Assembly: GCA_964445905.1 (NCBI GenBank)
Contig: CAYUNN010000007.1
Coordinates: 1 to 63,061, forward strand
Length of the DNA: 63,061 bases
From: an uncultured Candidatus Saccharibacteria bacterium
GTDB lineage: Bacteria; Patescibacteriota; Minisyncoccia; Minisyncoccales; JAGGXC01
Direction of reading: 5' to 3'
Shown: positions 1 to 63,061 of the stretch, one piece after another
Layout of the letters: every line of letters starts with the position of its first letter
Position numbering within the stretch: position 1 is the first letter of the stretch
Notes under the pieces: generated by a model
Databases searched by the model: none
What the model was told of the DNA's origin: nothing
Seen by the model: the letters and a program-made list of their open reading frames with translations, nothing else
Made by a program: the position numbers and the translations under genes

Positions 1-94
1 AATTTTTGCCCGCCAGCCTTCCGCGCCAAAGGCGCGACTAGAATTCCGCATTCGGATTTTCCTTAAAGTAAGTTCGGATTTTGGCCAAGAGAGA

Positions 95-152
95 CAGCAT
101 AACAGTACGATTCGCATTTTGGCATTGTGATATCGCCTCGTCGCTTCGCGAC
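95..152. repeat. Left arm of 58-bp inverted repeat
   Basis: Reverse complement of 1659-1716 with one mismatch (c136 vs t). A second 16-nt IR block lies at 172-187 / 1631-1646. Confidence 0.9.
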
Positions 153-225
153 ACGTCCCGCTTTGCGGGATACAGGCAAATTTCCGAATTAAAATTTTTA
201 ACAAAGATAAAAATTTTTAAAATAT

Positions 226-1725
226 ATGAAATACTTTATCTATGCAAGAAAATCAACCGATGAACCAGAAAGGCAAATCCTTTCCATTGAAGCTCAAATT
301 GAAGAATTGAGAGAATTCGCAAATAAGGAAGGGTTGGAAGTAGTAAAGACATACATAGAATCACGAACTGCCAAAGAGCCAGGCAGACCAATCTTCAATG
401 AAATGCTTTCTGAAATAGAGAAAGACAAGGCTTCGGGAATTTTAGCCTGGCATCCTGACAGATTGGCAAGAAATAGTATAGATGGAGGAAAAATAATATA
501 TCTCATTGATACAAATAAAATACAAAGCCTAAAATTCCCAACTTTCTGGTTCGAGGACACTCCTCAAGGAAAATTCATGCTGAACATTGCTTTTGGGCAA
601 AGTAAATATTATATAGATAATCTTTCAGAGAATGTAAAAAGAGGCTTAAGGCAGAAAGCTAGAAAAGGAGAAGCTTCCGGGGTAGCTCCTACAGGATACC
701 TAAATAACAGGCTAACCAAGAAAATGGCAAAAGATCCTGAAAGGTTTAAATTGGTAAAAAAACTTTTCAAGCTTTATGCAACTGGCAAGTATTCTCTGAA
801 AGAGATAAGGGAAATAATAACAGAGGAAGGATTGAGAAGCAGAAATAACAAGGTATTGTCTAAAAGCAATATACGGATGATTTTACAGAATCCATTCTAC
901 TACGGAGCCTTTCTTTCCAATGGAGAGCTTTTTCAGGGAACACATCCGCCAGCCATATCAAAGAAACTTTTTGACAAAGCGCAAAATATCCTCAAAGAAA
1001 AATCCAGGCCGAAGAAAAGAAGCGAGAAGGTATATGCTTTTCGGGGGATACTAAAGTGCGGGGAATGTGGTTGCGCAATTACTTCTGAAATTCAAAAAGG
1101 CCACACTTACTACAGGTGCACAAAAAAGCGCATCTCCTGCTTTCAAAAATACATTCGCGAAGAAGACCTGGATGAACAAATAAAAACTGTTCTTCGAAAA
1201 GTTTCTTTGCCAGACATTTGGAAAGAAGAAATGATAAGAAAGCTTGAAAAAGAAAAACAAGAAGATGAAAGAACCGGCTTTGCTTTTTCTCAAAATCTAA
1301 AAGCTCAAATTAAGAAATGCAATGCCAAGCTGGACAAGCTATTGGATAACCAGCTTGAAGAGATAATTACCAAAAAGGAATACATTGAGAAAAAGAAAGA
1401 ATTGTTAAATAAAAAGATTGAGCTTTCCCAAAGGCTCAAAGATTTTGAGAAAAAAGGCTCTTCATGGCTCGAACCTGCAAAAAGGTTTATTTTGGAGACA
1501 AATCAGGTTCAAAATGCAATAAACAGCAATAATCCCAAAGAAAGAGCCAGATATCTTCAAAAAGCCGGCTCGAACCTTGTTTTGTTGGATTCCAAAATCA
1601 AATATTTCCCACGGGGCCCGTGGGAAATACTCGGAAATTTGCCTGTTTTGGAAGCCGAGTCGCGAAGCGACGAGACGATATCACAATGCCAAAATGCGAA
1701 TCGTACTGTTATGCTGCGGGGCTAG
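226..1725 (+). CDS. Large serine recombinase (resolvase catalytic domain + recombinase domain + zinc ribbon + coiled coil)
   Basis: The N-terminus YARKSTDEPERQ...AWHPDRLARN fits the resolvase/invertase catalytic domain. CGECGC..YYRC looks like a zinc ribbon, and the C-terminal part is coiled-coil rich. 499 aa; the last ~20 codons are encoded by the right IR. Confidence 0.85.
   Translation: MKYFIYARKSTDEPERQILSIEAQIEELREFANKEGLEVVKTYIESRTAKEPGRPIFNEMLSEIEKDKASGILAWHPDRLARNSIDGGKIIYLIDTNKIQSLKFPTFWFEDTPQGKFMLNIAFGQSKYYIDNLSENVKRGLRQKARKGEASGVAPTGYLNNRLTKKMAKDPERFKLVKKLFKLYATGKYSLKEIREIITEEGLRSRNNKVLSKSNIRMILQNPFYYGAFLSNGELFQGTHPPAISKKLFDKAQNILKEKSRPKKRSEKVYAFRGILKCGECGCAITSEIQKGHTYYRCTKKRISCFQKYIREEDLDEQIKTVLRKVSLPDIWKEEMIRKLEKEKQEDERTGFAFSQNLKAQIKKCNAKLDKLLDNQLEEIITKKEYIEKKKELLNKKIELSQRLKDFEKKGSSWLEPAKRFILETNQVQNAINSNNPKERARYLQKAGSNLVLLDSKIKYFPRGPWEILGNLPVLEAESRSDETISQCQNANRTVMLRG
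1659..1716. repeat. Right arm of 58-bp inverted repeat
   Basis: See left arm. It overlaps the recombinase C-terminal codons and 3 nt of the tRNA-Gln 3' end. Confidence 0.9.
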
Positions 1726-1784
1726 GATTCGAACCTAGATAGACAGTTCCAAAAACTGTTGTCCTACCATTAGACGACCCCGCA
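1714..1784 (-). tRNA. tRNA-Gln (UUG)
   Basis: Hand-folded 71-nt cloverleaf: acceptor TGCGGGG/CCCCGCA, D stem GTCT/GGAC, anticodon stem ACAGT/ACTGT with loop TTTTGGA, T arm CTAGG-TTCGAAT-CCTAG. No encoded CCA. Confidence 0.85.
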
Positions 1785-1933
1785 ATATTTTGACTAATAT
1801 TAGCAGTTTTTTCTAATTTTTTCAACCCGCACAACCCAAAAAGAAGAAAATTATAATCATTAAAAAACCTATTCCAAAAAAAGAGCTTCGAATAGCTCTT
1901 TTTAATTAACATTAAGTGATTTTCTGTTAAAAC

Positions 1934-3052
1934 TCAATTGTCCATATTTTCTACAGCTTGCACCAAAGCAAGCTCCAGGGGCAACTGAGCAATGGAAGAA
2001 TATCTCATTTTAGTTTCTGCTTCTAAAAACAAATCTAGCATATCACGTATCTTTTTCTCCGAAAAAGATTCAATCTGTTTTTTAAGCCTTTCTTTTTCTT
2101 CATCAGTCAGGCTTGAAACAAAAGGGTCTTCAAAATCAAGGCTGATTTTCAAAAGCAACGCCTGCCTCAAGTAATTTATAAGGGCAGATAAAAATTCTTG
2201 AGGATCATAACCCTCATTGAAAGTTTCATTTAAAAAATCAAGCGCTCCTTTGCTGTCTTTATTAATTATAAAATCAACAAACTTACCAACTATTTCTACT
2301 TCAACCGCTCCAAGAAGCTCTCGGATATTTTCTGTTTTAATTTCCTTGCCTTCGCCTGAAAAAGTTAAAACCTGGTCTAAAAACCCTTCGGCATCTCTTA
2401 CCGATCCCTCAGAATTAAGAGCAATTAAATTAAGAGCCTTGTCTTCAATTTTTATCTTTTCTTTTTTAACAATGAACTTCAATTTCTCAATAATTTCGGA
2501 TATTCTTAATTTTCTAAAATCAAATCGCTGACATCGTGAAACAATGGTTCCTATCATTTTATGAGCTTCGGTAGTAGCTAAAATAAAAATAGCATGACCG
2601 GGAGGCTCCTCTAAAGTTTTAAGTAATGCATTTGCTGCGTCCTTAGACAGTTGATGGCATTCGTCTATTATAAAAACCTTGTATTTCAGCTTACTGGGAG
2701 CAAAACGAATTCCATTCTTTAAATCTCTTATCTCATCAATCCCTCGATGAGAAGCAGCGTCAATCTCTATTAAATCAATGGCTCTCCCCTTCTCAATTTC
2801 CAAACAAGAGGGACATTTATTGCAAGACTCAAATTCTCCCTCCTTCCTGTTCTCGCAATTAACCGCTTTGGCTAATAAGCGGGCAATAGTAGTTTTTCCG
2901 GTTCCTCTGGGACCAGAAAATAAATAAGCATGGGAAACCATTCCTTCAGAAAGAGCATTTGTTAAAGTTTTAACAACATGACTCTGCCCTACTACCTCAG
3001 AAAAATCAGTGGGACGATATTTTCTATATAAAACTAGGTTTTGCTTTTCCAT
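1934..3052 (-). CDS. dnaX: DNA polymerase III subunit gamma/tau (short form)
   Basis: YRKYRPTDFSEVVGQ, Walker A GPRGTGKTT, zinc module CxxC..C, Walker B IIDECH. Start chosen at MEKQNL (3052); the ORF is open to 3088. Confidence 0.9.
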   Translation of the reverse strand: MEKQNLVLYRKYRPTDFSEVVGQSHVVKTLTNALSEGMVSHAYLFSGPRGTGKTTIARLLAKAVNCENRKEGEFESCNKCPSCLEIEKGRAIDLIEIDAASHRGIDEIRDLKNGIRFAPSKLKYKVFIIDECHQLSKDAANALLKTLEEPPGHAIFILATTEAHKMIGTIVSRCQRFDFRKLRISEIIEKLKFIVKKEKIKIEDKALNLIALNSEGSVRDAEGFLDQVLTFSGEGKEIKTENIRELLGAVEVEIVGKFVDFIINKDSKGALDFLNETFNEGYDPQEFLSALINYLRQALLLKISLDFEDPFVSSLTDEEKERLKKQIESFSEKKIRDMLDLFLEAETKMRYSSIAQLPLELALVQAVENMDN

Positions 3053-3176
3053 GTTTAAATATTCTAGCACAGCCCTATATAACTTCAAATAGTTAACCAG
3101 TTAAATAACAATTGTTATTTAATAAAATAAATAGAACCCATCAAAAAGGGTTCTATTTAAAAAAAAAGGAGAATTA

Positions 3177-3839
3177 CTATTTTTTAAATACAAAGAATTT
3201 AAACCCAGCGAAATTCCAAACAAAAGCAACAAAAGCAGCTATAACAATTGAAATGTTATCCCAGATTCTTTCAGTCAGCTCGAACTGGGGTCCAATATAC
3301 TTTGCAACAAACGTAGCAGCTGCCACGTTAATTACAAGACCAACCAGAGTAACTAAATAAAGCTTGCCGAACTCCTTTGTCTTTGATTCAGAATCTCTTT
3401 TATTAAAAGTCCAGTATTTGTTCCAAAAATAAGAATTTACAGCTCCTGCGCTGAAAGAAATAGCCTTAATTGCAGCAAACATTGAAGCTCCAACGGTTAT
3501 AGATAGAAAAACAACGCTACTGCTAGCCTCAAAGACTGCAGGGAAAACAGCGGGCAGCATAACAAAATACAATAAGTTAAAAAGTCCGAGATCAACTAAT
3601 GTATTCAAAACTCCAGCCAGGAAACACTTTGCTATCTGAAAAAGAACTGGTATTTTACGAGCCATAATATGGGCAATAAAAATCATAGCTAAAGAGCCAG
3701 CAGGAAGAAGAAAGAATAAAATAAAAGGATATCTCCCAATAATAGGTATTTCCCATTCAATAAAATTTAGAATAAAGGTTCCTATTAAGGCGGAAGCTAA
3801 ACCAATAATTATAGAAGCTAAAATATCATTTTTCTTCAT
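3177..3839 (-). CDS. GtrA-like polytopic membrane protein
   Basis: Multiple TM helices and the GtrA-type signature NSYFWNKYWTFNKR. Confidence 0.55.
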   Translation of the reverse strand: MKKNDILASIIIGLASALIGTFILNFIEWEIPIIGRYPFILFFLLPAGSLAMIFIAHIMARKIPVLFQIAKCFLAGVLNTLVDLGLFNLLYFVMLPAVFPAVFEASSSVVFLSITVGASMFAAIKAISFSAGAVNSYFWNKYWTFNKRDSESKTKEFGKLYLVTLVGLVINVAAATFVAKYIGPQFELTERIWDNISIVIAAFVAFVWNFAGFKFFVFKK

Positions 3840-3936
3840 ATTTTTTAAAATAATTTATTATTAATATTATTTATTGTATCACAATAAGAATATAAAAATA
3901 AGGTGTGAAAAACTAAAAGATTGTGATAAAATAAAA

Positions 3937-5373
3937 ATGATGATAAAAGTTCACAATACTCAATCAGGGAAAAAAGAAGAATTAAAACCTTTCAAAGAAA
4001 AAAAGGTAAATCTTTTTGTTTGCGGACCAACGGTTTACGATTTTTCCCATATTGGACATGCTAGAACATATATTATTTTTGACGTAATTGTAAATTACCT
4101 TAAAAATCAAGGATACAAAGTATTCTATCTTCAAAATATAACAGATATTGACGATAAAATTATAAAGAGAGCAAAAGAAAACAATAAAGATTGGAAGGAA
4201 ATTGCCGAAAAGTTTGAAAAAGAACATAAAAATGACATGGAAGCTCTTAATATAAAAAGCGTAAGCAAATACGCCAGAGCAACTGACCATATCAAAGAAA
4301 TAGAAAGCCAAGTCAAAAGATTGATAGAAAAAGGATTCGCCTATCAATTAGAAGACGGGATTTATTATGATATCAGCAAATTCAAAGATTACGGAAAATT
4401 ATCAAAAAGAAAAGCAGAAAAAGCAGAAGACGCAGTTTCAAGAATTGATAAAAATAAAAACAAAAGAAACAAAGGGGATTTTTGCCTCTGGAAATTTTCA
4501 AAACCGAACGAACCTAGCTGGCCAAGCAGTCTTGGTCAAGGAAGGCCTGGCTGGCACATAGAAGATACCGCTATTACCGAAAAAAAATTCGGCCCCCAGT
4601 ATGATATTCACGGAGGGGCAAGAGACTTAATCTTTCCTCATCATGAAGCAGAGATAAGCCAAATGGAAGCAATATCAAATAAGAAACCGATGGTAAAATA
4701 TTGGATGCACACCGGATTCCTAAGAGTAGAAGGACAAAAAATGTCCAAGTCTTTAGGAAACTTTATAACCGTAAAAGAATTTCTAAAAAATCATTCTTCT
4801 AGCCTTCTCAGATTTCTTATTATTAAAAGCCATTATCGTTCTCCCGTAAATTATAGTGAAGCAAAATTAAATAAGATAAGAAAAGAAATAGAAAGAATAG
4901 AAGAATTTGTTAGTAAAATCAAAGAAATTAAAAATAAAAACAAAGAGAATAAAGAAGTTGAAATCATTTTAGAAGAAACAAGAAAAGAGTTCCAGGAATC
5001 AATGAATGACGACTTTAACACTCCAAAGGCTATTGCTTCTATTTTTAATTTAATTAGCAAGGGAAATAAATTAATTAATCAAAATAAAATAAGCTCTTCT
5101 GAAGCAAAGGAAATTATAAAACTACTAAAAGAAATTGATAGCATTTTAAAAATAAACTTAACAATATCTCATTATAAAGAAAATATAACAGATAAGATAA
5201 AATTAGAAGATAAAGCATTGGCAAAAGTTAAAAAATTAACTCAAAAAAGAGAAAACCAAAGAAAAAACAAAGAATGGCAAAAAGCCGATAAGACAAGAAA
5301 AGAAATAGAAGAATTAGGATATAGAATAAAAGATACTAAAGAAGGACCTAAAATTAAAAAAATAATCAAATAA
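3937..5373 (+). CDS. cysS: Cysteinyl-tRNA synthetase
   Basis: CGPTVYDFSHIGHARTY (HIGH region) and KMSKSLGN. Start placed at the MMIKVHNT Met (3937); the ORF is open from 3874. Confidence 0.9.
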   Translation: MMIKVHNTQSGKKEELKPFKEKKVNLFVCGPTVYDFSHIGHARTYIIFDVIVNYLKNQGYKVFYLQNITDIDDKIIKRAKENNKDWKEIAEKFEKEHKNDMEALNIKSVSKYARATDHIKEIESQVKRLIEKGFAYQLEDGIYYDISKFKDYGKLSKRKAEKAEDAVSRIDKNKNKRNKGDFCLWKFSKPNEPSWPSSLGQGRPGWHIEDTAITEKKFGPQYDIHGGARDLIFPHHEAEISQMEAISNKKPMVKYWMHTGFLRVEGQKMSKSLGNFITVKEFLKNHSSSLLRFLIIKSHYRSPVNYSEAKLNKIRKEIERIEEFVSKIKEIKNKNKENKEVEIILEETRKEFQESMNDDFNTPKAIASIFNLISKGNKLINQNKISSSEAKEIIKLLKEIDSILKINLTISHYKENITDKIKLEDKALAKVKKLTQKRENQRKNKEWQKADKTRKEIEELGYRIKDTKEGPKIKKIIK

Positions 5374-5421
5374 CAATTTCTTGTAAATTGTAATAATTTC
5401 TGCTAAATTCAAGATACAAAG

Positions 5422-6777
5422 ATGGCTAAAAATCAAAATAACAATTTCGAAGTAAACAAAATCCCTCCTCAAGATAAAGAAGCCGAAAGATCATTAATTG
5501 GCTCTTTAATGCTTGATAAAAAAGCAATTTCAAAGGTTGTTGATTTTTTAACTCCAGAAGATTTTTACAGAGACACTAACAAGAAAATATATGAGGCAAT
5601 GGTAGATTTATTTGAAAAACAGGAGCCAATCGACCTTTTATCTATTACTACCCGCTTAAAGGAAAAAAAGGAATTGAAAAATGTAGGAGGATCATCCTAT
5701 TTATCAGAATGCGTAAATTCTGTCCCTACCGCTTCTCATGTTTTAAACTACGCAAAAATAATTCAAAAGAAAAGAATTCTAAGAGACTTGATCGGTGCTT
5801 CTTATGATATAGGAGAGCTTGGCTACAATGAAAAAGAAGATATCGATGTAACACTAGATAAAGCAGAAAAAAGGATATTCAGCGTAGCCCAGCAAAGCCT
5901 AACCCAATCTTTCGCCGCAGTAAAAGACAACTTAGAAGAAGCTTTTAGAAGAATAGACATGCTTTCAAAAAATAAGAATGCGATCAGAGGAGCTTCTACC
6001 GGATTTGTTGATTTAGATAAAATAACAGCAGGGTTTCAAAAATCAAACTTTATAATCTTAGCCGGAAGACCAAGTTTGGGTAAGAGTTCTCTTGCTCTTG
6101 ATTTTGCAAGAAATATTGCCACTCATGAAAATACCCCCGTAGGAATCTTCAGCTTAGAAATGTCAACCGATCAAATAGTAGATAGGCTTATTGCTAGCGA
6201 GTCTAATGTTGACCTTTGGAAAATAAGAACGGGCTATCTTTCTGATTCTGGAGAAAACAATGATTTTGTAAAAATACAAAGATCTTTAGACACCTTAAGC
6301 CAGGCTCCTATATATATTGATGACGCTGCTAATATTAACATACTCCAGATGAGAGCAATGGCCAGGAGGCTCCAAGCGGAAAAAGGCCTCGGCTTAATAA
6401 TTATTGATTATATTCAACTTATTGAACCAAAAAGCTCTTTTGATTCAATCGTCCGTCAGGTAACTGAAGTTTCAAGATCATTAAAAGGATTAGCTAAGGA
6501 ATTAAACGTTCCCGTTCTAGCTTTATCTCAATTGTCTCGAGCAGTTGAACAAAGAACGCCTCAAGTACCAAGATTGTCTGACCTTAGAGAATCAGGCGCT
6601 CTTGAGCAGGACGCAGACGTAGTAATGTTTATTCATAGAGAAGATCGTTATAGGCCTGAAACTTCAAGAAAAAATATTGCCGATATTATAGTAGCAAAAC
6701 ATCGTAACGGACCCATAGGCAAGGTAGAACTATTCTTTAACGAAAGACTTGCTTCTTTTAGAAACCTAGAAAAGTAA
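5422..6777 (+). CDS. dnaB: Replicative DNA helicase DnaB
   Basis: N-terminal PPQDKEAERSLIGSL, Walker A GRPSLGKSS, Walker B IIDYIQL, ALSQLSR, and the C-terminal KHRNGP. Confidence 0.92.
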   Translation: MAKNQNNNFEVNKIPPQDKEAERSLIGSLMLDKKAISKVVDFLTPEDFYRDTNKKIYEAMVDLFEKQEPIDLLSITTRLKEKKELKNVGGSSYLSECVNSVPTASHVLNYAKIIQKKRILRDLIGASYDIGELGYNEKEDIDVTLDKAEKRIFSVAQQSLTQSFAAVKDNLEEAFRRIDMLSKNKNAIRGASTGFVDLDKITAGFQKSNFIILAGRPSLGKSSLALDFARNIATHENTPVGIFSLEMSTDQIVDRLIASESNVDLWKIRTGYLSDSGENNDFVKIQRSLDTLSQAPIYIDDAANINILQMRAMARRLQAEKGLGLIIIDYIQLIEPKSSFDSIVRQVTEVSRSLKGLAKELNVPVLALSQLSRAVEQRTPQVPRLSDLRESGALEQDADVVMFIHREDRYRPETSRKNIADIIVAKHRNGPIGKVELFFNERLASFRNLEK

Positions 6778-6789
6778 CAATAAAATTCA

Positions 6790-7404
6790 GTGTATCCAAA
6801 GTCAATCCAAAAACTCATTAAACAATTTTCTAAATTTCCTACTGTCGGCCCCAAAACAGCAGCTCGTTTTGCTTTTTATCTCCTAAATTCTCCCAAAGAA
6901 GAAAATAAAGAATTAATCGAAACGATATCAAGCCTTTCTGAACAAGTAAAAAAATGCTCTTTTTGTTTTAAGCCCTTTGAAGACAAGGGAAGTTTATGCG
7001 AAATATGTTCTAATACTGGCAGAGATAGATCAAAAATATGTATAGTAGAAAAAGAAATTGATCTTAATGTTATCGAAAAAACAAAAAGATACAAAGGATT
7101 ATACTTTATTCTAGGAGGGACTATTTCTCTTAAAAAAGACTCTGAAAAAGATATAAGAACAAAAGAATTAATTGAAAGAATAAAAGATCCTGCTTCTTTT
7201 TATTTATTCAATGCTTCTTTCGAAGAAATAATTATTGCCACTAATCCAACTAGCGAGGGAGAAGCAACAACAGATTTTTTAAAAACAAAACTTTCTCCTT
7301 CTAATAAAAAAATAACCACTTTGGGCCGTGGATTGCCAACGGGCGGAGAGCTTGAATACGCAGACGAAGAAACATTAGAAGAAGCTTTAAATGGAAGAAA
7401 ATAA
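6790..7404 (+). CDS. recR: Recombination protein RecR
   Basis: N-terminal helix-hairpin-helix FPTVGPKTAARFAFYLL, a C4 zinc finger CSFC..CEIC, and a Toprim-like region. GTG start. Confidence 0.88.
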   Translation: MYPKSIQKLIKQFSKFPTVGPKTAARFAFYLLNSPKEENKELIETISSLSEQVKKCSFCFKPFEDKGSLCEICSNTGRDRSKICIVEKEIDLNVIEKTKRYKGLYFILGGTISLKKDSEKDIRTKELIERIKDPASFYLFNASFEEIIIATNPTSEGEATTDFLKTKLSPSNKKITTLGRGLPTGGELEYADEETLEEALNGRK

Positions 7405-7423
7405 TTAACTCCCCTTTTAAAAC

Positions 7424-7474
7424 AAAAAAAGAGCTACTTGTCAAAATAAATAACTTCTTATTTTAACAAGTAGC
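7424..7474 (-). terminator. Long hairpin with a U-run on the minus strand (terminates the rplU transcript; also lies 3' of recR)
   Basis: 9-bp stem gctacttgt/acaagtagc (7433-7441/7466-7474) extended by 7 of 8 A/T pairs. It is followed on the minus strand by T7. Confidence 0.6.
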
Positions 7475-7490
7475 CCTAATAGAAAGGTTT

Positions 7491-7598
7491 TTATAGATCT
7501 AATGAAAATCTCATTAGCTCTTCTTTTCCCTCAGGGTTCAATTCGAATTGTTGCCCCGAAGCTTGGACCATCACCATCTGTCTTCCACCTCCAGACAT
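7491..7598 (-). CDS. Hypothetical 35-aa ORF downstream of rplU (the position where rpmA normally sits)
   Basis: ATG..TAA ORF MSGGGRQMVMVQASGQQFELNPEGKEELMRFSLDL, locally GC-richer and followed by the terminator at 7424-7474. No recognisable family, and it is not L27. Confidence 0.25.
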   Translation of the reverse strand: MSGGGRQMVMVQASGQQFELNPEGKEELMRFSLDL

Positions 7599-7629
7599 AT
7601 TATAACATACAGCTATAATCTGTCAAGGG

Positions 7630-7941
7630 TTAAGCTTCTATTTTCTCTATTTCTACTTCAGTAAAAGACTGACGATGTCCTTTTTTTGATTTCTGTCTTG
7701 TTTTGGGCTTATAGTGGAAAATAATTACCTTATCCCCTTTTCCGTGACTTATAATTTTACCAGTAACCCTAGCTCCTTTTACCAATGGATTGCCGATTTG
7801 TTTTTTGCCATCATTTTCTACTAATAAAACCTCGCTAAAGGTGACTTTTTCACCTTCTTTTTTTTCTATTTTCTCAATTTTTATTTTGTCTCCCGGTTTG
7901 ACAAGATATTGTTTTCCACCGGTTTTAATTACTGCTAACAT
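7630..7941 (-). CDS. rplU: 50S ribosomal protein L21
   Basis: MLAVIKTGGKQYLVKPGD... is a typical L21 N-terminus; 103 aa. Confidence 0.92.
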   Translation of the reverse strand: MLAVIKTGGKQYLVKPGDKIKIEKIEKKEGEKVTFSEVLLVENDGKKQIGNPLVKGARVTGKIISHGKGDKVIIFHYKPKTRQKSKKGHRQSFTEVEIEKIEA

Positions 7942-8938
7942 TTTCTTGTTTTGGTTTACTTATTTTTTTAATTTCATTTATTTTTGATAACCTTTCAGTC
8001 TTTTTCCCGAGCAAAGACAAACGTTTTTCTGATTTCTCATAAGCAGAGGAAGCATCCTTTAAATGTCTTCCAAGCTTTCTAAAGTTGTCCTGTAATTTAT
8101 AAGAATCTTGGTGAACCCTATTTATCTTTTCAATAATTTCCTGTGTTTTTTGAGAGATTTGTATGTTTCTAAACCAGTGCTCAATTGTGCGAAGAGATGA
8201 GTAAAAAGTATTCGGGGAAGAAAAAGTAATCTTTTTTGATTGAGCATAATTTAATAAGTCCATTTCCTTAGCTATTATCTCGTAATAAATAGCTTCTGCT
8301 GGGATATACATCAAGGCATAATCTAGCGTTCCCTCTACAGGTAATATATATTTTGAAGCAATGCTATCTACATTAAACTTTACATCTGCTATAAATTTTT
8401 TGCGATAGAACTTTTCTTCTTCTTCATTTTTTGCTCCTTTCATTTTCTCAAAGTTTATAGAAGAAAATTTAGCATCGATTGGAAGAAGTTTATCGTTAGG
8501 AAGCTTGATCACTGCATCAACCTGTTCTCCGGAAGAAAAAAGATACTGAATTTTGTACAATTCTTTTGGAAAATACTGACCCAAAATATGTCCCAAGCTT
8601 GCTTCTCCCCATTGCCCTCTAAGTTTTGGGGATCGAAAAATTTCCTGAAAAGTTGAAATGTTCTTCATTGTTTCTTGCACGTGTTTCAATTCTTCTTTTA
8701 ATTGAACTGTTTCTCTGGTAAATGAGGATATCTGTTCATGCATTGTTCTAGAAGTTCCGTCCACACTTCCTCTTATCTCTTTTAATTGATCAGTCATAAG
8801 ATCTGTGATTCGCCTTTCTAGATCTTTTATTGAACTATCTTGCTCTTTGTCTGTTTTTGATTTTTTAAGAAATAAAAAAAGAACAATAATAATTAACGTC
8901 AAAAAAAATATGAGAAATGCTAATAACAATTCGCTCAT
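7925..8938 (-). CDS. rmuC: DNA recombination protein RmuC family
   Basis: N-terminal TM helix, a coiled coil, then RGQWGEASLGHIL and IDAKF motifs typical of RmuC. Confidence 0.75.
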   Translation of the reverse strand: MSELLLAFLIFFLTLIIIVLFLFLKKSKTDKEQDSSIKDLERRITDLMTDQLKEIRGSVDGTSRTMHEQISSFTRETVQLKEELKHVQETMKNISTFQEIFRSPKLRGQWGEASLGHILGQYFPKELYKIQYLFSSGEQVDAVIKLPNDKLLPIDAKFSSINFEKMKGAKNEEEEKFYRKKFIADVKFNVDSIASKYILPVEGTLDYALMYIPAEAIYYEIIAKEMDLLNYAQSKKITFSSPNTFYSSLRTIEHWFRNIQISQKTQEIIEKINRVHQDSYKLQDNFRKLGRHLKDASSAYEKSEKRLSLLGKKTERLSKINEIKKISKPKQENVSSN

Positions 8939-8977
8939 TAAAACATGATAACACCCTAGATTTCATTCGTCAATATA

Positions 8978-9934
8978 TTAAAATCGAAGAAAGAATAATT
9001 CTATTATAACAAAGAGGAAATAAAGACTTAAAAGAATTACCGCTTCTTTTAAGCTTATTTTCTTCCCGCTTCTTATGAAAAACAAGAATAAAAAACTAGT
9101 AAAAGCTAAAAACAAGATAAGATAAGATAAGTTCGGAAATGCAGTTATTCTAATCGGAGAAATAATAGCAATAAGGCCTAATCCAAGAGTTGGTAAAAGA
9201 ATAACATCTCCGATAACAGCTCCTAAAACTAACCAATTATTTTTCTTTTTAGCTGCAGTAATAACAAATAAAAGTTCTGGCAAAGATGTTCCTAGCGCAA
9301 CAAAGATAATTCCAAAAGTAGCAATTTCCAAGTTTAAATAATTAGCAAAAAAACTAGATGATTCAACGATAAGGCTACCAGCAACCACTAAAAAAATAAT
9401 GCCAAGTAGTACTTTTCCTATGCTTTTCCAAAAATGAGAAAAAGATATTTTAATCTTTTCCTCTTCCTCGTAAACATGCCCAAAAAGTTTTCTCTTTGAA
9501 AAAAGCCAACCGCTATATAGAAAAAAGAAAGAAAGTAAAACGAATCCGTCTCCCCTACTCAATTCTCCGTCCATTATTAAAAGAAGAGGTAAAAGAGCAG
9601 CAATAACAAGAAGGAAAGAAGATTGCTGAACAACCCTACTATTTGCATAAACGCCCTTGCTTATAACAGCTGCTGTACCAACAATCAGAGTCATTGTTAT
9701 TAATCCATTGCCAATAACATCTCCGAAAAAAAGATTTGGGATGCCCCTTATCGTAGAAAAAATTCCAATTGACAAATTAGGGATAGATGCTCCTATTACT
9801 AATACAAAATAAACAAGAACAAATTCCCTACATTTAAAAATTCTGGCAAAGAAAGTTATGCTGTCTACAACCCAGTGAGCTGCAACGCCCAGCATTAAAA
9901 AAGAGGCTATAAAAATGAAAATAAAATAAATCAT
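8978..9934 (-). CDS. Na+/Ca2+ exchanger (CaCA / YrbG-like) membrane protein
   Basis: Two internal alpha-repeat signatures, GASIPNL and GTSLPELL, in a ~10-TM protein. Confidence 0.65.
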   Translation of the reverse strand: MIYFIFIFIASFLMLGVAAHWVVDSITFFARIFKCREFVLVYFVLVIGASIPNLSIGIFSTIRGIPNLFFGDVIGNGLITMTLIVGTAAVISKGVYANSRVVQQSSFLLVIAALLPLLLIMDGELSRGDGFVLLSFFFLYSGWLFSKRKLFGHVYEEEEKIKISFSHFWKSIGKVLLGIIFLVVAGSLIVESSSFFANYLNLEIATFGIIFVALGTSLPELLFVITAAKKKNNWLVLGAVIGDVILLPTLGLGLIAIISPIRITAFPNLSYLILFLAFTSFLFLFFIRSGKKISLKEAVILLSLYFLFVIIELFFLRF

Positions 9935-9964
9935 TGCTTATAAAAAAATATTTCTTAGAATATA

Positions 9965-11092
9965 TTACTTTAAAAAATAATATAGCTGATAAATAATTCC
10001 TCCGATAAAAATCAAAGCTAGGGGAAGGGTAATAAAAATAACTCTTTCTTTTTTAATTTTTTGATACATTAACAAAATTAATATTCCACCAATCCCAATC
10101 ATTATTGCTCCCACAAATGAAATAACGTCAATAAAATCAAAGCCCATAAAAAATAAAGCTAATGGAATAAAACAGGTTATAAACCAAGCTACATTTTTAC
10201 CGCCTTTTATTTTCAAATCATACCAAAAAACTTTTTTAAGAGTAAGACCGATAACAATAAAAGAAGTAAAAGTAGTTAAAACGCCAAACAACAAGGCCAG
10301 GCTAATTACTCCGTTCCCAAAAAAACTTTTTAATCCGTTAATAGCCTCTTCTGATGTTTCAAGACCACTAATTCCTGTTATTAATAATACAAACGAAAGA
10401 TAGGCAATTATAGGAATAAAAATTGAAAGAGGAATAATTTTTTTTAAAAGATGCCTGTCTTTCCCCAACATTTCTTCTACCTCAGGAATCAAATCCATTC
10501 CTCCTCCCAATAAAGAAAAAAGTACAATCCCATAAGGAAAAAAGAAATTACTTTTCTGTATCGGCGAATAAACATTTACAATTTCAAAAGAAGGCATTCC
10601 TTTTATAAAGATAATAGCCAAAACCAAAAAGAATGTTATTAGCCCAAAAAATTGAACCCTGCATATAACTCCAATTCCAAAATAAATAATTGCCGCACCA
10701 AAAATAAAATAAATTACAGTATATAAAGTTTCTGACCCTCCCAAAAAAGGAGAAAGGATGCTGGTAAGAAATTTTCCCCCTACGATTAGATAAACAAGCA
10801 ACACCCCAAAAACTCCTATGATATAAGAAACAAGAGAAACATAATAACCCATTTTGCCCAAATGAAATCTGGCAAAACCAGGCATTCTTAAAAAATCAGG
10901 TGTTTTTAGAGCAATCTCAGCAAAAAGCAGATACACTATTATTGATATAGCCCCTATTCCTAGAAAATAACCGATAAGCAGCCAAAAACCTGAATGTATA
11001 GATACGTAAGGCAAAGAAAACAAGCCCACCCCAATAATAGTTCCCGAAAGAGTAGATATTGAATAAACAATTTTTTTAGCAGTAGAATTCAT
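9965..11092 (-). CDS. Amino acid permease-like transporter (Aa_trans / aromatic amino acid permease-like)
   Basis: ~11 TM helices. The N-terminal SGTIIGVGLFSLPY is typical of this transporter class. Confidence 0.55.
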   Translation of the reverse strand: MNSTAKKIVYSISTLSGTIIGVGLFSLPYVSIHSGFWLLIGYFLGIGAISIIVYLLFAEIALKTPDFLRMPGFARFHLGKMGYYVSLVSYIIGVFGVLLVYLIVGGKFLTSILSPFLGGSETLYTVIYFIFGAAIIYFGIGVICRVQFFGLITFFLVLAIIFIKGMPSFEIVNVYSPIQKSNFFFPYGIVLFSLLGGGMDLIPEVEEMLGKDRHLLKKIIPLSIFIPIIAYLSFVLLITGISGLETSEEAINGLKSFFGNGVISLALLFGVLTTFTSFIVIGLTLKKVFWYDLKIKGGKNVAWFITCFIPLALFFMGFDFIDVISFVGAIMIGIGGILILLMYQKIKKERVIFITLPLALIFIGGIIYQLYYFLK

Positions 11093-11175
11093 AAATATTT
11101 TTCATCTTAATAACCGAAGAAAGAAATTCTTCCAAAATAAAAAAGACTTTTACAAATCAAAAAATCCGTAAAAAA

Positions 11176-13743
11176 TCAATAAACATAATTTTTAATAATA
11201 AAATACCATTTAGTAATCTCTATAAATACAAACTTGGTCATCCCTAAAACTAATATAATCATCCAACTTCCAATAGTTAACGGCACTGTTTTTAAAAGAA
11301 TTTGAAACGGCGGGAAATAAACAGCACTAATTATTATCACTATACCAAATAAGCACGCCCAGATTAAAAGTTTGTTAGAAAACAAATCTATGTTCCATAT
11401 ATTCTTTTTTAAATTCTTACAGGAAAAAGCGTAAAAAAGAGAGTTAAGGCCAAGCATTGAAAATATCATTGTTCTTATATATAAGATATCATAATTATTA
11501 CTTAACAACCAGAAGAAAATTCCCAAAACAAATAAATCAGTAATTATTCCAATAATAAAAATTATTGTTTTCATTTCTCGATTAAGCAAAGAAATATTAT
11601 ATCCTTGAGGTTTCCTTTTCATTAAATCATCTTCTTTGGGCTCGAAAGACAAAGCAATTCCCGGAGGACCATCGTCAACAAGATTGACCCAAAGAATTTG
11701 AACAGCAGAAATGGGTAAGGGTAATCTAGCTATAATACTTACTCCAATTAGCATTATTTCGGTAAGACAATCGGCAAGCAGATAAACGATAACTTTCCTT
11801 ATATTATCAAGAATAGCCCTCCCTTCTTCAATTGCTGCTACAATAATAGAAAAGCTATCATTTAATAAAATTAGGTCGGAAGCTTCTTTCGCAACCTCGG
11901 TGCCAGAGCCTAAAGCTATTCCTATATCTGCTTTTTTAAGAGCTGGGGCGTCATTTATCCCGTCACCCGTCATGGCTACTACTTCTCCTTTCTCTTGCCA
12001 GGCTTCAATAATCCTCATTTTATGTTTAGGTTCTACTCTAGCATAAATCTGAATTGTTCTTATTCTCTTGCCTAACTCTAAATCTGACATTCTATCAAGC
12101 TCTTTACCTTCTAGTATATTTTTTTCTTTTATTTTGAAGCCAAGCTCCTCAGCCACTGCTTTAGCGGTAAGTTTATGATCCCCAGTAATAATTACCGGTC
12201 TCATTCCTGCTCTTCTGCAAATCTCCATTGCTTTTTTAACATCTTTTCTTACGGGGTCTTCAAGAAGGATAAAGCCAGCGAACTTTAAATTTTGGGCTAT
12301 CCTTTCTATCGGATCCTTTATTTTAGTTTCTTTGTAAGCACTAGCTACAACCCTAAAACCTTTTTGAGTAAAATTCTTTAAATCTTTTTTTAATTTATCT
12401 TTTTGTTTCTTAGTAAGCTTGCAGATATCTAAAACTTTTTCTGGTGCTCCGCAAATATAAAGTATTTTTTTATTATTTTCTTTATAAACTGCTGCTGCAT
12501 ATTTATTGACAGGATTAAAAAGTAACTCTGATAATTTATTTTTTTCAAAGTTTTTATTCTTATCTAGTCCTATCATGTCTATCCCTGCTTCCAATAAAGC
12601 TTTATCAGTCGGCCTTCCTCTGAAAATCCATTTTTTTCTCGGCGCTCCTGGATTCTCTAAAAAAGATTCTGACGTTAAAGCGCCAGCCCTAAGAGCCAAA
12701 TCTTTGTTGCCCAAAACTCTGCTTACTTTCATTTTTCCTTCAGTTAGAGTAGCAGTCTTGTCTGTACAAATAACAGAAGTGCTCCCTAGGGTTTCTGCTG
12801 AAGCTAATTTCCTTACCAATCCCTTTCTTTTCAATATTCTTCTCATCCCCAAAGACAGGATTACAGTCATTGCTATCGGCAATCCCTCTGGAACAGAAGC
12901 TACTGCTATTGCCACTGCGGTGCTGAACATTTCTACAAAGTCTTGGCCTGTTATTAACCCTTGAATTAATATAAAAAGTGAGATTAAAGAAATTAAAACT
13001 CCTATAATTTTTGAAAAATGAGCTAATTTTTTTTGATAAGGAGTTTCTTCTTCTTGAGTTTGCTCTAGCATTTCTGCAACCTTGCCTATTTCAGTTTTCT
13101 GACCGATGTCAATTACTATTATTTTAGCTTTGCCATTTTCTATAACAGTTCCGGCATAAACCATATTATCTCTGTCAGCTAAGGAAACATCTTTGTCCAA
13201 GCTCTTTGGATTTTTATGAGCAACAAGCCATTCACCGGTTAAAGCCATTTCATTAATCTTTAAATCATTTGCTTCAATGACTCTTCCATCAGCAGGAACT
13301 TTATTCCCTGAATTAAGAATAACTATATCCCCCGGAACTAATTCAGAAGAATCGATCATTTTTAATTTACCCTCTCTTAGAACTTCTGCTTCATGATTGA
13401 TAATTTTTCGCAACTCTTTCAACGTCTCTGATGCTTTATTTTCTTGAATAAATCCAACAATAGTGTTAAGAAAAACAGCCATAAAAATAACTATTGCGTC
13501 CGTATTCCTTTCAAATAAAAAAGTTGTGACTCCCGCTATAACTAAAATATAGATTAAAGGACTTTTAAATTGAGCTAAAAAAATTCTAACTTTAGATAAA
13601 GACTTCTTTTTTGGAAGTAAATTAGAGCCAAATTCATTTCGCCTTTTTTTTACCTCTTTCTCGTTGAGCCCTTTAACATGATCGCTTTCCAATATCTTTA
13701 CTGTTTTCTCCCAAGAAATATTATGCCAATTTTTATCCTCCAT
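11176..13743 (-). CDS. P-type cation-transporting ATPase (P2/Ca2+-ATPase-like)
   Basis: LTGEW, PEGLP, phosphorylation motif CTDKTATLT (Ala replaces the usual Gly), TGDHKLTA, MTGDGINDAPALKKADIG. 855 aa. Confidence 0.88.
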   Translation of the reverse strand: MEDKNWHNISWEKTVKILESDHVKGLNEKEVKKRRNEFGSNLLPKKKSLSKVRIFLAQFKSPLIYILVIAGVTTFLFERNTDAIVIFMAVFLNTIVGFIQENKASETLKELRKIINHEAEVLREGKLKMIDSSELVPGDIVILNSGNKVPADGRVIEANDLKINEMALTGEWLVAHKNPKSLDKDVSLADRDNMVYAGTVIENGKAKIIVIDIGQKTEIGKVAEMLEQTQEEETPYQKKLAHFSKIIGVLISLISLFILIQGLITGQDFVEMFSTAVAIAVASVPEGLPIAMTVILSLGMRRILKRKGLVRKLASAETLGSTSVICTDKTATLTEGKMKVSRVLGNKDLALRAGALTSESFLENPGAPRKKWIFRGRPTDKALLEAGIDMIGLDKNKNFEKNKLSELLFNPVNKYAAAVYKENNKKILYICGAPEKVLDICKLTKKQKDKLKKDLKNFTQKGFRVVASAYKETKIKDPIERIAQNLKFAGFILLEDPVRKDVKKAMEICRRAGMRPVIITGDHKLTAKAVAEELGFKIKEKNILEGKELDRMSDLELGKRIRTIQIYARVEPKHKMRIIEAWQEKGEVVAMTGDGINDAPALKKADIGIALGSGTEVAKEASDLILLNDSFSIIVAAIEEGRAILDNIRKVIVYLLADCLTEIMLIGVSIIARLPLPISAVQILWVNLVDDGPPGIALSFEPKEDDLMKRKPQGYNISLLNREMKTIIFIIGIITDLFVLGIFFWLLSNNYDILYIRTMIFSMLGLNSLFYAFSCKNLKKNIWNIDLFSNKLLIWACLFGIVIIISAVYFPPFQILLKTVPLTIGSWMIILVLGMTKFVFIEITKWYFIIKNYVY

Positions 13744-13758
13744 ATTCTCTTATTATAA

Positions 13759-13786
13759 CAAAAAAAGAGGGCGTTTCTACCCTCTT
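13759..13786 (-). terminator. Intrinsic terminator between the acidic mini-ORF and the ATPase start
   Basis: Minus-strand RNA AAGAGGG-UAGAAACG-CCCUCUU followed by a U-run (7 U including the stem end). It ends ~20 nt before the ATPase ATG. Confidence 0.7.
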
Positions 13787-13798
13787 CTTGTTAGTTAG

Positions 13799-13888
13799 TT
13801 ACTCACTGTCGTCGTCTTCTTCTTCTTCTTCGTCATCATCATCGTCATCTTCTTGAAGAAGATAAAGATTAGGTTTTATTGTAAACAT
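13799..13888 (-). CDS. Candidate leader peptide, 29 aa, poly-Asp/Glu (MFTIKPNLYLLQEDDDDDDEEEEEDDDSE)
   Basis: ATG..TAA ORF immediately upstream of the terminator and ATPase gene. A TATAAT-like hexamer lies at 13909-13914 (minus strand). No obvious Shine-Dalgarno. Confidence 0.35.
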   Translation of the reverse strand: MFTIKPNLYLLQEDDDDDDEEEEEDDDSE

Positions 13889-14140
13889 TTTTTTAAAAGT
13901 TTTTTAAAATTATAAGAGAGCTTGGATAGCTCAGCTTTAATCAAAAAAACTCCTTTATTTAAAGAGACAAGTCGACTTTATCTTGCTCTTATTGTCCCTA
14001 TAAAGATATTAAGGGATGTAATTTTTTTGTCAATACGAATTATCAACATTTTAATTTATTAACTTTTTCTTTCGTGAAAACAAGAATCAATCTTGTTAAA
14101 TTAATTAAAATTAGCAGTTTACTGTAAGATTAATAAATTT

Positions 14141-14166
14141 AAAAACCAGAAAACGTTTTCTGGTTT
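14141..14166. terminator. Bidirectional hairpin terminator
   Basis: Perfect palindrome ccagaaaacgttttctgg flanked by aaaa/tttt, just 3' of the GerMN-like gene. Confidence 0.6.
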
Positions 14167-14189
14167 TTTATTAAGAGGAAAATAAAAAT

Positions 14190-14737
14190 CTAGGGTTGGA
14201 ATAAATATTCTGGCTCTATGGAAACTTCACCAACGGTCAAAAATTGCTTTGCTGTCTTTTCAATTTGAACCTTTAATAATCCTACTCTGCAAGAACCGCC
14301 ACTAGTAAATCCAGGAACTTCAGTAAATTCTAAAAATAAAACTCTATCTTTAAGAGCCGTGCTTAAAAGATTGAAGTCGGGATGAGGAAATTCAGTAGAA
14401 AATCCTTTTTCCTTTTCTTCGTCAGTAATCTCCCCCTGGATTAGCAGTCTAATTGTATCTCTTATCGGTCTTGGACTAGCAAGGATTCTTCTTTCGACTG
14501 GAATAACCGCTTCAGGACTGCAAGGATCACCGATTTCTTCTGCCTTGTTTTCATTATAATAATACATATATAATAATAATACATATATACTAACATTGAT
14601 TCTGGCTCAGGAGACTTTTGAGAACTTTCTTCAATCACCATCAAATACTGCCATCCCACTCCAATCCAACAAAAAATAGCAACAATTAAAATAATAAATA
14701 TAGCATATTTTGATTTTATTATTCGTGTAATACTCAT
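14190..14737 (-). pseudogene. Membrane-anchored GerMN-domain protein split into two ORFs by a 17-bp tandem duplication
   Basis: ORF 14462-14737 encodes an N-terminal TM anchor. ORF 14190-14567 encodes a GerMN-like domain (IPVERRI...LLIQGEITDEEKEKGFSTEFP...LEF). Removing one 17-bp copy fuses them in frame. Confidence 0.55.
14556..14589. repeat. Perfect 17-bp tandem duplication (ataataatacatatata x2)
   Basis: 14556-14572 is identical to 14573-14589, read directly from the sequence. Confidence 0.95.
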
Positions 14738-14800
14738 AAAAAATAGTTATGATTAATGTTTATTATTTATTTTAGCATGAAAATAAATAAAAGAAAGTTT

Positions 14801-15241
14801 TCATTGCTTAAGACTTATTGTTATTCTGTCTCCTTCTTTAAGGAGTAAATCATCTGTTATTCCGGCATTTAATTCTAAAACATATTTTGCTTTTTTGTCA
14901 GACAATATTTTATCACAGAAATCACCTTCGCACGGCTGAGCATATTTTTCTATAAAAACTATTTCTCTTTCTTTATTAATCCAAATAATATCCAAAGGAA
15001 ATTCCATATTTTTCATCCAAAAAGAATAATTATCTTCTTCTTTAAAAACAAAAAGCATACCCTTATTTTGATCCAAGCTTTCTCTAAACATTAATCCTAA
15101 GGTTCTTTTTTTATCGTTGCTTACAACTTCGACTTCAAAACATTTCTCTTTTAAACAAACGCTTCCAGTCTTTGGGAAAGAACAAATTGCTATCAAAATA
15201 ATAATTATTACAACAGAGAATAGGACTATTATTTTTTTCAT
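14801..15241 (-). CDS. DUF192 family protein (signal-anchored)
   Basis: LGLMFRESL...GMLFVF...FWMKNMEFPLDIIWI matches the DUF192/COG1430 pattern. Confidence 0.7.
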   Translation of the reverse strand: MKKIIVLFSVVIIIILIAICSFPKTGSVCLKEKCFEVEVVSNDKKRTLGLMFRESLDQNKGMLFVFKEEDNYSFWMKNMEFPLDIIWINKEREIVFIEKYAQPCEGDFCDKILSDKKAKYVLELNAGITDDLLLKEGDRITISLKQ

Positions 15242-15326
15242 AAAGCTAATAAAATTAAGCGGATCTAATTTTCCAAAACCGCTTTTTAATAAAGCGGTTT
15301 TTTATCCATCATTCAATTTAAAAATG

Positions 15327-15399
15327 TGACCCTAAGGGGATTCGAACCCCTGTCACCACTGTGAGAGAGTGGCGTCCTAAGCCACTAGACGATAGGGCC
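15327..15399 (-). tRNA. tRNA-Glu (CUC)
   Basis: 73-nt cloverleaf: acceptor GGCCCTA/TAGGGTC, anticodon stem CCACT/AGTGG with loop CTCTCAC, T arm AGGGG-TTCGAAT-CCCCT. Confidence 0.85.
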
Positions 15400-15447
15400 A
15401 TATTTTTAACTTCTAACATATTTCTAATTAATTGTCTACGTACCTCA

Positions 15448-16050
15448 TTAAAAACCTTTCATTTTTTCAGAAACCCTAATTAAATTCAAATTGAATATTT
15501 TACTTAAAGAAGCAATAACCAGAGCTGAATAAATTTTTCTGTTTTCTGCTTTCCCTTTTAGCCAGAAGGGAATTATATTTCCCTCGTAATTAATCTTAAA
15601 ATTAGTATCATTGTTTATTTTAACATCAGTTATTTGAAAATCAGCCTTATTTGAAAAACCAAAACTGCAAATTTCAGGAAAATTCTTTTCATTAAAATCA
15701 CTGACATTTAAGGCGTCGGCATTAAAAATTAAAAAATCAAAGGGGGGAAGATTATCAATTTTACAATCATAATTATCTCTACCTAATCCAGCAAAGATAA
15801 AAATTGACTGTTGAGAGTTTCTTAATAAAAAATTATAAGATTTAATTTTTTCTAAATCAGAATTAATCAAAATTATTTTATTAAAAATAATGTCAATAAA
15901 ACTTACTTTTTCTTTAATTTTCTTTATTTTAAAATAATCACTTAAAGCCTCGGAAATCATATCTCTAACATAAAACTGGCTGTCTTCTGCTATAACAATA
16001 ACTTTTGGTTTTTTAAAAAAGAGAATTATTTTCTCTAATATTCCTATCAT
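15448..16050 (-). CDS. Mur ligase-like remnant (central-domain-like, no P-loop, no C-terminal domain)
   Basis: Sits in the dcw position after ftsI. The C-terminal part (ICSFGFSNKADFQITDV...FKINYEGNIIPFWLKGKAENRKIYSALVIASL) resembles the MurE/MurF middle domain. The GxxGKT site is replaced by VIVIAEDSQ. Only 200 aa. Confidence 0.4.
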   Translation of the reverse strand: MIGILEKIILFFKKPKVIVIAEDSQFYVRDMISEALSDYFKIKKIKEKVSFIDIIFNKIILINSDLEKIKSYNFLLRNSQQSIFIFAGLGRDNYDCKIDNLPPFDFLIFNADALNVSDFNEKNFPEICSFGFSNKADFQITDVKINNDTNFKINYEGNIIPFWLKGKAENRKIYSALVIASLSKIFNLNLIRVSEKMKGF

Positions 16051-17771
16051 TAACTTTCCTCCTTATAATCAGGAGGTATTTGATAATAATTAATAATATA
16101 CTCGGCTAACTTTCTGAACAAAGGGATAGCTGAATATTCAGCGGTTCTTGTATTTGGATTATCTAGCTTGATCATAATTAAAAACTCAGGGTTAAAAGCA
16201 GGAGCAAAACCGATAAAAGTTTGGATAGTCTTTTCTGAATAACCCGACTTATTAATCTCAAGAGAAGAAAAAGTAACTTGAGCTGTCCCGGTTTTACCCG
16301 CTACATAATAACCAGGAATTTTAGCTTTTTGACTAAAACCATTTTCGATTACACTAATCAACATATCTCTTACTTTTGAAGCAGTCTTTTGAGAAACAAC
16401 TTGACCCTGAACTTCTGTTTTGTTATTAAAAACAACTTCTCCCGAATTAATTATTTGATTTACAAGATAGGGCTTAATTAGCTTTCCTTCATTAGCGATA
16501 GCAGAAAAAGCTCTAACAAGCTGGATGGGAGTCATTTCAATTCCTTGACCGAAAGCAGCCGTAGCGAAATTAACTTCGTAACCCTTTTTAAGCTCCTCGT
16601 TTGTAGAGCGAATTTCTCCTTGGACATCAATTCCTGTCTTCTCAAAGACTCCAAATTTTTCAATGTAATCTAAAAAAACATCACGAGGAAGTTTGTTTCC
16701 CGCGAAAACAGCTCCGGTATTAATCGATTTTTCTAAAACCTCCGTCATTGTACATTCACCGTAAGTCCTTTTTGCATAGTTATAAAGAGTATCGGGGCCA
16801 ATTTTTATAAAACCCTCATCAACGTAAGTGGTTTCAGGAGTTATTTTCCCTTCTTCTATCGCTGCGGCCATAGTCATAACCTTAAACACTGAACCAGGCT
16901 CAAATAATCTTTGAAATATCGGATTTATAAAAGTTTCTAGTCCATAACTAGAATAATTATTCGGATCAAAGCTTACCAAAGAAGCTGCCGCTTTTATTTC
17001 TCCCGTCTTCGGATTTATAACTAATATTTGCCCGTTATCAATTTCGAATATTTCTTTTGCTTCCTGAAGTAACCTCTCTGCTTCATATTGAACGTAGAAG
17101 TCTATAGTCAATATCAAGTCTGATCCCTCACGAACAGGCAAAGAACTTTCCGAATCAAAAAAAATCATAAAGCCATCCGAACTTTTCTCTCCAACGACAA
17201 AACCATCTTCTCCTTTCAGATAATCTTCATAAAAATTTTCCACTCCATACTGACCTTTCTGCTCTCCCCCTAAAAAACCTATTATATGAGAAGCAAAATT
17301 ATCCTCAGGATAATATCTAGTTATCTTACTTCCAATATAAACGGACTCTTTAAAATCAGGGTCTTCTCTTAAACTTTCTATTTCATTAATTTCTTTTTCT
17401 GATATCTCTTTTTTAATAACAGTATAAGACCTGTTCTCCTGACCTGCTTTTTCCAAAATTAAATCCCTCTCTATGTCGAGGGCTTCAGAAAGAAAATTCG
17501 ATGTTCTTTCCTTATCTTTGATTTGATCGGGGGATATGAAAACAAATTTTGAGTCTTTGTTTGTAGCTAAGATATAAAGCTCTCCATTCTTATCTTGAAT
17601 AAAAATATCTCCCCTATTAGAAGAAATAGAATTAGAAAAAATTTGTTGTTTCCTAGCTTCTTTTCTGTAAAAATTAACATTTAAAACTTGAAGATAGGCC
17701 AAGCGACATATAATTATTAATCCAAAAGCAATAATAAATATTAAAACTAATTTAATCCGTCGCTTGCTCAT
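16050..17771 (-). CDS. ftsI: Penicillin-binding protein 2 / FtsI-type transpeptidase
   Basis: N-terminal TM helix, SxxK (GSVFK), SxN-like SIN, KTGTA. Start placed at MSKRRIK (17771) to avoid overlapping ftsL. Confidence 0.85.
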   Translation of the reverse strand: MSKRRIKLVLIFIIAFGLIIICRLAYLQVLNVNFYRKEARKQQIFSNSISSNRGDIFIQDKNGELYILATNKDSKFVFISPDQIKDKERTSNFLSEALDIERDLILEKAGQENRSYTVIKKEISEKEINEIESLREDPDFKESVYIGSKITRYYPEDNFASHIIGFLGGEQKGQYGVENFYEDYLKGEDGFVVGEKSSDGFMIFFDSESSLPVREGSDLILTIDFYVQYEAERLLQEAKEIFEIDNGQILVINPKTGEIKAAASLVSFDPNNYSSYGLETFINPIFQRLFEPGSVFKVMTMAAAIEEGKITPETTYVDEGFIKIGPDTLYNYAKRTYGECTMTEVLEKSINTGAVFAGNKLPRDVFLDYIEKFGVFEKTGIDVQGEIRSTNEELKKGYEVNFATAAFGQGIEMTPIQLVRAFSAIANEGKLIKPYLVNQIINSGEVVFNNKTEVQGQVVSQKTASKVRDMLISVIENGFSQKAKIPGYYVAGKTGTAQVTFSSLEINKSGYSEKTIQTFIGFAPAFNPEFLIMIKLDNPNTRTAEYSAIPLFRKLAEYIINYYQIPPDYKEES

Positions 17772-17790
17772 TGTAAAAAAAATAAAAGTT

Positions 17791-18162
17791 TTATTTAGCT
17801 GCAACCTCGGTACCCATAACACGAATATAATCTACCTGGGTAATCTTTTCGAAATTAAGCTCCTCCAGCGACTCTTCAATATTCTTTAGAGAATTATTTG
17901 TAGAAAATGAAAATTCGAGTTCTTTATTATGTTTAACTAAATAATTAATCTCGTTCTCATGTTCTTTAATAAGAGAAGTTTTTTGAATCATGGTTCCAAC
18001 TTGAAAAATATAAAAAGATAAAAATAAAAATAAAAAGCCAATCATTGTAATCCAAAATATTCTCGAGCTCAAACTGTTTCTTTTAATTGCTTTAACTTTA
18101 GTCATTTTGAAATTCATAAATAAATTTTTTGCAGATATATTTTTAGACATTATTTTTTTCAC
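17791..18162 (-). CDS. ftsL: FtsL-like cell division protein
   Basis: Small bitopic protein (one TM helix plus a coiled coil) between rsmH and ftsI. Confidence 0.55.
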   Translation of the reverse strand: MKKIMSKNISAKNLFMNFKMTKVKAIKRNSLSSRIFWITMIGFLFLFLSFYIFQVGTMIQKTSLIKEHENEINYLVKHNKELEFSFSTNNSLKNIEESLEELNFEKITQVDYIRVMGTEVAAK

Positions 18163-19051
18163 CTACTCTCAGCTTAGCAGAACGAGAACGAGGATTTGTT
18201 TCAATCTCTGCTCCACTTGGCCTTATCGGCTTTTTAGTTATTATTTTAAGTAATCCCTCCTTAACTTTATTTTTAAAAAAATTTTTAGTAATCCGATCTT
18301 CAAGAGAATGAAAAGATATTACTAATATTCTTCCTGAAGGTTCTAGAATGTCGAAAGCTTGACTTAGTCCTTTCTCAAAGCTGTTTAATTCATCGTTTAC
18401 CGCGATTCTTAAAGCTTGGAAAGTGCGGGTGGCAAAATGAATTCTTTTGTGATGATACCAAGAAGGTGTAGCTTTTCTTAAAACTTCTACTAAATTTTTT
18501 GTTGTCTCAATAGAAGATCTCTTTCTTTCTTCTATTATTTTGCTGGCAATTCTCTTGCAAAATCTTTCTTCTCCATATTCTTTTATTATTTTTTCAATAT
18601 CTTCTCTAGGAAATTCATTTATTATTTTTCTTGCCGTTAAATTGTTTTCCTTCGGATTATATCTCATGTCTAATTCTTCTTCTTTCCTAAAGGAGAATCC
18701 TCTGTTGCTTTCTTCCATGTGCCAACTAGAGAATCCCAGATCGAACAAGAAGCCACTAGTTTTAAAATTACGGTTTTCAATAATCGATTTCAAGTTAGAA
18801 AAATTATCGCAGACAAAAATTATTCTTCCTTTATTCCATCCATTCGTTTCAAAACAATTTTCAATCTTCAATTTAGTTTTTTCAAGTATTTCTGGATCTC
18901 TTTCTATTCCTATAAGCTTGCCCGATGGAGAGATTTTCTCTAAAATTGCCAATCCGTGACCTCCCTCCCCTAAAGTGCAATCAACAAAATTCTTGCCTGG
19001 TTTCGGTTTTAAAAATTCTATTACCTCTTTTCGAAGAACAGGAATATGCAT
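18143..19051 (-). CDS. rsmH: 16S rRNA (cytosine1402-N4)-methyltransferase
   Basis: MHIPVLRKEV...DCTLGEGGH, DLGFSS, SFHSLEDR. Confidence 0.92.
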   Translation of the reverse strand: MHIPVLRKEVIEFLKPKPGKNFVDCTLGEGGHGLAILEKISPSGKLIGIERDPEILEKTKLKIENCFETNGWNKGRIIFVCDNFSNLKSIIENRNFKTSGFLFDLGFSSWHMEESNRGFSFRKEEELDMRYNPKENNLTARKIINEFPREDIEKIIKEYGEERFCKRIASKIIEERKRSSIETTKNLVEVLRKATPSWYHHKRIHFATRTFQALRIAVNDELNSFEKGLSQAFDILEPSGRILVISFHSLEDRITKNFFKNKVKEGLLKIITKKPIRPSGAEIETNPRSRSAKLRVGEKNNV

Positions 19052-19052
19052 T

Positions 19053-19484
19053 TTAAACGCCTAATTCTTTTAATCTTCCCGCTATATCACCTACGGCACC
19101 TTCTGTCTTTCTCTTATAATCTTCCCATCCCCTTTCATCCCAAATTTCTAGTCTATTAAAAAGACCTATCACTGCTACTTTTTTTTCCAAAGAAGCATAT
19201 TTTTTCAAATAATCAGGAACAAGGATTCGTCCAAGGTTATCTAGCTTTACATCCATGGCTCCAGCAAGCATTATTCGAGCAAAATTTCTAGCATCAATTT
19301 GAGCCGCGGGAAGATTACCTAACTTTTCAGCCAAGTTTTGCCATTCCTTTATTGGATAAACCACAAGACAATTATCAATTCCGCGAGTAATAATCGCTTT
19401 ACCTCCTAGCTCTTTTCTAAATTTTGACGGAATGGCTAGTCTTTTTTTCTTATCAATTGTATGAGAGTATTCTCCTATAAACAT
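19053..19484 (-). CDS. mraZ: Transcriptional regulator MraZ
   Basis: MFIGEYSHTIDKKKRLAIPSKFR and a second SpoVT/AbrB-like repeat (DxxGR). Confidence 0.92.
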   Translation of the reverse strand: MFIGEYSHTIDKKKRLAIPSKFRKELGGKAIITRGIDNCLVVYPIKEWQNLAEKLGNLPAAQIDARNFARIMLAGAMDVKLDNLGRILVPDYLKKYASLEKKVAVIGLFNRLEIWDERGWEDYKRKTEGAVGDIAGRLKELGV

Positions 19485-19510
19485 ATTTTATCCCCAGATA
19501 TAAGACCTTT

Positions 19511-19557
19511 TCCCACTTTTTTCCACATTTATAACCTACAATTACAGAATATCCCAC
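19511..19557 (-). promoter_or_regulatory. Candidate MraZ boxes (GTGGGA/GTGGAA direct repeats) upstream of mraZ
   Basis: Minus-strand GTGGGA at 19516-19511, GTGGAA at 19526-19521 (10-bp phasing) and GTGGGA at 19557-19552, 27-73 nt upstream of the mraZ ATG. Confidence 0.4.
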
Positions 19558-19619
19558 TAGAGCAACCTTGTCAATCTAAAAAATGGCTTATTTCTCCACA
19601 AATTATCCCCAAATAAAAA

Positions 19620-19636
19620 CAGCCTCAAAAAGGCTG
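19620..19636 (-). terminator. Intrinsic terminator after the 373-aa gene
   Basis: cagcc-tcaaaaa-ggctg hairpin flanked by A and T runs. Confidence 0.65.
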
Positions 19637-19675
19637 TTTTTTTACAAAAAATCTTATAAATCCTTAGTAAATAGG

Positions 19676-20797
19676 CTACATGTTTTCTAATTCTTCCAGA
19701 TCCCATTCGTGAATTTCAACCGGAAATTCATACATCTCTTCAGTTGGGAATGAATCTCCAAATTGAGGCCCATAAAAATCCATTCCTCCCATCATCATCC
19801 GCATCATCATCTGCTGCATTATATCTTCTAGGGTTATAAATTCCTGAGGAGCAATAACAGTAATCGGTTTATTAAAGTTAGAAAAGTTAATTTCTGCCTG
19901 GACTGATAATCTTCCTTCTTCTTCAGCTATTTCTTTTATATCTACTTCTTTATTAAACTTTACCCTGTAAAGATAATTATCTTTTTGACCAATCCAAACT
20001 TTAAAAGATATTGAACCCATTATTTCAAAAAATTCATCTATAGCTTCTGAAACATCTTCTTTCATTCCTAGCTTGTCCTGCCCTTCTGGTAACATTTCGG
20101 GATTAGCTTCCAATAATATTTCTAATACTTCGGGAAACAATTCTCTTACTGCTTTTTGATCTAACTCTAAAAGATAATGATATACTTTCTTTCCGTTAAT
20201 TTCTTCATCGGGCAATTCTTCTACTACCCTATAAAGATCTTTTTTCTCTACAATATCCTTAATCTTGTTAATAATATTTTCCTGTTCTTCTTCTGGCAAT
20301 GTCTGGCCAGAAAATCCTTCTAAATCTTTTTGATCAATTTTTATCCACTGATCTTCAATCAAAGGAATTATTGCAGATAATAACTCATTTTCATCTAAAG
20401 ACAGGCTGTCAATTTTAAAGTATAATGTTTCCCCTAGTCCTATTGCTTGGCCTCTTCCAGAAATAGATATTTCTTCAGAATAAAGACTCGTTTCGAAATC
20501 AGATTTGCTCTTTGGATTATTAAGATCTACTTTATCTGCATCAGTAGAAAAATTAATTAAAGAGCTCATAGCTTTATTGCCTTCTCCGTCTTGAACATCA
20601 AGGTTAATAATAACCTCACTACGAACAGTATCTAGCTTGCTCATCTTAGCTGCCATCTGGGCGATAACAACGTCAGGATTAGGTCTAGCATTAAAAGGAT
20701 TCCACGAGGGATTCCAAATATTAGCGTAAAGAGCCGCTACGGTTCCTCCAACCCCTACTAAGATTAAAATAACAACGACTATGGCTATTTTTTTCAT
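19676..20797 (-). CDS. Hypothetical signal-anchored extracytoplasmic protein with a Met-rich C-terminus
   Basis: N-terminal TM helix, acidic body, MQQMMMRMMMGGMDF tail. No family recognised. Confidence 0.5.
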   Translation of the reverse strand: MKKIAIVVVILILVGVGGTVAALYANIWNPSWNPFNARPNPDVVIAQMAAKMSKLDTVRSEVIINLDVQDGEGNKAMSSLINFSTDADKVDLNNPKSKSDFETSLYSEEISISGRGQAIGLGETLYFKIDSLSLDENELLSAIIPLIEDQWIKIDQKDLEGFSGQTLPEEEQENIINKIKDIVEKKDLYRVVEELPDEEINGKKVYHYLLELDQKAVRELFPEVLEILLEANPEMLPEGQDKLGMKEDVSEAIDEFFEIMGSISFKVWIGQKDNYLYRVKFNKEVDIKEIAEEEGRLSVQAEINFSNFNKPITVIAPQEFITLEDIMQQMMMRMMMGGMDFYGPQFGDSFPTEEMYEFPVEIHEWDLEELENM

Positions 20798-20853
20798 ATT
20801 TATTTGTTTAATTAATAACTAAAAATAAAAACCTTTATTGTATTATACAAATA

Positions 20854-23406
20854 TTAACGAGAATTAACAATTAATCTAAACTCTTCGGGATCAACCCCAA
20901 CGCTATCTCCTCTTTTTAAATCTCCTCTAAGCAATGCTTCAGCCAATGCATTCTCTACATTATCCTGAATCACTCTTTTCATTTCTCTTGCTCCAAAATT
21001 AGGATTATAACCCAAGTCAACCACTCTTTCTTTAAGCTCAGGAGTAATAACAAATTCTATATCTTTTTTAATAAGATTTTCTTTAGACTCGCTAAGCAAT
21101 AATTCAGCTATATCAATCAGGTTCTTTTTTGTTAACGGTTTAAAAATTACTAATCCATCAAATCTATTAACAAGTTCGGGCCGAAAAACTTTATTCTCAA
21201 ATATAAAATCAAGAAGACTGTTTTCTATTTCTTCAAAAGGAGTTTTCTTTTTAATAGCATCTAATATTATTGAAAATCCTGCGTTCGAAGTGGCAATAAT
21301 AATTGTGTTTTTAAAGCTAACTTTTCTTCCTAATCCATCGGTTAAGCGACCCTCATCAAGAACCTGTAAGAACAAATTTAAAATATTTGGATGAGCTTTT
21401 TCAAATTCGTCTAAAAGAACTAAAGAAAAAGGATCTTCTCTAACCTTTGTAGTTAAAAGACCTTCTTCTCCTGGCGAGCCAATTAAACGAGGAATATCTT
21501 CAACTGATTGGAATTCAGACATATCTAATCTTATCATTTTGATCTCAGAGCCAAAATAAATCTCTGACAAAGCCTTGGCTGTTTCTGTCTTACCTACTCC
21601 AGTAGGACCAAGGAATAAGAATGTTCCCATCGGCCCCTTTCTTTCTGTAATTTCAGCTCTTGCTCTTCTTAGAGCAGAGCTAATTAAACTTACCGCCATT
21701 TTCTGATTAATTATCCTTTTGTGAATTAAATTCTCTAGATCCAGTAGTTTCTCTTTTTCTTGTGTTTCTGTTTCTCCTACTGGAATTTTTGTCTTGTCTG
21801 AAATAACTTTTGCAACATGTTTTGGTAAAACAAATTTCTCTCTGATAGAAACGGTATAAACCATAATTTCATCTAATAAATCAACTGCCTTTTTAGGAAA
21901 TGGAGCGTCTTGTATATATTTATCAGCAAAATTAACAATATCTCTTAAAGCAAGGTAGGAAACGAATAACCCATACTTTTTTTCCAAACCAAAAGTAATT
22001 CTTTCTAAAATTCTTAAGGTTTCCTCCTTAGAAAGCTCTGAAACTTCTACTTTTTCAAATAAAGACACGATAGAAGAGTTCTGTTCAATATTTTTATGTA
22101 AACCAGAAAAAGTAGTAAGAGCAATTATCCGAAACTGAGGGAAATGAAGATACCTCGAAATCATTCCAGAAACGTCAACTACGCCTGGGCCGCTAATCCC
22201 TCTAATATAATTATGGAAATCCTCTATTACCAAAACAACATTTCCCGCTTCAATTGCTTCTTGAAATATCCTTTCTAAAACATAGTCTAATTCTTCTGAA
22301 CTTTCTGTATTAGCAGCAACCAAAGATAAATCTAACTTAACAAACCTCTTGTGATTTACTTCGGGCAGCAAATTACCCAAGAAGCTCATTTCAGACAAAT
22401 AAGAAACTACATTATTTTTGCCTACCCCAGGCTGCCCCACCAACAAAACGTTATTCATTTCGCCACGAGATAAAATTCTTTCTATTTTTTTTAACTCTTC
22501 TTTATAACCAGTTATTTCAGAAAATCCGTAATGTTTAATTTTTTCAGAAATATCAAATGAGAATTTATCTAAGGTTATTGTGTAACCAGAAGCCCAATTT
22601 TTTCCTAAACTTCCCATTCTAATCAAATTTTCCCACTCCCAAAATCTCTTCTTTTTAATCATTCTTTTCCTGAAAGAATCTATCCACCAAGTTAGGTTTT
22701 CAATGTCCTCCGGTCTAATTTTTGCTTGAATCAAGACCTCTCTTAAAACAGAATTATGCTCAACAAGAGCAGTAATCATATCCCCTGTTTCTATTCTCTC
22801 GTGGCCTTTCTTTTGAGCTACCTCAAAAGATTTCCAGATTACCCGCTTAAAGTCTTCTGAATAATCTTTGCTAAAGCCACTTTTTTCAATATTCTTAAGA
22901 TGTTCTTTCATTATTTCTTTAATCTCTTTCCAGTTAAGATTAACTCTGGAAAATATAAAATTAATCTCTTCGTTGCTTTTTAAGACAAAATAAGCAAGAA
23001 CCGAAGAATTAATTTCGGGAATTCTTTTTGATTTAGAAAATTTAAAAGAATGATAAACCGATTCTGTGCATTCAAAGTCTAAAAATTCAGCCAAATTAAA
23101 TACTTCTGAACTAAAAAAAATGTCATTTATTGTTTTTTTAAGCTTTGGATGTTTAAGTTTAATTTCAAAAAACAAGACAGCAAACCAAGAAACAATAAAA
23201 AAAGAAAGGGTAATTAAAAAACTGCCAAGCAAAAACTTGAGCAACATCTGACCAAATGTTTGAGTTAAAAAACCATAAATAAAAGAAAAAAACAGAACAA
23301 AAAGAAATACAAGAAGAAGACGATTAATAAGCCCTATCAACTTAAAGGTTTTTGACCATTTAACTGCCTGATAAATTGCCGCTTTTTTAAAATCAAAATT
23401 AAACAT
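20854..23406 (-). CDS. Clp/Hsp100-family double-AAA+ ATPase with an N-terminal membrane domain
   Basis: ~3 N-terminal TM helices and a Clp_N-like repeat. NBD1 has GQPGVGKNN / VIEDFH (degenerate). NBD2 has GPTGVGKTETAKAL / LLDEFEKAH and a C-terminal GAREMKRVIQ. Confidence 0.8.
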   Translation of the reverse strand: MFNFDFKKAAIYQAVKWSKTFKLIGLINRLLLVFLFVLFFSFIYGFLTQTFGQMLLKFLLGSFLITLSFFIVSWFAVLFFEIKLKHPKLKKTINDIFFSSEVFNLAEFLDFECTESVYHSFKFSKSKRIPEINSSVLAYFVLKSNEEINFIFSRVNLNWKEIKEIMKEHLKNIEKSGFSKDYSEDFKRVIWKSFEVAQKKGHERIETGDMITALVEHNSVLREVLIQAKIRPEDIENLTWWIDSFRKRMIKKKRFWEWENLIRMGSLGKNWASGYTITLDKFSFDISEKIKHYGFSEITGYKEELKKIERILSRGEMNNVLLVGQPGVGKNNVVSYLSEMSFLGNLLPEVNHKRFVKLDLSLVAANTESSEELDYVLERIFQEAIEAGNVVLVIEDFHNYIRGISGPGVVDVSGMISRYLHFPQFRIIALTTFSGLHKNIEQNSSIVSLFEKVEVSELSKEETLRILERITFGLEKKYGLFVSYLALRDIVNFADKYIQDAPFPKKAVDLLDEIMVYTVSIREKFVLPKHVAKVISDKTKIPVGETETQEKEKLLDLENLIHKRIINQKMAVSLISSALRRARAEITERKGPMGTFLFLGPTGVGKTETAKALSEIYFGSEIKMIRLDMSEFQSVEDIPRLIGSPGEEGLLTTKVREDPFSLVLLDEFEKAHPNILNLFLQVLDEGRLTDGLGRKVSFKNTIIIATSNAGFSIILDAIKKKTPFEEIENSLLDFIFENKVFRPELVNRFDGLVIFKPLTKKNLIDIAELLLSESKENLIKKDIEFVITPELKERVVDLGYNPNFGAREMKRVIQDNVENALAEALLRGDLKRGDSVGVDPEEFRLIVNSR

Positions 23407-23408
23407 GA

Positions 23409-23807
23409 TTAAAATAAAACTCTAAGTCCTAAAATAAAAACAAAAAGTAAAGCTAGAGGCCATAAAAACCACAAAAATAATAAAAATAATCCCAAGAAAA
23501 ATATAAGGATTTCCAGTATTATTCCAACAATAATTAAAATGATTCTCAATATGGCTCCTAACGCCCTAGAGATAGCATTTGAAACAAACGCTTCTAAGTA
23601 TACTTTAAAATCAAAACCTCTTCCATAAGACCAGGTATAATTTCGCCAAGGAGAAAAAAGTGTCCTTAAAAGATAAATGATAGAAAAATATTCTAAATTA
23701 AATTTAAGAAAATTAACCCAAGCTTTAAAAATAACTTTGGGTTGATCAAAGAAATACCATTCCAGGAAACTCATCAAAATAATTTTTTTATTAGCGACTC
23801 GTCCCAT
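23409..23807 (-). CDS. Hypothetical membrane protein
   Basis: 132-aa ORF with 3-4 TM helices, located 3 nt downstream of the clp-like gene stop. Confidence 0.5.
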   Translation of the reverse strand: MGRVANKKIILMSFLEWYFFDQPKVIFKAWVNFLKFNLEYFSIIYLLRTLFSPWRNYTWSYGRGFDFKVYLEAFVSNAISRALGAILRIILIIVGIILEILIFFLGLFLLFLWFLWPLALLFVFILGLRVLF

Positions 23808-23946
23808 TAATTTATTATATCATTTAATATTATTTTTTAAAGAAAATTTTAACAGAAATAAAATTGAAAATATTATTAAATAAAGGCCAGAAAAACCAAA
23901 AAATCCTGCACATTTTTACAGATTTTTTTTGGTTTTAAAAAATAAA

Positions 23947-24486
23947 TTAAATTTGTTTTTCTTTTTTATCAGTCGTTACTCTGCCTCCTTGCCATTGACC
24001 ACGATACAAATTAGATTCTCCTCTAACTTCAAAAAACATCAAGTGTAATACCCGAGAACCAAGTTCTAACTTAAAAACTTCGTCTCTAAAATTATACATT
24101 CCCATTGTTAGCCCTCCACAATAGCCAGGAGCGACTTGACCGCCAAAAATATAGACGCCTGATCTAAAAAGAGTCGAGCGAGGAGTAAAAATAGCCAAAA
24201 CATCTTTTGGCATATTTACCTTCTCAATTGTTTTCATTAAATAATATGTTTTTGGTTTTAAAGAAACTTCCATTTTCTCATCTTGATTAAACTTTGTAAT
24301 TAACTCTGTTTGGGGCGTGTCTCTTTCCTCTACGCCTAAAAATCCTTCTCCTTTAATTTCATATAACTCCCCTATTCTCAAATCAAACCCCGCCCCTTCA
24401 GGACTTTCAAGTTCTCTTTTAGAAAGATTTTCCACTAAATTATTCTCTCTAACTAATTGTAATAATTTTTCAGCGCCTAAGATCAT
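23947..24486 (-). CDS. dCTP deaminase / dUTPase-superfamily protein (second copy)
   Basis: GAGFDLRIGE...VAPGYCGGLTMGMYN...L.LG.RV.HLMFFEV pattern of the dcd/dut fold; 179 aa. Confidence 0.6.
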   Translation of the reverse strand: MILGAEKLLQLVRENNLVENLSKRELESPEGAGFDLRIGELYEIKGEGFLGVEERDTPQTELITKFNQDEKMEVSLKPKTYYLMKTIEKVNMPKDVLAIFTPRSTLFRSGVYIFGGQVAPGYCGGLTMGMYNFRDEVFKLELGSRVLHLMFFEVRGESNLYRGQWQGGRVTTDKKEKQI

Positions 24487-25315
24487 TTTCTGCTGCTAAA
24501 TAAACATTTTTTAAAAGAAAAGCGACCGTTAAAGGGCCAATACCTCCTGGGACAGGAGTAAGAAAAGAAACTTTTTTACTAACGCTTTCCTTGTCCACGT
24601 CTCCCGCCAAACTATTTTTTACAAATTTAATTCCTGCATCAATTAAAACAACTCCCTTTTTAATCATATATCCTTTTATAAAGCGAGGCCTGCCACAAAC
24701 TGAAATTACAATATCAGCTGAACTTATTTTAGACCGAATTTCAGAAATAGGATTATTATCGGCCAAAACATAGTTTGAGTTTATTCCGTTTTTACTAAAA
24801 AAATTTTGGAGAGTATCGCCAAAAATACCTGAATTACAAAGAGTAACGATTTCTTTACTTTTAATATCTTTTACAGAATAATTAATTGCATTCAAGACAG
24901 CTAAGGGTAAAACTGGTAAAAAGTAAGGATTGTTACTCCTAAGCAGTTTTCTATTAACCTCATGAAAACCATCAACATCTTTTTTAGGATCAACAGAAGC
25001 AATAACTCTTCCTGTATCAAAATTACTGGGCAAAGGAAGCTGAACAATAATTCCATCCACTAAAATATCCTTATTCAATTCTTTTATTTTATCAATTAGC
25101 TCAGTTTCTTTTGATTTGCTTGGAAAATTATAACAAAAAATTTTTACTCCTATTTTATAAGCAGCTTCCCTTTTTTTCCTTATATATAAATCTATCTCAG
25201 GATTTCCCCCTGCTCTGATTATGGCTAATGTCGGAGAAATACCTTTTTCTCTTATCTTTTTTTTAGTATCTTCAAGTATTTTCTCTGATATTGTTTTCCC
25301 ATTAAAAATTATCAT
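24470..25315 (-). CDS. folD: Bifunctional methylenetetrahydrofolate dehydrogenase/cyclohydrolase
   Basis: GIIVQLPLP, DVDGFH, TPVPGGIGPLTVAFLLKN. Confidence 0.9.
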   Translation of the reverse strand: MIIFNGKTISEKILEDTKKKIREKGISPTLAIIRAGGNPEIDLYIRKKREAAYKIGVKIFCYNFPSKSKETELIDKIKELNKDILVDGIIVQLPLPSNFDTGRVIASVDPKKDVDGFHEVNRKLLRSNNPYFLPVLPLAVLNAINYSVKDIKSKEIVTLCNSGIFGDTLQNFFSKNGINSNYVLADNNPISEIRSKISSADIVISVCGRPRFIKGYMIKKGVVLIDAGIKFVKNSLAGDVDKESVSKKVSFLTPVPGGIGPLTVAFLLKNVYLAAENDLRR

Positions 25316-25419
25316 AAAAAAGACAATATATTATTTTAAAAAACCCGGGACCCTCTTATTAATACATTATATTGCAATTTACCTATTCTAACAATTTATT
25401 GCTTACAAGTAACCACTCT

Positions 25420-26676
25420 TTATTTAAAAACATAATTACTATAAATAGGAAAGGCTTTAGAAATATTTTTTACTTTTTCTTTAACTTTATTTTTAATAGA
25501 ATCGGACTGGCTATTTTCAATTAACTCACAAACTAAAATAGCTATTTCTTTTGCTTCCTTTTCTTTTATTCCCCTGGTAGTAATAGCGGGAGTTCCCATC
25601 CTAATACCAGAAGGATTAAAAGCAGATTTTTCATCAAAAGGAATTTTATTTCTATTGACAAAGAGGCCTACTTTTTCCAATTCATTTTGAATAAACATTG
25701 AAGATAAACCAGTAGAAGAAATATCGACCACAAATAAATGATTATCTGTTCCTCCGCTAACAATTCTAAGCCCTCTTTCTTTAAAAACATTTACCATCTC
25801 CCTAGCATTTAATATTATTTGCTCTTGGTATTTGTTAAAACTGCTTTCCATTGCTTCTTTAAAGCAAATTGCTTTAGCAGCAATCACATGCTCTAATGGC
25901 CCCCCTTGTACTCCGGGAAAAACTGCTCTATCAATTTTTTCTGCCAATTCTTCTTTACATAAAATTAATCCTCCTCTTGGTCCTCGCAAAGTCTTATGAG
26001 TCGTAGTAGTTACTACATCAGCAAAAGGAAAGGGGTGAGGATGAACCCCGGCCACAACCAGTCCTGCAATATGAGCAATGTCAGCCAGCAAGTAAGCCCC
26101 AACTTTATCAGCCACTTCTTTAAATTTCTTAAAGTCAAGTTTTCTAGAATAAGAAGTAGTAGAGGCAATTATAAGTTTAGGTTCAAATTTTTGGGCTTTC
26201 TCTTCTAAGTCATCGAAGTCAATCATTTCAGTCTTCTTGTTAACCCCATAATGAAAGAAATTATATGTGCGTCCAGAAAAATTAATTTTGGCCCCGTGAC
26301 TTAAATGCCCACCAGCAGATAAATCAAGAGCTAAAACTTTATCGCCAGGATGGAGAAGAGCAAAATAAGCAGCTTCGTTAGCCTGAGATCCTGAATGAGG
26401 TTGAACATTAGCATGATCTGCCTTAAATAATCTCTTGGCCCTATCAATAGCTATTTCTTCAATTTTATCAATAAAGCAATTACCAGAATAATACCTTTTT
26501 CCAGGATAACCCTCAGAGTACTTATTACTTAAGGGAGTAGCCATAACCGAAAGAACTTCCCAAGAAGCGTAATTCTCCGAAGGAATTAAAGTCAATCCTT
26601 CCTTCTGACGAGAAATCTCATTTTTAACTAAATTATAAATTTTGGGATCTGTTATATCTAAATTCATTTTAATCAT
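25420..26676 (-). CDS. glyA: Serine hydroxymethyltransferase
   Basis: LTLIPSENY, NKYSEGYPGKRYY, TTTTHKTLRGPRGG (PLP lysine). Confidence 0.93.
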   Translation of the reverse strand: MIKMNLDITDPKIYNLVKNEISRQKEGLTLIPSENYASWEVLSVMATPLSNKYSEGYPGKRYYSGNCFIDKIEEIAIDRAKRLFKADHANVQPHSGSQANEAAYFALLHPGDKVLALDLSAGGHLSHGAKINFSGRTYNFFHYGVNKKTEMIDFDDLEEKAQKFEPKLIIASTTSYSRKLDFKKFKEVADKVGAYLLADIAHIAGLVVAGVHPHPFPFADVVTTTTHKTLRGPRGGLILCKEELAEKIDRAVFPGVQGGPLEHVIAAKAICFKEAMESSFNKYQEQIILNAREMVNVFKERGLRIVSGGTDNHLFVVDISSTGLSSMFIQNELEKVGLFVNRNKIPFDEKSAFNPSGIRMGTPAITTRGIKEKEAKEIAILVCELIENSQSDSIKNKVKEKVKNISKAFPIYSNYVFK

Positions 26677-28273
26677 TAATTTTTCTTAAAATCTCTTGAA
26701 ACTTCTTCTCTAAATCTTCTTTCATCTCTCCGTGAAAATCTTCATCGTAATCTTTAACTAGTTTTTTGATATAACCGCAACTTTTTTCTTCGGGACAAAA
26801 ACCAACTAGTTCGCATTTAGAAAGAATTAAGTTTCCCAACCAACCAATTTCTTTTTCGTTCAAATGTTTTTTAATTAAAGCTACTTCTTCTAGAGTATTA
26901 CTTCTCATTTCTTCTTCGGCTGTCTGGCAAAGACGCAAAGGATAATAGCCAGTTAAAAGATTATATAAATCATAAGATTGTAAAACATCTAATTTTATAG
27001 CTCTTGGAATCAAGAAAATTGCTTCTCTTTTTGGAATTCCCAGATCAACTAATTTTACATAGCTTTCAAAAGAATCTTTAGCTACTAACAAATACTCTTT
27101 TAAATAATCAGGATTTTCTTTTATAAGAGAGGGTATCGAAATAACTTCCTCTGCTTTATTAATGATATCATTGCTAAGATTCCCTTCTTCAATTTTTTCT
27201 CCTATTTCATTAAATTTTCTCACTGCTCTATTCACACAATAATAAATAGATTCAACAATTTGAGGACAAGTTCGATGCCTTTTCTTTTCTCCCCAAACTC
27301 GCCAAGGAACAGAAGAAAGAATATCAATTTTTGCTGCAAGATTATAGTCCCTCAATATTTTACGCCGAGAGAGTAAAATTTCCTGCCATTTTTCCTTAAT
27401 CTTTTCTTTGCTTTTAACTGTTTCTTTTATTTCTTCCCAATGACTTTCTAGTTTTTCTTTCAGCTTAGGCGAAATATTAAAACTAGATGAAACTATTTCA
27501 AATTTTTCTTTTTTCTTCTCTGCTAACTCTCTTGTCAAATTGAAATCCTCTGGGTTCTTAAAAATATTCGGATAAGGATAACTGTTTCTGGGAGCGATTG
27601 AACGAGTACTGTAAAGTAAATCAACTCCCATTTCTTTAAATTTTTTCTCTAGTTCATTAATCAGCAAACCGGCTTCTTCCGGCATCCACTCTTTTTCAAT
27701 TTCATATTCTCTTTTAAAAGAAACTATGGATTCTAGGGGCAACTGAATAATACCTGTTCCGTAAATACCGTATTGTAAAATCTTTGAAGAAGTATCTTTT
27801 TTTACTCCTTTATCAAGAAGAGAGTTATAGAAATCTATCTTTCTATAAGAAGATTTTAAGTAAATATTTTTTGCTTCCTTATTTTTTAAAATTTCTTTAG
27901 GAAAAACAATATCCTCTTTGGAAGTATTGGTTCTTCTTCCAGAGCTTACAAGAAAAGATCCAAAATACATTCCCGTCAAAAGAGAATCTAGAAACTTGCT
28001 TCCTTCGTATAAAAAAGAAACTACTGGCGTAGTAGCTAAAGAAGCATGTCCTTTTAAGGAAGATTTTCTTAAAATCTTCTTGATCCTGTCGTCCACTTCT
28101 TCGCCTTTATCTAAGGTTTCTTTTAATAATTCCTGAACTGATTTACCTTTAAAGGTTAAGAGACCAGAAAAAGATACTATTTCTTGAGGATTAAAAAAAC
28201 CCATTTCTTGATTTAAAACAGGCACAATTCCTAAAAATTTTATTTTAAGATCTTTGGTAGTTAATTCTTCCAT
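26669..28273 (-). CDS. thyX: ThyX-like flavin-dependent thymidylate synthase, double-length (534 aa)
   Basis: The C-terminal half has RHRTCPQIVES (the RHR-x7-S ThyX motif) and a later LIPRA...LR..Q.A.EEMR. The N-terminal half has a GH..L and SSGRR degenerate copy. It lies between dcd and glyA. Confidence 0.55.
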   Translation of the reverse strand: MEELTTKDLKIKFLGIVPVLNQEMGFFNPQEIVSFSGLLTFKGKSVQELLKETLDKGEEVDDRIKKILRKSSLKGHASLATTPVVSFLYEGSKFLDSLLTGMYFGSFLVSSGRRTNTSKEDIVFPKEILKNKEAKNIYLKSSYRKIDFYNSLLDKGVKKDTSSKILQYGIYGTGIIQLPLESIVSFKREYEIEKEWMPEEAGLLINELEKKFKEMGVDLLYSTRSIAPRNSYPYPNIFKNPEDFNLTRELAEKKKEKFEIVSSSFNISPKLKEKLESHWEEIKETVKSKEKIKEKWQEILLSRRKILRDYNLAAKIDILSSVPWRVWGEKKRHRTCPQIVESIYYCVNRAVRKFNEIGEKIEEGNLSNDIINKAEEVISIPSLIKENPDYLKEYLLVAKDSFESYVKLVDLGIPKREAIFLIPRAIKLDVLQSYDLYNLLTGYYPLRLCQTAEEEMRSNTLEEVALIKKHLNEKEIGWLGNLILSKCELVGFCPEEKSCGYIKKLVKDYDEDFHGEMKEDLEKKFQEILRKIND

Positions 28274-28279
28274 GATAAT

Positions 28280-28855
28280 TTAATACTTCTCCTCTTCTAT
28301 TTTGCTTGCCTGAGGAGAAGATTGACCAGCGTATTTATGATCTTTTTGTTTTAAGTAAGGAGTTTCTGAAGGTGAAGACAGAGTTTCAAAAGTCATAGCA
28401 CAAATCCTTATTCCAGGATAAAGAGCAATGGGAATCACGCCTAAATTACCTACTTCCATTATAGCTTTTCCTCTCCACCCCGGATCAAATCTGGCCGCCG
28501 TAGAATGAACTACTAGCCCAAGCCTTCCGAGAGAACTTCTTCCATCAAGTCTTCCCATAATATCGGAAGGTAAAATGATTTTTTCTTTTGTCACCGCAAT
28601 AACAAAATCCCTTGGCCTTAAGATTAAAGGTTTTTCTTGAGTAATCTTAACTTCAGTCATTATCTCGTCAATGGGAGTTTTGTGATCATTTAAATCGATA
28701 AAAGGATGCTCGGTATGTTTGAAAAGCTTGAAAGATTCTCCTAAGTGCAAATCAAGAGAGCAAGGACCTAATTGTTTTTCAAAATCGGGCTCAGGAATAA
28801 TTTTGATTTTGCCTTCTAGGATATTTTTCTTAATGTCTCTGTCAGAAAGAATCAT
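28280..28855 (-). CDS. dcd: dCTP deaminase
   Basis: MILSDRDI...GPCSLDLHLGE...DGRSSLGRLGL.VH.TA...DPGW.G....E..N typical Dcd pattern. Confidence 0.85.
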   Translation of the reverse strand: MILSDRDIKKNILEGKIKIIPEPDFEKQLGPCSLDLHLGESFKLFKHTEHPFIDLNDHKTPIDEIMTEVKITQEKPLILRPRDFVIAVTKEKIILPSDIMGRLDGRSSLGRLGLVVHSTAARFDPGWRGKAIMEVGNLGVIPIALYPGIRICAMTFETLSSPSETPYLKQKDHKYAGQSSPQASKIEEEKY

Positions 28856-28880
28856 AAATAGTCTTTGATTAATTTAAATA

Positions 28881-29309
28881 TTACGACTGTTTTATTTCAA
28901 GTCCCATACTCTTCGCTGTCCCCTCGACAATCTTCATAGCTTGTTTAATATCATTTGTATTCAGATCTTTTATTTTTTTCTGAGCGATTTCTTTGATTTG
29001 TTCTTGAGAAATAGTTCCTGCTTTATTCCGATTTGGTTCTTTAGACCCCTTTTCCAAGCCAATGGTTTTTTTAATTAATTCAGAAGTTGGCGGTTGTTTT
29101 AACTTAAAGTCGTAAGACCCGTCTTCGTAAACTTTAATTTCAACAGGAATCAACCATCCTTTTTGATCTGATGTCTTATCGTTAAACTTCTGGCAGAACT
29201 CAGAAATATTAATTCTGTGCTGGGCCAAGCTTGGCCCAATGGGAGGCGCTGGAGTAGCCTTACCAGCTGGAACCTGAAGTTTTATTATTGTTTTAACTTT
29301 TTTTGCCAT
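28881..29309 (-). CDS. rplK: 50S ribosomal protein L11
   Basis: MAKKVKTIIKLQVPAGKATPAPPIGPSLAQ. Start placed at 29309; the ORF is open to 29351. Confidence 0.92.
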   Translation of the reverse strand: MAKKVKTIIKLQVPAGKATPAPPIGPSLAQHRINISEFCQKFNDKTSDQKGWLIPVEIKVYEDGSYDFKLKQPPTSELIKKTIGLEKGSKEPNRNKAGTISQEQIKEIAQKKIKDLNTNDIKQAMKIVEGTAKSMGLEIKQS

Positions 29310-29322
29310 ATTAAACTTAAAT

Positions 29323-29868
29323 TTAAACTTTCTTAATTTGTAATGAATCAAGCTCTACCGGAGTATCTCTGCCAAACATGTCAACAAGAACCTTAATTTT
29401 TCCTCTTTCAAGATCAACATCATCAATTTTTCCTTCTAAATCTTTAAAAGGGCCATCAATAATTTTGACTAAGTCTCCTTTCTTGAACTTAATTTTATAT
29501 TTCGGTTCCTCTGTCCCTATTCTAGACTTTAAACCATCAATTTCTTTGTTCTTAACGGGGATGGGAATTGTACCTGCTCCGATAAAACCAGTGACCCGGG
29601 GAGTATTCCTCACGACATACCAAGAATCATCAGTAACAACCATTTCTACTAAGATATAGCCAGGATATATTTTTTCTTCTATAACTTTTCTTTTTCCATT
29701 CTTTATCTTTATTTTTTTCTCTTTGGGAACCAGAACATTAAAAATCTTATCTTCCATGCCTAAATTCTCAACCCTCTGCTTAAGATTTTTAGCAACTGCG
29801 TCTTCGTAACCAGAATAGGTGTGAATTACATACCATCTTCTATCTTGTGAAATTTTTTGTCTTGGCAT
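29323..29868 (-). CDS. nusG: Transcription termination/antitermination factor NusG
   Basis: WYVIHTYSGYE NGN domain and a KOW motif (GDLVKIIDGPFKDLEGKI). Confidence 0.92.
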   Translation of the reverse strand: MPRQKISQDRRWYVIHTYSGYEDAVAKNLKQRVENLGMEDKIFNVLVPKEKKIKIKNGKRKVIEEKIYPGYILVEMVVTDDSWYVVRNTPRVTGFIGAGTIPIPVKNKEIDGLKSRIGTEEPKYKIKFKKGDLVKIIDGPFKDLEGKIDDVDLERGKIKVLVDMFGRDTPVELDSLQIKKV

Positions 29869-29881
29869 AATTAATAGAAGA

Positions 29882-30094
29882 TTAGCTTATAATAAACTTC
29901 TCAATAAGCTTGGTAAATATAAAATCAAGCCCGCCCAAAAAAGCTGCTACTACGGCAGAAACCATTATAACGATAAGAGTATATCTTAAAGCTTCCTTTC
30001 TGGTAGGCCAATTAACTTTTTTAAGCTCTAATTGAACCTCTTTAAAGAAACTGCTAATTTTCCCAGGAATATTTTTAATTTTATTTATTTTCAT
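29882..30094 (-). CDS. secE: Preprotein translocase subunit SecE
   Basis: 70-aa protein with KKVNWPTRKE and a single C-terminal TM helix, directly upstream of nusG. Confidence 0.85.
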   Translation of the reverse strand: MKINKIKNIPGKISSFFKEVQLELKKVNWPTRKEALRYTLIVIMVSAVVAAFLGGLDFIFTKLIEKFIIS

Positions 30095-30115
30095 GTTAGC
30101 TAGCCTTATTTAAAA

Positions 30116-30129
30116 AGCCCTTGCGGGCT
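30116..30129 (-). terminator. Intrinsic terminator after the capA-like gene
   Basis: Minus strand agccc-gcaa-gggct followed by tttt. Confidence 0.6.
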
Positions 30130-30171
30130 CATTTATAATCTTATCATAAAAAAACCCTCTGTCAAGAAAAT

Positions 30172-31200
30172 TTAATCTTGCAACTCAACCCAGAAATAAT
30201 CACTAATCTTTGTTTTCTTCTCAACAACTTTTTCTATTCTACCATTTGTTATAACAATCTCCAATAGCAATCCTTCCATAGTTTCTTCAGAAAAACTTTG
30301 ATCAAAAATAAAATTACCTAAACTATAGGCAATCCAACCATCCTTATATCTCTCTACTTCTTGAACTACATGAGGGTGGTGACCTAAAAAAACATCAGCT
30401 CCAGCATCAATAGATGCTCGAGCGAATTCTTTCTGAAAAGCAGAAGGATTAAGAGAATATTCGTCTCCGGCATGTAAAGAAACAAACAAAACATCTGTTT
30501 CTCTTTTAGCTTTGTTTATTTGATCGCTAATCCTGCTTATGTCATCCCAGTTTATCCAGGCCATACCGGAATTATTATCATGGGCTTTCCATGACTTGGG
30601 ACCTAAATTAGTATAAGCCAAAAAACCAATTTTAATGCCTTTGACTTCTTTAATTTTTAAAGAAAACGCTTTTTCTTCATTGAATCCGGCTCCGGCATAA
30701 ATAATACCATTCTCTTCTAAATATATCATTGTATCTTCCAGAGCAATCCTCGAATAATCAAACATGTGATTATTTGCTAAAGATAAAACATTAAAACCAG
30801 CATAATTAAGACCATCTAAAATACTAGGGCTCATTCTAAAAGAATATATGCTACCAATCTTTACTCCCCTTTCTGAAATTGGGCCTTCTAAATTCCCAAA
30901 CAAAATATCTGCTTTATTTAAATAATCAGCTATTTTCAAAAAAGGAAACTTAAAATCTCCGTCTCCTTCTTTCTGAACCATATACTCTACTCCTCTATTC
31001 AGCATAATATCCCCCACCGCAATAACGATAATGTCTTTTTCTTCTTCTCGCTGATCAAGAGGCAAAATAGAAGCAGTTTTTCTTTCCGTTTTAAAATAAT
31101 CTTCCTCATAACTAACAGGTAAAATATAATTAGCAAAAAGAATAAAAATTGTAAAAATTAAAATTAATACGGCAAAAAAATATAGGATAAGATTTTTCAT
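30172..31200 (-). CDS. CapA/PGA-biosynthesis-family metallophosphoesterase (signal-anchored)
   Basis: AVGDIMLNRG, LANNHMFDY, GHHPHVVQ. Start placed at MKNLILYFF (31200); the ORF is open to 31245. Confidence 0.75.
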   Translation of the reverse strand: MKNLILYFFAVLILIFTIFILFANYILPVSYEEDYFKTERKTASILPLDQREEEKDIIVIAVGDIMLNRGVEYMVQKEGDGDFKFPFLKIADYLNKADILFGNLEGPISERGVKIGSIYSFRMSPSILDGLNYAGFNVLSLANNHMFDYSRIALEDTMIYLEENGIIYAGAGFNEEKAFSLKIKEVKGIKIGFLAYTNLGPKSWKAHDNNSGMAWINWDDISRISDQINKAKRETDVLFVSLHAGDEYSLNPSAFQKEFARASIDAGADVFLGHHPHVVQEVERYKDGWIAYSLGNFIFDQSFSEETMEGLLLEIVITNGRIEKVVEKKTKISDYFWVELQD

Positions 31201-31268
31201 AAAGCAAAAAATATTAGCTCGTTCAAAAAAAGAAGAGCTAATCAATTTTTATTTTCCTAAACAAATAA

Positions 31269-33266
31269 TTATACATCAAGATTCTTTACAGCCTTAGCAT
31301 GGGTTTGAATAAATCTCTTTCTCGGAAAAACTTCTTTTCCCATTAAGGTGTCAAAGATATGATCAGCTGCCTGAGCATCTCCTATGGTAACTTTCAGCAA
31401 AGTTCTGTTTTCTGGATTCATGGTAGTTTCCCAGAGTTGGTCAGGATTCATTTCTCCCAAACCCTTGTATCTTTGAACTGAAGGGTTTTGATTATTCTTC
31501 TTCATGTTTTCTATAATCTCCGATTTGTCTGCTTCGGCATAAGCATACTCTATTTGCTTTCCTGCTTGAACACGGTACAAGGGAGGTTGAGCAATAAATA
31601 AATGACCATTTTCAATTATTGGCTGAAAGTAACGATAAAAAAATGTTAAAAGCAAAGTTCTAATATGAGCCCCATCAACATCAGCATCGGTCATAATAAT
31701 AATTCTATGATATCTGAGTTTTTCAAGATCAAAGTCTTCAGAAATTGCAGTTCCTAAAGCAATAATCAAAGACTTGATCTCTTTAGAAGATAAAATTCTG
31801 TCTAATCTTGCCCTTTCTACATTGAGTATTTTCCCCTTTAACGGCAATATAGCTTGGAATCTTCTGTCTCTCCCTTGTTTGCTAGAACCAGCCGCACTAT
31901 CTCCTTCAACAATATATAGCTCGGATTCTTCTGGTTTTCGAGAAGAACAATCAGCCAACTTTCCAGGAAGAGTTAGCCCTCCAAGAACCCCCTTTCTTAT
32001 AACAGTTTGCTTAGCTGCTCTAGCCGCGTCTCTTGCCTTCTTGGACAAAAGACAGCTTTCAATTATAGCCCTAGCATCGCGCGGATTTCTTTCTAGAAAA
32101 TCAGCCAAACCCATTGCCATTGTTCTTTCAACTGCTATTTTTACTTCCGGATTACCAAGCCTTGCTTTTGTTTGTCCTTCAAATTGAGGGTTTTCTATTT
32201 TAACTGAAACTACCCCGGTAAAACCCTCTCTAACGTCCTGACCGCTTAAATTATTGTCTGAGTCTTTAAAATAGCCCTCTTTTCTCGCATAATCATTTAA
32301 AGTTCTGGTAAGCGCTGCTCTTAAACCAGTAAGATGAGTTCCTCCTTCTCCGGTATATATATTATTGGCAAAGCTTTCTTCAAAACACTCTCTTTCTTCT
32401 GTGTATCTAAAAGCAACTTCGACAATCGCTCCATCAATTTCATTTAAAGTATAAAAAGTTTTATCATGCTTCGGCTTAGACTCTTTAATTAAATATCTAA
32501 CATAAGAAGCTAACCCACCATCAAAATAAAAAGTATAGGAAAGATGTTTTTCTGAATCTTCATCTCTTAAGTCTCTAACTATAACCTTGGCTCCTTTCGT
32601 CAGATATGCTTGCTGTCGGAGATGTTTCAGAATTCTGTCAAAATTAAAATTTGTTTCGCTAAAAATTTCTGGGTCTGGTTCGAAAATTACTGTTGTCCCG
32701 TTTCTTTCACACTTTCCTTCTTTCTTAACCTTTGTCTTGACATCTCCTTTCGCATACTCTTGAACGTACTTTATTCCATCACGACAAACCTCTGCTCTCA
32801 GATAGCTGGACAAGGCACAAACAACGGAAACACCAACCCCGTGCAATCCTCCTGCTACCTGATAAGCCTTCCCTCCAAACTTGGCTCCAGCATGAAGAGT
32901 AGTCATTACTGTTTCTAGAGCCGATTTGCCAGTTTGAGGATGCTTGTCAGTAGGAATTCCACGACCATCATCTCTGGTTCTAACTCTATTGCCCGGTAAT
33001 AAATCAACTTCTACTTGGCTCGCATAACCAGCAATAGCCTCGTCTAAAGAATTGTCTACGCATTCCCATATCAGATGATGAAGACCATCGGTTCCAGTAG
33101 AACCGATATACATTCCTGGTCTTTTTCTTACAGGCTCTAATCCCTTGAGAACATAAATATCTTTCGCGTTATAATCAACTTTTTTCTTTACTTCTTTATC
33201 TTTTTGAATAGTTAATTCTTTTTTACTCTTCTTTATTTCTTTTTTTATTTTTTTCTCTCCTGGCAT
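31269..33266 (-). CDS. gyrB: DNA gyrase subunit B
   Basis: GLEPVRKRPGMYIG, GLHGVG, EGDSAGG, PLKGKILNV, IMTDADVDGAHI. Confidence 0.95.
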   Translation of the reverse strand: MPGEKKIKKEIKKSKKELTIQKDKEVKKKVDYNAKDIYVLKGLEPVRKRPGMYIGSTGTDGLHHLIWECVDNSLDEAIAGYASQVEVDLLPGNRVRTRDDGRGIPTDKHPQTGKSALETVMTTLHAGAKFGGKAYQVAGGLHGVGVSVVCALSSYLRAEVCRDGIKYVQEYAKGDVKTKVKKEGKCERNGTTVIFEPDPEIFSETNFNFDRILKHLRQQAYLTKGAKVIVRDLRDEDSEKHLSYTFYFDGGLASYVRYLIKESKPKHDKTFYTLNEIDGAIVEVAFRYTEERECFEESFANNIYTGEGGTHLTGLRAALTRTLNDYARKEGYFKDSDNNLSGQDVREGFTGVVSVKIENPQFEGQTKARLGNPEVKIAVERTMAMGLADFLERNPRDARAIIESCLLSKKARDAARAAKQTVIRKGVLGGLTLPGKLADCSSRKPEESELYIVEGDSAAGSSKQGRDRRFQAILPLKGKILNVERARLDRILSSKEIKSLIIALGTAISEDFDLEKLRYHRIIIMTDADVDGAHIRTLLLTFFYRYFQPIIENGHLFIAQPPLYRVQAGKQIEYAYAEADKSEIIENMKKNNQNPSVQRYKGLGEMNPDQLWETTMNPENRTLLKVTIGDAQAADHIFDTLMGKEVFPRKRFIQTHAKAVKNLDV

Positions 33267-33295
33267 AATATTTTTAATAAATTAATTTCTATTAT

Positions 33296-35350
33296 TTATT
33301 TACGAACCTCCCAGTCAATTTTTTCTTCTAAAGCATTAATAATTTTTTTCTGAACTGTTTCAATTTCTTCTTTCTCAAGAGTTCTGTCTTCTGCTTGATA
33401 AATAATATGGAAAGCTAAATTCTTCTTTCCTTCCGGAACACCGGAACCATCATAAATATCAAAAATATCGACATCTCTTATTAGAGATCCTCCCGTGTTA
33501 TTAATTAGATTTAAAACTTCGACTACTTTCACACTGCTGGGAACCAAAACAGCTAAATCTCTAATTGCTGCAGGAAATCTTGATACGGGTTGATATTCAT
33601 GCTCTTCGGTGCAAAATGCTTGCAATTTATCAAAGTCAATATTAAAAGCGAAAACTCTTTCTAAAATATTAAATTCTTCTAACGTTTTAAGAGAAATTTC
33701 TCCCAAAAAACCTATCTCCTTACTCCCTATTTTAATTTCTGCCCTTGATCCAGATTTCCAGATAGACAAAGCTGAATTTTCAGGCGTTGGCTCAAATTCG
33801 TCATACCAAACATCAGCAATTCCTAGACTTTCAAAAAGAAAATCAAGAATACCTTTTAACACAAAAAAATTGTTAGAATTATTTATAGGATCCACTATCA
33901 TGCCCGTTAAAAATCTTTTTTCCAACTCTTTGAAATCATGATAAGTTTTACCTAATTCAAAAATCCTTATTTCAGAAAAATTCTTCAGGTTTTTTTTTGT
34001 ATTACCTAGAATACCAGAAATAAGAGATGGTCTTAAATATTTATGATCAAGGCTTATCGGATTTTTAACTTCAATTAAATTATTTTTCGAAAAACAGCAA
34101 CTATCTGCTTCTTTTTCACTTATAAAAGAATAATTATATACCTCGGAAAAATTACATTCTTTTAAAATATCTTTGCATTTATTTTCCCAAAATATTTCAT
34201 TGTTCCTTTCAGGAGGAACAGCTAAAACATAGGGTGTTCTGGCTGGGATCCTATCAAAACCATAAATTCTGCCTATTTCTTCTATTAGATCTTGAGGGAT
34301 AGATAAGTCTTTTCTGAAAGTGGGAATTTCAATAAGTAATTCTTCTCCCTTTGAAGATAAAATCTTTAATTCAAGGTTTTTTAAAATATCAATGATTATT
34401 TTTTTATCTATTTCAATTCCTAATAAACTTTTTACTTGACTTAAATTAAGCTTTATTTTTATAGATTTTACTTTGCGAGGATAAACGTCTATTACTCCCT
34501 TAGCAACTTTTCCGCCACACAAGTCTTTGACTATTTGAGCTGCTCTATTAATGGCAAGAATAGTTAAATTGGGATCTGGCTCATGCTCAAACCTTAGAGA
34601 TGCGTCAGTCTGAAGAGATAGTTTTTGTCTTGCTCGGCGAATAGCAAGCATATCAAAATTAGCCGACTCAATAACTATATTCTTAGTCTCTTCTGTAATT
34701 TCTGCTTTTCTCCCTCCTTTTATCCCGGCAATAGCTAAAACATCTTTTTCGTCAGCTATAACTAAAACATCTGATCCTAATTTGTATTGATTGTCGTCCA
34801 AAGCATCTATCTTTTCTCCCCTTTCTGCCTTCCTGACAATTATTTTCTTTTTTTCATTCCCTGCCAACTTATCTAAATCAAAAGCGTGAAGGGGTTGCCC
34901 TGTTTCAATCATTACATAATTAAGAATGTCAACTATGTTGTTAATTGATTGTAATCCCAATACCTCCAGTCTTTCTTTTATTCTCTCGGGAGTCTTGTCT
35001 ACTTTAACATCGATTAACACTCTGGCATTATAGCGAGGACATAATTCTTTTTCTTTAACTTCAACACTAATAAAATCAGAACCATTAACTTCTTTGTCTT
35101 CTTTAACAGAAAAAGAAGGTTTGCTCATCTTGTTTTTTGTAATCACTGAACACTCTCTTGCAACCCCAATAAATGACAAACAATCATGAGCTCTATTAGG
35201 CAAAACATCAACATTAATAAGCCAATCATTATTTTTTCTCTTAACATCTTCTACTTCAAAAGAATGTAGAGACAAAAGATCAGCTAATTTTTTAGCGCTA
35301 GGAACTGTTCCTTTTAGATAATCTTTTAACCAATTATATGAAACTAACAT
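33296..35350 (-). CDS. pheT: Phenylalanyl-tRNA synthetase beta subunit
   Basis: MLVSYNWLKDYL N-terminus plus B3/4, B5 and FDX-ACB-like regions, directly downstream of pheS. Confidence 0.9.
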   Translation of the reverse strand: MLVSYNWLKDYLKGTVPSAKKLADLLSLHSFEVEDVKRKNNDWLINVDVLPNRAHDCLSFIGVARECSVITKNKMSKPSFSVKEDKEVNGSDFISVEVKEKELCPRYNARVLIDVKVDKTPERIKERLEVLGLQSINNIVDILNYVMIETGQPLHAFDLDKLAGNEKKKIIVRKAERGEKIDALDDNQYKLGSDVLVIADEKDVLAIAGIKGGRKAEITEETKNIVIESANFDMLAIRRARQKLSLQTDASLRFEHEPDPNLTILAINRAAQIVKDLCGGKVAKGVIDVYPRKVKSIKIKLNLSQVKSLLGIEIDKKIIIDILKNLELKILSSKGEELLIEIPTFRKDLSIPQDLIEEIGRIYGFDRIPARTPYVLAVPPERNNEIFWENKCKDILKECNFSEVYNYSFISEKEADSCCFSKNNLIEVKNPISLDHKYLRPSLISGILGNTKKNLKNFSEIRIFELGKTYHDFKELEKRFLTGMIVDPINNSNNFFVLKGILDFLFESLGIADVWYDEFEPTPENSALSIWKSGSRAEIKIGSKEIGFLGEISLKTLEEFNILERVFAFNIDFDKLQAFCTEEHEYQPVSRFPAAIRDLAVLVPSSVKVVEVLNLINNTGGSLIRDVDIFDIYDGSGVPEGKKNLAFHIIYQAEDRTLEKEEIETVQKKIINALEEKIDWEVRK

Positions 35351-35353
35351 AAT

Positions 35354-36394
35354 TTAAAATTGTTTTAAAAATCTTAAGTCGCCGGAATACAATAAGCGAA
35401 TATCATTAATTCTGTGTCTCATCATAACCAGTCTGTCAAAACCAAGACCAAAAGCAAATCCCTGCCAATTATTAGGATTTAATCCGCCTGCTTTTAAAAC
35501 ATTGGGATGGACCATTCCTCCGGGACACAGTTCTACCCAGCCAGTCTTTCCACAAGTAGAACAGCCCTTTCCTCCGCAGATAAGACATTTAATATCTATT
35601 TCAAAGCTTGGCTCAGTAAAAGGGAAAAATCCTGGCCTTAATCTTGTTTCTATTTTTTTCTTAAAAAATCTTTTTAAAAATTCTTGGATTACTCCCTTAA
35701 AGTCAGCAACAGAAATATCCTTGTTTATCATCAATCCCTCTACTTGATAAAATTGAACATCGTGCGAAGCATCAGAAGCTTCATGGCGGAATACTCTTCC
35801 CGGAGCAATAATCCTTATCGGAGGATTATACTTTTTCATGTAGCGAATTTGAACTGGTGAAGTATGAGTTCTTAGTAAAAGATTTTTAGATGATAGCTTT
35901 TTTTTAAGCCAAAAAGTGTCCCACAAGTCTCTAGAAGGATGGTTTTGAGGAATATTCAAAGCATCAAAATTATACCATTCCGTTTCAATGTGAGGCCCTT
36001 TAACAACAGAGAAACCTATGGAATTAAAAATACCTTCTACTTCTCTTCTTATTGAAGTAAGCGGATGTAAATGACCAGTTTCCATTTTTTTGCCTGGCAA
36101 AGTGACATCTAAACCTGATTTTTCTTTTTTACTATCAATTTTATCCTTAATCTCGCAAGCTTTCTTATTAATTTCTTCCCTTAAAAAAGACTTAATATCA
36201 TTTGCTTTTTTGCCAATGCCTGCTCTTTTTTCCTTAGAAATCTCTTTTAAAGAAGCTAAAATCTTGGTAATCTCTCCTTTTTTACCAAGATATTTTCTAA
36301 AAATCACATCCAATTCTTCTAGATCTTTTGCCTCTTTTATATCTCTTTTGCCCTTATTCTTAAGACTTTGAAAGTTTAATTTCTCCATAAACAA
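35354..36394 (-). CDS. pheS: Phenylalanyl-tRNA synthetase alpha subunit
   Basis: HPLT, LRTHTSPVQIR, FRHE..DA.H...FHQ-like, FPFTEPS, GFAFGLGFDR. Confidence 0.92.
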   Translation of the reverse strand: MFMEKLNFQSLKNKGKRDIKEAKDLEELDVIFRKYLGKKGEITKILASLKEISKEKRAGIGKKANDIKSFLREEINKKACEIKDKIDSKKEKSGLDVTLPGKKMETGHLHPLTSIRREVEGIFNSIGFSVVKGPHIETEWYNFDALNIPQNHPSRDLWDTFWLKKKLSSKNLLLRTHTSPVQIRYMKKYNPPIRIIAPGRVFRHEASDASHDVQFYQVEGLMINKDISVADFKGVIQEFLKRFFKKKIETRLRPGFFPFTEPSFEIDIKCLICGGKGCSTCGKTGWVELCPGGMVHPNVLKAGGLNPNNWQGFAFGLGFDRLVMMRHRINDIRLLYSGDLRFLKQF

Positions 36395-36500
36395 AAAAAC
36401 AAATTCACTATTCTTACCATCTATTTTAACTTAAAAAATACTCTGTTTCAAGTATAAAATCTTAGTGGAAAACCAATAAAAAAAAGGGGGGTAAATCCCT

Positions 36501-36695
36501 TTATTCTATCAATTCAATTCCTTCCTCCTTTAATATTTCCTCTAATTTTCTAGAGGGTTTTTTCGTTATTATTTCTTTAATCAAAGGACTGTCCTTTGGA
36601 ATACTCATATCTACGAGCGCCATATAAATTTCATTCTTTTTCTTTTTTGGCAAGCAGTCTATTATTTCTCCCAAAGGAATTGGTGTTGGTTTTAT
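36501..36695 (-). CDS. Hypothetical small ORF (~64 aa) with a strong SD but a non-canonical ATA start (or 57 aa from TTG 36674)
   Basis: GGAGGTG (36707-36701) sits 5 nt before ATA, and an in-frame TAG lies immediately upstream. The ORF ends at TAA 36503-36501. No family recognised. Confidence 0.25.
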   Translation of the reverse strand: MKPTPIPLGEIIDCLPKKKKNEIYMALVDMSIPKDSPLIKEIITKKPSRKLEEILKEEGIELIE

Positions 36696-36742
36696 CTAAT
36701 CACCTCCATTTATTATAGTACAACATTTAAATATTTTTTCAA

Positions 36743-37978
36743 CTATTCATCAAGTTCTATATTAGATTTTAAAGCTTCTTTAGTATAAAAATTATAAGGA
36801 CTCCAAAGCATGTAACCAGCATAATCATCACCTGCTGCATCTTCTACTGCCCTTATTTCAGCCTTAACCATTTCGGCGTCATACTCCGTCCCCAGATTAA
36901 AATCTTGAAGCCAGGGCCGCAATATAATTTCATCCGCTCTATTATGTTTTTTTAAGCGATCCAGGGCAACACTAATTGATTTTTCAACTACTTCATAAGG
37001 ATATTCTGCTGGATTATCATATCCTAAAAAACCGCTACTATAATGAGAAGGATAAACCATGGGACAAATGTAATCAAAATAATCATAGGCATCTTCAATG
37101 ATTTGCCCAATACCTAAATCATTGTGGCTAACCGTAGAAAGCCCGAATAAATTAACTGACAATATTGCTTCCGGCATTTCTTTCCTAAGATAAGCAAAAA
37201 ACTCTTCCATCACTTCGTGTTTTTTAACTTCTCCTTTCCAAAAGGGAAAAACCATATCTTTTAAATTACCATCCGAGGGAAAACGGACATAATCAAAGTT
37301 TATCTCGTCAAAACCCTGATCTAGCGCATCTTTTGCAATAGATATGTTATAATCCCAAGATTCTTTTCCAGCAGGATCAATCCAAGCTAACCCAAGATTA
37401 TCTTTCCATAAATTATTAGAAGTAACTGGAATGGTTATTAATTCTTTACTGAGAATAGCTAAATCATTTCTTGCTTTCGCCAAAATAGGATCTTGGAAAA
37501 CAGTAATTCGAGCAATAACATAAAGATTATCGTCATGAAATCTTTTAATTAAAGAGTTAATATCTTTAATTCTAACTTGCCTCACTCCATATTCCTCTAC
37601 TTTTTCAACTTTAGTATCGTAGGCAACATAACCAGAAAAATCCTTAACATCGATAACAACTGCGTTGATATCAGTTTCCTTGGCTAGGTTAATTACATAA
37701 TCAATATAAGTTTCTTTGCTGGCAGACCAGCTGGTCATATAAATCGCTCTTACTATTTCTGGAACAGGAAAAGAACTGCCCTCAGAAAGATCATCTATTT
37801 CAGGCTCTTGAGAGTTGCTCTTTTCACTTAAAAGATATTCTTTATCTAAAACAGATGAAGTTAATTTTAATTGATTGCTTTCTTCAACAAAATAATCACC
37901 ATTAAAAATAAAAAAAACTCCGCCTATTGAGAAAGAAGTAATTAAAAAAGCAAAAATAACACATTTATTAACTTTCAT
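36743..37978 (-). CDS. Putative glycoside hydrolase-like TIM-barrel protein (DUF4015/COG1306-like), signal-anchored
   Basis: RAIYMTSWSA...INAVVIDVKD..G.V.YD...DYVRFP pattern. Family assignment is from memory. Confidence 0.5.
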   Translation of the reverse strand: MKVNKCVIFAFLITSFSIGGVFFIFNGDYFVEESNQLKLTSSVLDKEYLLSEKSNSQEPEIDDLSEGSSFPVPEIVRAIYMTSWSASKETYIDYVINLAKETDINAVVIDVKDFSGYVAYDTKVEKVEEYGVRQVRIKDINSLIKRFHDDNLYVIARITVFQDPILAKARNDLAILSKELITIPVTSNNLWKDNLGLAWIDPAGKESWDYNISIAKDALDQGFDEINFDYVRFPSDGNLKDMVFPFWKGEVKKHEVMEEFFAYLRKEMPEAILSVNLFGLSTVSHNDLGIGQIIEDAYDYFDYICPMVYPSHYSSGFLGYDNPAEYPYEVVEKSISVALDRLKKHNRADEIILRPWLQDFNLGTEYDAEMVKAEIRAVEDAAGDDYAGYMLWSPYNFYTKEALKSNIELDE

Positions 37979-38016
37979 TGACCCAGATAATTAAAAAATA
38001 TTTAGAAATATATTAA

Positions 38017-38661
38017 TCACTCTAACAAATTTATATTCTTAACTGAAACATATTCTCCCTCTCTTGTCCCAAAAACAAAAACTTTTTCTCCGATTAAACT
38101 ATTATCAATAAATGGTTCGCAATTATTTTCTCCCATAAAATCACACTTTGTTTCTTTGTTAAAAACAAGCATAACGCTTAAGCCTGGTGCACCAGGCTCT
38201 TCGTACGATAAGTACCAACCCTCATTAAGACCAGGCATATCTTTTACTAAATTACCTCTCTGACTAAAACTTACTTCTTGTCCTTTCTCTACCGAAAAAC
38301 ACTCCCCTCCTTTACACTTACATTCATTTTCTAAACAAAAAGAATCAACTGAATCTATTTGAAGACACTCCAGGTTATCTGAATCAGCATAAAAAACAAT
38401 TGTCTCGTTAACACAAATATTATGATATTCTTTTTCTCTAGAAACTAAAAGGGTATCACAGCAAATACAATCAGAATCATTTTGACAAGTTATTGGTAAA
38501 AAATCCTTTTTTTCTGGTATTTCAAATTCTGAAAATTCAGATCTAACCTTCTCAATTTCTTCATAAGTTAATTTGAATTGGAAATAACTAATCATTCCTA
38601 CCGCTATTGCTAAAATTAAAATAATAAAGATGGCTATTTCTGTAGATATTTGTTTGTTCAT
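38017..38661 (-). CDS. Hypothetical Cys-rich signal-anchored protein
   Basis: N-terminal TM helix and multiple Cys clusters (CQNDSDCICCD, CKCKGGEC). Confidence 0.45.
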   Translation of the reverse strand: MNKQISTEIAIFIILILAIAVGMISYFQFKLTYEEIEKVRSEFSEFEIPEKKDFLPITCQNDSDCICCDTLLVSREKEYHNICVNETIVFYADSDNLECLQIDSVDSFCLENECKCKGGECFSVEKGQEVSFSQRGNLVKDMPGLNEGWYLSYEEPGAPGLSVMLVFNKETKCDFMGENNCEPFIDNSLIGEKVFVFGTREGEYVSVKNINLLE

Positions 38662-38724
38662 TTTATTTATAAATAAAAGTTTATTATCCTATTTTAATAC
38701 AAAAATCACTATCGTCAAAGAATA

Positions 38725-39906
38725 TTATTGAATTACCTTAAATTCTTTTTTAATTTCCATTATCCGATCAAAAGATTCAGAGATTCTCCCTTCTGAAATC
38801 TTTCCATCCTTTACTGCCCTATAAATAATTTCTTTAACTTCACGAGCTAAATTTTCGTTAAATTCTTCCGGTCTATTATTTGAAAATAAAAGAATATCGC
38901 ACCCGGAATTTATTGTTTTTATTATTGCTTCTTCAAAGCCATAATTATCAGAAATAGCTCCCATCTGCATATCGTCTGATATAATAAGACCATTAAAACC
39001 AATTTCTTCTCTTAGCAATTTATTCAAAAAATTATAGGAAAGGGTTGCAGGATATTCTTCGTCTACTTCCTTGTTAATAATATGGGCTGTCATTACTGCG
39101 CCAAGCAATCCTTTTTCTTGAAGATTGATATAAGGAAATAATTCTTCTTCTTTAAAAGTGTCCGTTACGTCTACTAATCCTAAATGACTATCGGAAAAAG
39201 AACTACCATGACCGGGAAAATGTTTAACTACAGCAATGATATTGTTCTGAGCATGACCTTCTATAAAAGCCTGAGCATGTAATATTACTTCTTGGTAATC
39301 AGAAGAAAAAGAACGTCCAAGTCTTCCGATGACTGGGTTATCGGAATTAATATTAACATCAATTACTGGAGCAAAATTTATGTTGAAGCCAACTTCTTGA
39401 AGTTGCTTAGAAAGTTTAAATGATTCTTCTTTGGTAAATTTATAATCTCCAATTTTGCCTAATTTTTCAGCAGAATAAAAATCAAAAAAACCATATTCTG
39501 GTTTTAATCTATTTACCTTCCCGCCTTCTGCGTCAACTGCAATAAATAAAGGAATAGAAGAATGGCTTTGAAGACCAGAAATAAGATCTTTTGTTTGTTT
39601 TGGACTTATAATATTTCTTGGAAAGCTCTCCGAAGGAATATCATAATCGAACAAAACCACTCCCCCAATCTTCACTTCTTCAATAATCTTTACAATAATT
39701 GAATCTTCATTTAATTCTGTTCCGCGAAATCCTATAATTATCATTTGGCCTATCTTTTCTTCTAATTCTCCTTTTTCTATAAAATTACTTTCATAAACTT
39801 TTGGCTCACCATTGCAATCGCAAGACAAATCATCTTTAAATAAAAAAATAAACAAAGAAAAAGAAACAATCAATAATATTAAAAGTAATATTTTATTTAT
39901 ATTCAT
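38725..39906 (-). CDS. nagZ: Beta-N-acetylhexosaminidase (GH3, NagZ-like), signal-anchored
   Basis: GGVVLF, VDAEGG, KHFPGHG, ISDDMQMGA. Confidence 0.82.
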   Translation of the reverse strand: MNINKILLLILLIVSFSLFIFLFKDDLSCDCNGEPKVYESNFIEKGELEEKIGQMIIIGFRGTELNEDSIIVKIIEEVKIGGVVLFDYDIPSESFPRNIISPKQTKDLISGLQSHSSIPLFIAVDAEGGKVNRLKPEYGFFDFYSAEKLGKIGDYKFTKEESFKLSKQLQEVGFNINFAPVIDVNINSDNPVIGRLGRSFSSDYQEVILHAQAFIEGHAQNNIIAVVKHFPGHGSSFSDSHLGLVDVTDTFKEEELFPYINLQEKGLLGAVMTAHIINKEVDEEYPATLSYNFLNKLLREEIGFNGLIISDDMQMGAISDNYGFEEAIIKTINSGCDILLFSNNRPEEFNENLAREVKEIIYRAVKDGKISEGRISESFDRIMEIKKEFKVIQ

Positions 39907-40566
39907 AGCTAATACAAAAATAACTTTATTAATTTAAGGTCCTTGATTATCCTGTTAACTATTTTCATGATAAATCATTTTAACAAAAAACGTCTGACTA
40001 AAAACGCTCCAAATTTATTATTAATTATACATTAAAAGGAGAAAAGGTTTTCTAAATAGAAAACCTTTTTATTGTGATTATTGCGGCAAATTAATTGTAT
40101 TAATTATTTTTATAGACAATTCTATCAGATTCAAGAAAAGTTCTTGAAGCGCAGAAAACACCGTTGGAAAAATAATCCATAATACAATTATAAGAACCGC
40201 GAGATGTAGTGGTTTCATGGGCAAAGAAAAGAACAGGAGTTATTTTAAACAGATGTGACTAGTATCTGCGAGATATGTACAAATAACACATCTCTATTCC
40301 TATTAATTTCTACAAATACTCCCACAAAACCTTTTTAAACTTTACAAAGAGCTATTGTTATTATAGCAAAGTAATTTATTTTCGTCAATAATTATAAAAT
40401 CACTTTTTTTGCGAAATAATTTTTTTACAAGAACCGCCAAGCAATTTTAGAATTTTTAAATAAATTTATTTAAACCTAAATTAATATTAAATCAGGTAAG
40501 GAAACTATTAAAGTTGATCTGGCTTATCGCTAAGCTGCTATTCATTATTAGCAATAATAATATTGA

Positions 40567-41547
40567 TCATTCGCATCTACAATAAGCCCAACGTTGATAA
40601 TAAGGTCCACATCTCCAACCAAAGTTCTGAGTTAAAGGAGTGTTGATATTGCCCGTACTCTCCAAGCAACCAGCCGCATTCCGATTCCAATAATGCCCAT
40701 CGTTACAAGTAGCATTTAATCCAATACTCTTAGCTTCAAGACCAAGTTCCGCACATCTTGCTGAACACGATAACCATTCTCTCCAGTTATCATCTTGACA
40801 TGTGCCACAACTTAAATAACAAGGTGCGCATCCCTCATTTTTAACTCCTTGTTCACTGGCAGAAAAAAAGCCCCCTCCTTCCAACTCAGCCCAAACACAA
40901 TATAAGCTTCGATCACTAGCATTGCTTGCAACGCAATAATTTACACCTGCAATATTATTGCATTCACTGTTTCCTCCCCCTGGATCTTTTGGCCAGAGAG
41001 CTAAATGATCAGGAGTTGGATTCTCTCCGAGTGCCATCCTGTCGCTGATTCCTGATTCAGAAATTAACTCAGGATACTCTTCGTTGATAACGTAATACAT
41101 TTCCATAGCCCACATGATATGCCTAATGTCAGATTTCCTTCTTGCGTCTCTTGTGCCTAAATACTCCAAGGAAGTAGAATATACTTTTATTCTTGTTTTG
41201 TTCTCGTTTTCATACCCAATCATATATCTTTCTCCCGGGCTTGGATCCTCGGGAAGCTGAGCGATAAAGATGGGGACCAGTTCGTCTTCGCATTCGGAAA
41301 CATCTACAACTTGATTATAACCAGGAACACAATCAGGATATCTCCCTTTATTTTCTATTTGATAGATATAAAATGCGTTTCCTATAGAATTAATATGTCC
41401 TTCCCTGGTAGTATTCCTTGCTTGCTCAAACTGACGAACAGGATTAATGGCTATTATTGCCACTGCAGTAATAATAGCAAGAATGCCAATAACAAGAACT
41501 ATTTCTATTAATGTAAAACCTTTACTTTTAGATAAAAATAATTTCAC
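40567..41547 (-). CDS. Composite type IV pilin-like protein (prepilin leader + two pilin-type head segments + Cys-rich tail)
   Basis: Class III signal KSKG/FTLIEIVLVIGILAI. The internal RDARRKSDIRHIMWAMEMYY and YCVWAELEGGGFFSASEQG duplicate the core of the 141-aa pilin at 43526-43951. The last ~80 aa are Cys-rich. Confidence 0.8.
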   Translation of the reverse strand: MKLFLSKSKGFTLIEIVLVIGILAIITAVAIIAINPVRQFEQARNTTREGHINSIGNAFYIYQIENKGRYPDCVPGYNQVVDVSECEDELVPIFIAQLPEDPSPGERYMIGYENENKTRIKVYSTSLEYLGTRDARRKSDIRHIMWAMEMYYVINEEYPELISESGISDRMALGENPTPDHLALWPKDPGGGNSECNNIAGVNYCVASNASDRSLYCVWAELEGGGFFSASEQGVKNEGCAPCYLSCGTCQDDNWREWLSCSARCAELGLEAKSIGLNATCNDGHYWNRNAAGCLESTGNINTPLTQNFGWRCGPYYQRWAYCRCE

Positions 41548-41610
41548 TTTAATATAGTAATTGTTAGTAAAATATTAATTACTTTACTCTACCAAAAAAT
41601 CACCCCTATT

Positions 41611-41670
41611 ACGAGGTGGATTTTCTTTGCAGGGATTACCGGACGATTTTCGAACTTTTGAGTGGGTGGA
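41611..41670. repeat. tRNA-Asp-3'-end-derived repeat, copy D
   Basis: gattttctttgcagggattaccggacgattttcgaacttttgagtgggtgga; 48/52 identical to copy C (42307-42358). Confidence 0.85.
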
Positions 41671-41692
41671 TTTTAGTGGGAATTATGAAAAT

Positions 41693-41948
41693 TTATTCAA
41701 TTTTATTTGATTTTTTAAGATCATGTTTACCGCAAAGAATTTGGATATTTTTAGAATCAGAGCTTGGTCCTTCTTTAGAAAAAAAGGGGGAAGACATGGT
41801 CAAAATGTAAATTTTCAGTTGTTCTAAATTTTACACATTTGCCACTATCTCTTTCCCAAACAATCTTTTTAGTTTCTGTACAGAACAATACTAGAACCTG
41901 GTCAGTAAAGATAAAATAATATTTATTTATTTTTATCTTCGTTTCCAC
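41693..41948 (-). pseudogene. HNH endonuclease-like remnant, frameshifted in an A7/T7 run
   Basis: One frame gives ...WERDSGKCVKFRTTENLHFDHVFP then a stop. The adjacent frame gives SKEGPSSDSKNIQILCGKHDLKKSNKIE*. Joined, they fit the HNH pattern C..(C)...H.DH..P....G....N...LC..(C/H)..K. The homopolymer is at 41779-41785. Confidence 0.55.
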
Positions 41949-42012
41949 TTTTTTTTAAAAAACCCCTTTCTTCTAATATTCTTCTATCTTCTTTTCCTCT
42001 TTCATCTTTTTC

Positions 42013-42267
42013 TTACAAATCGTATGATCTACTCACGCTTGAATTAAAAATATTAGGGCCAACTCCTATTCTTTTTCTTTCTAAATCAGACTGGCTTAGA
42101 TATGCAAAAATATATATTATCATCAATAATACAAATGCAATAATAAAAAAATAAATATTTTCATTAAGTACCGAAAAAATCAAAAAACGAAAACTAATTA
42201 TACCTATCCCTATTATGATAATAAAGAATTTCCAATCTCTTTTAAATCCGTATTTTAAACTTTTCAT
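42013..42267 (-). CDS. Hypothetical small membrane protein
   Basis: MKSLKYGFKRDWKFFIIIIG... with 2 TM helices. The ORF is open to GTG 42291. Confidence 0.4.
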   Translation of the reverse strand: MKSLKYGFKRDWKFFIIIIGIGIISFRFLIFSVLNENIYFFIIAFVLLMIIYIFAYLSQSDLERKRIGVGPNIFNSSVSRSYDL

Positions 42268-42298
42268 TATTTTATTCTGCCAAAAAACCACATCTAAT

Positions 42299-42358
42299 AC
42301 AAGGCAGATTTTCTTTGCGGGGACTAGCGGACGATTTTCGAACCTTTGAGTGGGTGGA
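42299..42358. repeat. tRNA-Asp-3'-end-derived repeat, copy C
   Basis: gattttctttgcggggactagcggacgattttcgaacctttgagtgggtgga, ending 1 nt before the receiver-protein stop codon. Confidence 0.85.
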
Positions 42359-42359
42359 A

Positions 42360-42725
42360 TTAAATTATTTCTTTTTTAATAGCTTTAACAAGATTATTAA
42401 AAGTTGTTTTTGACTTTGTTAAATAATTAGAAACTCCAAGTCCTAAAGCTTCCTGTATATCAGACTTCATTTCAAGCTGAGAAATGACTATTACTGGTAT
42501 GTCATTTATTTTTTTTGAATAATTAAGATTTTTTAAAATATCAAAACCATTAATACCAGGAAGAATTAAATCAAGCAAAATTAAATCAGGCTTTTCTTTA
42601 TTGATAATCTTTATTGCCTCTAAACCTTCTTCTAGCATGATAATTTTATAACCAATCTCTTCTAGCTTGTACTTTAAAAGCCTAACTAAAAATTTATCAT
42701 CTTCAATAAGTAATATTTTTTTCAT
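42360..42725 (-). CDS. Stand-alone response regulator receiver domain (CheY-like)
   Basis: KILLIEDD, PDLILLDLILPG (phospho-acceptor Asp), and VIVIS...K in the expected positions. 121 aa. Confidence 0.8.
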   Translation of the reverse strand: MKKILLIEDDKFLVRLLKYKLEEIGYKIIMLEEGLEAIKIINKEKPDLILLDLILPGINGFDILKNLNYSKKINDIPVIVISQLEMKSDIQEALGLGVSNYLTKSKTTFNNLVKAIKKEII

Positions 42726-42730
42726 AATTG

Positions 42731-43198
42731 CTAAAAATTAATTTCAGTAAAAGAAACTTTTCCATCTTTAATATTATCGTTTTTTAAGTCAAGAATTTTT
42801 AACTTTTTGCTTTTTACTTTAAAAATAGCATAGTCTTGATTCCAAAGATTTATCAGGGGAGGCCAAAAATCTTTCATTTCTCCTGCTACTTTTGCCAACC
42901 TTGTTAATGCTTTCTCTATCTCTTTTTCTGACTTAAGGAGTTTAGCTTCTCCAAATCCATGAACTAGAATTTTTTTGTATTCCCAAATAGAAAAATCAAT
43001 ACTTTTATTTTTCATTAACACTTTAACCTTGTTACTTTTAACTCCAGTAGCAAAATAAAAATTGAAATCTTTATCAACGGCAAAAATTAAGATAGATGAC
43101 CTGGGCACTCTTCCCGAGCTAATCGCAATAGACATAACTGGCTGATTTCTTAAAAAATTCAAAATTTCTTTTTTTGTATATTTTTTTCTCATAGACAT
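42731..43198 (-). CDS. Pyridoxamine 5'-phosphate oxidase-like (FMN-binding split-barrel) family protein
   Basis: Size and pattern fit the family (N-terminal KKEILNFLRNQPVMSIAISS...FYFAT...K...L). Assignment is tentative. Confidence 0.4.
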   Translation of the reverse strand: MSMRKKYTKKEILNFLRNQPVMSIAISSGRVPRSSILIFAVDKDFNFYFATGVKSNKVKVLMKNKSIDFSIWEYKKILVHGFGEAKLLKSEKEIEKALTRLAKVAGEMKDFWPPLINLWNQDYAIFKVKSKKLKILDLKNDNIKDGKVSFTEINF

Positions 43199-43328
43199 GG
43201 TTTCAATTTACTGCTTCTATTTTCTAAAACAATAGTTAATTTATTTTATAAAAAACTTGGTTATATTAAGAAAAATTGTACCATCCTAAAAAAAGAGTAA
43301 TTAATTTAAACCTTTACTTTATTATATC

Positions 43329-43405
43329 AAAATACCGCCTTCAAAATAAGGCGGTATTATCCACAAGTGATGCGGGGACTACCGGACGATTTTCGAACTT
43401 TTAAC
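43329..43405. repeat. tRNA-Asp-3'-end-derived repeat, copy B (terminator + tRNA 3' fragment)
   Basis: 43329-43387 is 57/59 identical to 49142-49200. 43371-43402 matches copies C and D. Confidence 0.92.
43332..43357 (-). terminator. Copy of the tRNA-Asp terminator hairpin
   Basis: ataccgcc-ttcaaaataa-ggcggtat, identical to 49145-49170. Confidence 0.6.
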
Positions 43406-43525
43406 TGGACAAATTCTAAAATGAGTCATGAAAAATTAATAAAATTAATTTTTTACATTAACTAGAATTATAAACTATTTTTTGCCAATTTTTTAGGTTA
43501 TATCCTGATTAAACCAGTTATTATA

Positions 43526-43951
43526 TTACCAGCAACAACCAGTTGTTGTTTCAATCTCACGTGTCCCTTTTTCACTGGCAGCATAAAAATCACCTTCTTC
43601 TAAATCAACGTAAATACAATACCATTGCCTACCTCCTTTTCCACCACATGAATTGCTATTGTTCAGCCAATTATAATTGCCGCCCTGCGGATCTTCGGGT
43701 ATAGGATTTAAATAACTACCAACAGCAGTGGGCGTAGCAAAACCAGCTTGAACATAGTACTGATTATCATCATAGAACATTTCCATGGCCAAATTAATTT
43801 GTCTAATATCTGATTTCCTTCTTGCATCTCTTGCTTTCGCTCTTGCTCCCCCCAAAGAGACTAAAACAATTGAAGCCAAAACGCCAATGATAGCAATGAC
43901 TACTAATAATTCAATCAATGTAAAACCTTTTTGTTTAGCTGTTTTAATCAT
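43526..43951 (-). CDS. Type IV pilin (prepilin with class III signal)
   Basis: MIKTAKQKG/FTLIELLVVIAIIGVLASI, a conserved Glu at position 5 of the mature protein, and C-terminal Cys residues. 141 aa. Confidence 0.88.
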   Translation of the reverse strand: MIKTAKQKGFTLIELLVVIAIIGVLASIVLVSLGGARAKARDARRKSDIRQINLAMEMFYDDNQYYVQAGFATPTAVGSYLNPIPEDPQGGNYNWLNNSNSCGGKGGRQWYCIYVDLEEGDFYAASEKGTREIETTTGCCW

Positions 43952-44068
43952 AATTTTTATTATCTATTACTTTTTTCATTTTACCTTAATTCAAAAAAGA
44001 AATAAATACTTTTAAGTTAAATTTTTTTATAAAATTATTCTTTATACTTTCTTTCTTGTTTCTTTTAT

Positions 44069-45106
44069 TTATTTTTTTATTTTTTTCAAAATATCTTCAT
44101 ATTTTTTAGCAACACTGTCCCAGTCAAATTCCTTACTCCTTTGATTGGCTTGTTCGCCCATTATTTTTCTTGAAAAAATATCTTCTTTTAATAATTTTGC
44201 TTTTTCTTTAAATTCATTAAAATTCTGGACAACAAATCCTGTTTTATTGTTTAAAACAATTTTTGGCATTTCTTCTATTTCATATAAAATACTTGGCTTG
44301 CCACAAGCACCTGCCTCTAAAAAAATTAATCCAAAACACTCCCATTCAGACGCAGAAACAAAAAAAGAACATTCTTGATAATTCTTAATTAATTCTTTTC
44401 TTTTCCTTGAAACCATTCCTAAAAAATTAACAGGCGCGTTTAATTTTTTAGCAATTTTTTTTAATTTCTTTTCCTCTGAACCATACCCGATAACATTCAA
44501 GGGGAAATCTATCTCTTTGCTTATTTTTATTAATTGTTCAACTCTTTTATGTTTTTCCAGCCTACCCACGTAAAGCATATAATTTTCATCTTTCCAATTT
44601 ACTTTGAACAACTTAGTATCTACCCCATTTGAAATTAAAACAGGAAGAGAATTAATCTTTTTTGCTTTTTCTTTTAAAAATTCAGAAATACAAATAATTT
44701 TTTTGTTTTTTAATTTTCTTTCAAAAAAAATCACAATAAATTTCCGGAAAATATTTTTTGTAGGAGGAGAACCATGCCATGTATATACAACTTCGAAGTT
44801 ATTTGTAGCAGGAGAAAGCCCTACATGATGAACGTTGATTATATCAAATCTTATCTTTTTATTTAATTCCTCTATTTCCCTTCTCAAATTTTTTATATTT
44901 TTAAAATAAAGAAAATCTTTTAATTTTCCACTAAATAATTTTGGAATTTTAATTTTTATAAACTTAAAATTATCTTCTTTAATATTTGTTTCTCCGGCAA
45001 GAACAAAAACTTGATGCTTTCTTCCAAGCCTTTTAGCTAGTTCATATATTACAGTATCTACCCCTCTTCCCTCAAAAAAAGTATCATTAATAAAAGCTAC
45101 CTTCAT
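44069..45106 (-). CDS. GT-B glycosyltransferase (GT4/group 1 family)
   Basis: E-x7-E motif (EWECFGLIFLEAGACGKP) and overall GT4 layout. Overlaps the upstream OST gene by 4 nt. Confidence 0.75.
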   Translation of the reverse strand: MKVAFINDTFFEGRGVDTVIYELAKRLGRKHQVFVLAGETNIKEDNFKFIKIKIPKLFSGKLKDFLYFKNIKNLRREIEELNKKIRFDIINVHHVGLSPATNNFEVVYTWHGSPPTKNIFRKFIVIFFERKLKNKKIICISEFLKEKAKKINSLPVLISNGVDTKLFKVNWKDENYMLYVGRLEKHKRVEQLIKISKEIDFPLNVIGYGSEEKKLKKIAKKLNAPVNFLGMVSRKRKELIKNYQECSFFVSASEWECFGLIFLEAGACGKPSILYEIEEMPKIVLNNKTGFVVQNFNEFKEKAKLLKEDIFSRKIMGEQANQRSKEFDWDSVAKKYEDILKKIKK

Positions 45107-47997
45107 TTTATAAATTCTAAATTATCTAATTCCGCATACTCTCCAAAACTCATTAAAAATTCTTGTCTTATAAGGATATTCTCAGGAATGGTTCTTGTGT
45201 CCCATATTTTAATTGGACCTTTTAATCCTTGATAATAAACAAATTCTCCAATTTCAATACCCCGAGACCTTAGATCGTTTATAATAAAATCTGATTCAAT
45301 GTGAGCAAGTTTAATTGTGGGGTATTTACCTAGAGGATCGTCCATTAAATAAAGATGAGCAAATAAACTATCTTTTACTTTTTCAGAAAGATAAACAACT
45401 GCCCCGGCTCTATCTATAGTAATTTCTCCACTAATATTTTGCTGAATAGAAGGCATTACTTGAATAAGAGAGTTTATTCCTATTTCGAAATCAAGTATTT
45501 CTCCATTTAAATAAAGATACCTTATAGGAATTCTGTATTGATTATTGTTTATAGAAAATACTCCTATTGGCCGGCTAAATGAATTTAATTCTTTCCTATT
45601 TGAAATTTCAAGTAATACTCCTTTAAGAATTGCTCTTTCTGAAGGCAATAAAAGAGAAACTCCATTTAAATCATAAATAATATCTTTATCAACGTAATTA
45701 CCTCCTATATAGGCTCTAATTTCTCCTGTATCAGTTTCTTGCGTCTGCCTTGCGTCTAAAGGTATCACAGAAATCATAGATAATCTGTCTTTTCTAGATT
45801 CGTCACTTCCGATGCCAGAAAAAGTAGGATACTTCTCAATATCGGTTGAATCAATTAACAAGTAAGAAATATTCATACTCTTTATTAAACTTAAAGCAGT
45901 TTCGGGAAAAGGAGTTGTCATCAAGTATCGCGCAGTTGTATGAACAAACCACTTATTTATATGCCTTCCATCGGTTACGGTTGGCCTTTCGCCAAGTGTT
46001 TGAATCCAATAACCATAATCCCACCAATGAACAAATATACTCCCCTGGGGAGTTTTTGTTCTTACAAAATTCATTGCTTTTTGCCACTGGTAATCGTAAT
46101 CAGATGGAACCATATTTTTTGCTCCATGAACCGTTGAATAAGAAAAGTAAATAAAAACATGTGCCGTAGCAAAAAGAATAACAGCAAAAATAAAAATAAT
46201 TAATGTTCTAATCATTTTTCCCTTTATATTCAAACATTCGCTAAATCTTAAAATTAAATAAGTAGAGACAATAATAAAAATTGGAGAAATTATAAAGAAT
46301 AATCTTACAGCGCCTCTCATTGAAACAGTTGCCCAAAAAGACAATGCAAGGAGAACCAAATAAGAAATATCTATTTTTTTAAAACACTCAATCGTTTTAA
46401 GATCTTTTTTAAAATGTGCTCTTGAGAAAAACCAAATCAAAATACCTAAGAATATAGCTAACCCTCCAAAATAAAGAATTCTTGAAAGAAAATTCTCTCC
46501 ATTTAAAGTGTGTTGTGGAGAAATTCTAGAAAAAATAAGACTTGATAGAAATAAGATAAATGAAAAATTTAAAATAATTTTTTTCTTTAAATTAAAATGC
46601 TTTATTGCGCTATAAAATAATGCAATTGCACCAAAATAAAACAACCAAAATAAATACCCAAAACTTCTAAAAACTTCTGTAAAATAAGGGGCTCTATTTT
46701 CAGTAATAGTTAGCGCTATCCTCTCTCTCCCAAAAGGATAAAGCAATCCTTCAATTATTTTAAGCAATGAATTAAACAACAAAGAAGGGTTTAGAATTAT
46801 AAGAGTTATAGTAATAATCAAGGTAGAAACAATTACTAAAATAATGTTTTTTGGAAAGTTTATTCTATTAATTTTTATTTTTTTATACAATCTAGTATTA
46901 AAGAGAAAATAACTAATAATCATAAAAAACAAGACGCCCACAGCAAAACCGCTATCGCTTAAACTTGTAATAACTGTTTCAATTTTTCCAGTTTTAAAAA
47001 TTTCAAAAATAATAGCAGGGATTAAAAAAGATAAATAAATAATTAAATTTTTATTTCTGTCTCTTTCAAAAATAAACACAATAAAGGCGACTAATGCAAC
47101 AGTCATAAATATATATTTATACCCACCCCACGTTAAACTCATGGCTCCTGTAAAAATTCCCGAAATCATTCCAAATAAAACCCATTTTCTTTTTTTAATT
47201 TCTTTCCATGCCAAAACAAAGAAAATGAGTGCTGGCCAAAAAAATACCATTCCTAAACTTTCTAATTCTGGAATTCCAGCAATTGTTCTGTAGAGCATAG
47301 AGGGTGCAAATGAGTAAAAAAATGAAGCAATGGTCGCACCAGTTAAAGATTTTTTTATTGAAAACTTAAATGAAAAAATAAAATATACAAAAAGAAAAAA
47401 TCCGATAATAGACATTAAAAAGAAAATAACTGGCGCAATAATTGCTGCATAGGTCACAGAAAACTCTCCAAACAAATTAATAATCTTATAAATGCCAAAA
47501 ATAGACCAGGGCATAAGATTTCTATATACGTATTGATTAAATGCACCAAGGGGAGCCTGTCTAAATAAATCAATTCTGTTAATGCTCCCCCTGCTTATCT
47601 CAATTGCATTTCTTAAAAATAAATAAGGATCTAAATCTGGCCCAAGTATCCAGTCATTTGTTGTAATATCTTTCAATCCACCCATGTTTGATATTCTTAC
47701 AATGACTGTTATGAATAACAACCAAACAATTAACGGAAGGAACATTAGTTTATATTTTTCAAAATAAGCCAAAATTCCAGACAATAAAAACATTAGCCCC
47801 AAGAAAAACCACCAAAAAAAAGAAAATATACCTAAAACATCTTCAAAAAAAACACTCCCAAAAAAGAAATTAATATATCTAAATAAGCTTATGACTAGAA
47901 CAAAAAAACCTAATAAACAAAATACAAAGACATAATTATTCTTTAAAATAATCTCTTTGAAGCAATCTTTTATTTTTTTCTCTTTTTTAACAACCAC
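45103..47997 (-). CDS. STT3/AglB/PglB-family oligosaccharyltransferase (964 aa)
   Basis: Multi-TM N-terminal domain with a first-loop DLDPYLFLR (cf. STT3 DPYFNYR) and AGIPELE. WWDYGYW is encoded at 46007-46027. YLLIDSTDIEKY lies ~60 aa later (DK motif; cf. YVLV..DDINKF). Confidence 0.85.
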   Translation of the reverse strand: MVVKKEKKIKDCFKEIILKNNYVFVFCLLGFFVLVISLFRYINFFFGSVFFEDVLGIFSFFWWFFLGLMFLLSGILAYFEKYKLMFLPLIVWLLFITVIVRISNMGGLKDITTNDWILGPDLDPYLFLRNAIEISRGSINRIDLFRQAPLGAFNQYVYRNLMPWSIFGIYKIINLFGEFSVTYAAIIAPVIFFLMSIIGFFLFVYFIFSFKFSIKKSLTGATIASFFYSFAPSMLYRTIAGIPELESLGMVFFWPALIFFVLAWKEIKKRKWVLFGMISGIFTGAMSLTWGGYKYIFMTVALVAFIVFIFERDRNKNLIIYLSFLIPAIIFEIFKTGKIETVITSLSDSGFAVGVLFFMIISYFLFNTRLYKKIKINRINFPKNIILVIVSTLIITITLIILNPSLLFNSLLKIIEGLLYPFGRERIALTITENRAPYFTEVFRSFGYLFWLFYFGAIALFYSAIKHFNLKKKIILNFSFILFLSSLIFSRISPQHTLNGENFLSRILYFGGLAIFLGILIWFFSRAHFKKDLKTIECFKKIDISYLVLLALSFWATVSMRGAVRLFFIISPIFIIVSTYLILRFSECLNIKGKMIRTLIIFIFAVILFATAHVFIYFSYSTVHGAKNMVPSDYDYQWQKAMNFVRTKTPQGSIFVHWWDYGYWIQTLGERPTVTDGRHINKWFVHTTARYLMTTPFPETALSLIKSMNISYLLIDSTDIEKYPTFSGIGSDESRKDRLSMISVIPLDARQTQETDTGEIRAYIGGNYVDKDIIYDLNGVSLLLPSERAILKGVLLEISNRKELNSFSRPIGVFSINNNQYRIPIRYLYLNGEILDFEIGINSLIQVMPSIQQNISGEITIDRAGAVVYLSEKVKDSLFAHLYLMDDPLGKYPTIKLAHIESDFIINDLRSRGIEIGEFVYYQGLKGPIKIWDTRTIPENILIRQEFLMSFGEYAELDNLEFIK

Positions 47998-48034
47998 AAT
48001 AAAATAAATTTATTTAAAAAGTTTTAATTTAATT

Positions 48035-49042
48035 TTAATCAATCATAAAAAACCCTATTAAAATAAATAAAATCTGAATTGTAAATATAAAATAAACAAC
48101 ATCTTTTTCGTAAACTTTTTTCTTGAATTTTTCTAAAAACCATATTGAAAAATGAGTTATTCCATAAATCTTTTTATATGGTTTTTTCAAACTTCCATCT
48201 TTTTGAGGAATTCCAAAAGATTGTTTTTTTAATCTTCCTCTTAATTTTAAAATCATTTCAAAAAAATAAGGAATAAAAATAACTAGTGCAATTTTTCCAA
48301 AATCTCCTAAAATAGCCATCCCAGCTATTAGAGCTCCAATTGAGTAAGTTAAAATATCTCCCGGAAAAACCTTTGCGGGAAATTTATTATAAAAATAAAA
48401 TACAATTAATGAAGAAACCATGATCAATCCAATTAAGGCTAGCCACGTACTTCCAGTCACATAAGAAACATAACTTAAAAAAACCAAAATCAAGATTCCT
48501 TGTCCAGATTCCAATCCATTAAATCCAGCTAAAAAATTATAAGTTATGGCTACACCCGCAACGCCTAAAGGGATTAAAACTAACGGGAAAAACAATCCAA
48601 GATCAACTAATCCTAAAAAAGGCACGTCTACAAAATTATTTCCTAAATTTATTATAATTAATGGAATAGAAGCAATTAAACTTAAAAAAATCCTTGTTTT
48701 TTTCGAAAGATTTTTATTTTTCCATTCCAATAAATCATCTAACAAGCCAATAATTGACAAGTTGAAAATTACAAATAATAATGCAAGCGATTGAATGATA
48801 ACTAACCAGTTATTTTCAAAAAAAAGTATTTGAATTGTAATATAAGACAAAACACCCAAAATAAAACCAGCCATAACAACCACTCCACCTGAAGGTGCAA
48901 TATTCTTATGTTTCCCAATGGGATATTTATTCATATCGCTCCAGACCAATCCAATACTTCTGCACTTTTTAATCCACCAGGGCAATGCAATTAGACAAAA
49001 AAGAAAACTCACTATCACAATTAAGAATAATAACGGATTCAT
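48035..49042 (-). CDS. Polyprenyl-phosphate GlcNAc-1-phosphate transferase, Alg7/AglH-like (glycosyltransferase family 4)
   Basis: ~10 TM helices. GLLDDL Asp-Asp motif. NFLAGFNGLESGQG matches the eukaryotic/archaeal GPT form (N.LAG.NGLE.GQ) rather than the bacterial MraY/WecA form. Confidence 0.78.
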   Translation of the reverse strand: MNPLLFLIVIVSFLFCLIALPWWIKKCRSIGLVWSDMNKYPIGKHKNIAPSGGVVVMAGFILGVLSYITIQILFFENNWLVIIQSLALLFVIFNLSIIGLLDDLLEWKNKNLSKKTRIFLSLIASIPLIIINLGNNFVDVPFLGLVDLGLFFPLVLIPLGVAGVAITYNFLAGFNGLESGQGILILVFLSYVSYVTGSTWLALIGLIMVSSLIVFYFYNKFPAKVFPGDILTYSIGALIAGMAILGDFGKIALVIFIPYFFEMILKLRGRLKKQSFGIPQKDGSLKKPYKKIYGITHFSIWFLEKFKKKVYEKDVVYFIFTIQILFILIGFFMID

Positions 49043-49144
49043 ATTATTTTAACATTAAAATTTTTAAATCTTTTAGCTGTCTTTTTATATATCCTCCAAC
49101 ATTAATTTTGTCTTAATCAGTTAATGTTTCCTTATTCTACTAAA

Positions 49145-49170
49145 ATACCGCCTTCAAAATAAGGCGGTAT
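49145..49170 (-). terminator. Intrinsic terminator downstream of tRNA-Asp
   Basis: 8-bp stem ataccgcc/ggcggtat with a 10-nt loop, followed by a U-run on the minus strand. Confidence 0.65.
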
Positions 49171-49185
49171 TATCCACAACTGATG

Positions 49186-49259
49186 CGGGGACGACCGGAC
49201 TCGAACCGGCGATCTCCTCTGTGACAGAGAGGTGTGTTATCCAGCTACACCACGCCCCC
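49186..49259 (-). tRNA. tRNA-Asp (GUC)
   Basis: 74-nt cloverleaf: acceptor GGGGGCG/CGTCCCC, D stem GTGT/ACAC, anticodon stem CCTCT/AGAGG with loop CTGTCAC, T arm GCCGG-TTCGAGT-CCGGT. Confidence 0.88.
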
Positions 49260-49919
49260 ATGAATTTTAATAAAATCATCAAAAACCTTTTTCTTTCTTT
49301 TCATGTATAAATAATTAGAAAGATTATCATATAAAAAATGATAAATTTTAAGAGCACTAAACGTACTATAGTGCAATCTATAGGCTCTGTCAAGATATTT
49401 TATGGAAGCACTAACTTCTAAAATATCTTGGAGTTTATCTCTTAACTCCTTTAATAAGTTTTTACTCCCTGAAGTAAATCCTAAGATAAGGACGGGGTAA
49501 GGAGAAGGACGATCATTTTTATGAGAATAACCTTTCCAAATATTTCCATCTCCATCAAAATATCCTCTAGTAAAATCAGAAAGATATTCTAAAGGAATAC
49601 GGGGCAACGTTACTTCTTTACTTTTGTTGGGAATCATTCCTAGATTTAAAAGATCTCTAAACATTTCCTTGCTACCAATTTGAAATCTATAGATTGTACT
49701 CCAATTATCCTTTCTCTTTCTTACTGTTATTTTGTGATTTGAATTCATTACATTCCTTATATTTTTTAAAAGTTCGTAATCGGTATTATGAAAATCAATA
49801 TATTTCGAAGATCTTGGATTTTCAAATATGCATCCGTCTGCCAGAAAAAAACCTAAGACATAAGCCATTTCTCTAGACCAACTCTTAAAAAAATCTTCGT
49901 TTTTATTCCTAACTATCAT
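49245..49919 (-). CDS. LAGLIDADG homing endonuclease (double-motif, free-standing)
   Basis: Two LAGLIDADG motifs, LGFFLADGC and RGYFDGDGN, about 100 aa apart. 224 aa. The last 15 nt, including the stop codon, lie inside tRNA-Asp. Confidence 0.85.
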   Translation of the reverse strand: MIVRNKNEDFFKSWSREMAYVLGFFLADGCIFENPRSSKYIDFHNTDYELLKNIRNVMNSNHKITVRKRKDNWSTIYRFQIGSKEMFRDLLNLGMIPNKSKEVTLPRIPLEYLSDFTRGYFDGDGNIWKGYSHKNDRPSPYPVLILGFTSGSKNLLKELRDKLQDILEVSASIKYLDRAYRLHYSTFSALKIYHFLYDNLSNYLYMKRKKKVFDDFIKIHGGVV

Positions 49920-49977
49920 TGCTCAAAAAAGAATAAAATCTGATTATATTTCTCTCTTAATCACAAAAACAACAAAA

Positions 49978-50048
49978 TGCCGGGGGCAGGAATCGAACCT
50001 ACGTTAACCGCTTATGAGACGGCTTTAGATGCCAATCTACTCCCCGGC
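49978..50048 (-). tRNA. tRNA-Met-type (CAU; elongator Met or Ile2)
   Basis: Acceptor GCCGGGG/CCCCGGC, anticodon loop CTCATAA, T arm GTAGG-TTCGATT-CCTGC, short D arm. 71 nt. Confidence 0.75.
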
Positions 50049-50078
50049 AAATTACCAGGTTCGAAAATTTTAATCTTG

Positions 50079-50149
50079 TTGCGGGGGCCGGAATTGCACC
50101 GGCGTCTTCAGCTTATGGGACTGACGAGGTACTACTCCTCCACCCCGCG
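50079..50149 (-). tRNA. tRNA (CAU) with a C1-A72 mismatch, possible initiator tRNA-fMet
   Basis: Cloverleaf CGCGGGG-TG-GAGG-AGTAGTA-CCTC-G-TCAGT-CCCATAA-GCTGA-AGAC-GCCGG-TGCAATT-CCGGC-CCCCGCA-A. Confidence 0.65.
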
Positions 50150-50193
50150 TCAATACAAACAATAATAACAAAAAACAAAATTAAATCAAGAGT

Positions 50194-50730
50194 TTAAAAA
50201 GCTTCTAGATTATCAAGTGTTTTTTTATAAACTTCCATTATCTTTTTGGCATCTTCAGAGCTTAATCTGTAATCGGGATCGCGGACTATATCTCCTCTCA
50301 CCTTGTGAGCCTTTTTTATTTCCTCAATATTAGAAATCTGGCTTACCGATACCTTGTTTAACATGTCCTCAAAGTCAGTGCCCTTATAACCCATCCTTTT
50401 CAATACTTCGTCTGTCAGCCCGTCTGCTTCAATAACAGCCAACTTGTACTCTGATTCCAGTCCTGTGTCTAGCCTTTTAGCAATATCTTTCCAGATAGAA
50501 CCAATACTTTTGCTTCCGTAAGGCTGTTTTGATAAAAATTCATGAGTCCTCTCTCCAAAAGCATATTGAAGCCAATGAGTATTTCTAAGAAAATATATAA
50601 TACTCACCAGAAAAAACAAAGAAACACCAATAAATGCTAATTTCAAAACAAAGAAAGTTGTTTCAAAGGGAGGATCGATCAAAAAAGAAAACATTTCTGA
50701 GGGATTAAAATTTATGTTACTTTCAAACAT
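50194..50730 (-). CDS. Hypothetical membrane-anchored protein
   Basis: 178-aa ORF with one TM helix, 2 nt downstream of gatA. Confidence 0.5.
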   Translation of the reverse strand: MFESNINFNPSEMFSFLIDPPFETTFFVLKLAFIGVSLFFLVSIIYFLRNTHWLQYAFGERTHEFLSKQPYGSKSIGSIWKDIAKRLDTGLESEYKLAVIEADGLTDEVLKRMGYKGTDFEDMLNKVSVSQISNIEEIKKAHKVRGDIVRDPDYRLSSEDAKKIMEVYKKTLDNLEAF

Positions 50731-50731
50731 A

Positions 50732-52156
50732 TTATTTATTTATTTTCTCAAAAATTTTACCTAATTTCAAAAGTTTTTTGTCCTCAAAAGCATTACCAAT
50801 AATTTGAAGCCCTATAGGTAAATCTCCTTTCTTTCCGCAAGGCAAAGATATTGCAGGCAATCCTGCTAGATTTACTGCTGACACTAAAATGTCAGAAAGG
50901 TACATAGATAATGGATCAGAAATCTTTTCTCCAATTTTAAAAGCAACCGTAGGAGTAGTAGGAGTTATTATAAAGTCAACTTTATTAAAAACATCTCTAA
51001 AATCTTTCCTAATTAAAGTCCTTACTTTCTGAGCTCTAAGATAATAAGCCTCATAATAACCGGAAGACAATGAATAGGTACCAAGCATTATTCTCCTGAT
51101 CACCTCTCCGCCAAAACCTTTTTTCCTGGAAAAAGAATATACCTCTTTCAAGGTTTTTGCTTCCTTGTCGGAAAAACCATACTTTATTCCATCATAACGA
51201 GCTAAATTAGACGAAGCTTCCGAGGGCATAATAATATAATAGGTTGCAAGAGCATGGTCGGTACAATGAGGCAATGAAACTTCTTCTATTTCTGCTCCTT
51301 CTTTTTCAAACTTGCTTATTGCCTCTTTAACTTTTTTCTCAACCTCTTTGTCGATTCCTTCAACAAAATACTCTTTTGGAATACCGATTCTCGCTCCTTT
51401 CATGTCAAAATCTTTATTTTCTTCTTTCAATTCTACACTAGTAGAATCTTTGCTATCTTTCCCTTTAATTATATCAAAAACAATCTCTGCATCACCTGAT
51501 GTCTTAGCCAAAATTCCAACCTGATCAAGAGATGAAGCCATAGCAATCAATCCATAACGAGAAACCGAGCCATAGGTCGGTTTGAGACCAACTATTCCGC
51601 AAAAGCTAGCGGGCTGGCGGATAGATCCTCCTGTATCAGAGCCAAGCGAAAAACTAGCCAACCCTGCCGCAACCGAAGCAGCTGAGCCTCCGGAAGATCC
51701 TCCCGGAACTCTTTCTAAATCACAAGGATTATGAGTAACTCCAAATGCAGAAAATTCAGTCGAAGACCCCATAGCAAATTCATCAAGATTAGTCTTCCCT
51801 AAAATTAAAGCGTTTTCTGCCAACAGTTTTTTTATTACCGTGGCGTTATAGGGAGCAAAATAATTTTCCAAGATCTTTGAACCGGCAGTACACTTCATTC
51901 CTTCAACTAAAATAATATCTTTTACCGAAAAAGGAATGCCTGTCAGCAAGGAAATCTCTTCTCCGCCAGAAATCAACCTATCTACCCTTTTAGCATCAGC
52001 TAAAGCTCCTTCTCTATTCAAACTTAAATAAGAAAATATCTTAGAATTTTCAGTTTCTATTTTATCAAAAAAAGACCTAACCACCTCTTCAGTAGAAAAC
52101 TTTTTACCCACTAATCCTTGATTTATCTCTTTGATTGTTAAATCAGAAAAACTCAT
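50732..52156 (-). CDS. gatA: Glutamyl-tRNA(Gln) amidotransferase subunit A
   Basis: Amidase signature GGSSGGSAASVAAG and SDTGGSIRQPASFCG. Confidence 0.93.
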   Translation of the reverse strand: MSFSDLTIKEINQGLVGKKFSTEEVVRSFFDKIETENSKIFSYLSLNREGALADAKRVDRLISGGEEISLLTGIPFSVKDIILVEGMKCTAGSKILENYFAPYNATVIKKLLAENALILGKTNLDEFAMGSSTEFSAFGVTHNPCDLERVPGGSSGGSAASVAAGLASFSLGSDTGGSIRQPASFCGIVGLKPTYGSVSRYGLIAMASSLDQVGILAKTSGDAEIVFDIIKGKDSKDSTSVELKEENKDFDMKGARIGIPKEYFVEGIDKEVEKKVKEAISKFEKEGAEIEEVSLPHCTDHALATYYIIMPSEASSNLARYDGIKYGFSDKEAKTLKEVYSFSRKKGFGGEVIRRIMLGTYSLSSGYYEAYYLRAQKVRTLIRKDFRDVFNKVDFIITPTTPTVAFKIGEKISDPLSMYLSDILVSAVNLAGLPAISLPCGKKGDLPIGLQIIGNAFEDKKLLKLGKIFEKINK

Positions 52157-52158
52157 AA

Positions 52159-52446
52159 TTAAAATATTGTTTTCACTTTAACATAACCTCTTTTTAAAGC
52201 AGGTGCCAATCCTCTTAACTTTTCTACTAAAACAGACGATGACCCTTGAGCGATATCTTCTCTCATTACATTATTAGCTTCAAAAGGATGACTAGTCGGT
52301 TCAACCTGTTTTGTATTTAGTCTTTTAAGCTTTTCGATATAATCTAAAATAGAGGAAAGTTCTCCCGCGAATCTTTCCTCTTCTTCTTTAGACAATTGAA
52401 GTCGAGCTAGCTCGGCAACATGTTTTACTTCTTTTTTGTCAACCAT
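52159..52446 (-). CDS. gatC: Glutamyl-tRNA(Gln) amidotransferase subunit C
   Basis: 95 aa with VKHVAELARLQLSKEE, directly upstream of gatA. Confidence 0.85.
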   Translation of the reverse strand: MVDKKEVKHVAELARLQLSKEEEERFAGELSSILDYIEKLKRLNTKQVEPTSHPFEANNVMREDIAQGSSSVLVEKLRGLAPALKRGYVKVKTIF

Positions 52447-52452
52447 AATTAA

Positions 52453-53532
52453 TTATTTGGGAGGTTCAAAAGAAGAAGTTTCAGCGAGAACCTCTCTTAA
52501 TTCGTCAATGTTTTCTAAAACAATACCTGCTCCTCTAACTACAGCCGTTAAAGGGTCGTCAATGATATTGATTTTAATCTTAGTCCTTTTATTAATCAAA
52601 GTATCTAATCCTTTCAATAAAGCTCCTCCGCCGGCAAGACAAAGCCCTCGAGACATGATGTCTGATAAAAGCTCTGGAGGAGTTTCTTCAATGGTAGTTT
52701 TAATTGAATCAACAATTTCATTTACTGATTTTGACATCGCTTCTCTAATATCATCGTCGCTAACAACAATTTCTTCAGGAAGGCCGGTAATTAAATTCCT
52801 GCCTCTCATAGACATTTCTTTCTTCTGTTTCATTGGAAAAGCAGAACCAATAGCTATTTTAACTGCTTCAGCTGTTCTCTTCCCTACCAAAAGACGATTT
52901 TCTTCCTGAACAAAATTAATAATATCATCATCTAGTCGATCGCCGGCAATCCTTAAACTTTTTGAGGTGACTATTCCTCCAAGAGAAATAACCGCAACCT
53001 CAGTAGTGCCCCCTCCGATATCAACTATAAAATTACCGCCAGCATCCTGAACGGGAAGTCGAGCACCAATAGCTGCAGCCATTGGTTGTTCTATTAAATA
53101 AATTTCTCTTGCTCCTGCGCTTTTAGCCGCATCTTGAACCGCTTTTTTTTCTACCTCGGTTACCCCGCAAGGAATTCCAATAATTATTCTTGGCCTTAAA
53201 AATAAATTAAATCTTCCCTGATGAACTTTTTCAATAAAATATTTAAGCATTTGCTCGGTTACTTCAAAATCAGACACTACTCCTTCAACCAAGGGCCTGG
53301 TAGCAACAATATGAGCAGGAGTTCTTCCTACCATTTTCTTTGCTTCTTCTCCTATCGCCAATACCTGACCTGTCTTTTGATTAACGGCAACAACAGAGGG
53401 TTCAGAGATAACAATGCCCTCTCCTTTAACGTAAATCAAAGAATTAGCTGTTCCTAAGTCAACAGCTATATCTTTAGCAAACTTTTCTTGAAACTTGTTT
53501 AATATATTAAAGTGAAACTTCTTTCTGGTCAT
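52453..53532 (-). CDS. mreB: Rod shape-determining protein MreB
   Basis: IAVDLGTANSLIYV, DIGGGTTEVAVISLGG, LAGGGALLKGLD. Confidence 0.93.
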   Translation of the reverse strand: MTRKKFHFNILNKFQEKFAKDIAVDLGTANSLIYVKGEGIVISEPSVVAVNQKTGQVLAIGEEAKKMVGRTPAHIVATRPLVEGVVSDFEVTEQMLKYFIEKVHQGRFNLFLRPRIIIGIPCGVTEVEKKAVQDAAKSAGAREIYLIEQPMAAAIGARLPVQDAGGNFIVDIGGGTTEVAVISLGGIVTSKSLRIAGDRLDDDIINFVQEENRLLVGKRTAEAVKIAIGSAFPMKQKKEMSMRGRNLITGLPEEIVVSDDDIREAMSKSVNEIVDSIKTTIEETPPELLSDIMSRGLCLAGGGALLKGLDTLINKRTKIKINIIDDPLTAVVRGAGIVLENIDELREVLAETSSFEPPK

Positions 53533-53533
53533 G

Positions 53534-54772
53534 TTATTTCTCTAAAAAACTAAGAAGGTCTTTTGTCTTAACTAATTTTTTCTTTTCCTGATTTCTTTTC
53601 TTAACTTCGACTGATTTTTTATCTAATGTTTTTTTGCTAACTACGATTCTATAAGGAATCCCGATTAAATCACAATCAGCAAATTTCTCGCCAGGATTCT
53701 TTTCTTCTCTGTCATCATATATTACTTCTACTTTATTTTTTTGTAAAGTTTGATAAATTTTATCCGACTCTTTCTTAACTCCTTCTTCTAGGGCAATCAA
53801 GTGAACCGAAAAAGGAGCCATTTCTTTGGACCAGACAATGCCTTTACTGTCATGAGATATTTCTACTGCTGCTCCTATCAATCTTGGTAATCCTATGCCA
53901 TAACACCCCATGGTCACGAATTCTTTTTCTCCTTTTTTATTAGTAAATTTAAAATTAAAAGGCTCGGTATATCTTTCCTTCAATTTAAATATATTCCCTA
54001 CCTCAATAGCTCTTTTCCCTTCGGAAAGTTTTCCTCCGCATTCTGGGCAAGAATAATTTTCATTAATTATTTCTTTATTGACAGCAATCCCGCACTTTAG
54101 ACAAGTATGGATAGTGTCTTCTCCTGATTCCGTAACGGTCTGGAACTCATGAGAGTAATCAGAAAAAGTTCCTCCCGAAGCAAGAGTTAAATACGTATCC
54201 TCCGCAATTCCTAATCTCTTGAATATTTTAAAGTATGATTTTTTAACTTTTTCGTAATATTCGTTAAGATCTTCTTCTGATGAATGAAAAGAATAAAGAT
54301 CCTTCATTAAGAATTCTCTTGTTCTCAATATTCCTGATTTAGCCCTTAACTCATCCCTGAATTTATTCTGAATCTGAAAAACAGCAAAAGGAAGTTCCTT
54401 GTAAGAAGAAATTTGTTTTTTAACTAAGGGAACCACCACTTCTTCGTGCGTAGCTCCTAAAGCATATTTTAACCCCGTTCTTCCCTCTAATTTAAACAAA
54501 ACATCAAGCTCCTTCCACCTGTTTGTCTTCTCCAATATTTTTTTAGGAATAAGGGTCGGCATCAGTATTTCCTGAGCAGACAGACTCTCCATTTCCTCAG
54601 AGATAATCTTTCTGATTTTATCTAAGGTCATTAATCCCAGTGGCAAAAAAGTATAAACGCCAGAGGCTAATTTATCAATAAAGCCTGCCCTTATCAATAA
54701 TTGAGCGGCTTTACTTTCTTCGTCTCTGGGAGACTCTTTGATTGTTTTAGTAAAAAGTTTTGACTGTAACAT
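53534..54772 (-). CDS. proS: Prolyl-tRNA synthetase (short form without the INS editing domain, with a zinc-ribbon insertion)
   Basis: The N-terminus MLQSKLFTKTIKESPRDEESKAAQLLIRAGFI..LASGVY..LPLG is bacterial-type ProRS. Class II motifs are present, plus a CLKC..CPEC insertion. 412 aa. Confidence 0.8.
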   Translation of the reverse strand: MLQSKLFTKTIKESPRDEESKAAQLLIRAGFIDKLASGVYTFLPLGLMTLDKIRKIISEEMESLSAQEILMPTLIPKKILEKTNRWKELDVLFKLEGRTGLKYALGATHEEVVVPLVKKQISSYKELPFAVFQIQNKFRDELRAKSGILRTREFLMKDLYSFHSSEEDLNEYYEKVKKSYFKIFKRLGIAEDTYLTLASGGTFSDYSHEFQTVTESGEDTIHTCLKCGIAVNKEIINENYSCPECGGKLSEGKRAIEVGNIFKLKERYTEPFNFKFTNKKGEKEFVTMGCYGIGLPRLIGAAVEISHDSKGIVWSKEMAPFSVHLIALEEGVKKESDKIYQTLQKNKVEVIYDDREEKNPGEKFADCDLIGIPYRIVVSKKTLDKKSVEVKKRNQEKKKLVKTKDLLSFLEK

Positions 54773-56686
54773 TTATTTTACTGTTTTCTTAAGTTCCTCT
54801 ACAACTTCTGGGTTAGCCAAAGTGGACAAATCTCCCATTTCACCTCCTACAAAAAGATTCCTTAATATTCTTCTCATAATTTTACCCGATCTTGTTTTGG
54901 GCAGATCCTCAACAATATACGCTGCTTTAGGCAGAGCGGTCGGACCTATTTCCTTTTTAATTCTATCAACGATTATCTTTTCAATTTCTTTTTGTGATTT
55001 TTTCTCTTTCAAAACAACAAAAGCTATCGGAACCTCTCCTTTTATCTCATCCGGAATTCCAATAACAGCAGATTCGTTGATAGCAGGACTATGATTAATA
55101 GCATCTTCTAGCTCTCCCGTGCTCATTCTATGACCAGCTACCTTTAAAACGTCGTCTACCCTGCCAACAATTCTTATCAGTCCGTTTTCGTCTTTAACGG
55201 CTGAGTCAGAAGTAAAGTAAATTTCTTTACCGTGTTCACTCCAATAAGTGCTTAAATATTTTTTAGGATTTTTGTAAATTCCCCTTAACAATGAAGGAGC
55301 AAAAGGAGGAAGCAAAACAAGATCTCCTTCCACGCCCTTTTTAACTGACTTTCCTTTTTCGTTTAAAATATCTACTCTAATTCCAGGAAAGGGCAATCCC
55401 GTATGAGATGGCTTAAACGGACCAATTCCCGGCAAAGAAGTCATTAAAATTCCTCCTGTTTCTGTCTGCCACCAAGTATCAACAATGGGACATTTTTTCT
55501 TTCCAATTTTTTCAAAATACCAATTCCAAGCAGATTCATCAATTGGTTCCCCTACCGAACCCAACAATCTTAGATTCTCGAATTTATGTCCCCGAAGAAC
55601 GCTTTCTCCTTGCTTCTTAAACATTCTTACCGCAGTCGGAGCAGTATAGAATATAGTTACTCCATACTTATCAATAATTTCAGCCCATCTGTCTGGTTTG
55701 GGCCAATCGGGAGCTCCTTCAAAAAGAAGATAAGTGGCTCCATTCAACAAGGGAGAATAACAGCTATAAGTATGACCAGTAATCCAACCCATGTCAGAAG
55801 TAGACCAGAAAATGTCAGTATCCTTCCAGTCAAATATTAGTTTCCCTGTCCATAAAGATTGAACGCTATAACCTCCACAAGCGTGAACACAACCTTTTGG
55901 CTTACCAGTACTTCCGGAAGTATAGAGAATAAAGATCGGATCCTCGGCATCCATAACTGCTGGTTTGCAGTGCTCTGATTGTCCTTTAATCACATCTTCC
56001 CACCAATTATCTCTGTTCTTTTTCCATGGAATTTTATTCCCAGTTCTCCTAACAACAATTACATTTTTAACGTCAGTATTTTTTAATCCTTGATCTGCTT
56101 TTTCTTTAAGAGGAACAATACCTCCTCTTCTGTAATAACCATCCGAAGTAATTAGAACTTTAGCACTGGCATCTTGCAATCTTACCTTTAGGGCATCAGC
56201 ACTATAAGCAGAAAAAACTACCGAATGAATGGCACCTATTCTCGCACAGGCAAGCATAGCAATAACAACTTCGGGAATCATCGGCAAATAAATTCCTACT
56301 TTATCTCCTTTTTTAACCCCTAGCTTCTTTAATCCGTTAGCAAATTTATTTACCTCTTTATAGAGATCGTAATAAGTAAAAACTCTGGCTCTTTCTTCTT
56401 CAGGTTCAGGTTCCCAGATAAAAGCAACTTTGTTCTTTCTCTTCTCTAAATTCTTTTCAAGAATGCTATAAGTAATATTCAGTTTGCCTCCTTTAAACCA
56501 TTTGAAATAAGGGGGTTTGTGCTCAAAAACTTTATTCCATTTCTTAAACCAAACAATTTCTTCAGCCAGGTCTGCCCAAAATCCTTCCGGATCTTTGTTA
56601 GCTTCCTTATAAACTTTTCCTTTATTAGCCCAAGCCTGTTCTTTAAATTCTTTTGTAGGATAATAGAGTTTTCCTTTTTTCTTCAT
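54773..56686 (-). CDS. acs: Acetyl-CoA synthetase
   Basis: YTSGSTGKPKG, WWQTETGG, and C-terminal LPKTRSGKIMRR. Confidence 0.92.
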   Translation of the reverse strand: MKKKGKLYYPTKEFKEQAWANKGKVYKEANKDPEGFWADLAEEIVWFKKWNKVFEHKPPYFKWFKGGKLNITYSILEKNLEKRKNKVAFIWEPEPEEERARVFTYYDLYKEVNKFANGLKKLGVKKGDKVGIYLPMIPEVVIAMLACARIGAIHSVVFSAYSADALKVRLQDASAKVLITSDGYYRRGGIVPLKEKADQGLKNTDVKNVIVVRRTGNKIPWKKNRDNWWEDVIKGQSEHCKPAVMDAEDPIFILYTSGSTGKPKGCVHACGGYSVQSLWTGKLIFDWKDTDIFWSTSDMGWITGHTYSCYSPLLNGATYLLFEGAPDWPKPDRWAEIIDKYGVTIFYTAPTAVRMFKKQGESVLRGHKFENLRLLGSVGEPIDESAWNWYFEKIGKKKCPIVDTWWQTETGGILMTSLPGIGPFKPSHTGLPFPGIRVDILNEKGKSVKKGVEGDLVLLPPFAPSLLRGIYKNPKKYLSTYWSEHGKEIYFTSDSAVKDENGLIRIVGRVDDVLKVAGHRMSTGELEDAINHSPAINESAVIGIPDEIKGEVPIAFVVLKEKKSQKEIEKIIVDRIKKEIGPTALPKAAYIVEDLPKTRSGKIMRRILRNLFVGGEMGDLSTLANPEVVEELKKTVK

Positions 56687-56765
56687 AAATTAGTGATTTT
56701 ATTTTATTTATTTAATTAATATATTTTAGCAGAAAGACCTTATTAAATAAAGTTAATAAATAATG

Positions 56766-56790
56766 AACGCCGCTCAAGAAAGGCGGCGTT
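56766..56790. terminator. Hairpin downstream of gap
   Basis: aacgccgc / gcggcgtt 8-bp stem with a 9-nt loop. The U-run is weak. Confidence 0.4.
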
Positions 56791-56810
56791 TTAACTATAA
56801 AGAAAATAAT

Positions 56811-57830
56811 TTATATCTTCTTTCCAATAAACTCAATAAAGTCAGCAAATCTGGAAGCATAGCCCCACTCATTGTCATACCAGGAAAGAACCTTAACCAT
56901 GTTATCAATAACACTGGTAGATTCTAAATCAACAATAGAACAATAAGAATTGCCTATATAGTCAGAAGAAACCAAAGGTTTTTCTTCTACCGCTAACGCT
57001 CCTTTAAAAATATCCTTTTTGGCTGCTTTTTTAAAAGCAGAGTTAATTTCTTCAACGGAAACTTTTTTTTCTAATTCACAAACTAAATCAACAATAGAAA
57101 CAGTTGGTGTCGGAACTCTTAATGACATTCCGTCTAACTTTCCATCAACTTCAGGAATTACCTTTCCTATTGCTTTAGCCGCTCCAGTAGTGGTTGGAAT
57201 AATATTTTCTGCTGCAGCTCTTGCTCTTCTTAAATCTTTATGAGGTAAGTCCAAGATATTTTGAGTAGTAGTATAGCTATGAACAGTAGTCATAAAACCC
57301 CTTACAAGGCCGAACTCATCGTTCAGTAATTTGGTTATAGGGGCCAAACAATTAGTTGTACAAGAACCCATGTCACAAATTAAATCTTTCTTTGGGTCAA
57401 ATTTATCATCATTTATTCCTAAAAGATAGGAAGGAATTCCATCGCCCTTTCCCGGAGCAGAAATTACCACTCTTTTAGCACCTGCTTTTAAATGCTTCTG
57501 AGCTCCTTCTTTGTCTCTGAAAGCACCTGTACATTCTAAAACAACATCTACATCTAAATCTTTCCAGGGAAGTTTTTCCGGATCTTTCTCAGAAAAAACA
57601 TTAATTTTTACCTTTCTTCCTTTCTTTTCTATTAACAACTTATCTTTTGTTATAGAAACATCATGATCATAAATACCGTAAACAGTATCATATTTAAAAA
57701 GATGAGCCAGGGTTTCTGTATCGGTTAAATCATTAATAGCTACTACCTCCAATTTAGGATGTTTAGCTATAATATTTTTTAAAACAATGCGCCCAATTCG
57801 GCCAAAACCATTAATAGCAACTTTAGTCAT
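56811..57830 (-). CDS. gap: Glyceraldehyde-3-phosphate dehydrogenase
   Basis: INGFGRIGR, the SCTTNCLAP active site, WYDNEWGY. Confidence 0.95.
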   Translation of the reverse strand: MTKVAINGFGRIGRIVLKNIIAKHPKLEVVAINDLTDTETLAHLFKYDTVYGIYDHDVSITKDKLLIEKKGRKVKINVFSEKDPEKLPWKDLDVDVVLECTGAFRDKEGAQKHLKAGAKRVVISAPGKGDGIPSYLLGINDDKFDPKKDLICDMGSCTTNCLAPITKLLNDEFGLVRGFMTTVHSYTTTQNILDLPHKDLRRARAAAENIIPTTTGAAKAIGKVIPEVDGKLDGMSLRVPTPTVSIVDLVCELEKKVSVEEINSAFKKAAKKDIFKGALAVEEKPLVSSDYIGNSYCSIVDLESTSVIDNMVKVLSWYDNEWGYASRFADFIEFIGKKI

Positions 57831-57853
57831 AATTTTATTATTTTATTAATTTA

Positions 57854-58093
57854 TTATTCTTCAATATTTAAAAGTTTTGATATTTTCCCTCTATCAAAAC
57901 CAATAATAATTTCTCCGTCAATTTCAGCCACAGGAACTCCCATTTGACCTGATTTTTCAATCATTTCTTCCTGGGCTTCTTTATTCTCTGAGACATCAAT
58001 CTCTTCAAATTCAACGTTATGTTTTTCAAGAAATTGTTTTAGAGTAACACAATAAGGACAAAATTTAGTAGAATATACTTTTACTTTAGCCAT
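57854..58093 (-). CDS. Glutaredoxin-like protein (NrdH/YruB-type)
   Basis: 79 aa with a CPYC redox motif and GVPV...I.G. Confidence 0.75.
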   Translation of the reverse strand: MAKVKVYSTKFCPYCVTLKQFLEKHNVEFEEIDVSENKEAQEEMIEKSGQMGVPVAEIDGEIIIGFDRGKISKLLNIEE

Positions 58094-58114
58094 ATAGTCA
58101 ATATGTATTAAATT

Positions 58115-59005
58115 TTATTTTTTAAACAAGAGAGCTGCGCCAATCGCACCAGAAAACTCTCCTAGTTCCGTAATTCTTATTTTAGCAAACTTCTTAGATT
58201 CTGTTAAGAAAACTCTTTCTTTTAATTCCTTGCGAAGTGGTTTAAGGATAAGGGAGCTGGTTTTTGAATAACCCCCTCCAATAACTATTATTTCAGGATC
58301 CAAAACATTAATTGCGCTTGCTAATCCAATCGCCAGATTTCTGGCAAACTCTTCATACAAATATTTAGCTTTTCTGCTCCCCTTTTTCGCTTTCTTTTCA
58401 ATTTCTATTGAAGAAAGAGAAGTTTTTCTCTTGAAGAATTTTTCAGAAGCATAAACCTCAAAACATCCTTTTTTCCCGCAACTGCAATCAAAACCCCTAT
58501 AATCAAAAACTGTATGCCCTATTTCTCCCGCCCTGCCAAAAGCACCTTCATAAATTTCACACTTGTCTCCTTTTTTAAATACGATCCCCCCTCCTATTCC
58601 AGTACCGATAGTAATTCCTAGGACAATGGAACATCCTTTCGCTGCCCCCATTATTGACTCAGCTAAAGCAAAACAATTGCTATCATTTTCCAGCTTTGTT
58701 TCAATTCCAAGATCTCTCTTGATGAACTTTGCCAAAGGAAAATTATCAAGATCTTCTAGGTTGGGAGGGGCTAAAATTATTTCTTTTTTACTATCTAGAA
58801 GAGACGGAACTCCTATTCCAATTCCAATAATTTCTGAATCAGAAATACCTTCTGTTAGAATTCTAATATTCTTCTCAATTACCACAACAATTTCTTCTTT
58901 TGTTTGAGGAGTTAAAACTTTTTTTATTTTTTCTTTCTGCCAGTTATTCAATAAAGCAAAGTTTATCTTAGTTCCTCCGATGTCAACGCCGATAGAATAA
59001 CTCAT
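58115..59005 (-). CDS. ROK-family glucokinase
   Basis: GVDIGGTK, ENDSNCFALAE, GIGGGIV, and the CSCGKKGCFE zinc motif. Confidence 0.85.
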   Translation of the reverse strand: MSYSIGVDIGGTKINFALLNNWQKEKIKKVLTPQTKEEIVVVIEKNIRILTEGISDSEIIGIGIGVPSLLDSKKEIILAPPNLEDLDNFPLAKFIKRDLGIETKLENDSNCFALAESIMGAAKGCSIVLGITIGTGIGGGIVFKKGDKCEIYEGAFGRAGEIGHTVFDYRGFDCSCGKKGCFEVYASEKFFKRKTSLSSIEIEKKAKKGSRKAKYLYEEFARNLAIGLASAINVLDPEIIVIGGGYSKTSSLILKPLRKELKERVFLTESKKFAKIRITELGEFSGAIGAALLFKK

Positions 59006-59096
59006 ATAATTTTATTTTATCATATTTTTAAAATAACTCCCATCTTTTAAAAGAAAAAAAAGATGATAGAATAAAATAAAAGAAAACATAAAAACC

Positions 59097-59867
59097 ATGG
59101 AAGAAAAAATAGAGAGTCAAAGAAAAAAATTAATTAATGCAATGAAAGAAAGCACTAAGTCGGTCAGAATGATGCTGATTGGTTTTATTTTTATCTCTGC
59201 TATTATCAAGTTCCTCTTAGGAATGCCCTTTTCTTATAACGTTTTTTTGGCACTAATAATATGGCTTCTTGCAAGTTTTCCTTTTTTTAGGATCAGCGAA
59301 AAAACAAAAACCATATCAAGAATAAATAATATCCATTTCTTATGGATTATTTTCGAATTATTGCTGCTAACAATTATTATTTATTATATAGGAGGCATAA
59401 CATGGATAGGACCTATTCTCTACGTTTTCTTTCCTGTTTACGAAACATTCCTTTTTGGAAACAAGCAAAAAATAGCAATGATTACTTTAACCATTGCCTT
59501 CTTGGTCGGACTGGGATCTTTACAATATTTAGAAATTATTAACCCTCACATTATTTTTCCAGGAATTAATATTTACGAAGGAAATTATTTTTACATCACC
59601 TTGCTTCTTGAAATAGGAATAATTATCTTTACTACAGTAGCTTCTTCCATGTTTAGAAAAGAATTTGAAGATAAAATAAAAGAACTTAATCTTACTTATA
59701 AAGAAAAGGAGAGAACAAGAGATAATTTAAAAAAGAAAGAAAAAGAATTAAATAAAAGAGTTAAAGAACTGGAAAAATTTTACAGATTAACCGTTGGGCG
59801 AGAAAACAAGATGATAGAATTAAAAAAAGAAATAAAGGAACTTAAAAAAAGATTGGTAAGCGAATAA
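59097..59867 (+). CDS. Hypothetical polytopic membrane protein with a C-terminal coiled coil
   Basis: 5-6 TM helices followed by a Lys/Glu-rich heptad region. One of the few plus-strand genes in the window. Confidence 0.5.
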   Translation: MEEKIESQRKKLINAMKESTKSVRMMLIGFIFISAIIKFLLGMPFSYNVFLALIIWLLASFPFFRISEKTKTISRINNIHFLWIIFELLLLTIIIYYIGGITWIGPILYVFFPVYETFLFGNKQKIAMITLTIAFLVGLGSLQYLEIINPHIIFPGINIYEGNYFYITLLLEIGIIIFTTVASSMFRKEFEDKIKELNLTYKEKERTRDNLKKKEKELNKRVKELEKFYRLTVGRENKMIELKKEIKELKKRLVSE

Positions 59868-59893
59868 GAACAGAAATATTTTTAAAAAAACTA

Positions 59894-59919
59894 AAAACGC
59901 AGTTTCAAAACTGCGTTTT
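59894..59919. terminator. Bidirectional terminator between convergent genes
   Basis: aaaacgcag-tttcaaaa-ctgcgtttt hairpin with flanking A and T runs. Confidence 0.7.
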
Positions 59920-59944
59920 CTTATATATAAATATTTAACAAATG

Positions 59945-61009
59945 TTACTCGCAACTTCCGTCATTAGATCCACCGGTTCCTTCTCCGAAATTAGGTACCG
60001 GAGCTTGGCTTGATAATACCTGAGAACATTCTTCTGGAGGATTATTAAACGCCTGACAAATAACATTTTTATATCCTTCTGGGGTTCTCTGGAACTCAGA
60101 GATAACCACATATCTGGGAGGAGCATATTCTGGCTGCGGAGTAGAAGAAAGAATAACCGTATCATTAATTACAAGGGTTGGGGAACCGCTCACTCCAAGA
60201 CTATTATTTAAATAACTGTGAACATCAAATTTGGGATATACTCCGTTTAACCATGTAGATTTATCATTATACTTTTTTGTTATTCCATACTCTTGATCAG
60301 TTGCTGAAATACAAGAGGAAATTCTATTTTTATCTATTCCTGTTTGGCTTAAGCAGCTATCTGAATTACCGCTCAAGGTAAAGCAATTTAAATAACTAGC
60401 ATATTTGTCTTTTAACTCTTCTTGAATACAATATTGGACTAAATTCTCATCAATCTCTTTTTCCCCATGCATAATATAGTTAACGAAATAAACTCCGATA
60501 TCAGCTTTTTCTCCCAGCAAATCATAAGAAGGAAGCATTGTTTTTTGAGACTGAAGACCAAAAGGACAATAAGACATTACAAATAATTTAACATTCGGTC
60601 TATCTGTTTTCTGTATTTCTCCCCCGGCCATTGGTTTTTCTTTCCCATCTTCATCTATATTTATTCCTTGAACAAATAAAAGCCTGCCATCCTGACTGAC
60701 ATAAGATTCAAACTCTTCGTTCTCAATTTTAAACTTTATCTTATAAACCCCGTTCTCGTTAATTGCATCAATCAAAGAAGCAGTTACTCCTTCAACTAAA
60801 AGATTATCGTTAATAAAATTAACGGCTCTTTCTCCTGCTTCACTAGAAGACAAGACTCTTTCAATGTCATTGTCAAAATCATTTCTCATAATAACAACCA
60901 GAGCTGCACCAATTATTATCCCCGCTATAATAATGCCGAGACTTATTGAATTAATATTCTCTTTCTTAAATATATTTTTTGGTGAAATTTTTTTAAAATC
61001 CCATTTCAT
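59945..61009 (-). CDS. Signal-anchored thioredoxin-fold (DsbA-like) protein
   Basis: TM anchor; VMSYCPFG at the CxxC position (single Cys) and the C-terminal VSGSPTLVIND, which is DsbA-like. Confidence 0.5.
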   Translation of the reverse strand: MKWDFKKISPKNIFKKENINSISLGIIIAGIIIGAALVVIMRNDFDNDIERVLSSSEAGERAVNFINDNLLVEGVTASLIDAINENGVYKIKFKIENEEFESYVSQDGRLLFVQGINIDEDGKEKPMAGGEIQKTDRPNVKLFVMSYCPFGLQSQKTMLPSYDLLGEKADIGVYFVNYIMHGEKEIDENLVQYCIQEELKDKYASYLNCFTLSGNSDSCLSQTGIDKNRISSCISATDQEYGITKKYNDKSTWLNGVYPKFDVHSYLNNSLGVSGSPTLVINDTVILSSTPQPEYAPPRYVVISEFQRTPEGYKNVICQAFNNPPEECSQVLSSQAPVPNFGEGTGGSNDGSCE

Positions 61010-61019
61010 ATTAATTTTT

Positions 61020-62222
61020 TTATTTTTTATAAAACCTTAAAATCTTCTCCATGAGATCATCTTGTTTAAACTTACCCAAGCTTCCTTTTTGGCATTCTTT
61101 TTCGCAAAAAGAACCTATACTATCCTTTTCTGCCCCACTTAGCAGGAAAGGAATTGGTTCATTGCAATGATCTTTTTGCTTAGAGCAAGTTGAATGATCT
61201 CCAGTAATTACAATTAAAGTGTTTTTTAATCCTATCAGAGATTTAATATATTTGTCAATCTTCTCAATAAACTTCTTTTTATTTTCAAAATCTCCGTCAT
61301 GAGCGAAAGTATCTGTTGCTTTTATGTGTAAAAAAACAAAATCATGATCTTTTAAACCTCTTTTTGCTCCTCTGATTTTTCCTTCAAGGTCAGTATTAGC
61401 AAGACCAGTAGCTCCTTTCACTTCAATTTCTTCCATTCCCAATATTCTTGCCACTCCTTTGTAAAGAGTGCCACCAGCTATAAAGGCAGCATTGAGATTG
61501 TATTTTTCTTTAAAGCTCGGCATCTCTCCCATTTTCCCCGCTCCCCTGACTAAAAGATAATTAGCAGCAATTAATCCTTCGTCTCTTCTGTCTTTGTTCA
61601 ACGGATGATTTTCTAGAACATTATAAGACCAATCAAGGAATCTATTTAAAACTCTGGCAGTAAATTTAGCTTCTTCTGATTCGTCTAAAGATTCTATCTT
61701 ACTTACCTTTTTTCCTACCTCGTGAGAGTCTCCATCAGAAATTTTTGCCGACAAGCTTATTTCCTCTTGAGCACGCATAACTAAAACTCCTCTATGCCCA
61801 AAAGAACTTTTTAAAATAAACTGAACCCCGTCTATTTCTTTTCCAGATAAAGTTTCTGAAAAAGGTTCTGTTTCGTCAATCCTCCCCGCCCTTCTGTCGA
61901 TTATTTTTAAATTATCGTCTACCGTGCCGAAATTAACTCTTAAGGCAACATCCCCTTTGTTCATTTCAACTCCAGCTCCAGCTGCTTCATAAGGGCCTCT
62001 TCCAAGAAAATAATCTTTGTAACCGAATAAGGATACATGAGCACCTTCAGAAGTAGGACTATTCTCTCCCGGAAAAAGATAAGGAATCACCAGGCCACAC
62101 GCTCCTTCTTCTGCCAGCTTATCCATATTAGGAGTATGGGCTGCCTCAAGGGGAGTTTTATCTCCTAATTCAGGAATAGAACTATCCCCTAGCCCATCAA
62201 GAATAATTAGAAGTGTTTTCAT
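61020..62222 (-). CDS. apgM: Cofactor-independent phosphoglycerate mutase, archaeal type
   Basis: LIILDGLGD, TPNMD, and metalloenzyme motifs (DTFAHDGD, TGDHST). ~400 aa. Confidence 0.82.
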   Translation of the reverse strand: MKTLLIILDGLGDSSIPELGDKTPLEAAHTPNMDKLAEEGACGLVIPYLFPGENSPTSEGAHVSLFGYKDYFLGRGPYEAAGAGVEMNKGDVALRVNFGTVDDNLKIIDRRAGRIDETEPFSETLSGKEIDGVQFILKSSFGHRGVLVMRAQEEISLSAKISDGDSHEVGKKVSKIESLDESEEAKFTARVLNRFLDWSYNVLENHPLNKDRRDEGLIAANYLLVRGAGKMGEMPSFKEKYNLNAAFIAGGTLYKGVARILGMEEIEVKGATGLANTDLEGKIRGAKRGLKDHDFVFLHIKATDTFAHDGDFENKKKFIEKIDKYIKSLIGLKNTLIVITGDHSTCSKQKDHCNEPIPFLLSGAEKDSIGSFCEKECQKGSLGKFKQDDLMEKILRFYKK

Positions 62223-63061
62223 AAAAATTCTATTTTAATTTTAATATTTTCTTTTATCTCTATTCCTTCTTTAGTTTTCCCAAACTTTATTTCTTTAATA
62301 CCATTAACTTCTTTCAAGTCTTTAGTAAATTTATTAATTTTCTCTTTAGAAGAATCGTCGCAATCAATAACCAGTTCCTTAATTTCTTTTTTAAGAGACA
62401 ATCCTTTTTCAGATTTTTCTTTTCTTACAGCAGAAGTTAAATCAACTAAAAGTTTTCCCAATTCTTCTGACTCTTTATTAATTTCTTTAATCTCCGGCCA
62501 CAAACAAAGATGAATACTATTTTCCCCTTCTTTCTCCTTGAAATAAAGCTGATATATTTCTTCTGTAATGTGAGGAATATATGGGGCAAAAAGTTTAAGG
62601 ACAGAAATAAGAACAAAATAGAGAGTTTGCTTTGCCGATTCTTTTATTGCCTCATCCTCTTCTCCATACAAGCGCCATTTAATCAATTCCAGATAATTAT
62701 CACAAAAATCATTCCAAAAGAAATTCTCTATTAAATTCTTTGCTTTAGCATACTCATATTTCTCTAAACTTTCTTTTGCTCCTCTGGTAGTTTCAGCTAG
62801 TTTTGCAATAATCCATTGATCAACTAGATAATCCCCTGTTTTCTTCTTCTCAAAATTTTCTAAATGAGACAGGGCAAAACGACTGGCATTCCAGAGTTTT
62901 GTCATTAACCGATGGCTCTTCTTGATTTCTTTTTCTTCGAATCTAATATTCCTCCCCAAAGAAGAGCTAGCAGCCCAATACCTTAGAGCATCAACCGGAT
63001 ACTTATCAAGCATTTCTTTCGGCTTAATAACGTTCCCTTTAGATTTAGACATCTTCTCTCC
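62219..63061 (-). CDS. valS: Valyl-tRNA synthetase, C-terminal part (gene continues beyond the window end)
   Basis: (E)KMSKSKGNVI, DALRYW, KLWNASRF, FCDNYLELIK. The reading frame is open to the window edge. Confidence 0.85.
   Translation of the reverse strand, partial: GEKMSKSKGNVIKPKEMLDKYPVDALRYWAASSSLGRNIRFEEKEIKKSHRLMTKLWNASRFALSHLENFEKKKTGDYLVDQWIIAKLAETTRGAKESLEKYEYAKAKNLIENFFWNDFCDNYLELIKWRLYGEEDEAIKESAKQTLYFVLISVLKLFAPYIPHITEEIYQLYFKEKEGENSIHLCLWPEIKEINKESEELGKLLVDLTSAVRKEKSEKGLSLKKEIKELVIDCDDSSKEKINKFTKDLKEVNGIKEIKFGKTKEGIEIKENIKIKIEFL

Follow-up and report, generated by a model that had tools for sequence, protein, structure and literature searches.

The DNA analysed here, a stretch of 63,061 nt (the window), carries on its minus strand an intact tRNA-Asp(GTC) gene followed by a 5.8-kb interval between two direct repeats (Table 1). 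Both the ORF list and the Pfam assignments agree with the initial annotation that this interval holds four genes, all on the minus strand, and no integrase. The genes encode a glycosyl-1-phosphate transferase (GPT), an oligosaccharyltransferase (OST), a GT4-family glycosyltransferase and a type IV pilin. The Pfam scores of the OST lie slightly under the gathering thresholds (STT3, 19.7 against 24.5; core domain, 22.1 against 23), but the protein has the multi-span N-terminal domain and the WWDYG motif by which STT3/AglB enzymes are recognized, and full-length alignments with proteins annotated Stt3 show 50–54% identity. The pilin, homologues of which are present in CPR relatives, contains one N-x-S sequon, at N97.

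Table 1. Features of the tRNA-Asp region (window coordinates)
Feature	Coordinates	Strand	Evidence
Free-standing LAGLIDADG homing endonuclease gene, between tRNA-Met and tRNA-Asp	49245..49919	-	Pfam
Intact tRNA-Asp(GTC)	49185..49259	-	ARAGORN; Rfam RF00005, 62.4 bits, 49186-49259
Repeat copy C, attL-like	49127..49200	-	fold -24.4 kcal/mol, z -3.3
GPT, UDP-GlcNAc-1-P transferase-type (AglH/Alg7-like), 335 aa	48035..49042	-	PF00953, 1.3e-28; BLASTP; tblastn
OST, STT3/AglB-type oligosaccharyltransferase, 964 aa	45103..47997	-	WWDYG at residue 658; Pfam; tree
GT4-family glycosyltransferase, 345 aa	44069..45106	-	Pfam, BLASTP, tblastn
Bacterial type IV pilin, 141 aa	43526..43951	-	N_methyl; KGFTLIELLVV leader
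Element-type inner arm beside copy B, TTTGTCCAGTTAAAAGTTCGAAAATC	43388..43413	-	alignment
Repeat copy B, attR-like	43314..43387	-	repeat finder, alignment, fold
A–B interval: PNPOx-like protein (42731-43198); single-domain response regulator (42360-42725)	42360..43198	-	Pfam
Older copy A	42262..42358	-	repeat finder, alignment; fold z -0.27
Z–A interval: 92-aa ORF, no family (42013-42291); frameshifted HNH endonuclease remnant (41693-41954)	41693..42291	-	
Oldest copy Z	41574..41670	-	alignment, fold
pheS, ancestral downstream neighbour of tRNA-Asp	35354..36394	-	adjacency in L004, L011

The two direct repeats, copy C at the tRNA and copy B at the distal end, were aligned anew. As originally reported, positions 43329–43387 and 49142–49200 are identical at 57 of 59 positions, with mismatches at 43367 and 43380 and a longest uninterrupted identity of 38 nt; the repeat finder extended the match to 74 nt (43314–43387 against 49127–49200; 67/74, 91%). 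Each unit combines the final 16–17 nt of tRNA-Asp(GTC) with a hairpin of 11 bp and a −10-like box. Since the tRNA ends at 49185 according to ARAGORN or at 49186 according to Rfam, the 59-nt repeat takes in its last 15–16 nt, in keeping with the terminator hairpin plus 15 nt first described. Copy C begins 16 nt inside the 3′ end of the tRNA, which is left intact, and consists of the 17-nt core GTCCGGTCGTCCCCGCA (49184–49200), a 12-nt spacer, the hairpin (49144–49171), a U-run and the −10-like AGTAGAAT box. In copy B, the core GTCCGGTAGTCCCCGCA (43371–43387) matches the tRNA at 16/17 positions, the hairpin (43331–43358) shows no difference from that of copy C, and an extended −10, TGATATAAT, lies upstream of the next gene pair. 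This 28-nt hairpin has only two occurrences in the window, in copies B and C, where shuffled sequences give an expectation of 0. The fainter similarity previously noted further out exists on the low-coordinate side (10/15 at 43314–43328) but not on the tRNA-body side, where identity drops sharply beyond 43387 (0/6, 2/12). The identity between B and C reaches ~58 nt past the tRNA end. Typical att cores are shorter, and a match of this length would also result from homologous (Campbell-type) insertion or local duplication.

Three of the four genes have their closest counterparts in archaea, with identities of 60% for GPT, about 52% for OST and 48% for GT4. GPT matches the gene preceding OST in Pacearchaeota loci at 202/335 residues (BLASTP, L040), and GT4 shares 48% identity with the gene behind OST in the archaeal locus L041. 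The matches to OST do not exceed 54% identity; those that are named are labelled Nanoarchaeota or Pacearchaeota except one, P0024, whose gene context is archaeal. L040, L041 and L084 share the order ribosomal proteins, SecY, prefoldin, eIF2B, SpoIIM, GPT and OST, followed by GT4 in L041 and by an epimerase in the other two. In the tree, a 31-leaf archaeal clade is the sister group of OST (support 0.999), both lying among further archaeal sequences. Judged by sequence and gene order, GPT–OST–GT4 is a syntenic block native to Pacearchaeota/Nanoarchaeota (DPANN) chromosomes and is foreign DNA here. The chromosomal aglH–aglB locus of these archaea agrees with it in the three families, their order and their orientation (48–60% identity), its SpoIIM–GPT–OST–GT genes adjoining the SecY ribosomal cluster, whereas here a bacterial chromosome carries the block, reduced to three genes and with a bacterial type IV pilin gene after it. 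Nothing relevant on AglB/STT3 in CPR emerged from literature searches. The OST branch is long (0.73), which indicates that the archaeal transfer is old. An old transfer combined with repeats that are 97% alike implies either that the islet moved recently or that selection or gene conversion has kept the repeats alike.

The lower GC content that the initial annotation had read from spot checks is real (28.1% in the cassette, 32.4% in the window), but as an argument for foreignness it is weak, since the synonymous sites are host-like: the GC3 of the four genes (0.19–0.26) and their fourfold-site GC (0.18–0.28) fall inside the window range (mean GC3 0.255, sd 0.035). The gap resides mostly at codon positions 1 and 2 and thus reflects amino-acid composition. 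Moreover, the candidate archaeal donors are as AT-rich as the cassette, so that composition cannot decide its origin.

The empty tRNA-Asp site envisaged for related genomes is seen in L004 and L011, which are distant relatives (GatA identity 57–61%). There, tRNA-Asp is followed directly by pheS–pheT–gyrB, and the tRNA-Asp–pheS gap of ~97–150 nt carries a terminator and a promoter; in another relative, L023, one additional gene separates tRNA-Asp from pheS. Here the same distance is 12.8 kb. Part of this region is rearranged native DNA, for example a DUF4015 gene that is found elsewhere in L001. On the other side of tRNA-Asp, the LAGLIDADG gene is missing in the relatives, whose tRNA-Met/tRNA-Asp spacer measures 3–12 nt (4–13 nt by end-to-start difference).

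Two further, degenerate copies of the unit, absent from the initial annotation, lie beyond the cassette at 42316–42358 (A) and 41628–41670 (Z). Copy A has the arm TCCACCCACTCAAAGGTTCGAAAATC, the core GTCCGCTAGTCCCCGCA (15/17 against the tRNA), a decayed hairpin and a TGGCAGAAT box. Copy Z has the core GTCCGGTAATCCCTGCA (14/17) and a terminator hairpin (41601–41618) with a TGGTAGAGT box upstream of a 326-aa pilin gene, and its arm is identical to that of copy A at 25 of 26 positions. The two copies are homologous across ~100 nt, arm included. The 17-nt core is common to all four copies at 14–16/17; its position 8 is A in copies B, A and Z and C in the tRNA, and core mismatches climb with distance from the tRNA, from 1 (B) to 2 (A) and 3 (Z). 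The cassette is probably the newest part of a 12.8-kb variable region with at least three such units, which delimit inserts of 0.7, 1.05 and 5.8 kb.

Copy B is composed of two kinds of sequence. Its arm matches the arms of A and Z at 19–20 of 26 positions and the tRNA body at merely 7 of 26, whereas its downstream part matches copy C at 51/57 and copies A and Z at 15/57. By these alignments, copy B is a hybrid of an element-type arm and a tRNA-type flank, with attL/attR anatomy. The switch from the A/Z arm type to the C flank type occurs within ≤9 nt of the acceptor stem (GTCCCCGCA), which favours site-specific recombination over a RecA-mediated event. The attL/attR-like layout proposed earlier for the tRNA-Asp 3′ end is borne out by the repeats, the foreign cargo, the empty site in relatives and this hybrid distal repeat. 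We consider, with moderate confidence, that the 5.8-kb interval was acquired horizontally and is an islet without integrase, produced by serial site-specific insertion at the tRNA-Asp 3′ end in a member of the CPR/Patescibacteria; its current mobility is unproven.

Alternatively, the islet may have entered by a RecA-dependent Campbell-type single crossover after DNA uptake. Incoming circular or linear DNA bearing a tRNA tail and terminator (~60–100 nt) would then have duplicated the homologous unit, and the repeats would be substrates for homologous deletion instead of att sites. Such a crossover would suit the near-perfect B/C match, whose unbroken 38 nt and extension well past the tRNA are long for an att core, as well as the arm-inclusive homology of A and Z and a region without recombinase. 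We nevertheless regard it as unlikely, because the arm-to-flank switch in copy B is too short for homologous recombination and the recurrence of the 26-nt arm at three boundaries (B, A and Z) implies a shared vector-like partner site.

A rather unlikely alternative is that there never was a discrete mobile unit. The terminator–promoter module behind tRNA-Asp would have been duplicated locally, foreign and native genes placed between the copies by illegitimate recombination or rearrangement, and B and C kept alike by selection or gene conversion. Each unit indeed provides a hairpin and a TGnTAnAAT-like box upstream of a gene set, a functional reason for conservation, and the fixation of the cassette in all samples, the age of the archaeal transfer and the rearranged native DNA in the region would all fit. 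Local duplication does not, however, readily explain why a non-functional tRNA fragment is kept at 16/17 in copy B with a sharp boundary on the T-loop side, and the hybrid nature of B and a decay graded by distance from the tRNA suit serial insertion better. It could also be that the tRNA-tail fragments are functional RNA modules, serving as processing or stability signals at operon ends, and not recombination scars, given that the units sit regularly at the ends or starts of gene sets and on the coding strand every time. This seems highly improbable: the fragments show no tRNA-like fold and no Rfam match, the structure of copy A has decayed, and among the other relatives within reach no fragments of the own tRNA-Asp were found downstream, the single tRNA-Asp fragment in relatives' downstream DNA being an inverted copy in L033.

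Flanking repeats of this kind are the mark that inserted islands usually leave, but the islet has no mobility enzyme of its own and is integrated in all samples examined. Only the integrated form was found; it is present in five or more independently assembled long contigs, which stem from at least four JGI metagenome samples. These contigs run from gatA through tRNA-Asp, the cassette and the PNPOx-like gene on to pheS at 99.9–100% identity, and exact-protein look-ups (p178, LAGLIDADG, GPT, pilin, PNPOx) returned the integrated arrangement alone. An excision junction or circular form, for which the initial annotation had allowed, was not encountered: neither the runs nor the assemblies gave an empty site, a circle junction or a hybrid unitig, although the k=31 unitigs break at the 38-nt identical stretch and so could not display such junctions. 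Among the Logan unitigs, none mixes the two mismatch states, which means that in any cassette-free genomes the crossover must have fallen within those 38 identical nucleotides, a substrate for RecA; this point speaks for the Campbell-type crossover.

An assembly artefact, in which a separate circle or DNA of another organism was threaded in through the shared 38-nt repeat, is largely refuted and retains a minimal probability. In the Logan k=31 unitigs of X1/X2, the 38-nt node leaves the graph ambiguous, and unitig depth is lower in the cassette (24.2 and 19.8) than in the chromosome (30.5–32.4), with 49.6 at the node. The long contigs just mentioned nonetheless come from at least four other JGI assemblies, a single unitig connects the bacterial pilin with GT4 and OST, and the cassette-to-flank word share is ~0.9 in every run. 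The depth ratio of the cassette, 0.62–0.87, is confounded by low GC, depth falling monotonically with unitig GC (19.8 at 0.273, 24.2 at 0.298 and 30–32 at ≥0.32). The lower k-mer depth is thus suggestive of heterogeneity but confounded by AT-richness; as a decisive sign it was ruled out.

No integrase or remnant of one was detected in the islet, its intergenic DNA or the whole 12.8-kb region, and a Pfam scan of 41 window ORFs revealed no tyrosine recombinase. The suggestion that the serine recombinase at 226–1725 might recognize the 59-mer found no sequence link: its 61-nt inverted-repeat arm and tRNA-Gln align with the four units no better than shuffles do. An integron cassette array was likewise discarded, because there is no IntI/tyrosine recombinase in the region or among those 41 ORFs and the repeats are tRNA-derived, not attC-like. 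Scans for the hairpin in metagenome and viral collections gave no match, and neither the arm–core motif, the tRNA tail nor the flank of an extra 5,967-nt contig occurred in viral contigs. The 39 metagenome loci matching the tRNA 3′ 24-mer were uninformative, all being from unrelated organisms with different D-arms. The missing integrase, the lack of the unit in these collections, the long B/C identity, the host-like synonymous sites, the failure to find excised forms, the scarcity of tRNA-Asp fragments in relatives and the contrast between an old transfer and near-identical repeats all weigh against the site-specific insertion favoured here.

Like classical islands at tRNA genes (P4-like, pathogenicity-island type), the islet occupies the 3′ end of a tRNA gene that has been restored; a repeat of the tRNA tail marks its distal boundary, its cargo is foreign and relatives lack it. 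Unlike these islands, which have tyrosine integrases, it has no integrase, is very small, has a host-like synonymous composition and a repeat extending ~58 nt beyond the tRNA. In retaining attL and attR without integration or transfer genes, the islet resembles CIMEs and the products of site-specific accretion, as in ICESt1-type elements of Streptococcus (PMC5704250). It differs from them in that the array contains no intact ICE/IME partner, and CPR bacteria are not known to have a conjugation apparatus. A close parallel in layout is with the ssrA islands of Dehalococcoides. These follow a single small-RNA gene in tandem, and a direct repeat of the 3′ end of that gene delimits each of them; every repeat has beside it a short conserved motif that does not align with the gene itself, one position differs constantly between gene and repeats, and insertion is inferred to have occurred close to the T-loop or acceptor region (PMC3146451). 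The tandem array, the motif next to the repeats, the disagreement at core position 8 and an insertion near the T-loop/acceptor region all recur here. As here, some Dehalococcoides islands lack an integration module; they were proposed to be cis-mobilizable. Most, however, have such a module, made up of six genes and including a CcrB-like serine recombinase overlapping attL, and the repeat there is 20 bp (PMC3146451). By contrast, no unit here has an integration module, the target is tRNA-Asp instead of tmRNA, the repeat spans 59–74 nt with terminator and promoter, and the inserts are much smaller.

Serial site-specific insertion could have proceeded as follows. A putative circular element would have carried a three-part site, made of the conserved ~26-nt arm, the 3′ strand of the tRNA acceptor stem and a terminator, and this site would have recombined with the tRNA-Asp 3′ end at a crossover point inside the ≤9 nt of GTCCCCGCA. 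The products would be the intact tRNA with unit C (attL) and, on the other side, the hybrid unit B (attR). At least two earlier events of like kind may have left copies A and Z; as these are progressively decayed and each precedes a small set of genes, the array would have been built up by accretion, its newest unit being the one closest to the tRNA. Since each unit supplies a terminator and a −10 box, an insert would be transcriptionally insulated while the next gene set keeps its promoter. The recombinase would have been lost or would act in trans, and the islet today would be a fixed or nearly fixed CIME-like remnant. Its cargo would amount to an archaeal N-glycosylation core (AglH-like GPT, AglB/STT3 OST and GT4) together with a type IV pilin, and this bacterial pilin may be the acceptor of N-glycosylation. 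A bolder and improbable extension would make the tRNA-Asp tail the landing pad of an integron-like gene capture in CPR. One of the tRNA-end-associated large serine recombinases of this genome would act in trans to insert and remove recombinase-less cassettes of 0.7–5.8 kb, each bringing a conserved ~26-nt arm and gaining a terminator–promoter unit on arrival, and an archaeal N-glycosylation module would in this way have been coupled to a pilin gene.

The islet represents a concrete and clearly delimited example of genes passing between domains, from DPANN archaea to CPR bacteria, the two groups of ultrasmall episymbionts, with an insertion scar that is still readable. Because an archaeal AglB-type N-glycosylation core lies right beside a bacterial type IV pilin, N-glycosylation of pilins in CPR becomes a hypothesis open to testing. 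The graded tRNA-tail units suggest that new surface-related genes have repeatedly entered at tRNA-Asp in this lineage, whose genomes are very small. Should a trans-acting recombinase be found, the array would constitute a simple natural cassette-capture system.

The interval 43329–49200 had been described as a cassette bounded by 59-bp direct repeats overlapping the 3′ end of tRNA-Asp, and this held on recomputation: the two copies (43329–43387 and 49142–49200) agree at 57 of 59 positions, the differences lying at 43367 and 43380. Extended by a repeat finder, the pair reaches 74 nt (43314–43387 versus 49127–49200; 67/74). Given the coordinates of the tRNA-Asp gene, the repeat starts 16 nt inside its 3′ end. 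The weaker similarity noted further out is real on one side only: away from the tRNA body, towards low coordinates, it tapers across ~15 nt, and on the tRNA-body side it ends sharply, with 0/6 and 2/12 matches past 43387. A 28-nt hairpin within the repeat occurs in the two repeat copies and nowhere else in the window; shuffled sequences are expected to contain none. As first annotated, the cassette contains exactly four genes, all on the minus strand, none of which encodes a recombinase.

Features at and around the tRNA-Asp locus
Feature	Position	Strand	Remark
tRNA-Asp(GTC)	49185–49259	minus	Rfam 62.4 bits
Unit C	tRNA-Asp gene itself	minus	core GTCCGGTCGTCCCCGCA
Unit B	43371	minus	1 core mismatch
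Unit A	42316	minus	2 core mismatches
Unit Z	41628	minus	3 core mismatches
GPT, GlcNAc-1-P-transferase type	48035–49042	minus	PF00953
STT3/AglB-type oligosaccharyltransferase (OST)	45103–47997	minus	964 aa; WWDYG at residue 658
GT4 glycosyltransferase	44069–45106	minus
Type IV pilin (cassette)	43526–43951	minus	141 aa; KGFTLIELLVV leader, PF07963
Pilin past unit Z	40567–41547		326 aa
HNH endonuclease remnant	41693–41954		frameshifted (…HFDHVFP… / …ILCGKH…K)
LAGLIDADG endonuclease	49245–49919		free-standing, double-motif
pheS	35354–36394
Large serine recombinase	226–1725		Resolvase + Recombinase + Zn_ribbon_recom

The tRNA tail is present four times in the window, always on the same strand, in units that we call C, B, A and Z, C lying at the tRNA gene and Z furthest from it. 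Aligned tRNA-wise, the four follow a common plan: a core formed by the 17-nt tRNA-Asp 3′ end, a hairpin, a U-run and a TGnTAnAAT-like box, which is perfect in unit B (TGATATAAT). Three of the hairpins are well folded (z −3.3 in C, −3.4 in B and −2.6 in Z); the hairpin of A is decayed (z −0.3). On the upstream side of the core, an arm of ~26 nt (TCCACCCACTCAAAAGTTCGAAAATC in Z) is common to units B, A and Z, identical at 25/26 positions between A and Z and at 19–20/26 between B and A/Z; the three arms match the tRNA body at just 6–7/26. On the downstream side, 51/57 positions agree between B and C, 15/57 between B and A/Z, and 44/57 between A and Z. With an arm resembling that of A/Z and a downstream part resembling that of C, unit B is a hybrid. 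Core position 8 is A in the B, A and Z copies and C in the tRNA; since B keeps the A/Z-type A, the switch of type must fall in the final 9 nt of that core, GTCCCCGCA, corresponding to the acceptor-stem 3′ strand. Rather than standing alone as an island, the cassette belongs to a small array, of which it would be the newest member.

The best reading is that insertions occurred serially at the 3′ end of tRNA-Asp, in view of the sharp boundary on the tRNA side, the hybrid nature of B, the finding of one arm at three boundaries and the increasing decay of the copies with distance from the tRNA. Related elements would have integrated successively into tRNA-Asp, each leaving an attR site, and every new insertion would have moved the older scars outwards. 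Repeat identity extends ~58 nt past the tRNA, which would also fit either a RecA-dependent Campbell insertion, in our estimation unlikely, or the local duplication of a useful terminator–promoter unit, which we consider quite unlikely. Against the Campbell insertion, unit B changes from one type to the other within at most 9 nt, which points to site-specific recombination. Points that serial insertion leaves unexplained, or that speak against it, are the lack of a recombinase, this long repeat identity and the likeness of the repeats in spite of an old archaeal acquisition.

A tRNA-tail unit directly adjoins each of the two pilin genes, and a DARRKSDIR…AMEM segment is common to the cassette pilin and the 326-aa pilin that lies immediately beyond unit Z. 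Outside the window, a 5,967-nt unitig of sequencing run X1 opens with a fifth B-type fragment (33/37 to 43372–43408), followed by GTTGAGATTATAGACGATTTGGGATTAAAT; with a depth of 16.4, about half that of the chromosome, this unitig could represent another cassette, a partner element or a related organism.

A scan for GatA yielded 39 loci, the CPR/Patescibacteria members having 45–69% GatA identity, and the order proS–mreB–gatC–gatA–p178–tRNA-Met–tRNA-Met–tRNA-Asp is kept in many relatives' loci. The proposed comparison with related genomes brought out an empty tRNA-Asp site: in two of them (L004 and L011), pheS directly follows tRNA-Asp after a gap of ~97 and ~150 nt, respectively, and is succeeded by pheT and gyrB. 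The L004 spacer contains a hairpin and a promoter-like box, and a third relative, L023, has a single additional opposite-strand gene between tRNA-Asp and pheS. Since pheS lies 12.8 kb away from tRNA-Asp in the window, the tRNA-Asp/pheS junction is an ancestral empty site that was filled in the window's lineage. The filling is partly non-foreign, the DUF4015 gene having a homologue elsewhere in the relative's locus L001. The relatives examined contain no fragments of their own tRNA-Asp, save for an inverted 16/17 copy of the 3′ end in L033 (15133–15149), ~170 nt downstream of the gene.

The spacer between tRNA-Met and tRNA-Asp is occupied by the LAGLIDADG gene, whose end lies within tRNA-Asp; the same spacer measures only 3–12 nt (4–13 nt by end-to-start difference) in L004, L006, L011 and L023, and the gene is therefore a lineage-specific insertion. 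Unrelated inserts of 0.7–2.4 kb lie inside the same tRNA cluster in L005, L014, L018 and L033. The HNH remnant, located between the two oldest tRNA-tail copies, is a second trace of a selfish endonuclease at the tRNA-Asp locus.

As for the origin of the cargo, no close relative of the OST was found among 5.8 billion proteins, the best match being 54% identical. All named matches but one belong to Nanoarchaeota or Pacearchaeota. The exception (P0024, from locus L041) is labelled 'Patescibacteria group bacterium' at NCBI; its contig encodes archaeal ribosomal proteins, SecY, prefoldin and eIF-2B, so that the bin is probably mislabelled. Three loci (L040, L041 and L084) have the archaeal order L19e, L18, S5, L30, L15, SecY, EMC3-like, prefoldin, eIF-2B, SpoIIM, GPT, OST, followed by GT4 in L041 and by an epimerase in the other two. 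Identity is 60% between the window's GPT and its archaeal counterpart at that position, and 48% between the window's GT4 and the gene following OST in L041. In a tree of 118 sequences, the window OST forms a long branch (0.73) whose sister is a clade of 31 leaves (support 0.999), some of them with verified archaeal context, and the group is nested among more archaeal sequences. By this synteny, the identities of 48–60% and the position of the OST, GPT–OST–GT4 is a block transferred, not recently, from a DPANN archaeon. The cassette pilin, whose homologues in CPR relatives are 39–52% identical (plus one in L033 that matches over a short stretch of the leader region at 78%), is bacterial; the cargo is thus put together in a bacterial background.

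The low GC content invoked for foreignness turned out to be a weak argument: the cassette has 28.1% GC versus 32.4% for the window, but its synonymous sites are host-like, with GC3 (0.19–0.26) and fourfold-site GC (0.18–0.28) within the range spanned by the 43 remaining ORFs (mean GC3 0.255, sd 0.035). Codon positions 1 and 2 carry most of the gap, an effect of membrane-protein amino-acid composition. Since the likely donor loci are equally AT-rich (30–37% GC), composition decides the origin neither way. Despite the old archaeal acquisition, the repeats are 97% alike; either the islet came to this site long after leaving the archaea, or selection or gene conversion keeps the units alike.

Exact-protein look-ups retrieved long contigs, 99.9–100% identical to the window, from four or more further JGI metagenome assemblies, in the order gatA–p178–LAGLIDADG–(tRNA-Asp)–GPT–OST–GT4–pilin–PNPOx–RR–…–pheS, and no other genomic context for any of the five proteins looked up. 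An assembly chimera is largely refuted by this recurrence in independent assemblies, among which the integrated form is the sole form found. The organism is present in four sequencing runs (X1–X4), and the Logan contigs matching X1/X2 are assigned to SRR2989655. For X1/X2, the Logan unitig graph (k=31) is broken at a 38-nt identical stretch (node depth 49.6); the left-flank and tRNA-side unitigs have depths of 32.1 and 31.8, those from elsewhere in the chromosome 30.5 and 32.4, and those of the cassette 24.2 and 19.8. These depths are compatible with absence of the cassette from one-quarter to one-third of the genomes, yet they are suggestive only, because unitig depth follows GC too (0.273, 0.298, then 0.32 or more) and the cassette ratio in X3 and X4 is ~0.85–0.9. 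The joint of an empty site makes no new 31-mers, so that unitigs are blind to it; the hybrid unitigs expected from a crossover beyond the mismatches were not found. Present-day mobility of the cassette is unproven. At 14556, the X1 unitig of depth 30.5 is 17 nt shorter than the window, an indel between the window assembly and the run.

The lone recombinase in the window, the large serine recombinase, had been put forward as a candidate for recognizing the 59-mer. Its gene is enclosed by 61-nt inverted repeats (95–155 and 1656–1716; 97%), the right arm ending 4 nt within the 3′ end of an opposite-strand tRNA-Gln. These sites have no similarity to the tRNA-tail units past generic tRNA features, and the link fails. 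The module is present in under half of the X1 population, its unitig having a depth of 13.6 versus 30.5 for the chromosome (alternative branch 17.5, sum 31.1), and was not seen in the X3 contigs.

The initial interpretation is partly supported: the cassette is a foreign islet at tRNA-Asp whose anatomy is that of attL/attR, and the GC argument is the part that weakened. The closest documented parallel is the Dehalococcoides ssrA island array (PMC3146451), in which, as in the window, a conserved motif lies next to each repeat, gene and repeat disagree at one fixed position, and some islands are without an integration module. The name CIME is given to units that lack an integrase and retain the two att sites (PMC5704250). 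The islet belongs to this known kind, tRNA-associated, integrase-less and CIME-like, and its cargo is unusually interesting.

Follow-up and report, generated by a model that had tools for sequence, protein, structure and literature searches.

Three adjacent genes on a bacterial contig probably constitute a minimal archaeal-type, lipid-linked N-glycosylation module that was transferred between domains, from a DPANN archaeon into a bacterium of the Patescibacteria (CPR). Such archaea-to-bacteria transfer of a minimal sugar-attachment pathway is rare. Below, "the window" denotes the whole stretch of DNA that was analysed (63,061 nucleotides), and all positions are counted from its first letter.

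Enzymes of the three-gene module

The first-pass annotation had described three co-oriented, packed ORFs, and all of them were found on the minus strand: a polyprenyl-phosphate HexNAc-1-P transferase of the AglH/Alg7 (DPAGT1) type (GPT; 48035..49042, 335 aa), which is the first gene of the cassette; an STT3/AglB-type oligosaccharyltransferase (OST; GT66, GT-C fold; 45103..47997, 964 aa, GTG start); and a GT4 glycosyltransferase (GT-B fold; 44069..45106, 345 aa). The GPT and OST genes are separated by 37 nt, the OST and GT4 ORFs overlap by 4 nt (45103-45106), and a further 117 nt lie between the GT4 gene and a pilin gene. All three ORFs are full length and 100% identical across assemblies. Translation bore out every motif that the annotation had cited for the trio, and searches with the profiles it had proposed returned E-values of 1.3e-28 (Glycos_transf_4), 1.8e-28 (Glycos_transf_1) and 5e-19 (archaeo_STT3).

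The GPT carries a DD motif (residues 102-103), the sequence NFLAGFNGLESGQG (residues 169-182; 48497-48538) and a PGD motif (residues 227-229). Across 15 homologues, D102-D103, N169...Q181 and P227-G-D229 are invariant, and the motifs of DPAGT1 align with them. PF00953 (Glycos_transf_4; Pfam) scores 100 bits against a cut-off of 27. When the PDB was searched with the single sequence, human DPAGT1 was the best match (5.7e-13, vs. 1.5e-8 for MraY), and the family profile gave the same ranking (DPAGT1, 1.1e-22 and 84 bits; MraY, 7.4e-15 and 58 bits). The protein also contains the eukaryotic/archaeal NxLAGxNGLExGQ motif. Domain, motifs and greater closeness to DPAGT1 than to MraY thus all place it in the AglH/Alg7 (DPAGT1) type, as the annotation had held. 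We rejected identification as the MraY of wall synthesis, since the NCBIfam mraY model scores 27 bits against a cut-off of 192 and DPAGT1 matches better. The solved-structure comparison covered DPAGT1 and MraY, and a WecA-like (WecA/TagO) role in wall synthesis may yet apply to this predicted enzyme. Over its full length, the GPT is 55-61% identical to 121 GPT genes that adjoin OST genes in archaeal loci.

For the 964-aa protein, matches to STT3/AglB profiles and structures upheld the earlier identification as an OST. The family profile retrieved yeast Stt3 (9e-25), STT3B (9e-23) and Archaeoglobus fulgidus AglB (AfAglB, 3e-18) from the PDB, and no PglB chain at E <= 0.01. The archaeo_STT3 model (NCBIfam TIGR04154) matched residues 190-718 at 5.1e-19, under the trusted cut-off of that subfamily, and PF02516, PF21436 and PF22627 (Pfam) matched at 2e-4 to 2e-3, all under their gathering scores. 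The near homologues are all archaeal, and sequence affinity places the protein outside the PglB subfamily of Campylobacter and Desulfovibrio. An AF2 model (pLDDT 89.4, pTM 0.86) has a large, β-rich, AglB-like C-terminal domain (residues 633-964), and each of its top 19 Foldseek matches in the PDB is an OST catalytic subunit (STT3A/B, Stt3, AfAglB or PglB). AfAglB aligned over 989 columns (TMq 0.52), and PglB matched at the level of the fold (TM about 0.45-0.60). Residues 425-430 have low pLDDT, which fits a flexible EL5.

The catalytic residues can be followed one by one. The EL1 DLD motif (47629-47637), ELE (47260-47268) and TITE, the TIXE/SVSE motif (46699-46710), supply D121/D123, E244/E246 and T430-I-T-E433, which align with EFDP, D166-N-E168 and SVSE350 of yeast Stt3; D47 and the WWDYG of the yeast protein are likewise matched one to one. 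D123, E246 and E433 are invariant in 38 homologues, and D121 and E244 are kept in at least 90% of them. WWDYGYW (residues 658-664), also invariant among the 38, had been recognized correctly but placed one base off, at 46007-46027 rather than 46006-46026. The DK motif, DIEK (D719-I-E-K722; 45832-45843), aligns with DWAK of P. furiosus AglB; its spacing of '~60 aa' from WWDYGYW was roughly right, as YLLIDSTDIEKY begins 48 aa past the end of that motif. With family profiles, the transmembrane and C-terminal fold, the catalytic acidic residues and the WWDYG and DK motifs, which make up the pocket for the +2 Ser/Thr, all in place, the protein is an OST catalytic subunit by sequence and predicted fold, and would be expected to transfer a lipid-linked glycan to Asn in N-x-S/T.

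The third enzyme has both domains of the GT4 family, an N-domain (PF13439 Glyco_transf_4, 8.8e-16) and a C-domain (PF00534 Glycos_transf_1) over their Pfam cut-offs, with the expected E-x7-E motif (ECFGLIFLE, residues 256-264), in agreement with the earlier assignment of a GT4 enzyme whose gene overlaps the OST gene by 4 nt. Its best NCBIfam match is Agl16, far under the cut-off. In each of 8 archaeal loci, an orthologue with 44-55% identity comes immediately after the OST gene or the GPT gene. The presumed task of the enzyme is to extend the lipid-linked HexNAc by a second sugar.

Genes of archaeal affinity on a bacterial contig

The host had been described as apparently an ultra-small-genome bacterium, and the contig is indeed from the Patescibacteria. 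It encodes DnaX, DnaB, FtsI, RsmH, ClpB, GyrB, a bacterial PheST, GatCA and MreB, and the homologues of GyrB and GatA are patescibacterial (Ca. Nealsonbacteria being the nearest named group). No archaea-specific marker was found anywhere in the window. Three relatives (L170, L171 and L172), with GatA 76-80% identical, share the gene order GatC-GatA-178aa-tRNA-Met-tRNA-Met-tRNA-Asp, and L170 and L171 also have PheS/PheT farther downstream, like the window. The trio is absent from this site in all three.

The trio also differs in composition. Its GC content (26.6-28.9%) is lower than in any host gene (mean 34.1%, sd 2.4, minimum 30.4%), and the OST gene departs from its locus by −3.5 points, vs. 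+1.0 point (sd 1.1) in archaeal loci. Such a contrast would be expected if an archaeal fragment had been misjoined or misbinned into a bacterial contig. Mislabelling between CPR and DPANN does happen (P0024, named 'Patescibacteria group bacterium', sits on an archaeal contig), and a Logan contig of the same organism stops within tRNA-Met, just ahead of the region. However, the trio is flanked by bacterial genes on both sides within a single 63-kb contig that lacks any archaeal marker, and contigs from two further samples reproduce the two junctions (99.95% and 100% identical), one of these contigs having 10 SNPs elsewhere and different contig ends. The source metagenomes are JGI 3300077564, JGI 3300077317 and SRR2989655. 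The three assemblies may share study and assembler, so they are not fully independent. Moreover, 74-nt repeats that contain the 3' end of the host tRNA-Asp bracket a unit that includes a bacterial pilin gene of host-like GC. On the replicate assemblies and this repeat architecture we rejected a chimeric contig, and an artefact of this kind is very improbable.

The relatives of the trio (about 50-63% identity) all reside in genomes of DPANN archaea, in MAGs labelled Pacearchaeota, Woesearchaeota or Nanoarchaeota. The best 80 GTDB records are all archaeal MAGs, and the named OST homologues are Pacearchaeota or Nanoarchaeota. Six of nine contexts examined include archaeal ribosomal proteins L32e/L19e, prefoldin, EMC3 or RNAP Rpb4/N (one of the six being wrongly labelled Patescibacteria), and archaea-specific markers occur in 79 of 166 related loci. 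In 62 of 86 loci the GPT and OST genes are neighbours, and L002 and L009 reproduce the GPT-OST-GT4 order exactly. Of all ORFs in the window, only the trio matches these loci, apart from a weak match of a Na/Ca-exchanger ORF (28% identity), and the host genes match host relatives only. The nearest archaeal homologues are only 54% (OST), 61% (GPT) and 55% (GT4) identical, which points to an unsampled donor.

The window OST is a fairly isolated branch, its nearest-neighbour distance ranking 109th of 118, and transfers from CPR to DPANN have been predicted in groundwater (PMC12455944). Both points would suit a reverse course, or an ancestral family, in which OST and GPT were native to some CPR bacteria and passed to DPANN archaea. 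We regard this as most improbable. The related loci are non-host in 166 of 166 cases and the best 80 named GTDB records are archaeal; the GPT/OST pair forms part of a core gene neighbourhood conserved among archaea (r-proteins, SecY, EMC3, prefoldin, IF-2B and SpoIIM); the same site lacks the pair in three related CPR genomes; and the GC of the trio is odd in the bacterium and normal among archaea. In addition, the window OST is nested rather than basal, lying at least four nodes deep within the archaeal family in 100 of 100 NJ bootstraps. Nestedness in this distance tree and the taxonomic distribution argue for transfer from archaea to the bacterium. The horizontal archaeal origin suggested by the first-pass annotation is thus strongly supported, with a DPANN-type donor, a gene order native there and sister bacteria without the genes. 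The sister group of the window OST is P0008, the OST on L001.

A repeat-bounded unit with a pilin gene

A direct repeat of 74 nt, with copies 91% identical at 49127-49200 and 43314-43387, delimits a unit of about 5.7 kb. Copy 1, upstream of the GPT gene, comprises the last 16 nt of tRNA-Asp, a hairpin of 11 bp followed by a U-run (49144-49171; fold −18 kcal/mol, z = −4.0) and a -10-like box, TAGAAT. Copy 2 comprises a degenerate remnant of the tRNA-Asp 3' end, the same hairpin (43331-43358; −18.1 kcal/mol, z = −4.4) and a -10-like box, TATAAT. These contents were read from alignment to the regions downstream of tRNA-Asp in the relatives; a consensus scan for promoters and terminators across 43.1-50.3 kb gave no excess of sites over shuffled sequence. 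The hairpin and -10 elements frame four genes as a single predicted transcription unit. Copy 2 lies downstream of the pilin gene and upstream of a PNPOx-like gene, and the pilin gene is therefore inside the unit; the repeats of the earlier description stood, and its placement of the pilin beyond the cassette did not.

The pilin gene (43526..43951, minus strand, 141 aa) is the last gene of the unit. Its product is a (pseudo)pilin of the bacterial type IV class, with GFTLIE as its prepilin signal, an N_methyl domain (2.4e-10, Pfam) and matches to GspG and IV_pilin_GFxxxE (NCBIfam). Homologues of its globular domain are found in the related CPR genome L170 and in a 326-aa pilin at 40567-41547, and its GC (37.8%) is host-like. 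An AF2 model built from the single sequence is confident at the N-terminal helix alone (pLDDT 49.9). The protein contains just one N-x-S/T sequon, N97-N-S (43655-43663), which makes it a candidate acceptor for N-glycosylation.

The 3' end of tRNA-Asp(GTC) (49185..49259, minus strand; ARAGORN; Rfam 62.4 bits) falls within repeat copy 1 and marks the insertion site. Across this tRNA from the unit, between tRNA-Met and tRNA-Asp, an ORF for a LAGLIDADG homing endonuclease (49245..49919, minus strand; GC 29.8%) matches LAGLIDADG_3 (3.8e-15, Pfam) and the endonuclease family phrog_4645 (1.1e-43). It is missing in the relatives, whose two tRNAs stand 3-5 nt apart, and may be connected with the acquisition of the region. 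tRNA-Met2 and tRNA-Asp are 73-78% identical to those of the relatives, and tRNA-Met1 is 94-97% identical, in a comparison with the tRNAs of all the loci collected, which included no archaeal tRNA-Asp. tRNA-Met1 resembles the slowly evolving initiator tRNA.

Like tRNA-targeted genomic islands, the unit has repeats with a tRNA 3' end and atypical GC, and is absent at the site in relatives. Unlike them, it lacks a cognate integrase, its 74-nt repeat runs through a terminator and a -10 box, and a LAGLIDADG endonuclease gene lies just outside. No recombinase or integrase was found among the four ORFs between the repeats, and the sole recombinase of the window, a serine integrase (226-1725), is 41 kb away. 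A search for plasmids carrying the OST gave no match, and the search for phages a lone distant one (11% coverage), to a Nitrosopumilaceae spindle-shaped virus.

Predicted pathway and its place among known systems

Archaeal AglB systems combine an AglH-type GPT, cytoplasmic glycosyltransferases and AglB (e.g. AglH/Agl16/AglB of Sulfolobus, or A. fulgidus AglB, with structures 3WAJ and 7E9S). By analogy, the GPT would load HexNAc-1-P, probably GlcNAc-1-P from the UDP-GlcNAc already present in a peptidoglycan-making cell, onto polyprenyl phosphate at the cytoplasmic face, and the GT4 enzyme would add a second sugar. The lipid-linked disaccharide would then be flipped by an enzyme encoded outside the cassette, among whose genes we, like the first-pass annotation, found no flippase. 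A GtrA-like gene elsewhere in the window (3177-3839) may be a candidate for this step, as may MurJ/Wzx. Finally, exported proteins would receive the glycan from the AglB-type OST at the Asn of N-x-S/T sequons, N97-N-S of the pilin being the obvious candidate. Activity in the bacterium is an inference, as are the identities of the sugars, the choice of lipid carrier (undecaprenyl vs. dolichyl phosphate), the existence of a flippase, the role of the pilin as acceptor and any glycosylation of pili or the cell surface.

The module shares with the archaeal AglB pathway its enzyme families and their order of action, an OST with DxD, a second acidic pair, TIXE, WWDYG and DK motifs and a predicted AglB fold, and a GPT of the eukaryote/archaea form; its gene order, GPT-OST-GT4, is native to DPANN archaea. 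Unlike archaeal systems, it lies on a bacterial chromosome, where any carrier must be a bacterial polyprenol, and has one glycosyltransferase, without epimerase, methyltransferase or flippase; no AglB sampled so far exceeds 54% identity to its OST. Like the Campylobacter Pgl system (PglC/PglA.../PglK/PglB), it would be a single-locus bacterial system in which a single-subunit enzyme transfers a lipid-linked glycan en bloc to Asn. PglB, according to the literature, has an MI motif, in contrast to the DK motif here; the initiating enzyme would be a DPAGT1-like GPT, which is polytopic, and not a monotopic phosphoglycosyl transferase of the PglC type; and the locus lacks an ABC flippase, with nothing that points to the extended D/E-x-N-x-S/T sequon. 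Eukaryotic DPAGT1 (Alg7) and STT3 are the best solved-structure matches by sequence for the GPT and OST, although the OST here is a single subunit in a prokaryotic setting, with no accessory OST subunits.

The bacterial pilin oligosaccharyltransferases (PglL/PilO/TfpO) are of the Wzy_C type, form O-linkages and have no relation to STT3. Archaeal AglB attaches N-glycans to type IV pilin-like proteins and archaellins, e.g. in Methanococcus maripaludis (PMC4390842). As in both settings, an oligosaccharyltransferase gene here adjoins a type IV pilin gene; unlike both, the gene for a predicted N-linking enzyme of archaeal type stands beside one for a bacterial (GFTLIE) pilin, a candidate substrate.

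The trio could instead be truly transferred but non-functional cargo, or serve a role other than N-glycosylation; for example, the GPT and GT4 enzyme might start the synthesis of a glycopolymer of the cell wall or surface while the OST homologue stays idle. To our knowledge, dolichyl carriers are normal for AglH/AglB and bacteria do not make them, and such a difference in carrier lipid between the domains would favour idle cargo, as would a cassette without a flippase, the extra glycosyltransferases and epimerases of native archaeal loci left behind, a single sequon in the pilin and a module limited to one population, the only bacterial carriers known. Yet the three ORFs are full length and identical between assemblies, and every family-invariant OST residue is kept at ~50% divergence from the nearest relative, including the sequon-binding WWDYG and DK motifs. 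The operon-like packing is also retained (4-nt overlap, 37-nt gap), and the repeat hairpin/-10 elements enclose four genes as one transcription unit. We therefore consider idle cargo or another role unlikely, if still a serious alternative to the transferred N-glycosylation module.

A more far-reaching scenario, which we consider improbable, is that a CPR bacterium displays an Asn-linked glycan of archaeal style on its pili or surface, using a module from a co-resident DPANN archaeon and its own pilin on one tRNA-linked unit. If true, GlcNAc-initiated N-glycosylation of the AglB type would for the first time be seen to work on the lipids and substrates of a bacterium. The glycan might serve recognition of, or mimicry toward, archaeal partners, as Ca. 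Nealsonbacteria and other relatives are reported to be methanogen episymbionts.

STT3-type N-glycosylation in bacteria is, as far as we know, limited to the PglB lineage, and a literature search turned up no published account of CPR bacteria with an AglB-type OST. A natural AglH/AglB pair in a bacterial chromosome would show an archaeal/eukaryote-style pathway crossing domains as a three-gene package, and would offer a natural test of its tolerance for bacterial polyprenol carriers and membranes. It would also add a concrete, mechanistically interpretable case to the reported gene traffic between CPR and DPANN. A GlcNAc-initiating, single-subunit OST adapted to a bacterial cell would be of interest for bacterial glycoengineering (compare PMC12229607). 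For organisms with such an attached way of life, the association with a pilin gene hints at a role in cell-cell attachment.

Enzymes of the gene trio

As the first-pass annotation had described, three genes lie co-oriented and closely packed; all are on the minus strand: a GPT gene (48035-49042; 335 aa), an OST gene 37 nt past it (45103-47997; 964 aa, GTG start) and a GT4 gene that overlaps the OST gene by 4 nt (44069-45106; 345 aa). A pilin gene (43526-43951, minus strand; 141 aa, with a GFTLIE prepilin signal) stands 117 nt past the GT4 gene. When we translated the exact coordinates, all the motifs quoted in that annotation were present, although WWDYGYW had been placed one base off (true range 46006-46026).

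The 964-aa protein matched the Pfam STT3 models only under their gathering scores, and NCBIfam archaeo_STT3 at 5e-19. A profile of 38 homologues reached yeast Stt3 (9e-25), STT3B and STT3A (about 1e-22) and A. fulgidus AglB (3e-18), and no PglB chains at E 0.01. In alignments, D123, E244/E246, E433 (TITE) and WWDYG correspond to D47, D166/E168, E350 and WWDYG of yeast Stt3, and DIEK falls opposite the DWAK DK motif of P. furiosus; all 38 sequences have D123, E246, E433 and the WWDYG residues, and E244 is kept in at least 90%. The AlphaFold2 model (pLDDT 89.4, pTM 0.86; sole weak spot, the EL5 loop) retrieved OST catalytic subunits as all of its best 19 PDB matches (STT3A/B, Stt3, AfAglB and PglB). 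Profile and predicted structure thus both bear out the proposed OST. Separately, a Nitrosopumilaceae spindle-shaped virus (BK067786.1, 10879-11187; ORF25) codes for a stretch that matches residues 638-743 of the OST, where the WWDYG and DK motifs lie, at 32% identity (E = 1e-7); it is possibly a virus-borne OST-like domain.

The GPT matched Pfam Glycos_transf_4 (1.3e-28). As a single sequence, its closest solved structure was human DPAGT1 (5.7e-13), with MraY second (1.5e-8); a family profile of 15 homologues widened this gap (1.1e-22 vs. 7.4e-15), in agreement with the earlier view that the enzyme is nearer the DPAGT1 form than MraY. The NCBIfam mraY model gave 27 bits (cut-off 192), and the DD, NFLAGFNGLESGQ and PGD motifs show no variation within the family and can be aligned to those of DPAGT1. 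The 345-aa protein (Glycos_transf_1, 1.8e-28) is an ordinary GT4, whose top named relative, Agl16, is a weak match.

Archaeal relatives

The closest homologue of the window OST is 54% identical, and the named homologues belong to Pacearchaeota or Nanoarchaeota. The archaeal affinity proposed for the trio was upheld: the best 80 OST loci among GTDB species representatives were archaeal MAGs (80/80), and bootstrapping of an NJ tree placed the window OST at least four nodes deep in the family in 100/100 replicates, with a sister group that takes in sequences from archaeal contexts. Among nine contexts examined, archaeal markers occurred in loci L002-L005 and L174: L32e, L19e, prefoldin and EMC3 in L002, L004 and L005, EMC3 in L174, and RNA polymerase Rpb4/N in L003, which shares a SecD/SecF-OST neighbourhood with L006. 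L002, L004, L005 and L174 have in common a neighbourhood of r-proteins, SecY, EMC3, prefoldin, IF-2B, SpoIIM, GPT and OST. NCBI labels L002 (JGI Ga0369713_1000036; protein P0024, NCBI K0A97_01815) 'Patescibacteria group bacterium'; its 147-kb contig, which holds L32e/L19e/L18(L5e), prefoldin and EMC3, is plainly archaeal and mis-assigned to CPR.

The GPT gene adjoins the OST gene in 62 of 86 loci, a GT4 gene (44-58% identity) comes next in 7 of the 86, and the exact order GPT-OST-GT4 occurs in L002 and L009. Apart from a weak match of a Na/Ca-exchanger ORF (28% identity), the trio are the only window ORFs with matches in 166 archaeal-type loci; the window's host genes have matches confined to the host's relatives. 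We found no bacterial-type prepilin in L001-L086. Archaea-specific probes hit 79 of the 166 loci and nothing in the window.

The host organism's two further assemblies (L167 and L168; JGI 3300077564 and 3300077317) have sample numbers close together, and the sister-group OST homologues L174 (3300077201; archaeal synteny) and L001 (3300076002) carry nearby numbers, so a single study system may harbour both the recipient and archaea of the donor type.

Bacterial host and insertion site

The window codes for DnaX, DnaB, FtsI-type PBP, RsmH, ClpB, GyrB, bacterial PheS/PheT, GatC/GatA and MreB; GyrB and GatA share 65-89% identity with proteins of Patescibacteria (nearest named, Ca. Nealsonbacteria). 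The genome is that of a CPR bacterium. An assembly artefact was rejected, since the stretch from GatA to a 326-aa pilin recurs in contigs of two other samples at 99.95% (20.3 kb) and 100% (14.2 kb), and all 10 differences from the other assemblies lie outside the cassette. L169, a Logan contig from the same organism with 100% identity, breaks off within tRNA-Met1 (position 50121), just short of the variable stretch, and this break could reflect population heterogeneity.

Three related bacteria (L170-L172; GatA 76-80% identical) share with the window ACS, aaRS, MreB, GatC, GatA, a 178-aa gene, two tRNA-Met and tRNA-Asp; PheS/PheT further along are also shared by L170 and L171, and L171 extends to GyrB. 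The trio was found in none of the three, and the genes past tRNA-Asp differ in each: one has a 414-aa unknown, another a trehalase/GH15 set and the third a cupin/rhodanese set; this site is a variable hot spot. No host gene has a GC content as low as that of the trio (26.6-28.9%; host-gene mean 34.1%, sd 2.4), while that of the pilin gene (37.8%) is host-like. Relative to local GC, OST genes in native archaeal genomes stand at +1.0 point (sd 1.1) and the window OST gene 3.5 points under.

The cassette is repeat-bounded, as first proposed: a 74-nt direct repeat (49127-49200 and 43314-43387; 91% identity) flanks the trio and the pilin gene. Its parts are the 3'-terminal 16 nt of tRNA-Asp, a hairpin of 11 bp with U's after it (−18 kcal/mol, z about −4) and a −10-like box. 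This tRNA-terminator-promoter arrangement occurs once in the relatives and twice in the window, where it brackets GPT, OST, GT4 and pilin. On this evidence the four genes resemble a single transcription unit with a terminator at either end.

A LAGLIDADG homing-endonuclease ORF (49245-49919, minus strand; 224 aa, GC 29.8%; phrog_4645 endonuclease, 1.1e-43; PDB 2DCH, 'putative homing endonuclease', 3e-6) sits between tRNA-Met (49977-50049) and tRNA-Asp (49185-49259), its last 15 nt overlapping the 5' end of the latter. It is absent from the three related genomes, where the two tRNAs are 3-5 nt apart, and the endonuclease may have helped bring in the neighbouring cassette. At the contig edge, a large serine recombinase/integrase (226-1725, plus strand; phrog_95, 1e-87; Resolvase, Recombinase and Zn_ribbon_recom) ends 13 nt into an opposite-strand tRNA-Gln (1713-1784, minus), possibly a second integrated element. 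An unusually long ThyX-like protein (26669-28273, minus; 534 aa) has its Thy1 domain in residues 322-469 only, near two dCTP-deaminase-like paralogues (23947-24486 and 28280-28855, minus).

Pilin, proposed pathway and novelty

Homologues of the cassette pilin's globular domain occur in a related CPR genome and within the 326-aa pilin of the window, so the unit combines archaeal enzymes with a bacterial pilin. The cassette pilin has a single sequon, N97-N-S, in a loop position where neither of two homologues has one, and is a putative glycan acceptor. The 326-aa pilin-like protein (40567-41547, minus strand), with a GFTLIE signal and a Cys-rich C-terminal extension, contains an internal copy of that domain (40% identity) and four N-x-S/T sequons (N45, N116, N209 and N278); it is possibly another acceptor.

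From what is established about AglH/Alg7, GT4 enzymes and AglB/STT3, the GPT would prime polyprenyl phosphate with HexNAc-1-P, the GT4 would add a second sugar of conjectural identity, a protein encoded outside the cassette would flip the intermediate, and the OST would transfer the glycan to the Asn of N-x-S/T. The trio is the minimum set to build and transfer a lipid-linked disaccharide; UDP-GlcNAc and polyprenyl phosphate are already on hand in a peptidoglycan-making cell, and the enzymes presumably use the bacterial carrier lipid. A GtrA/DPMS_TM family membrane protein (3177-3839, minus strand; 2.7e-17) is one candidate in the window for the flippase missing from the cassette, since GtrA-family proteins are thought to translocate polyprenyl-phosphate-linked sugars.

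Our search of the full-text literature found no published OST, STT3, AglB or N-glycosylation system in Patescibacteria, CPR or Parcubacteria. Patescibacteria-DPANN gene exchange has been discussed in general terms (PMC12455944), and CPR sequences go unmentioned in the accessible text of a three-domain Stt3/AglB phylogeny (PMC4973528). The enzymes and the chemistry are known; what would be new, on the basis of one bacterial population, is the host domain and the packaging.
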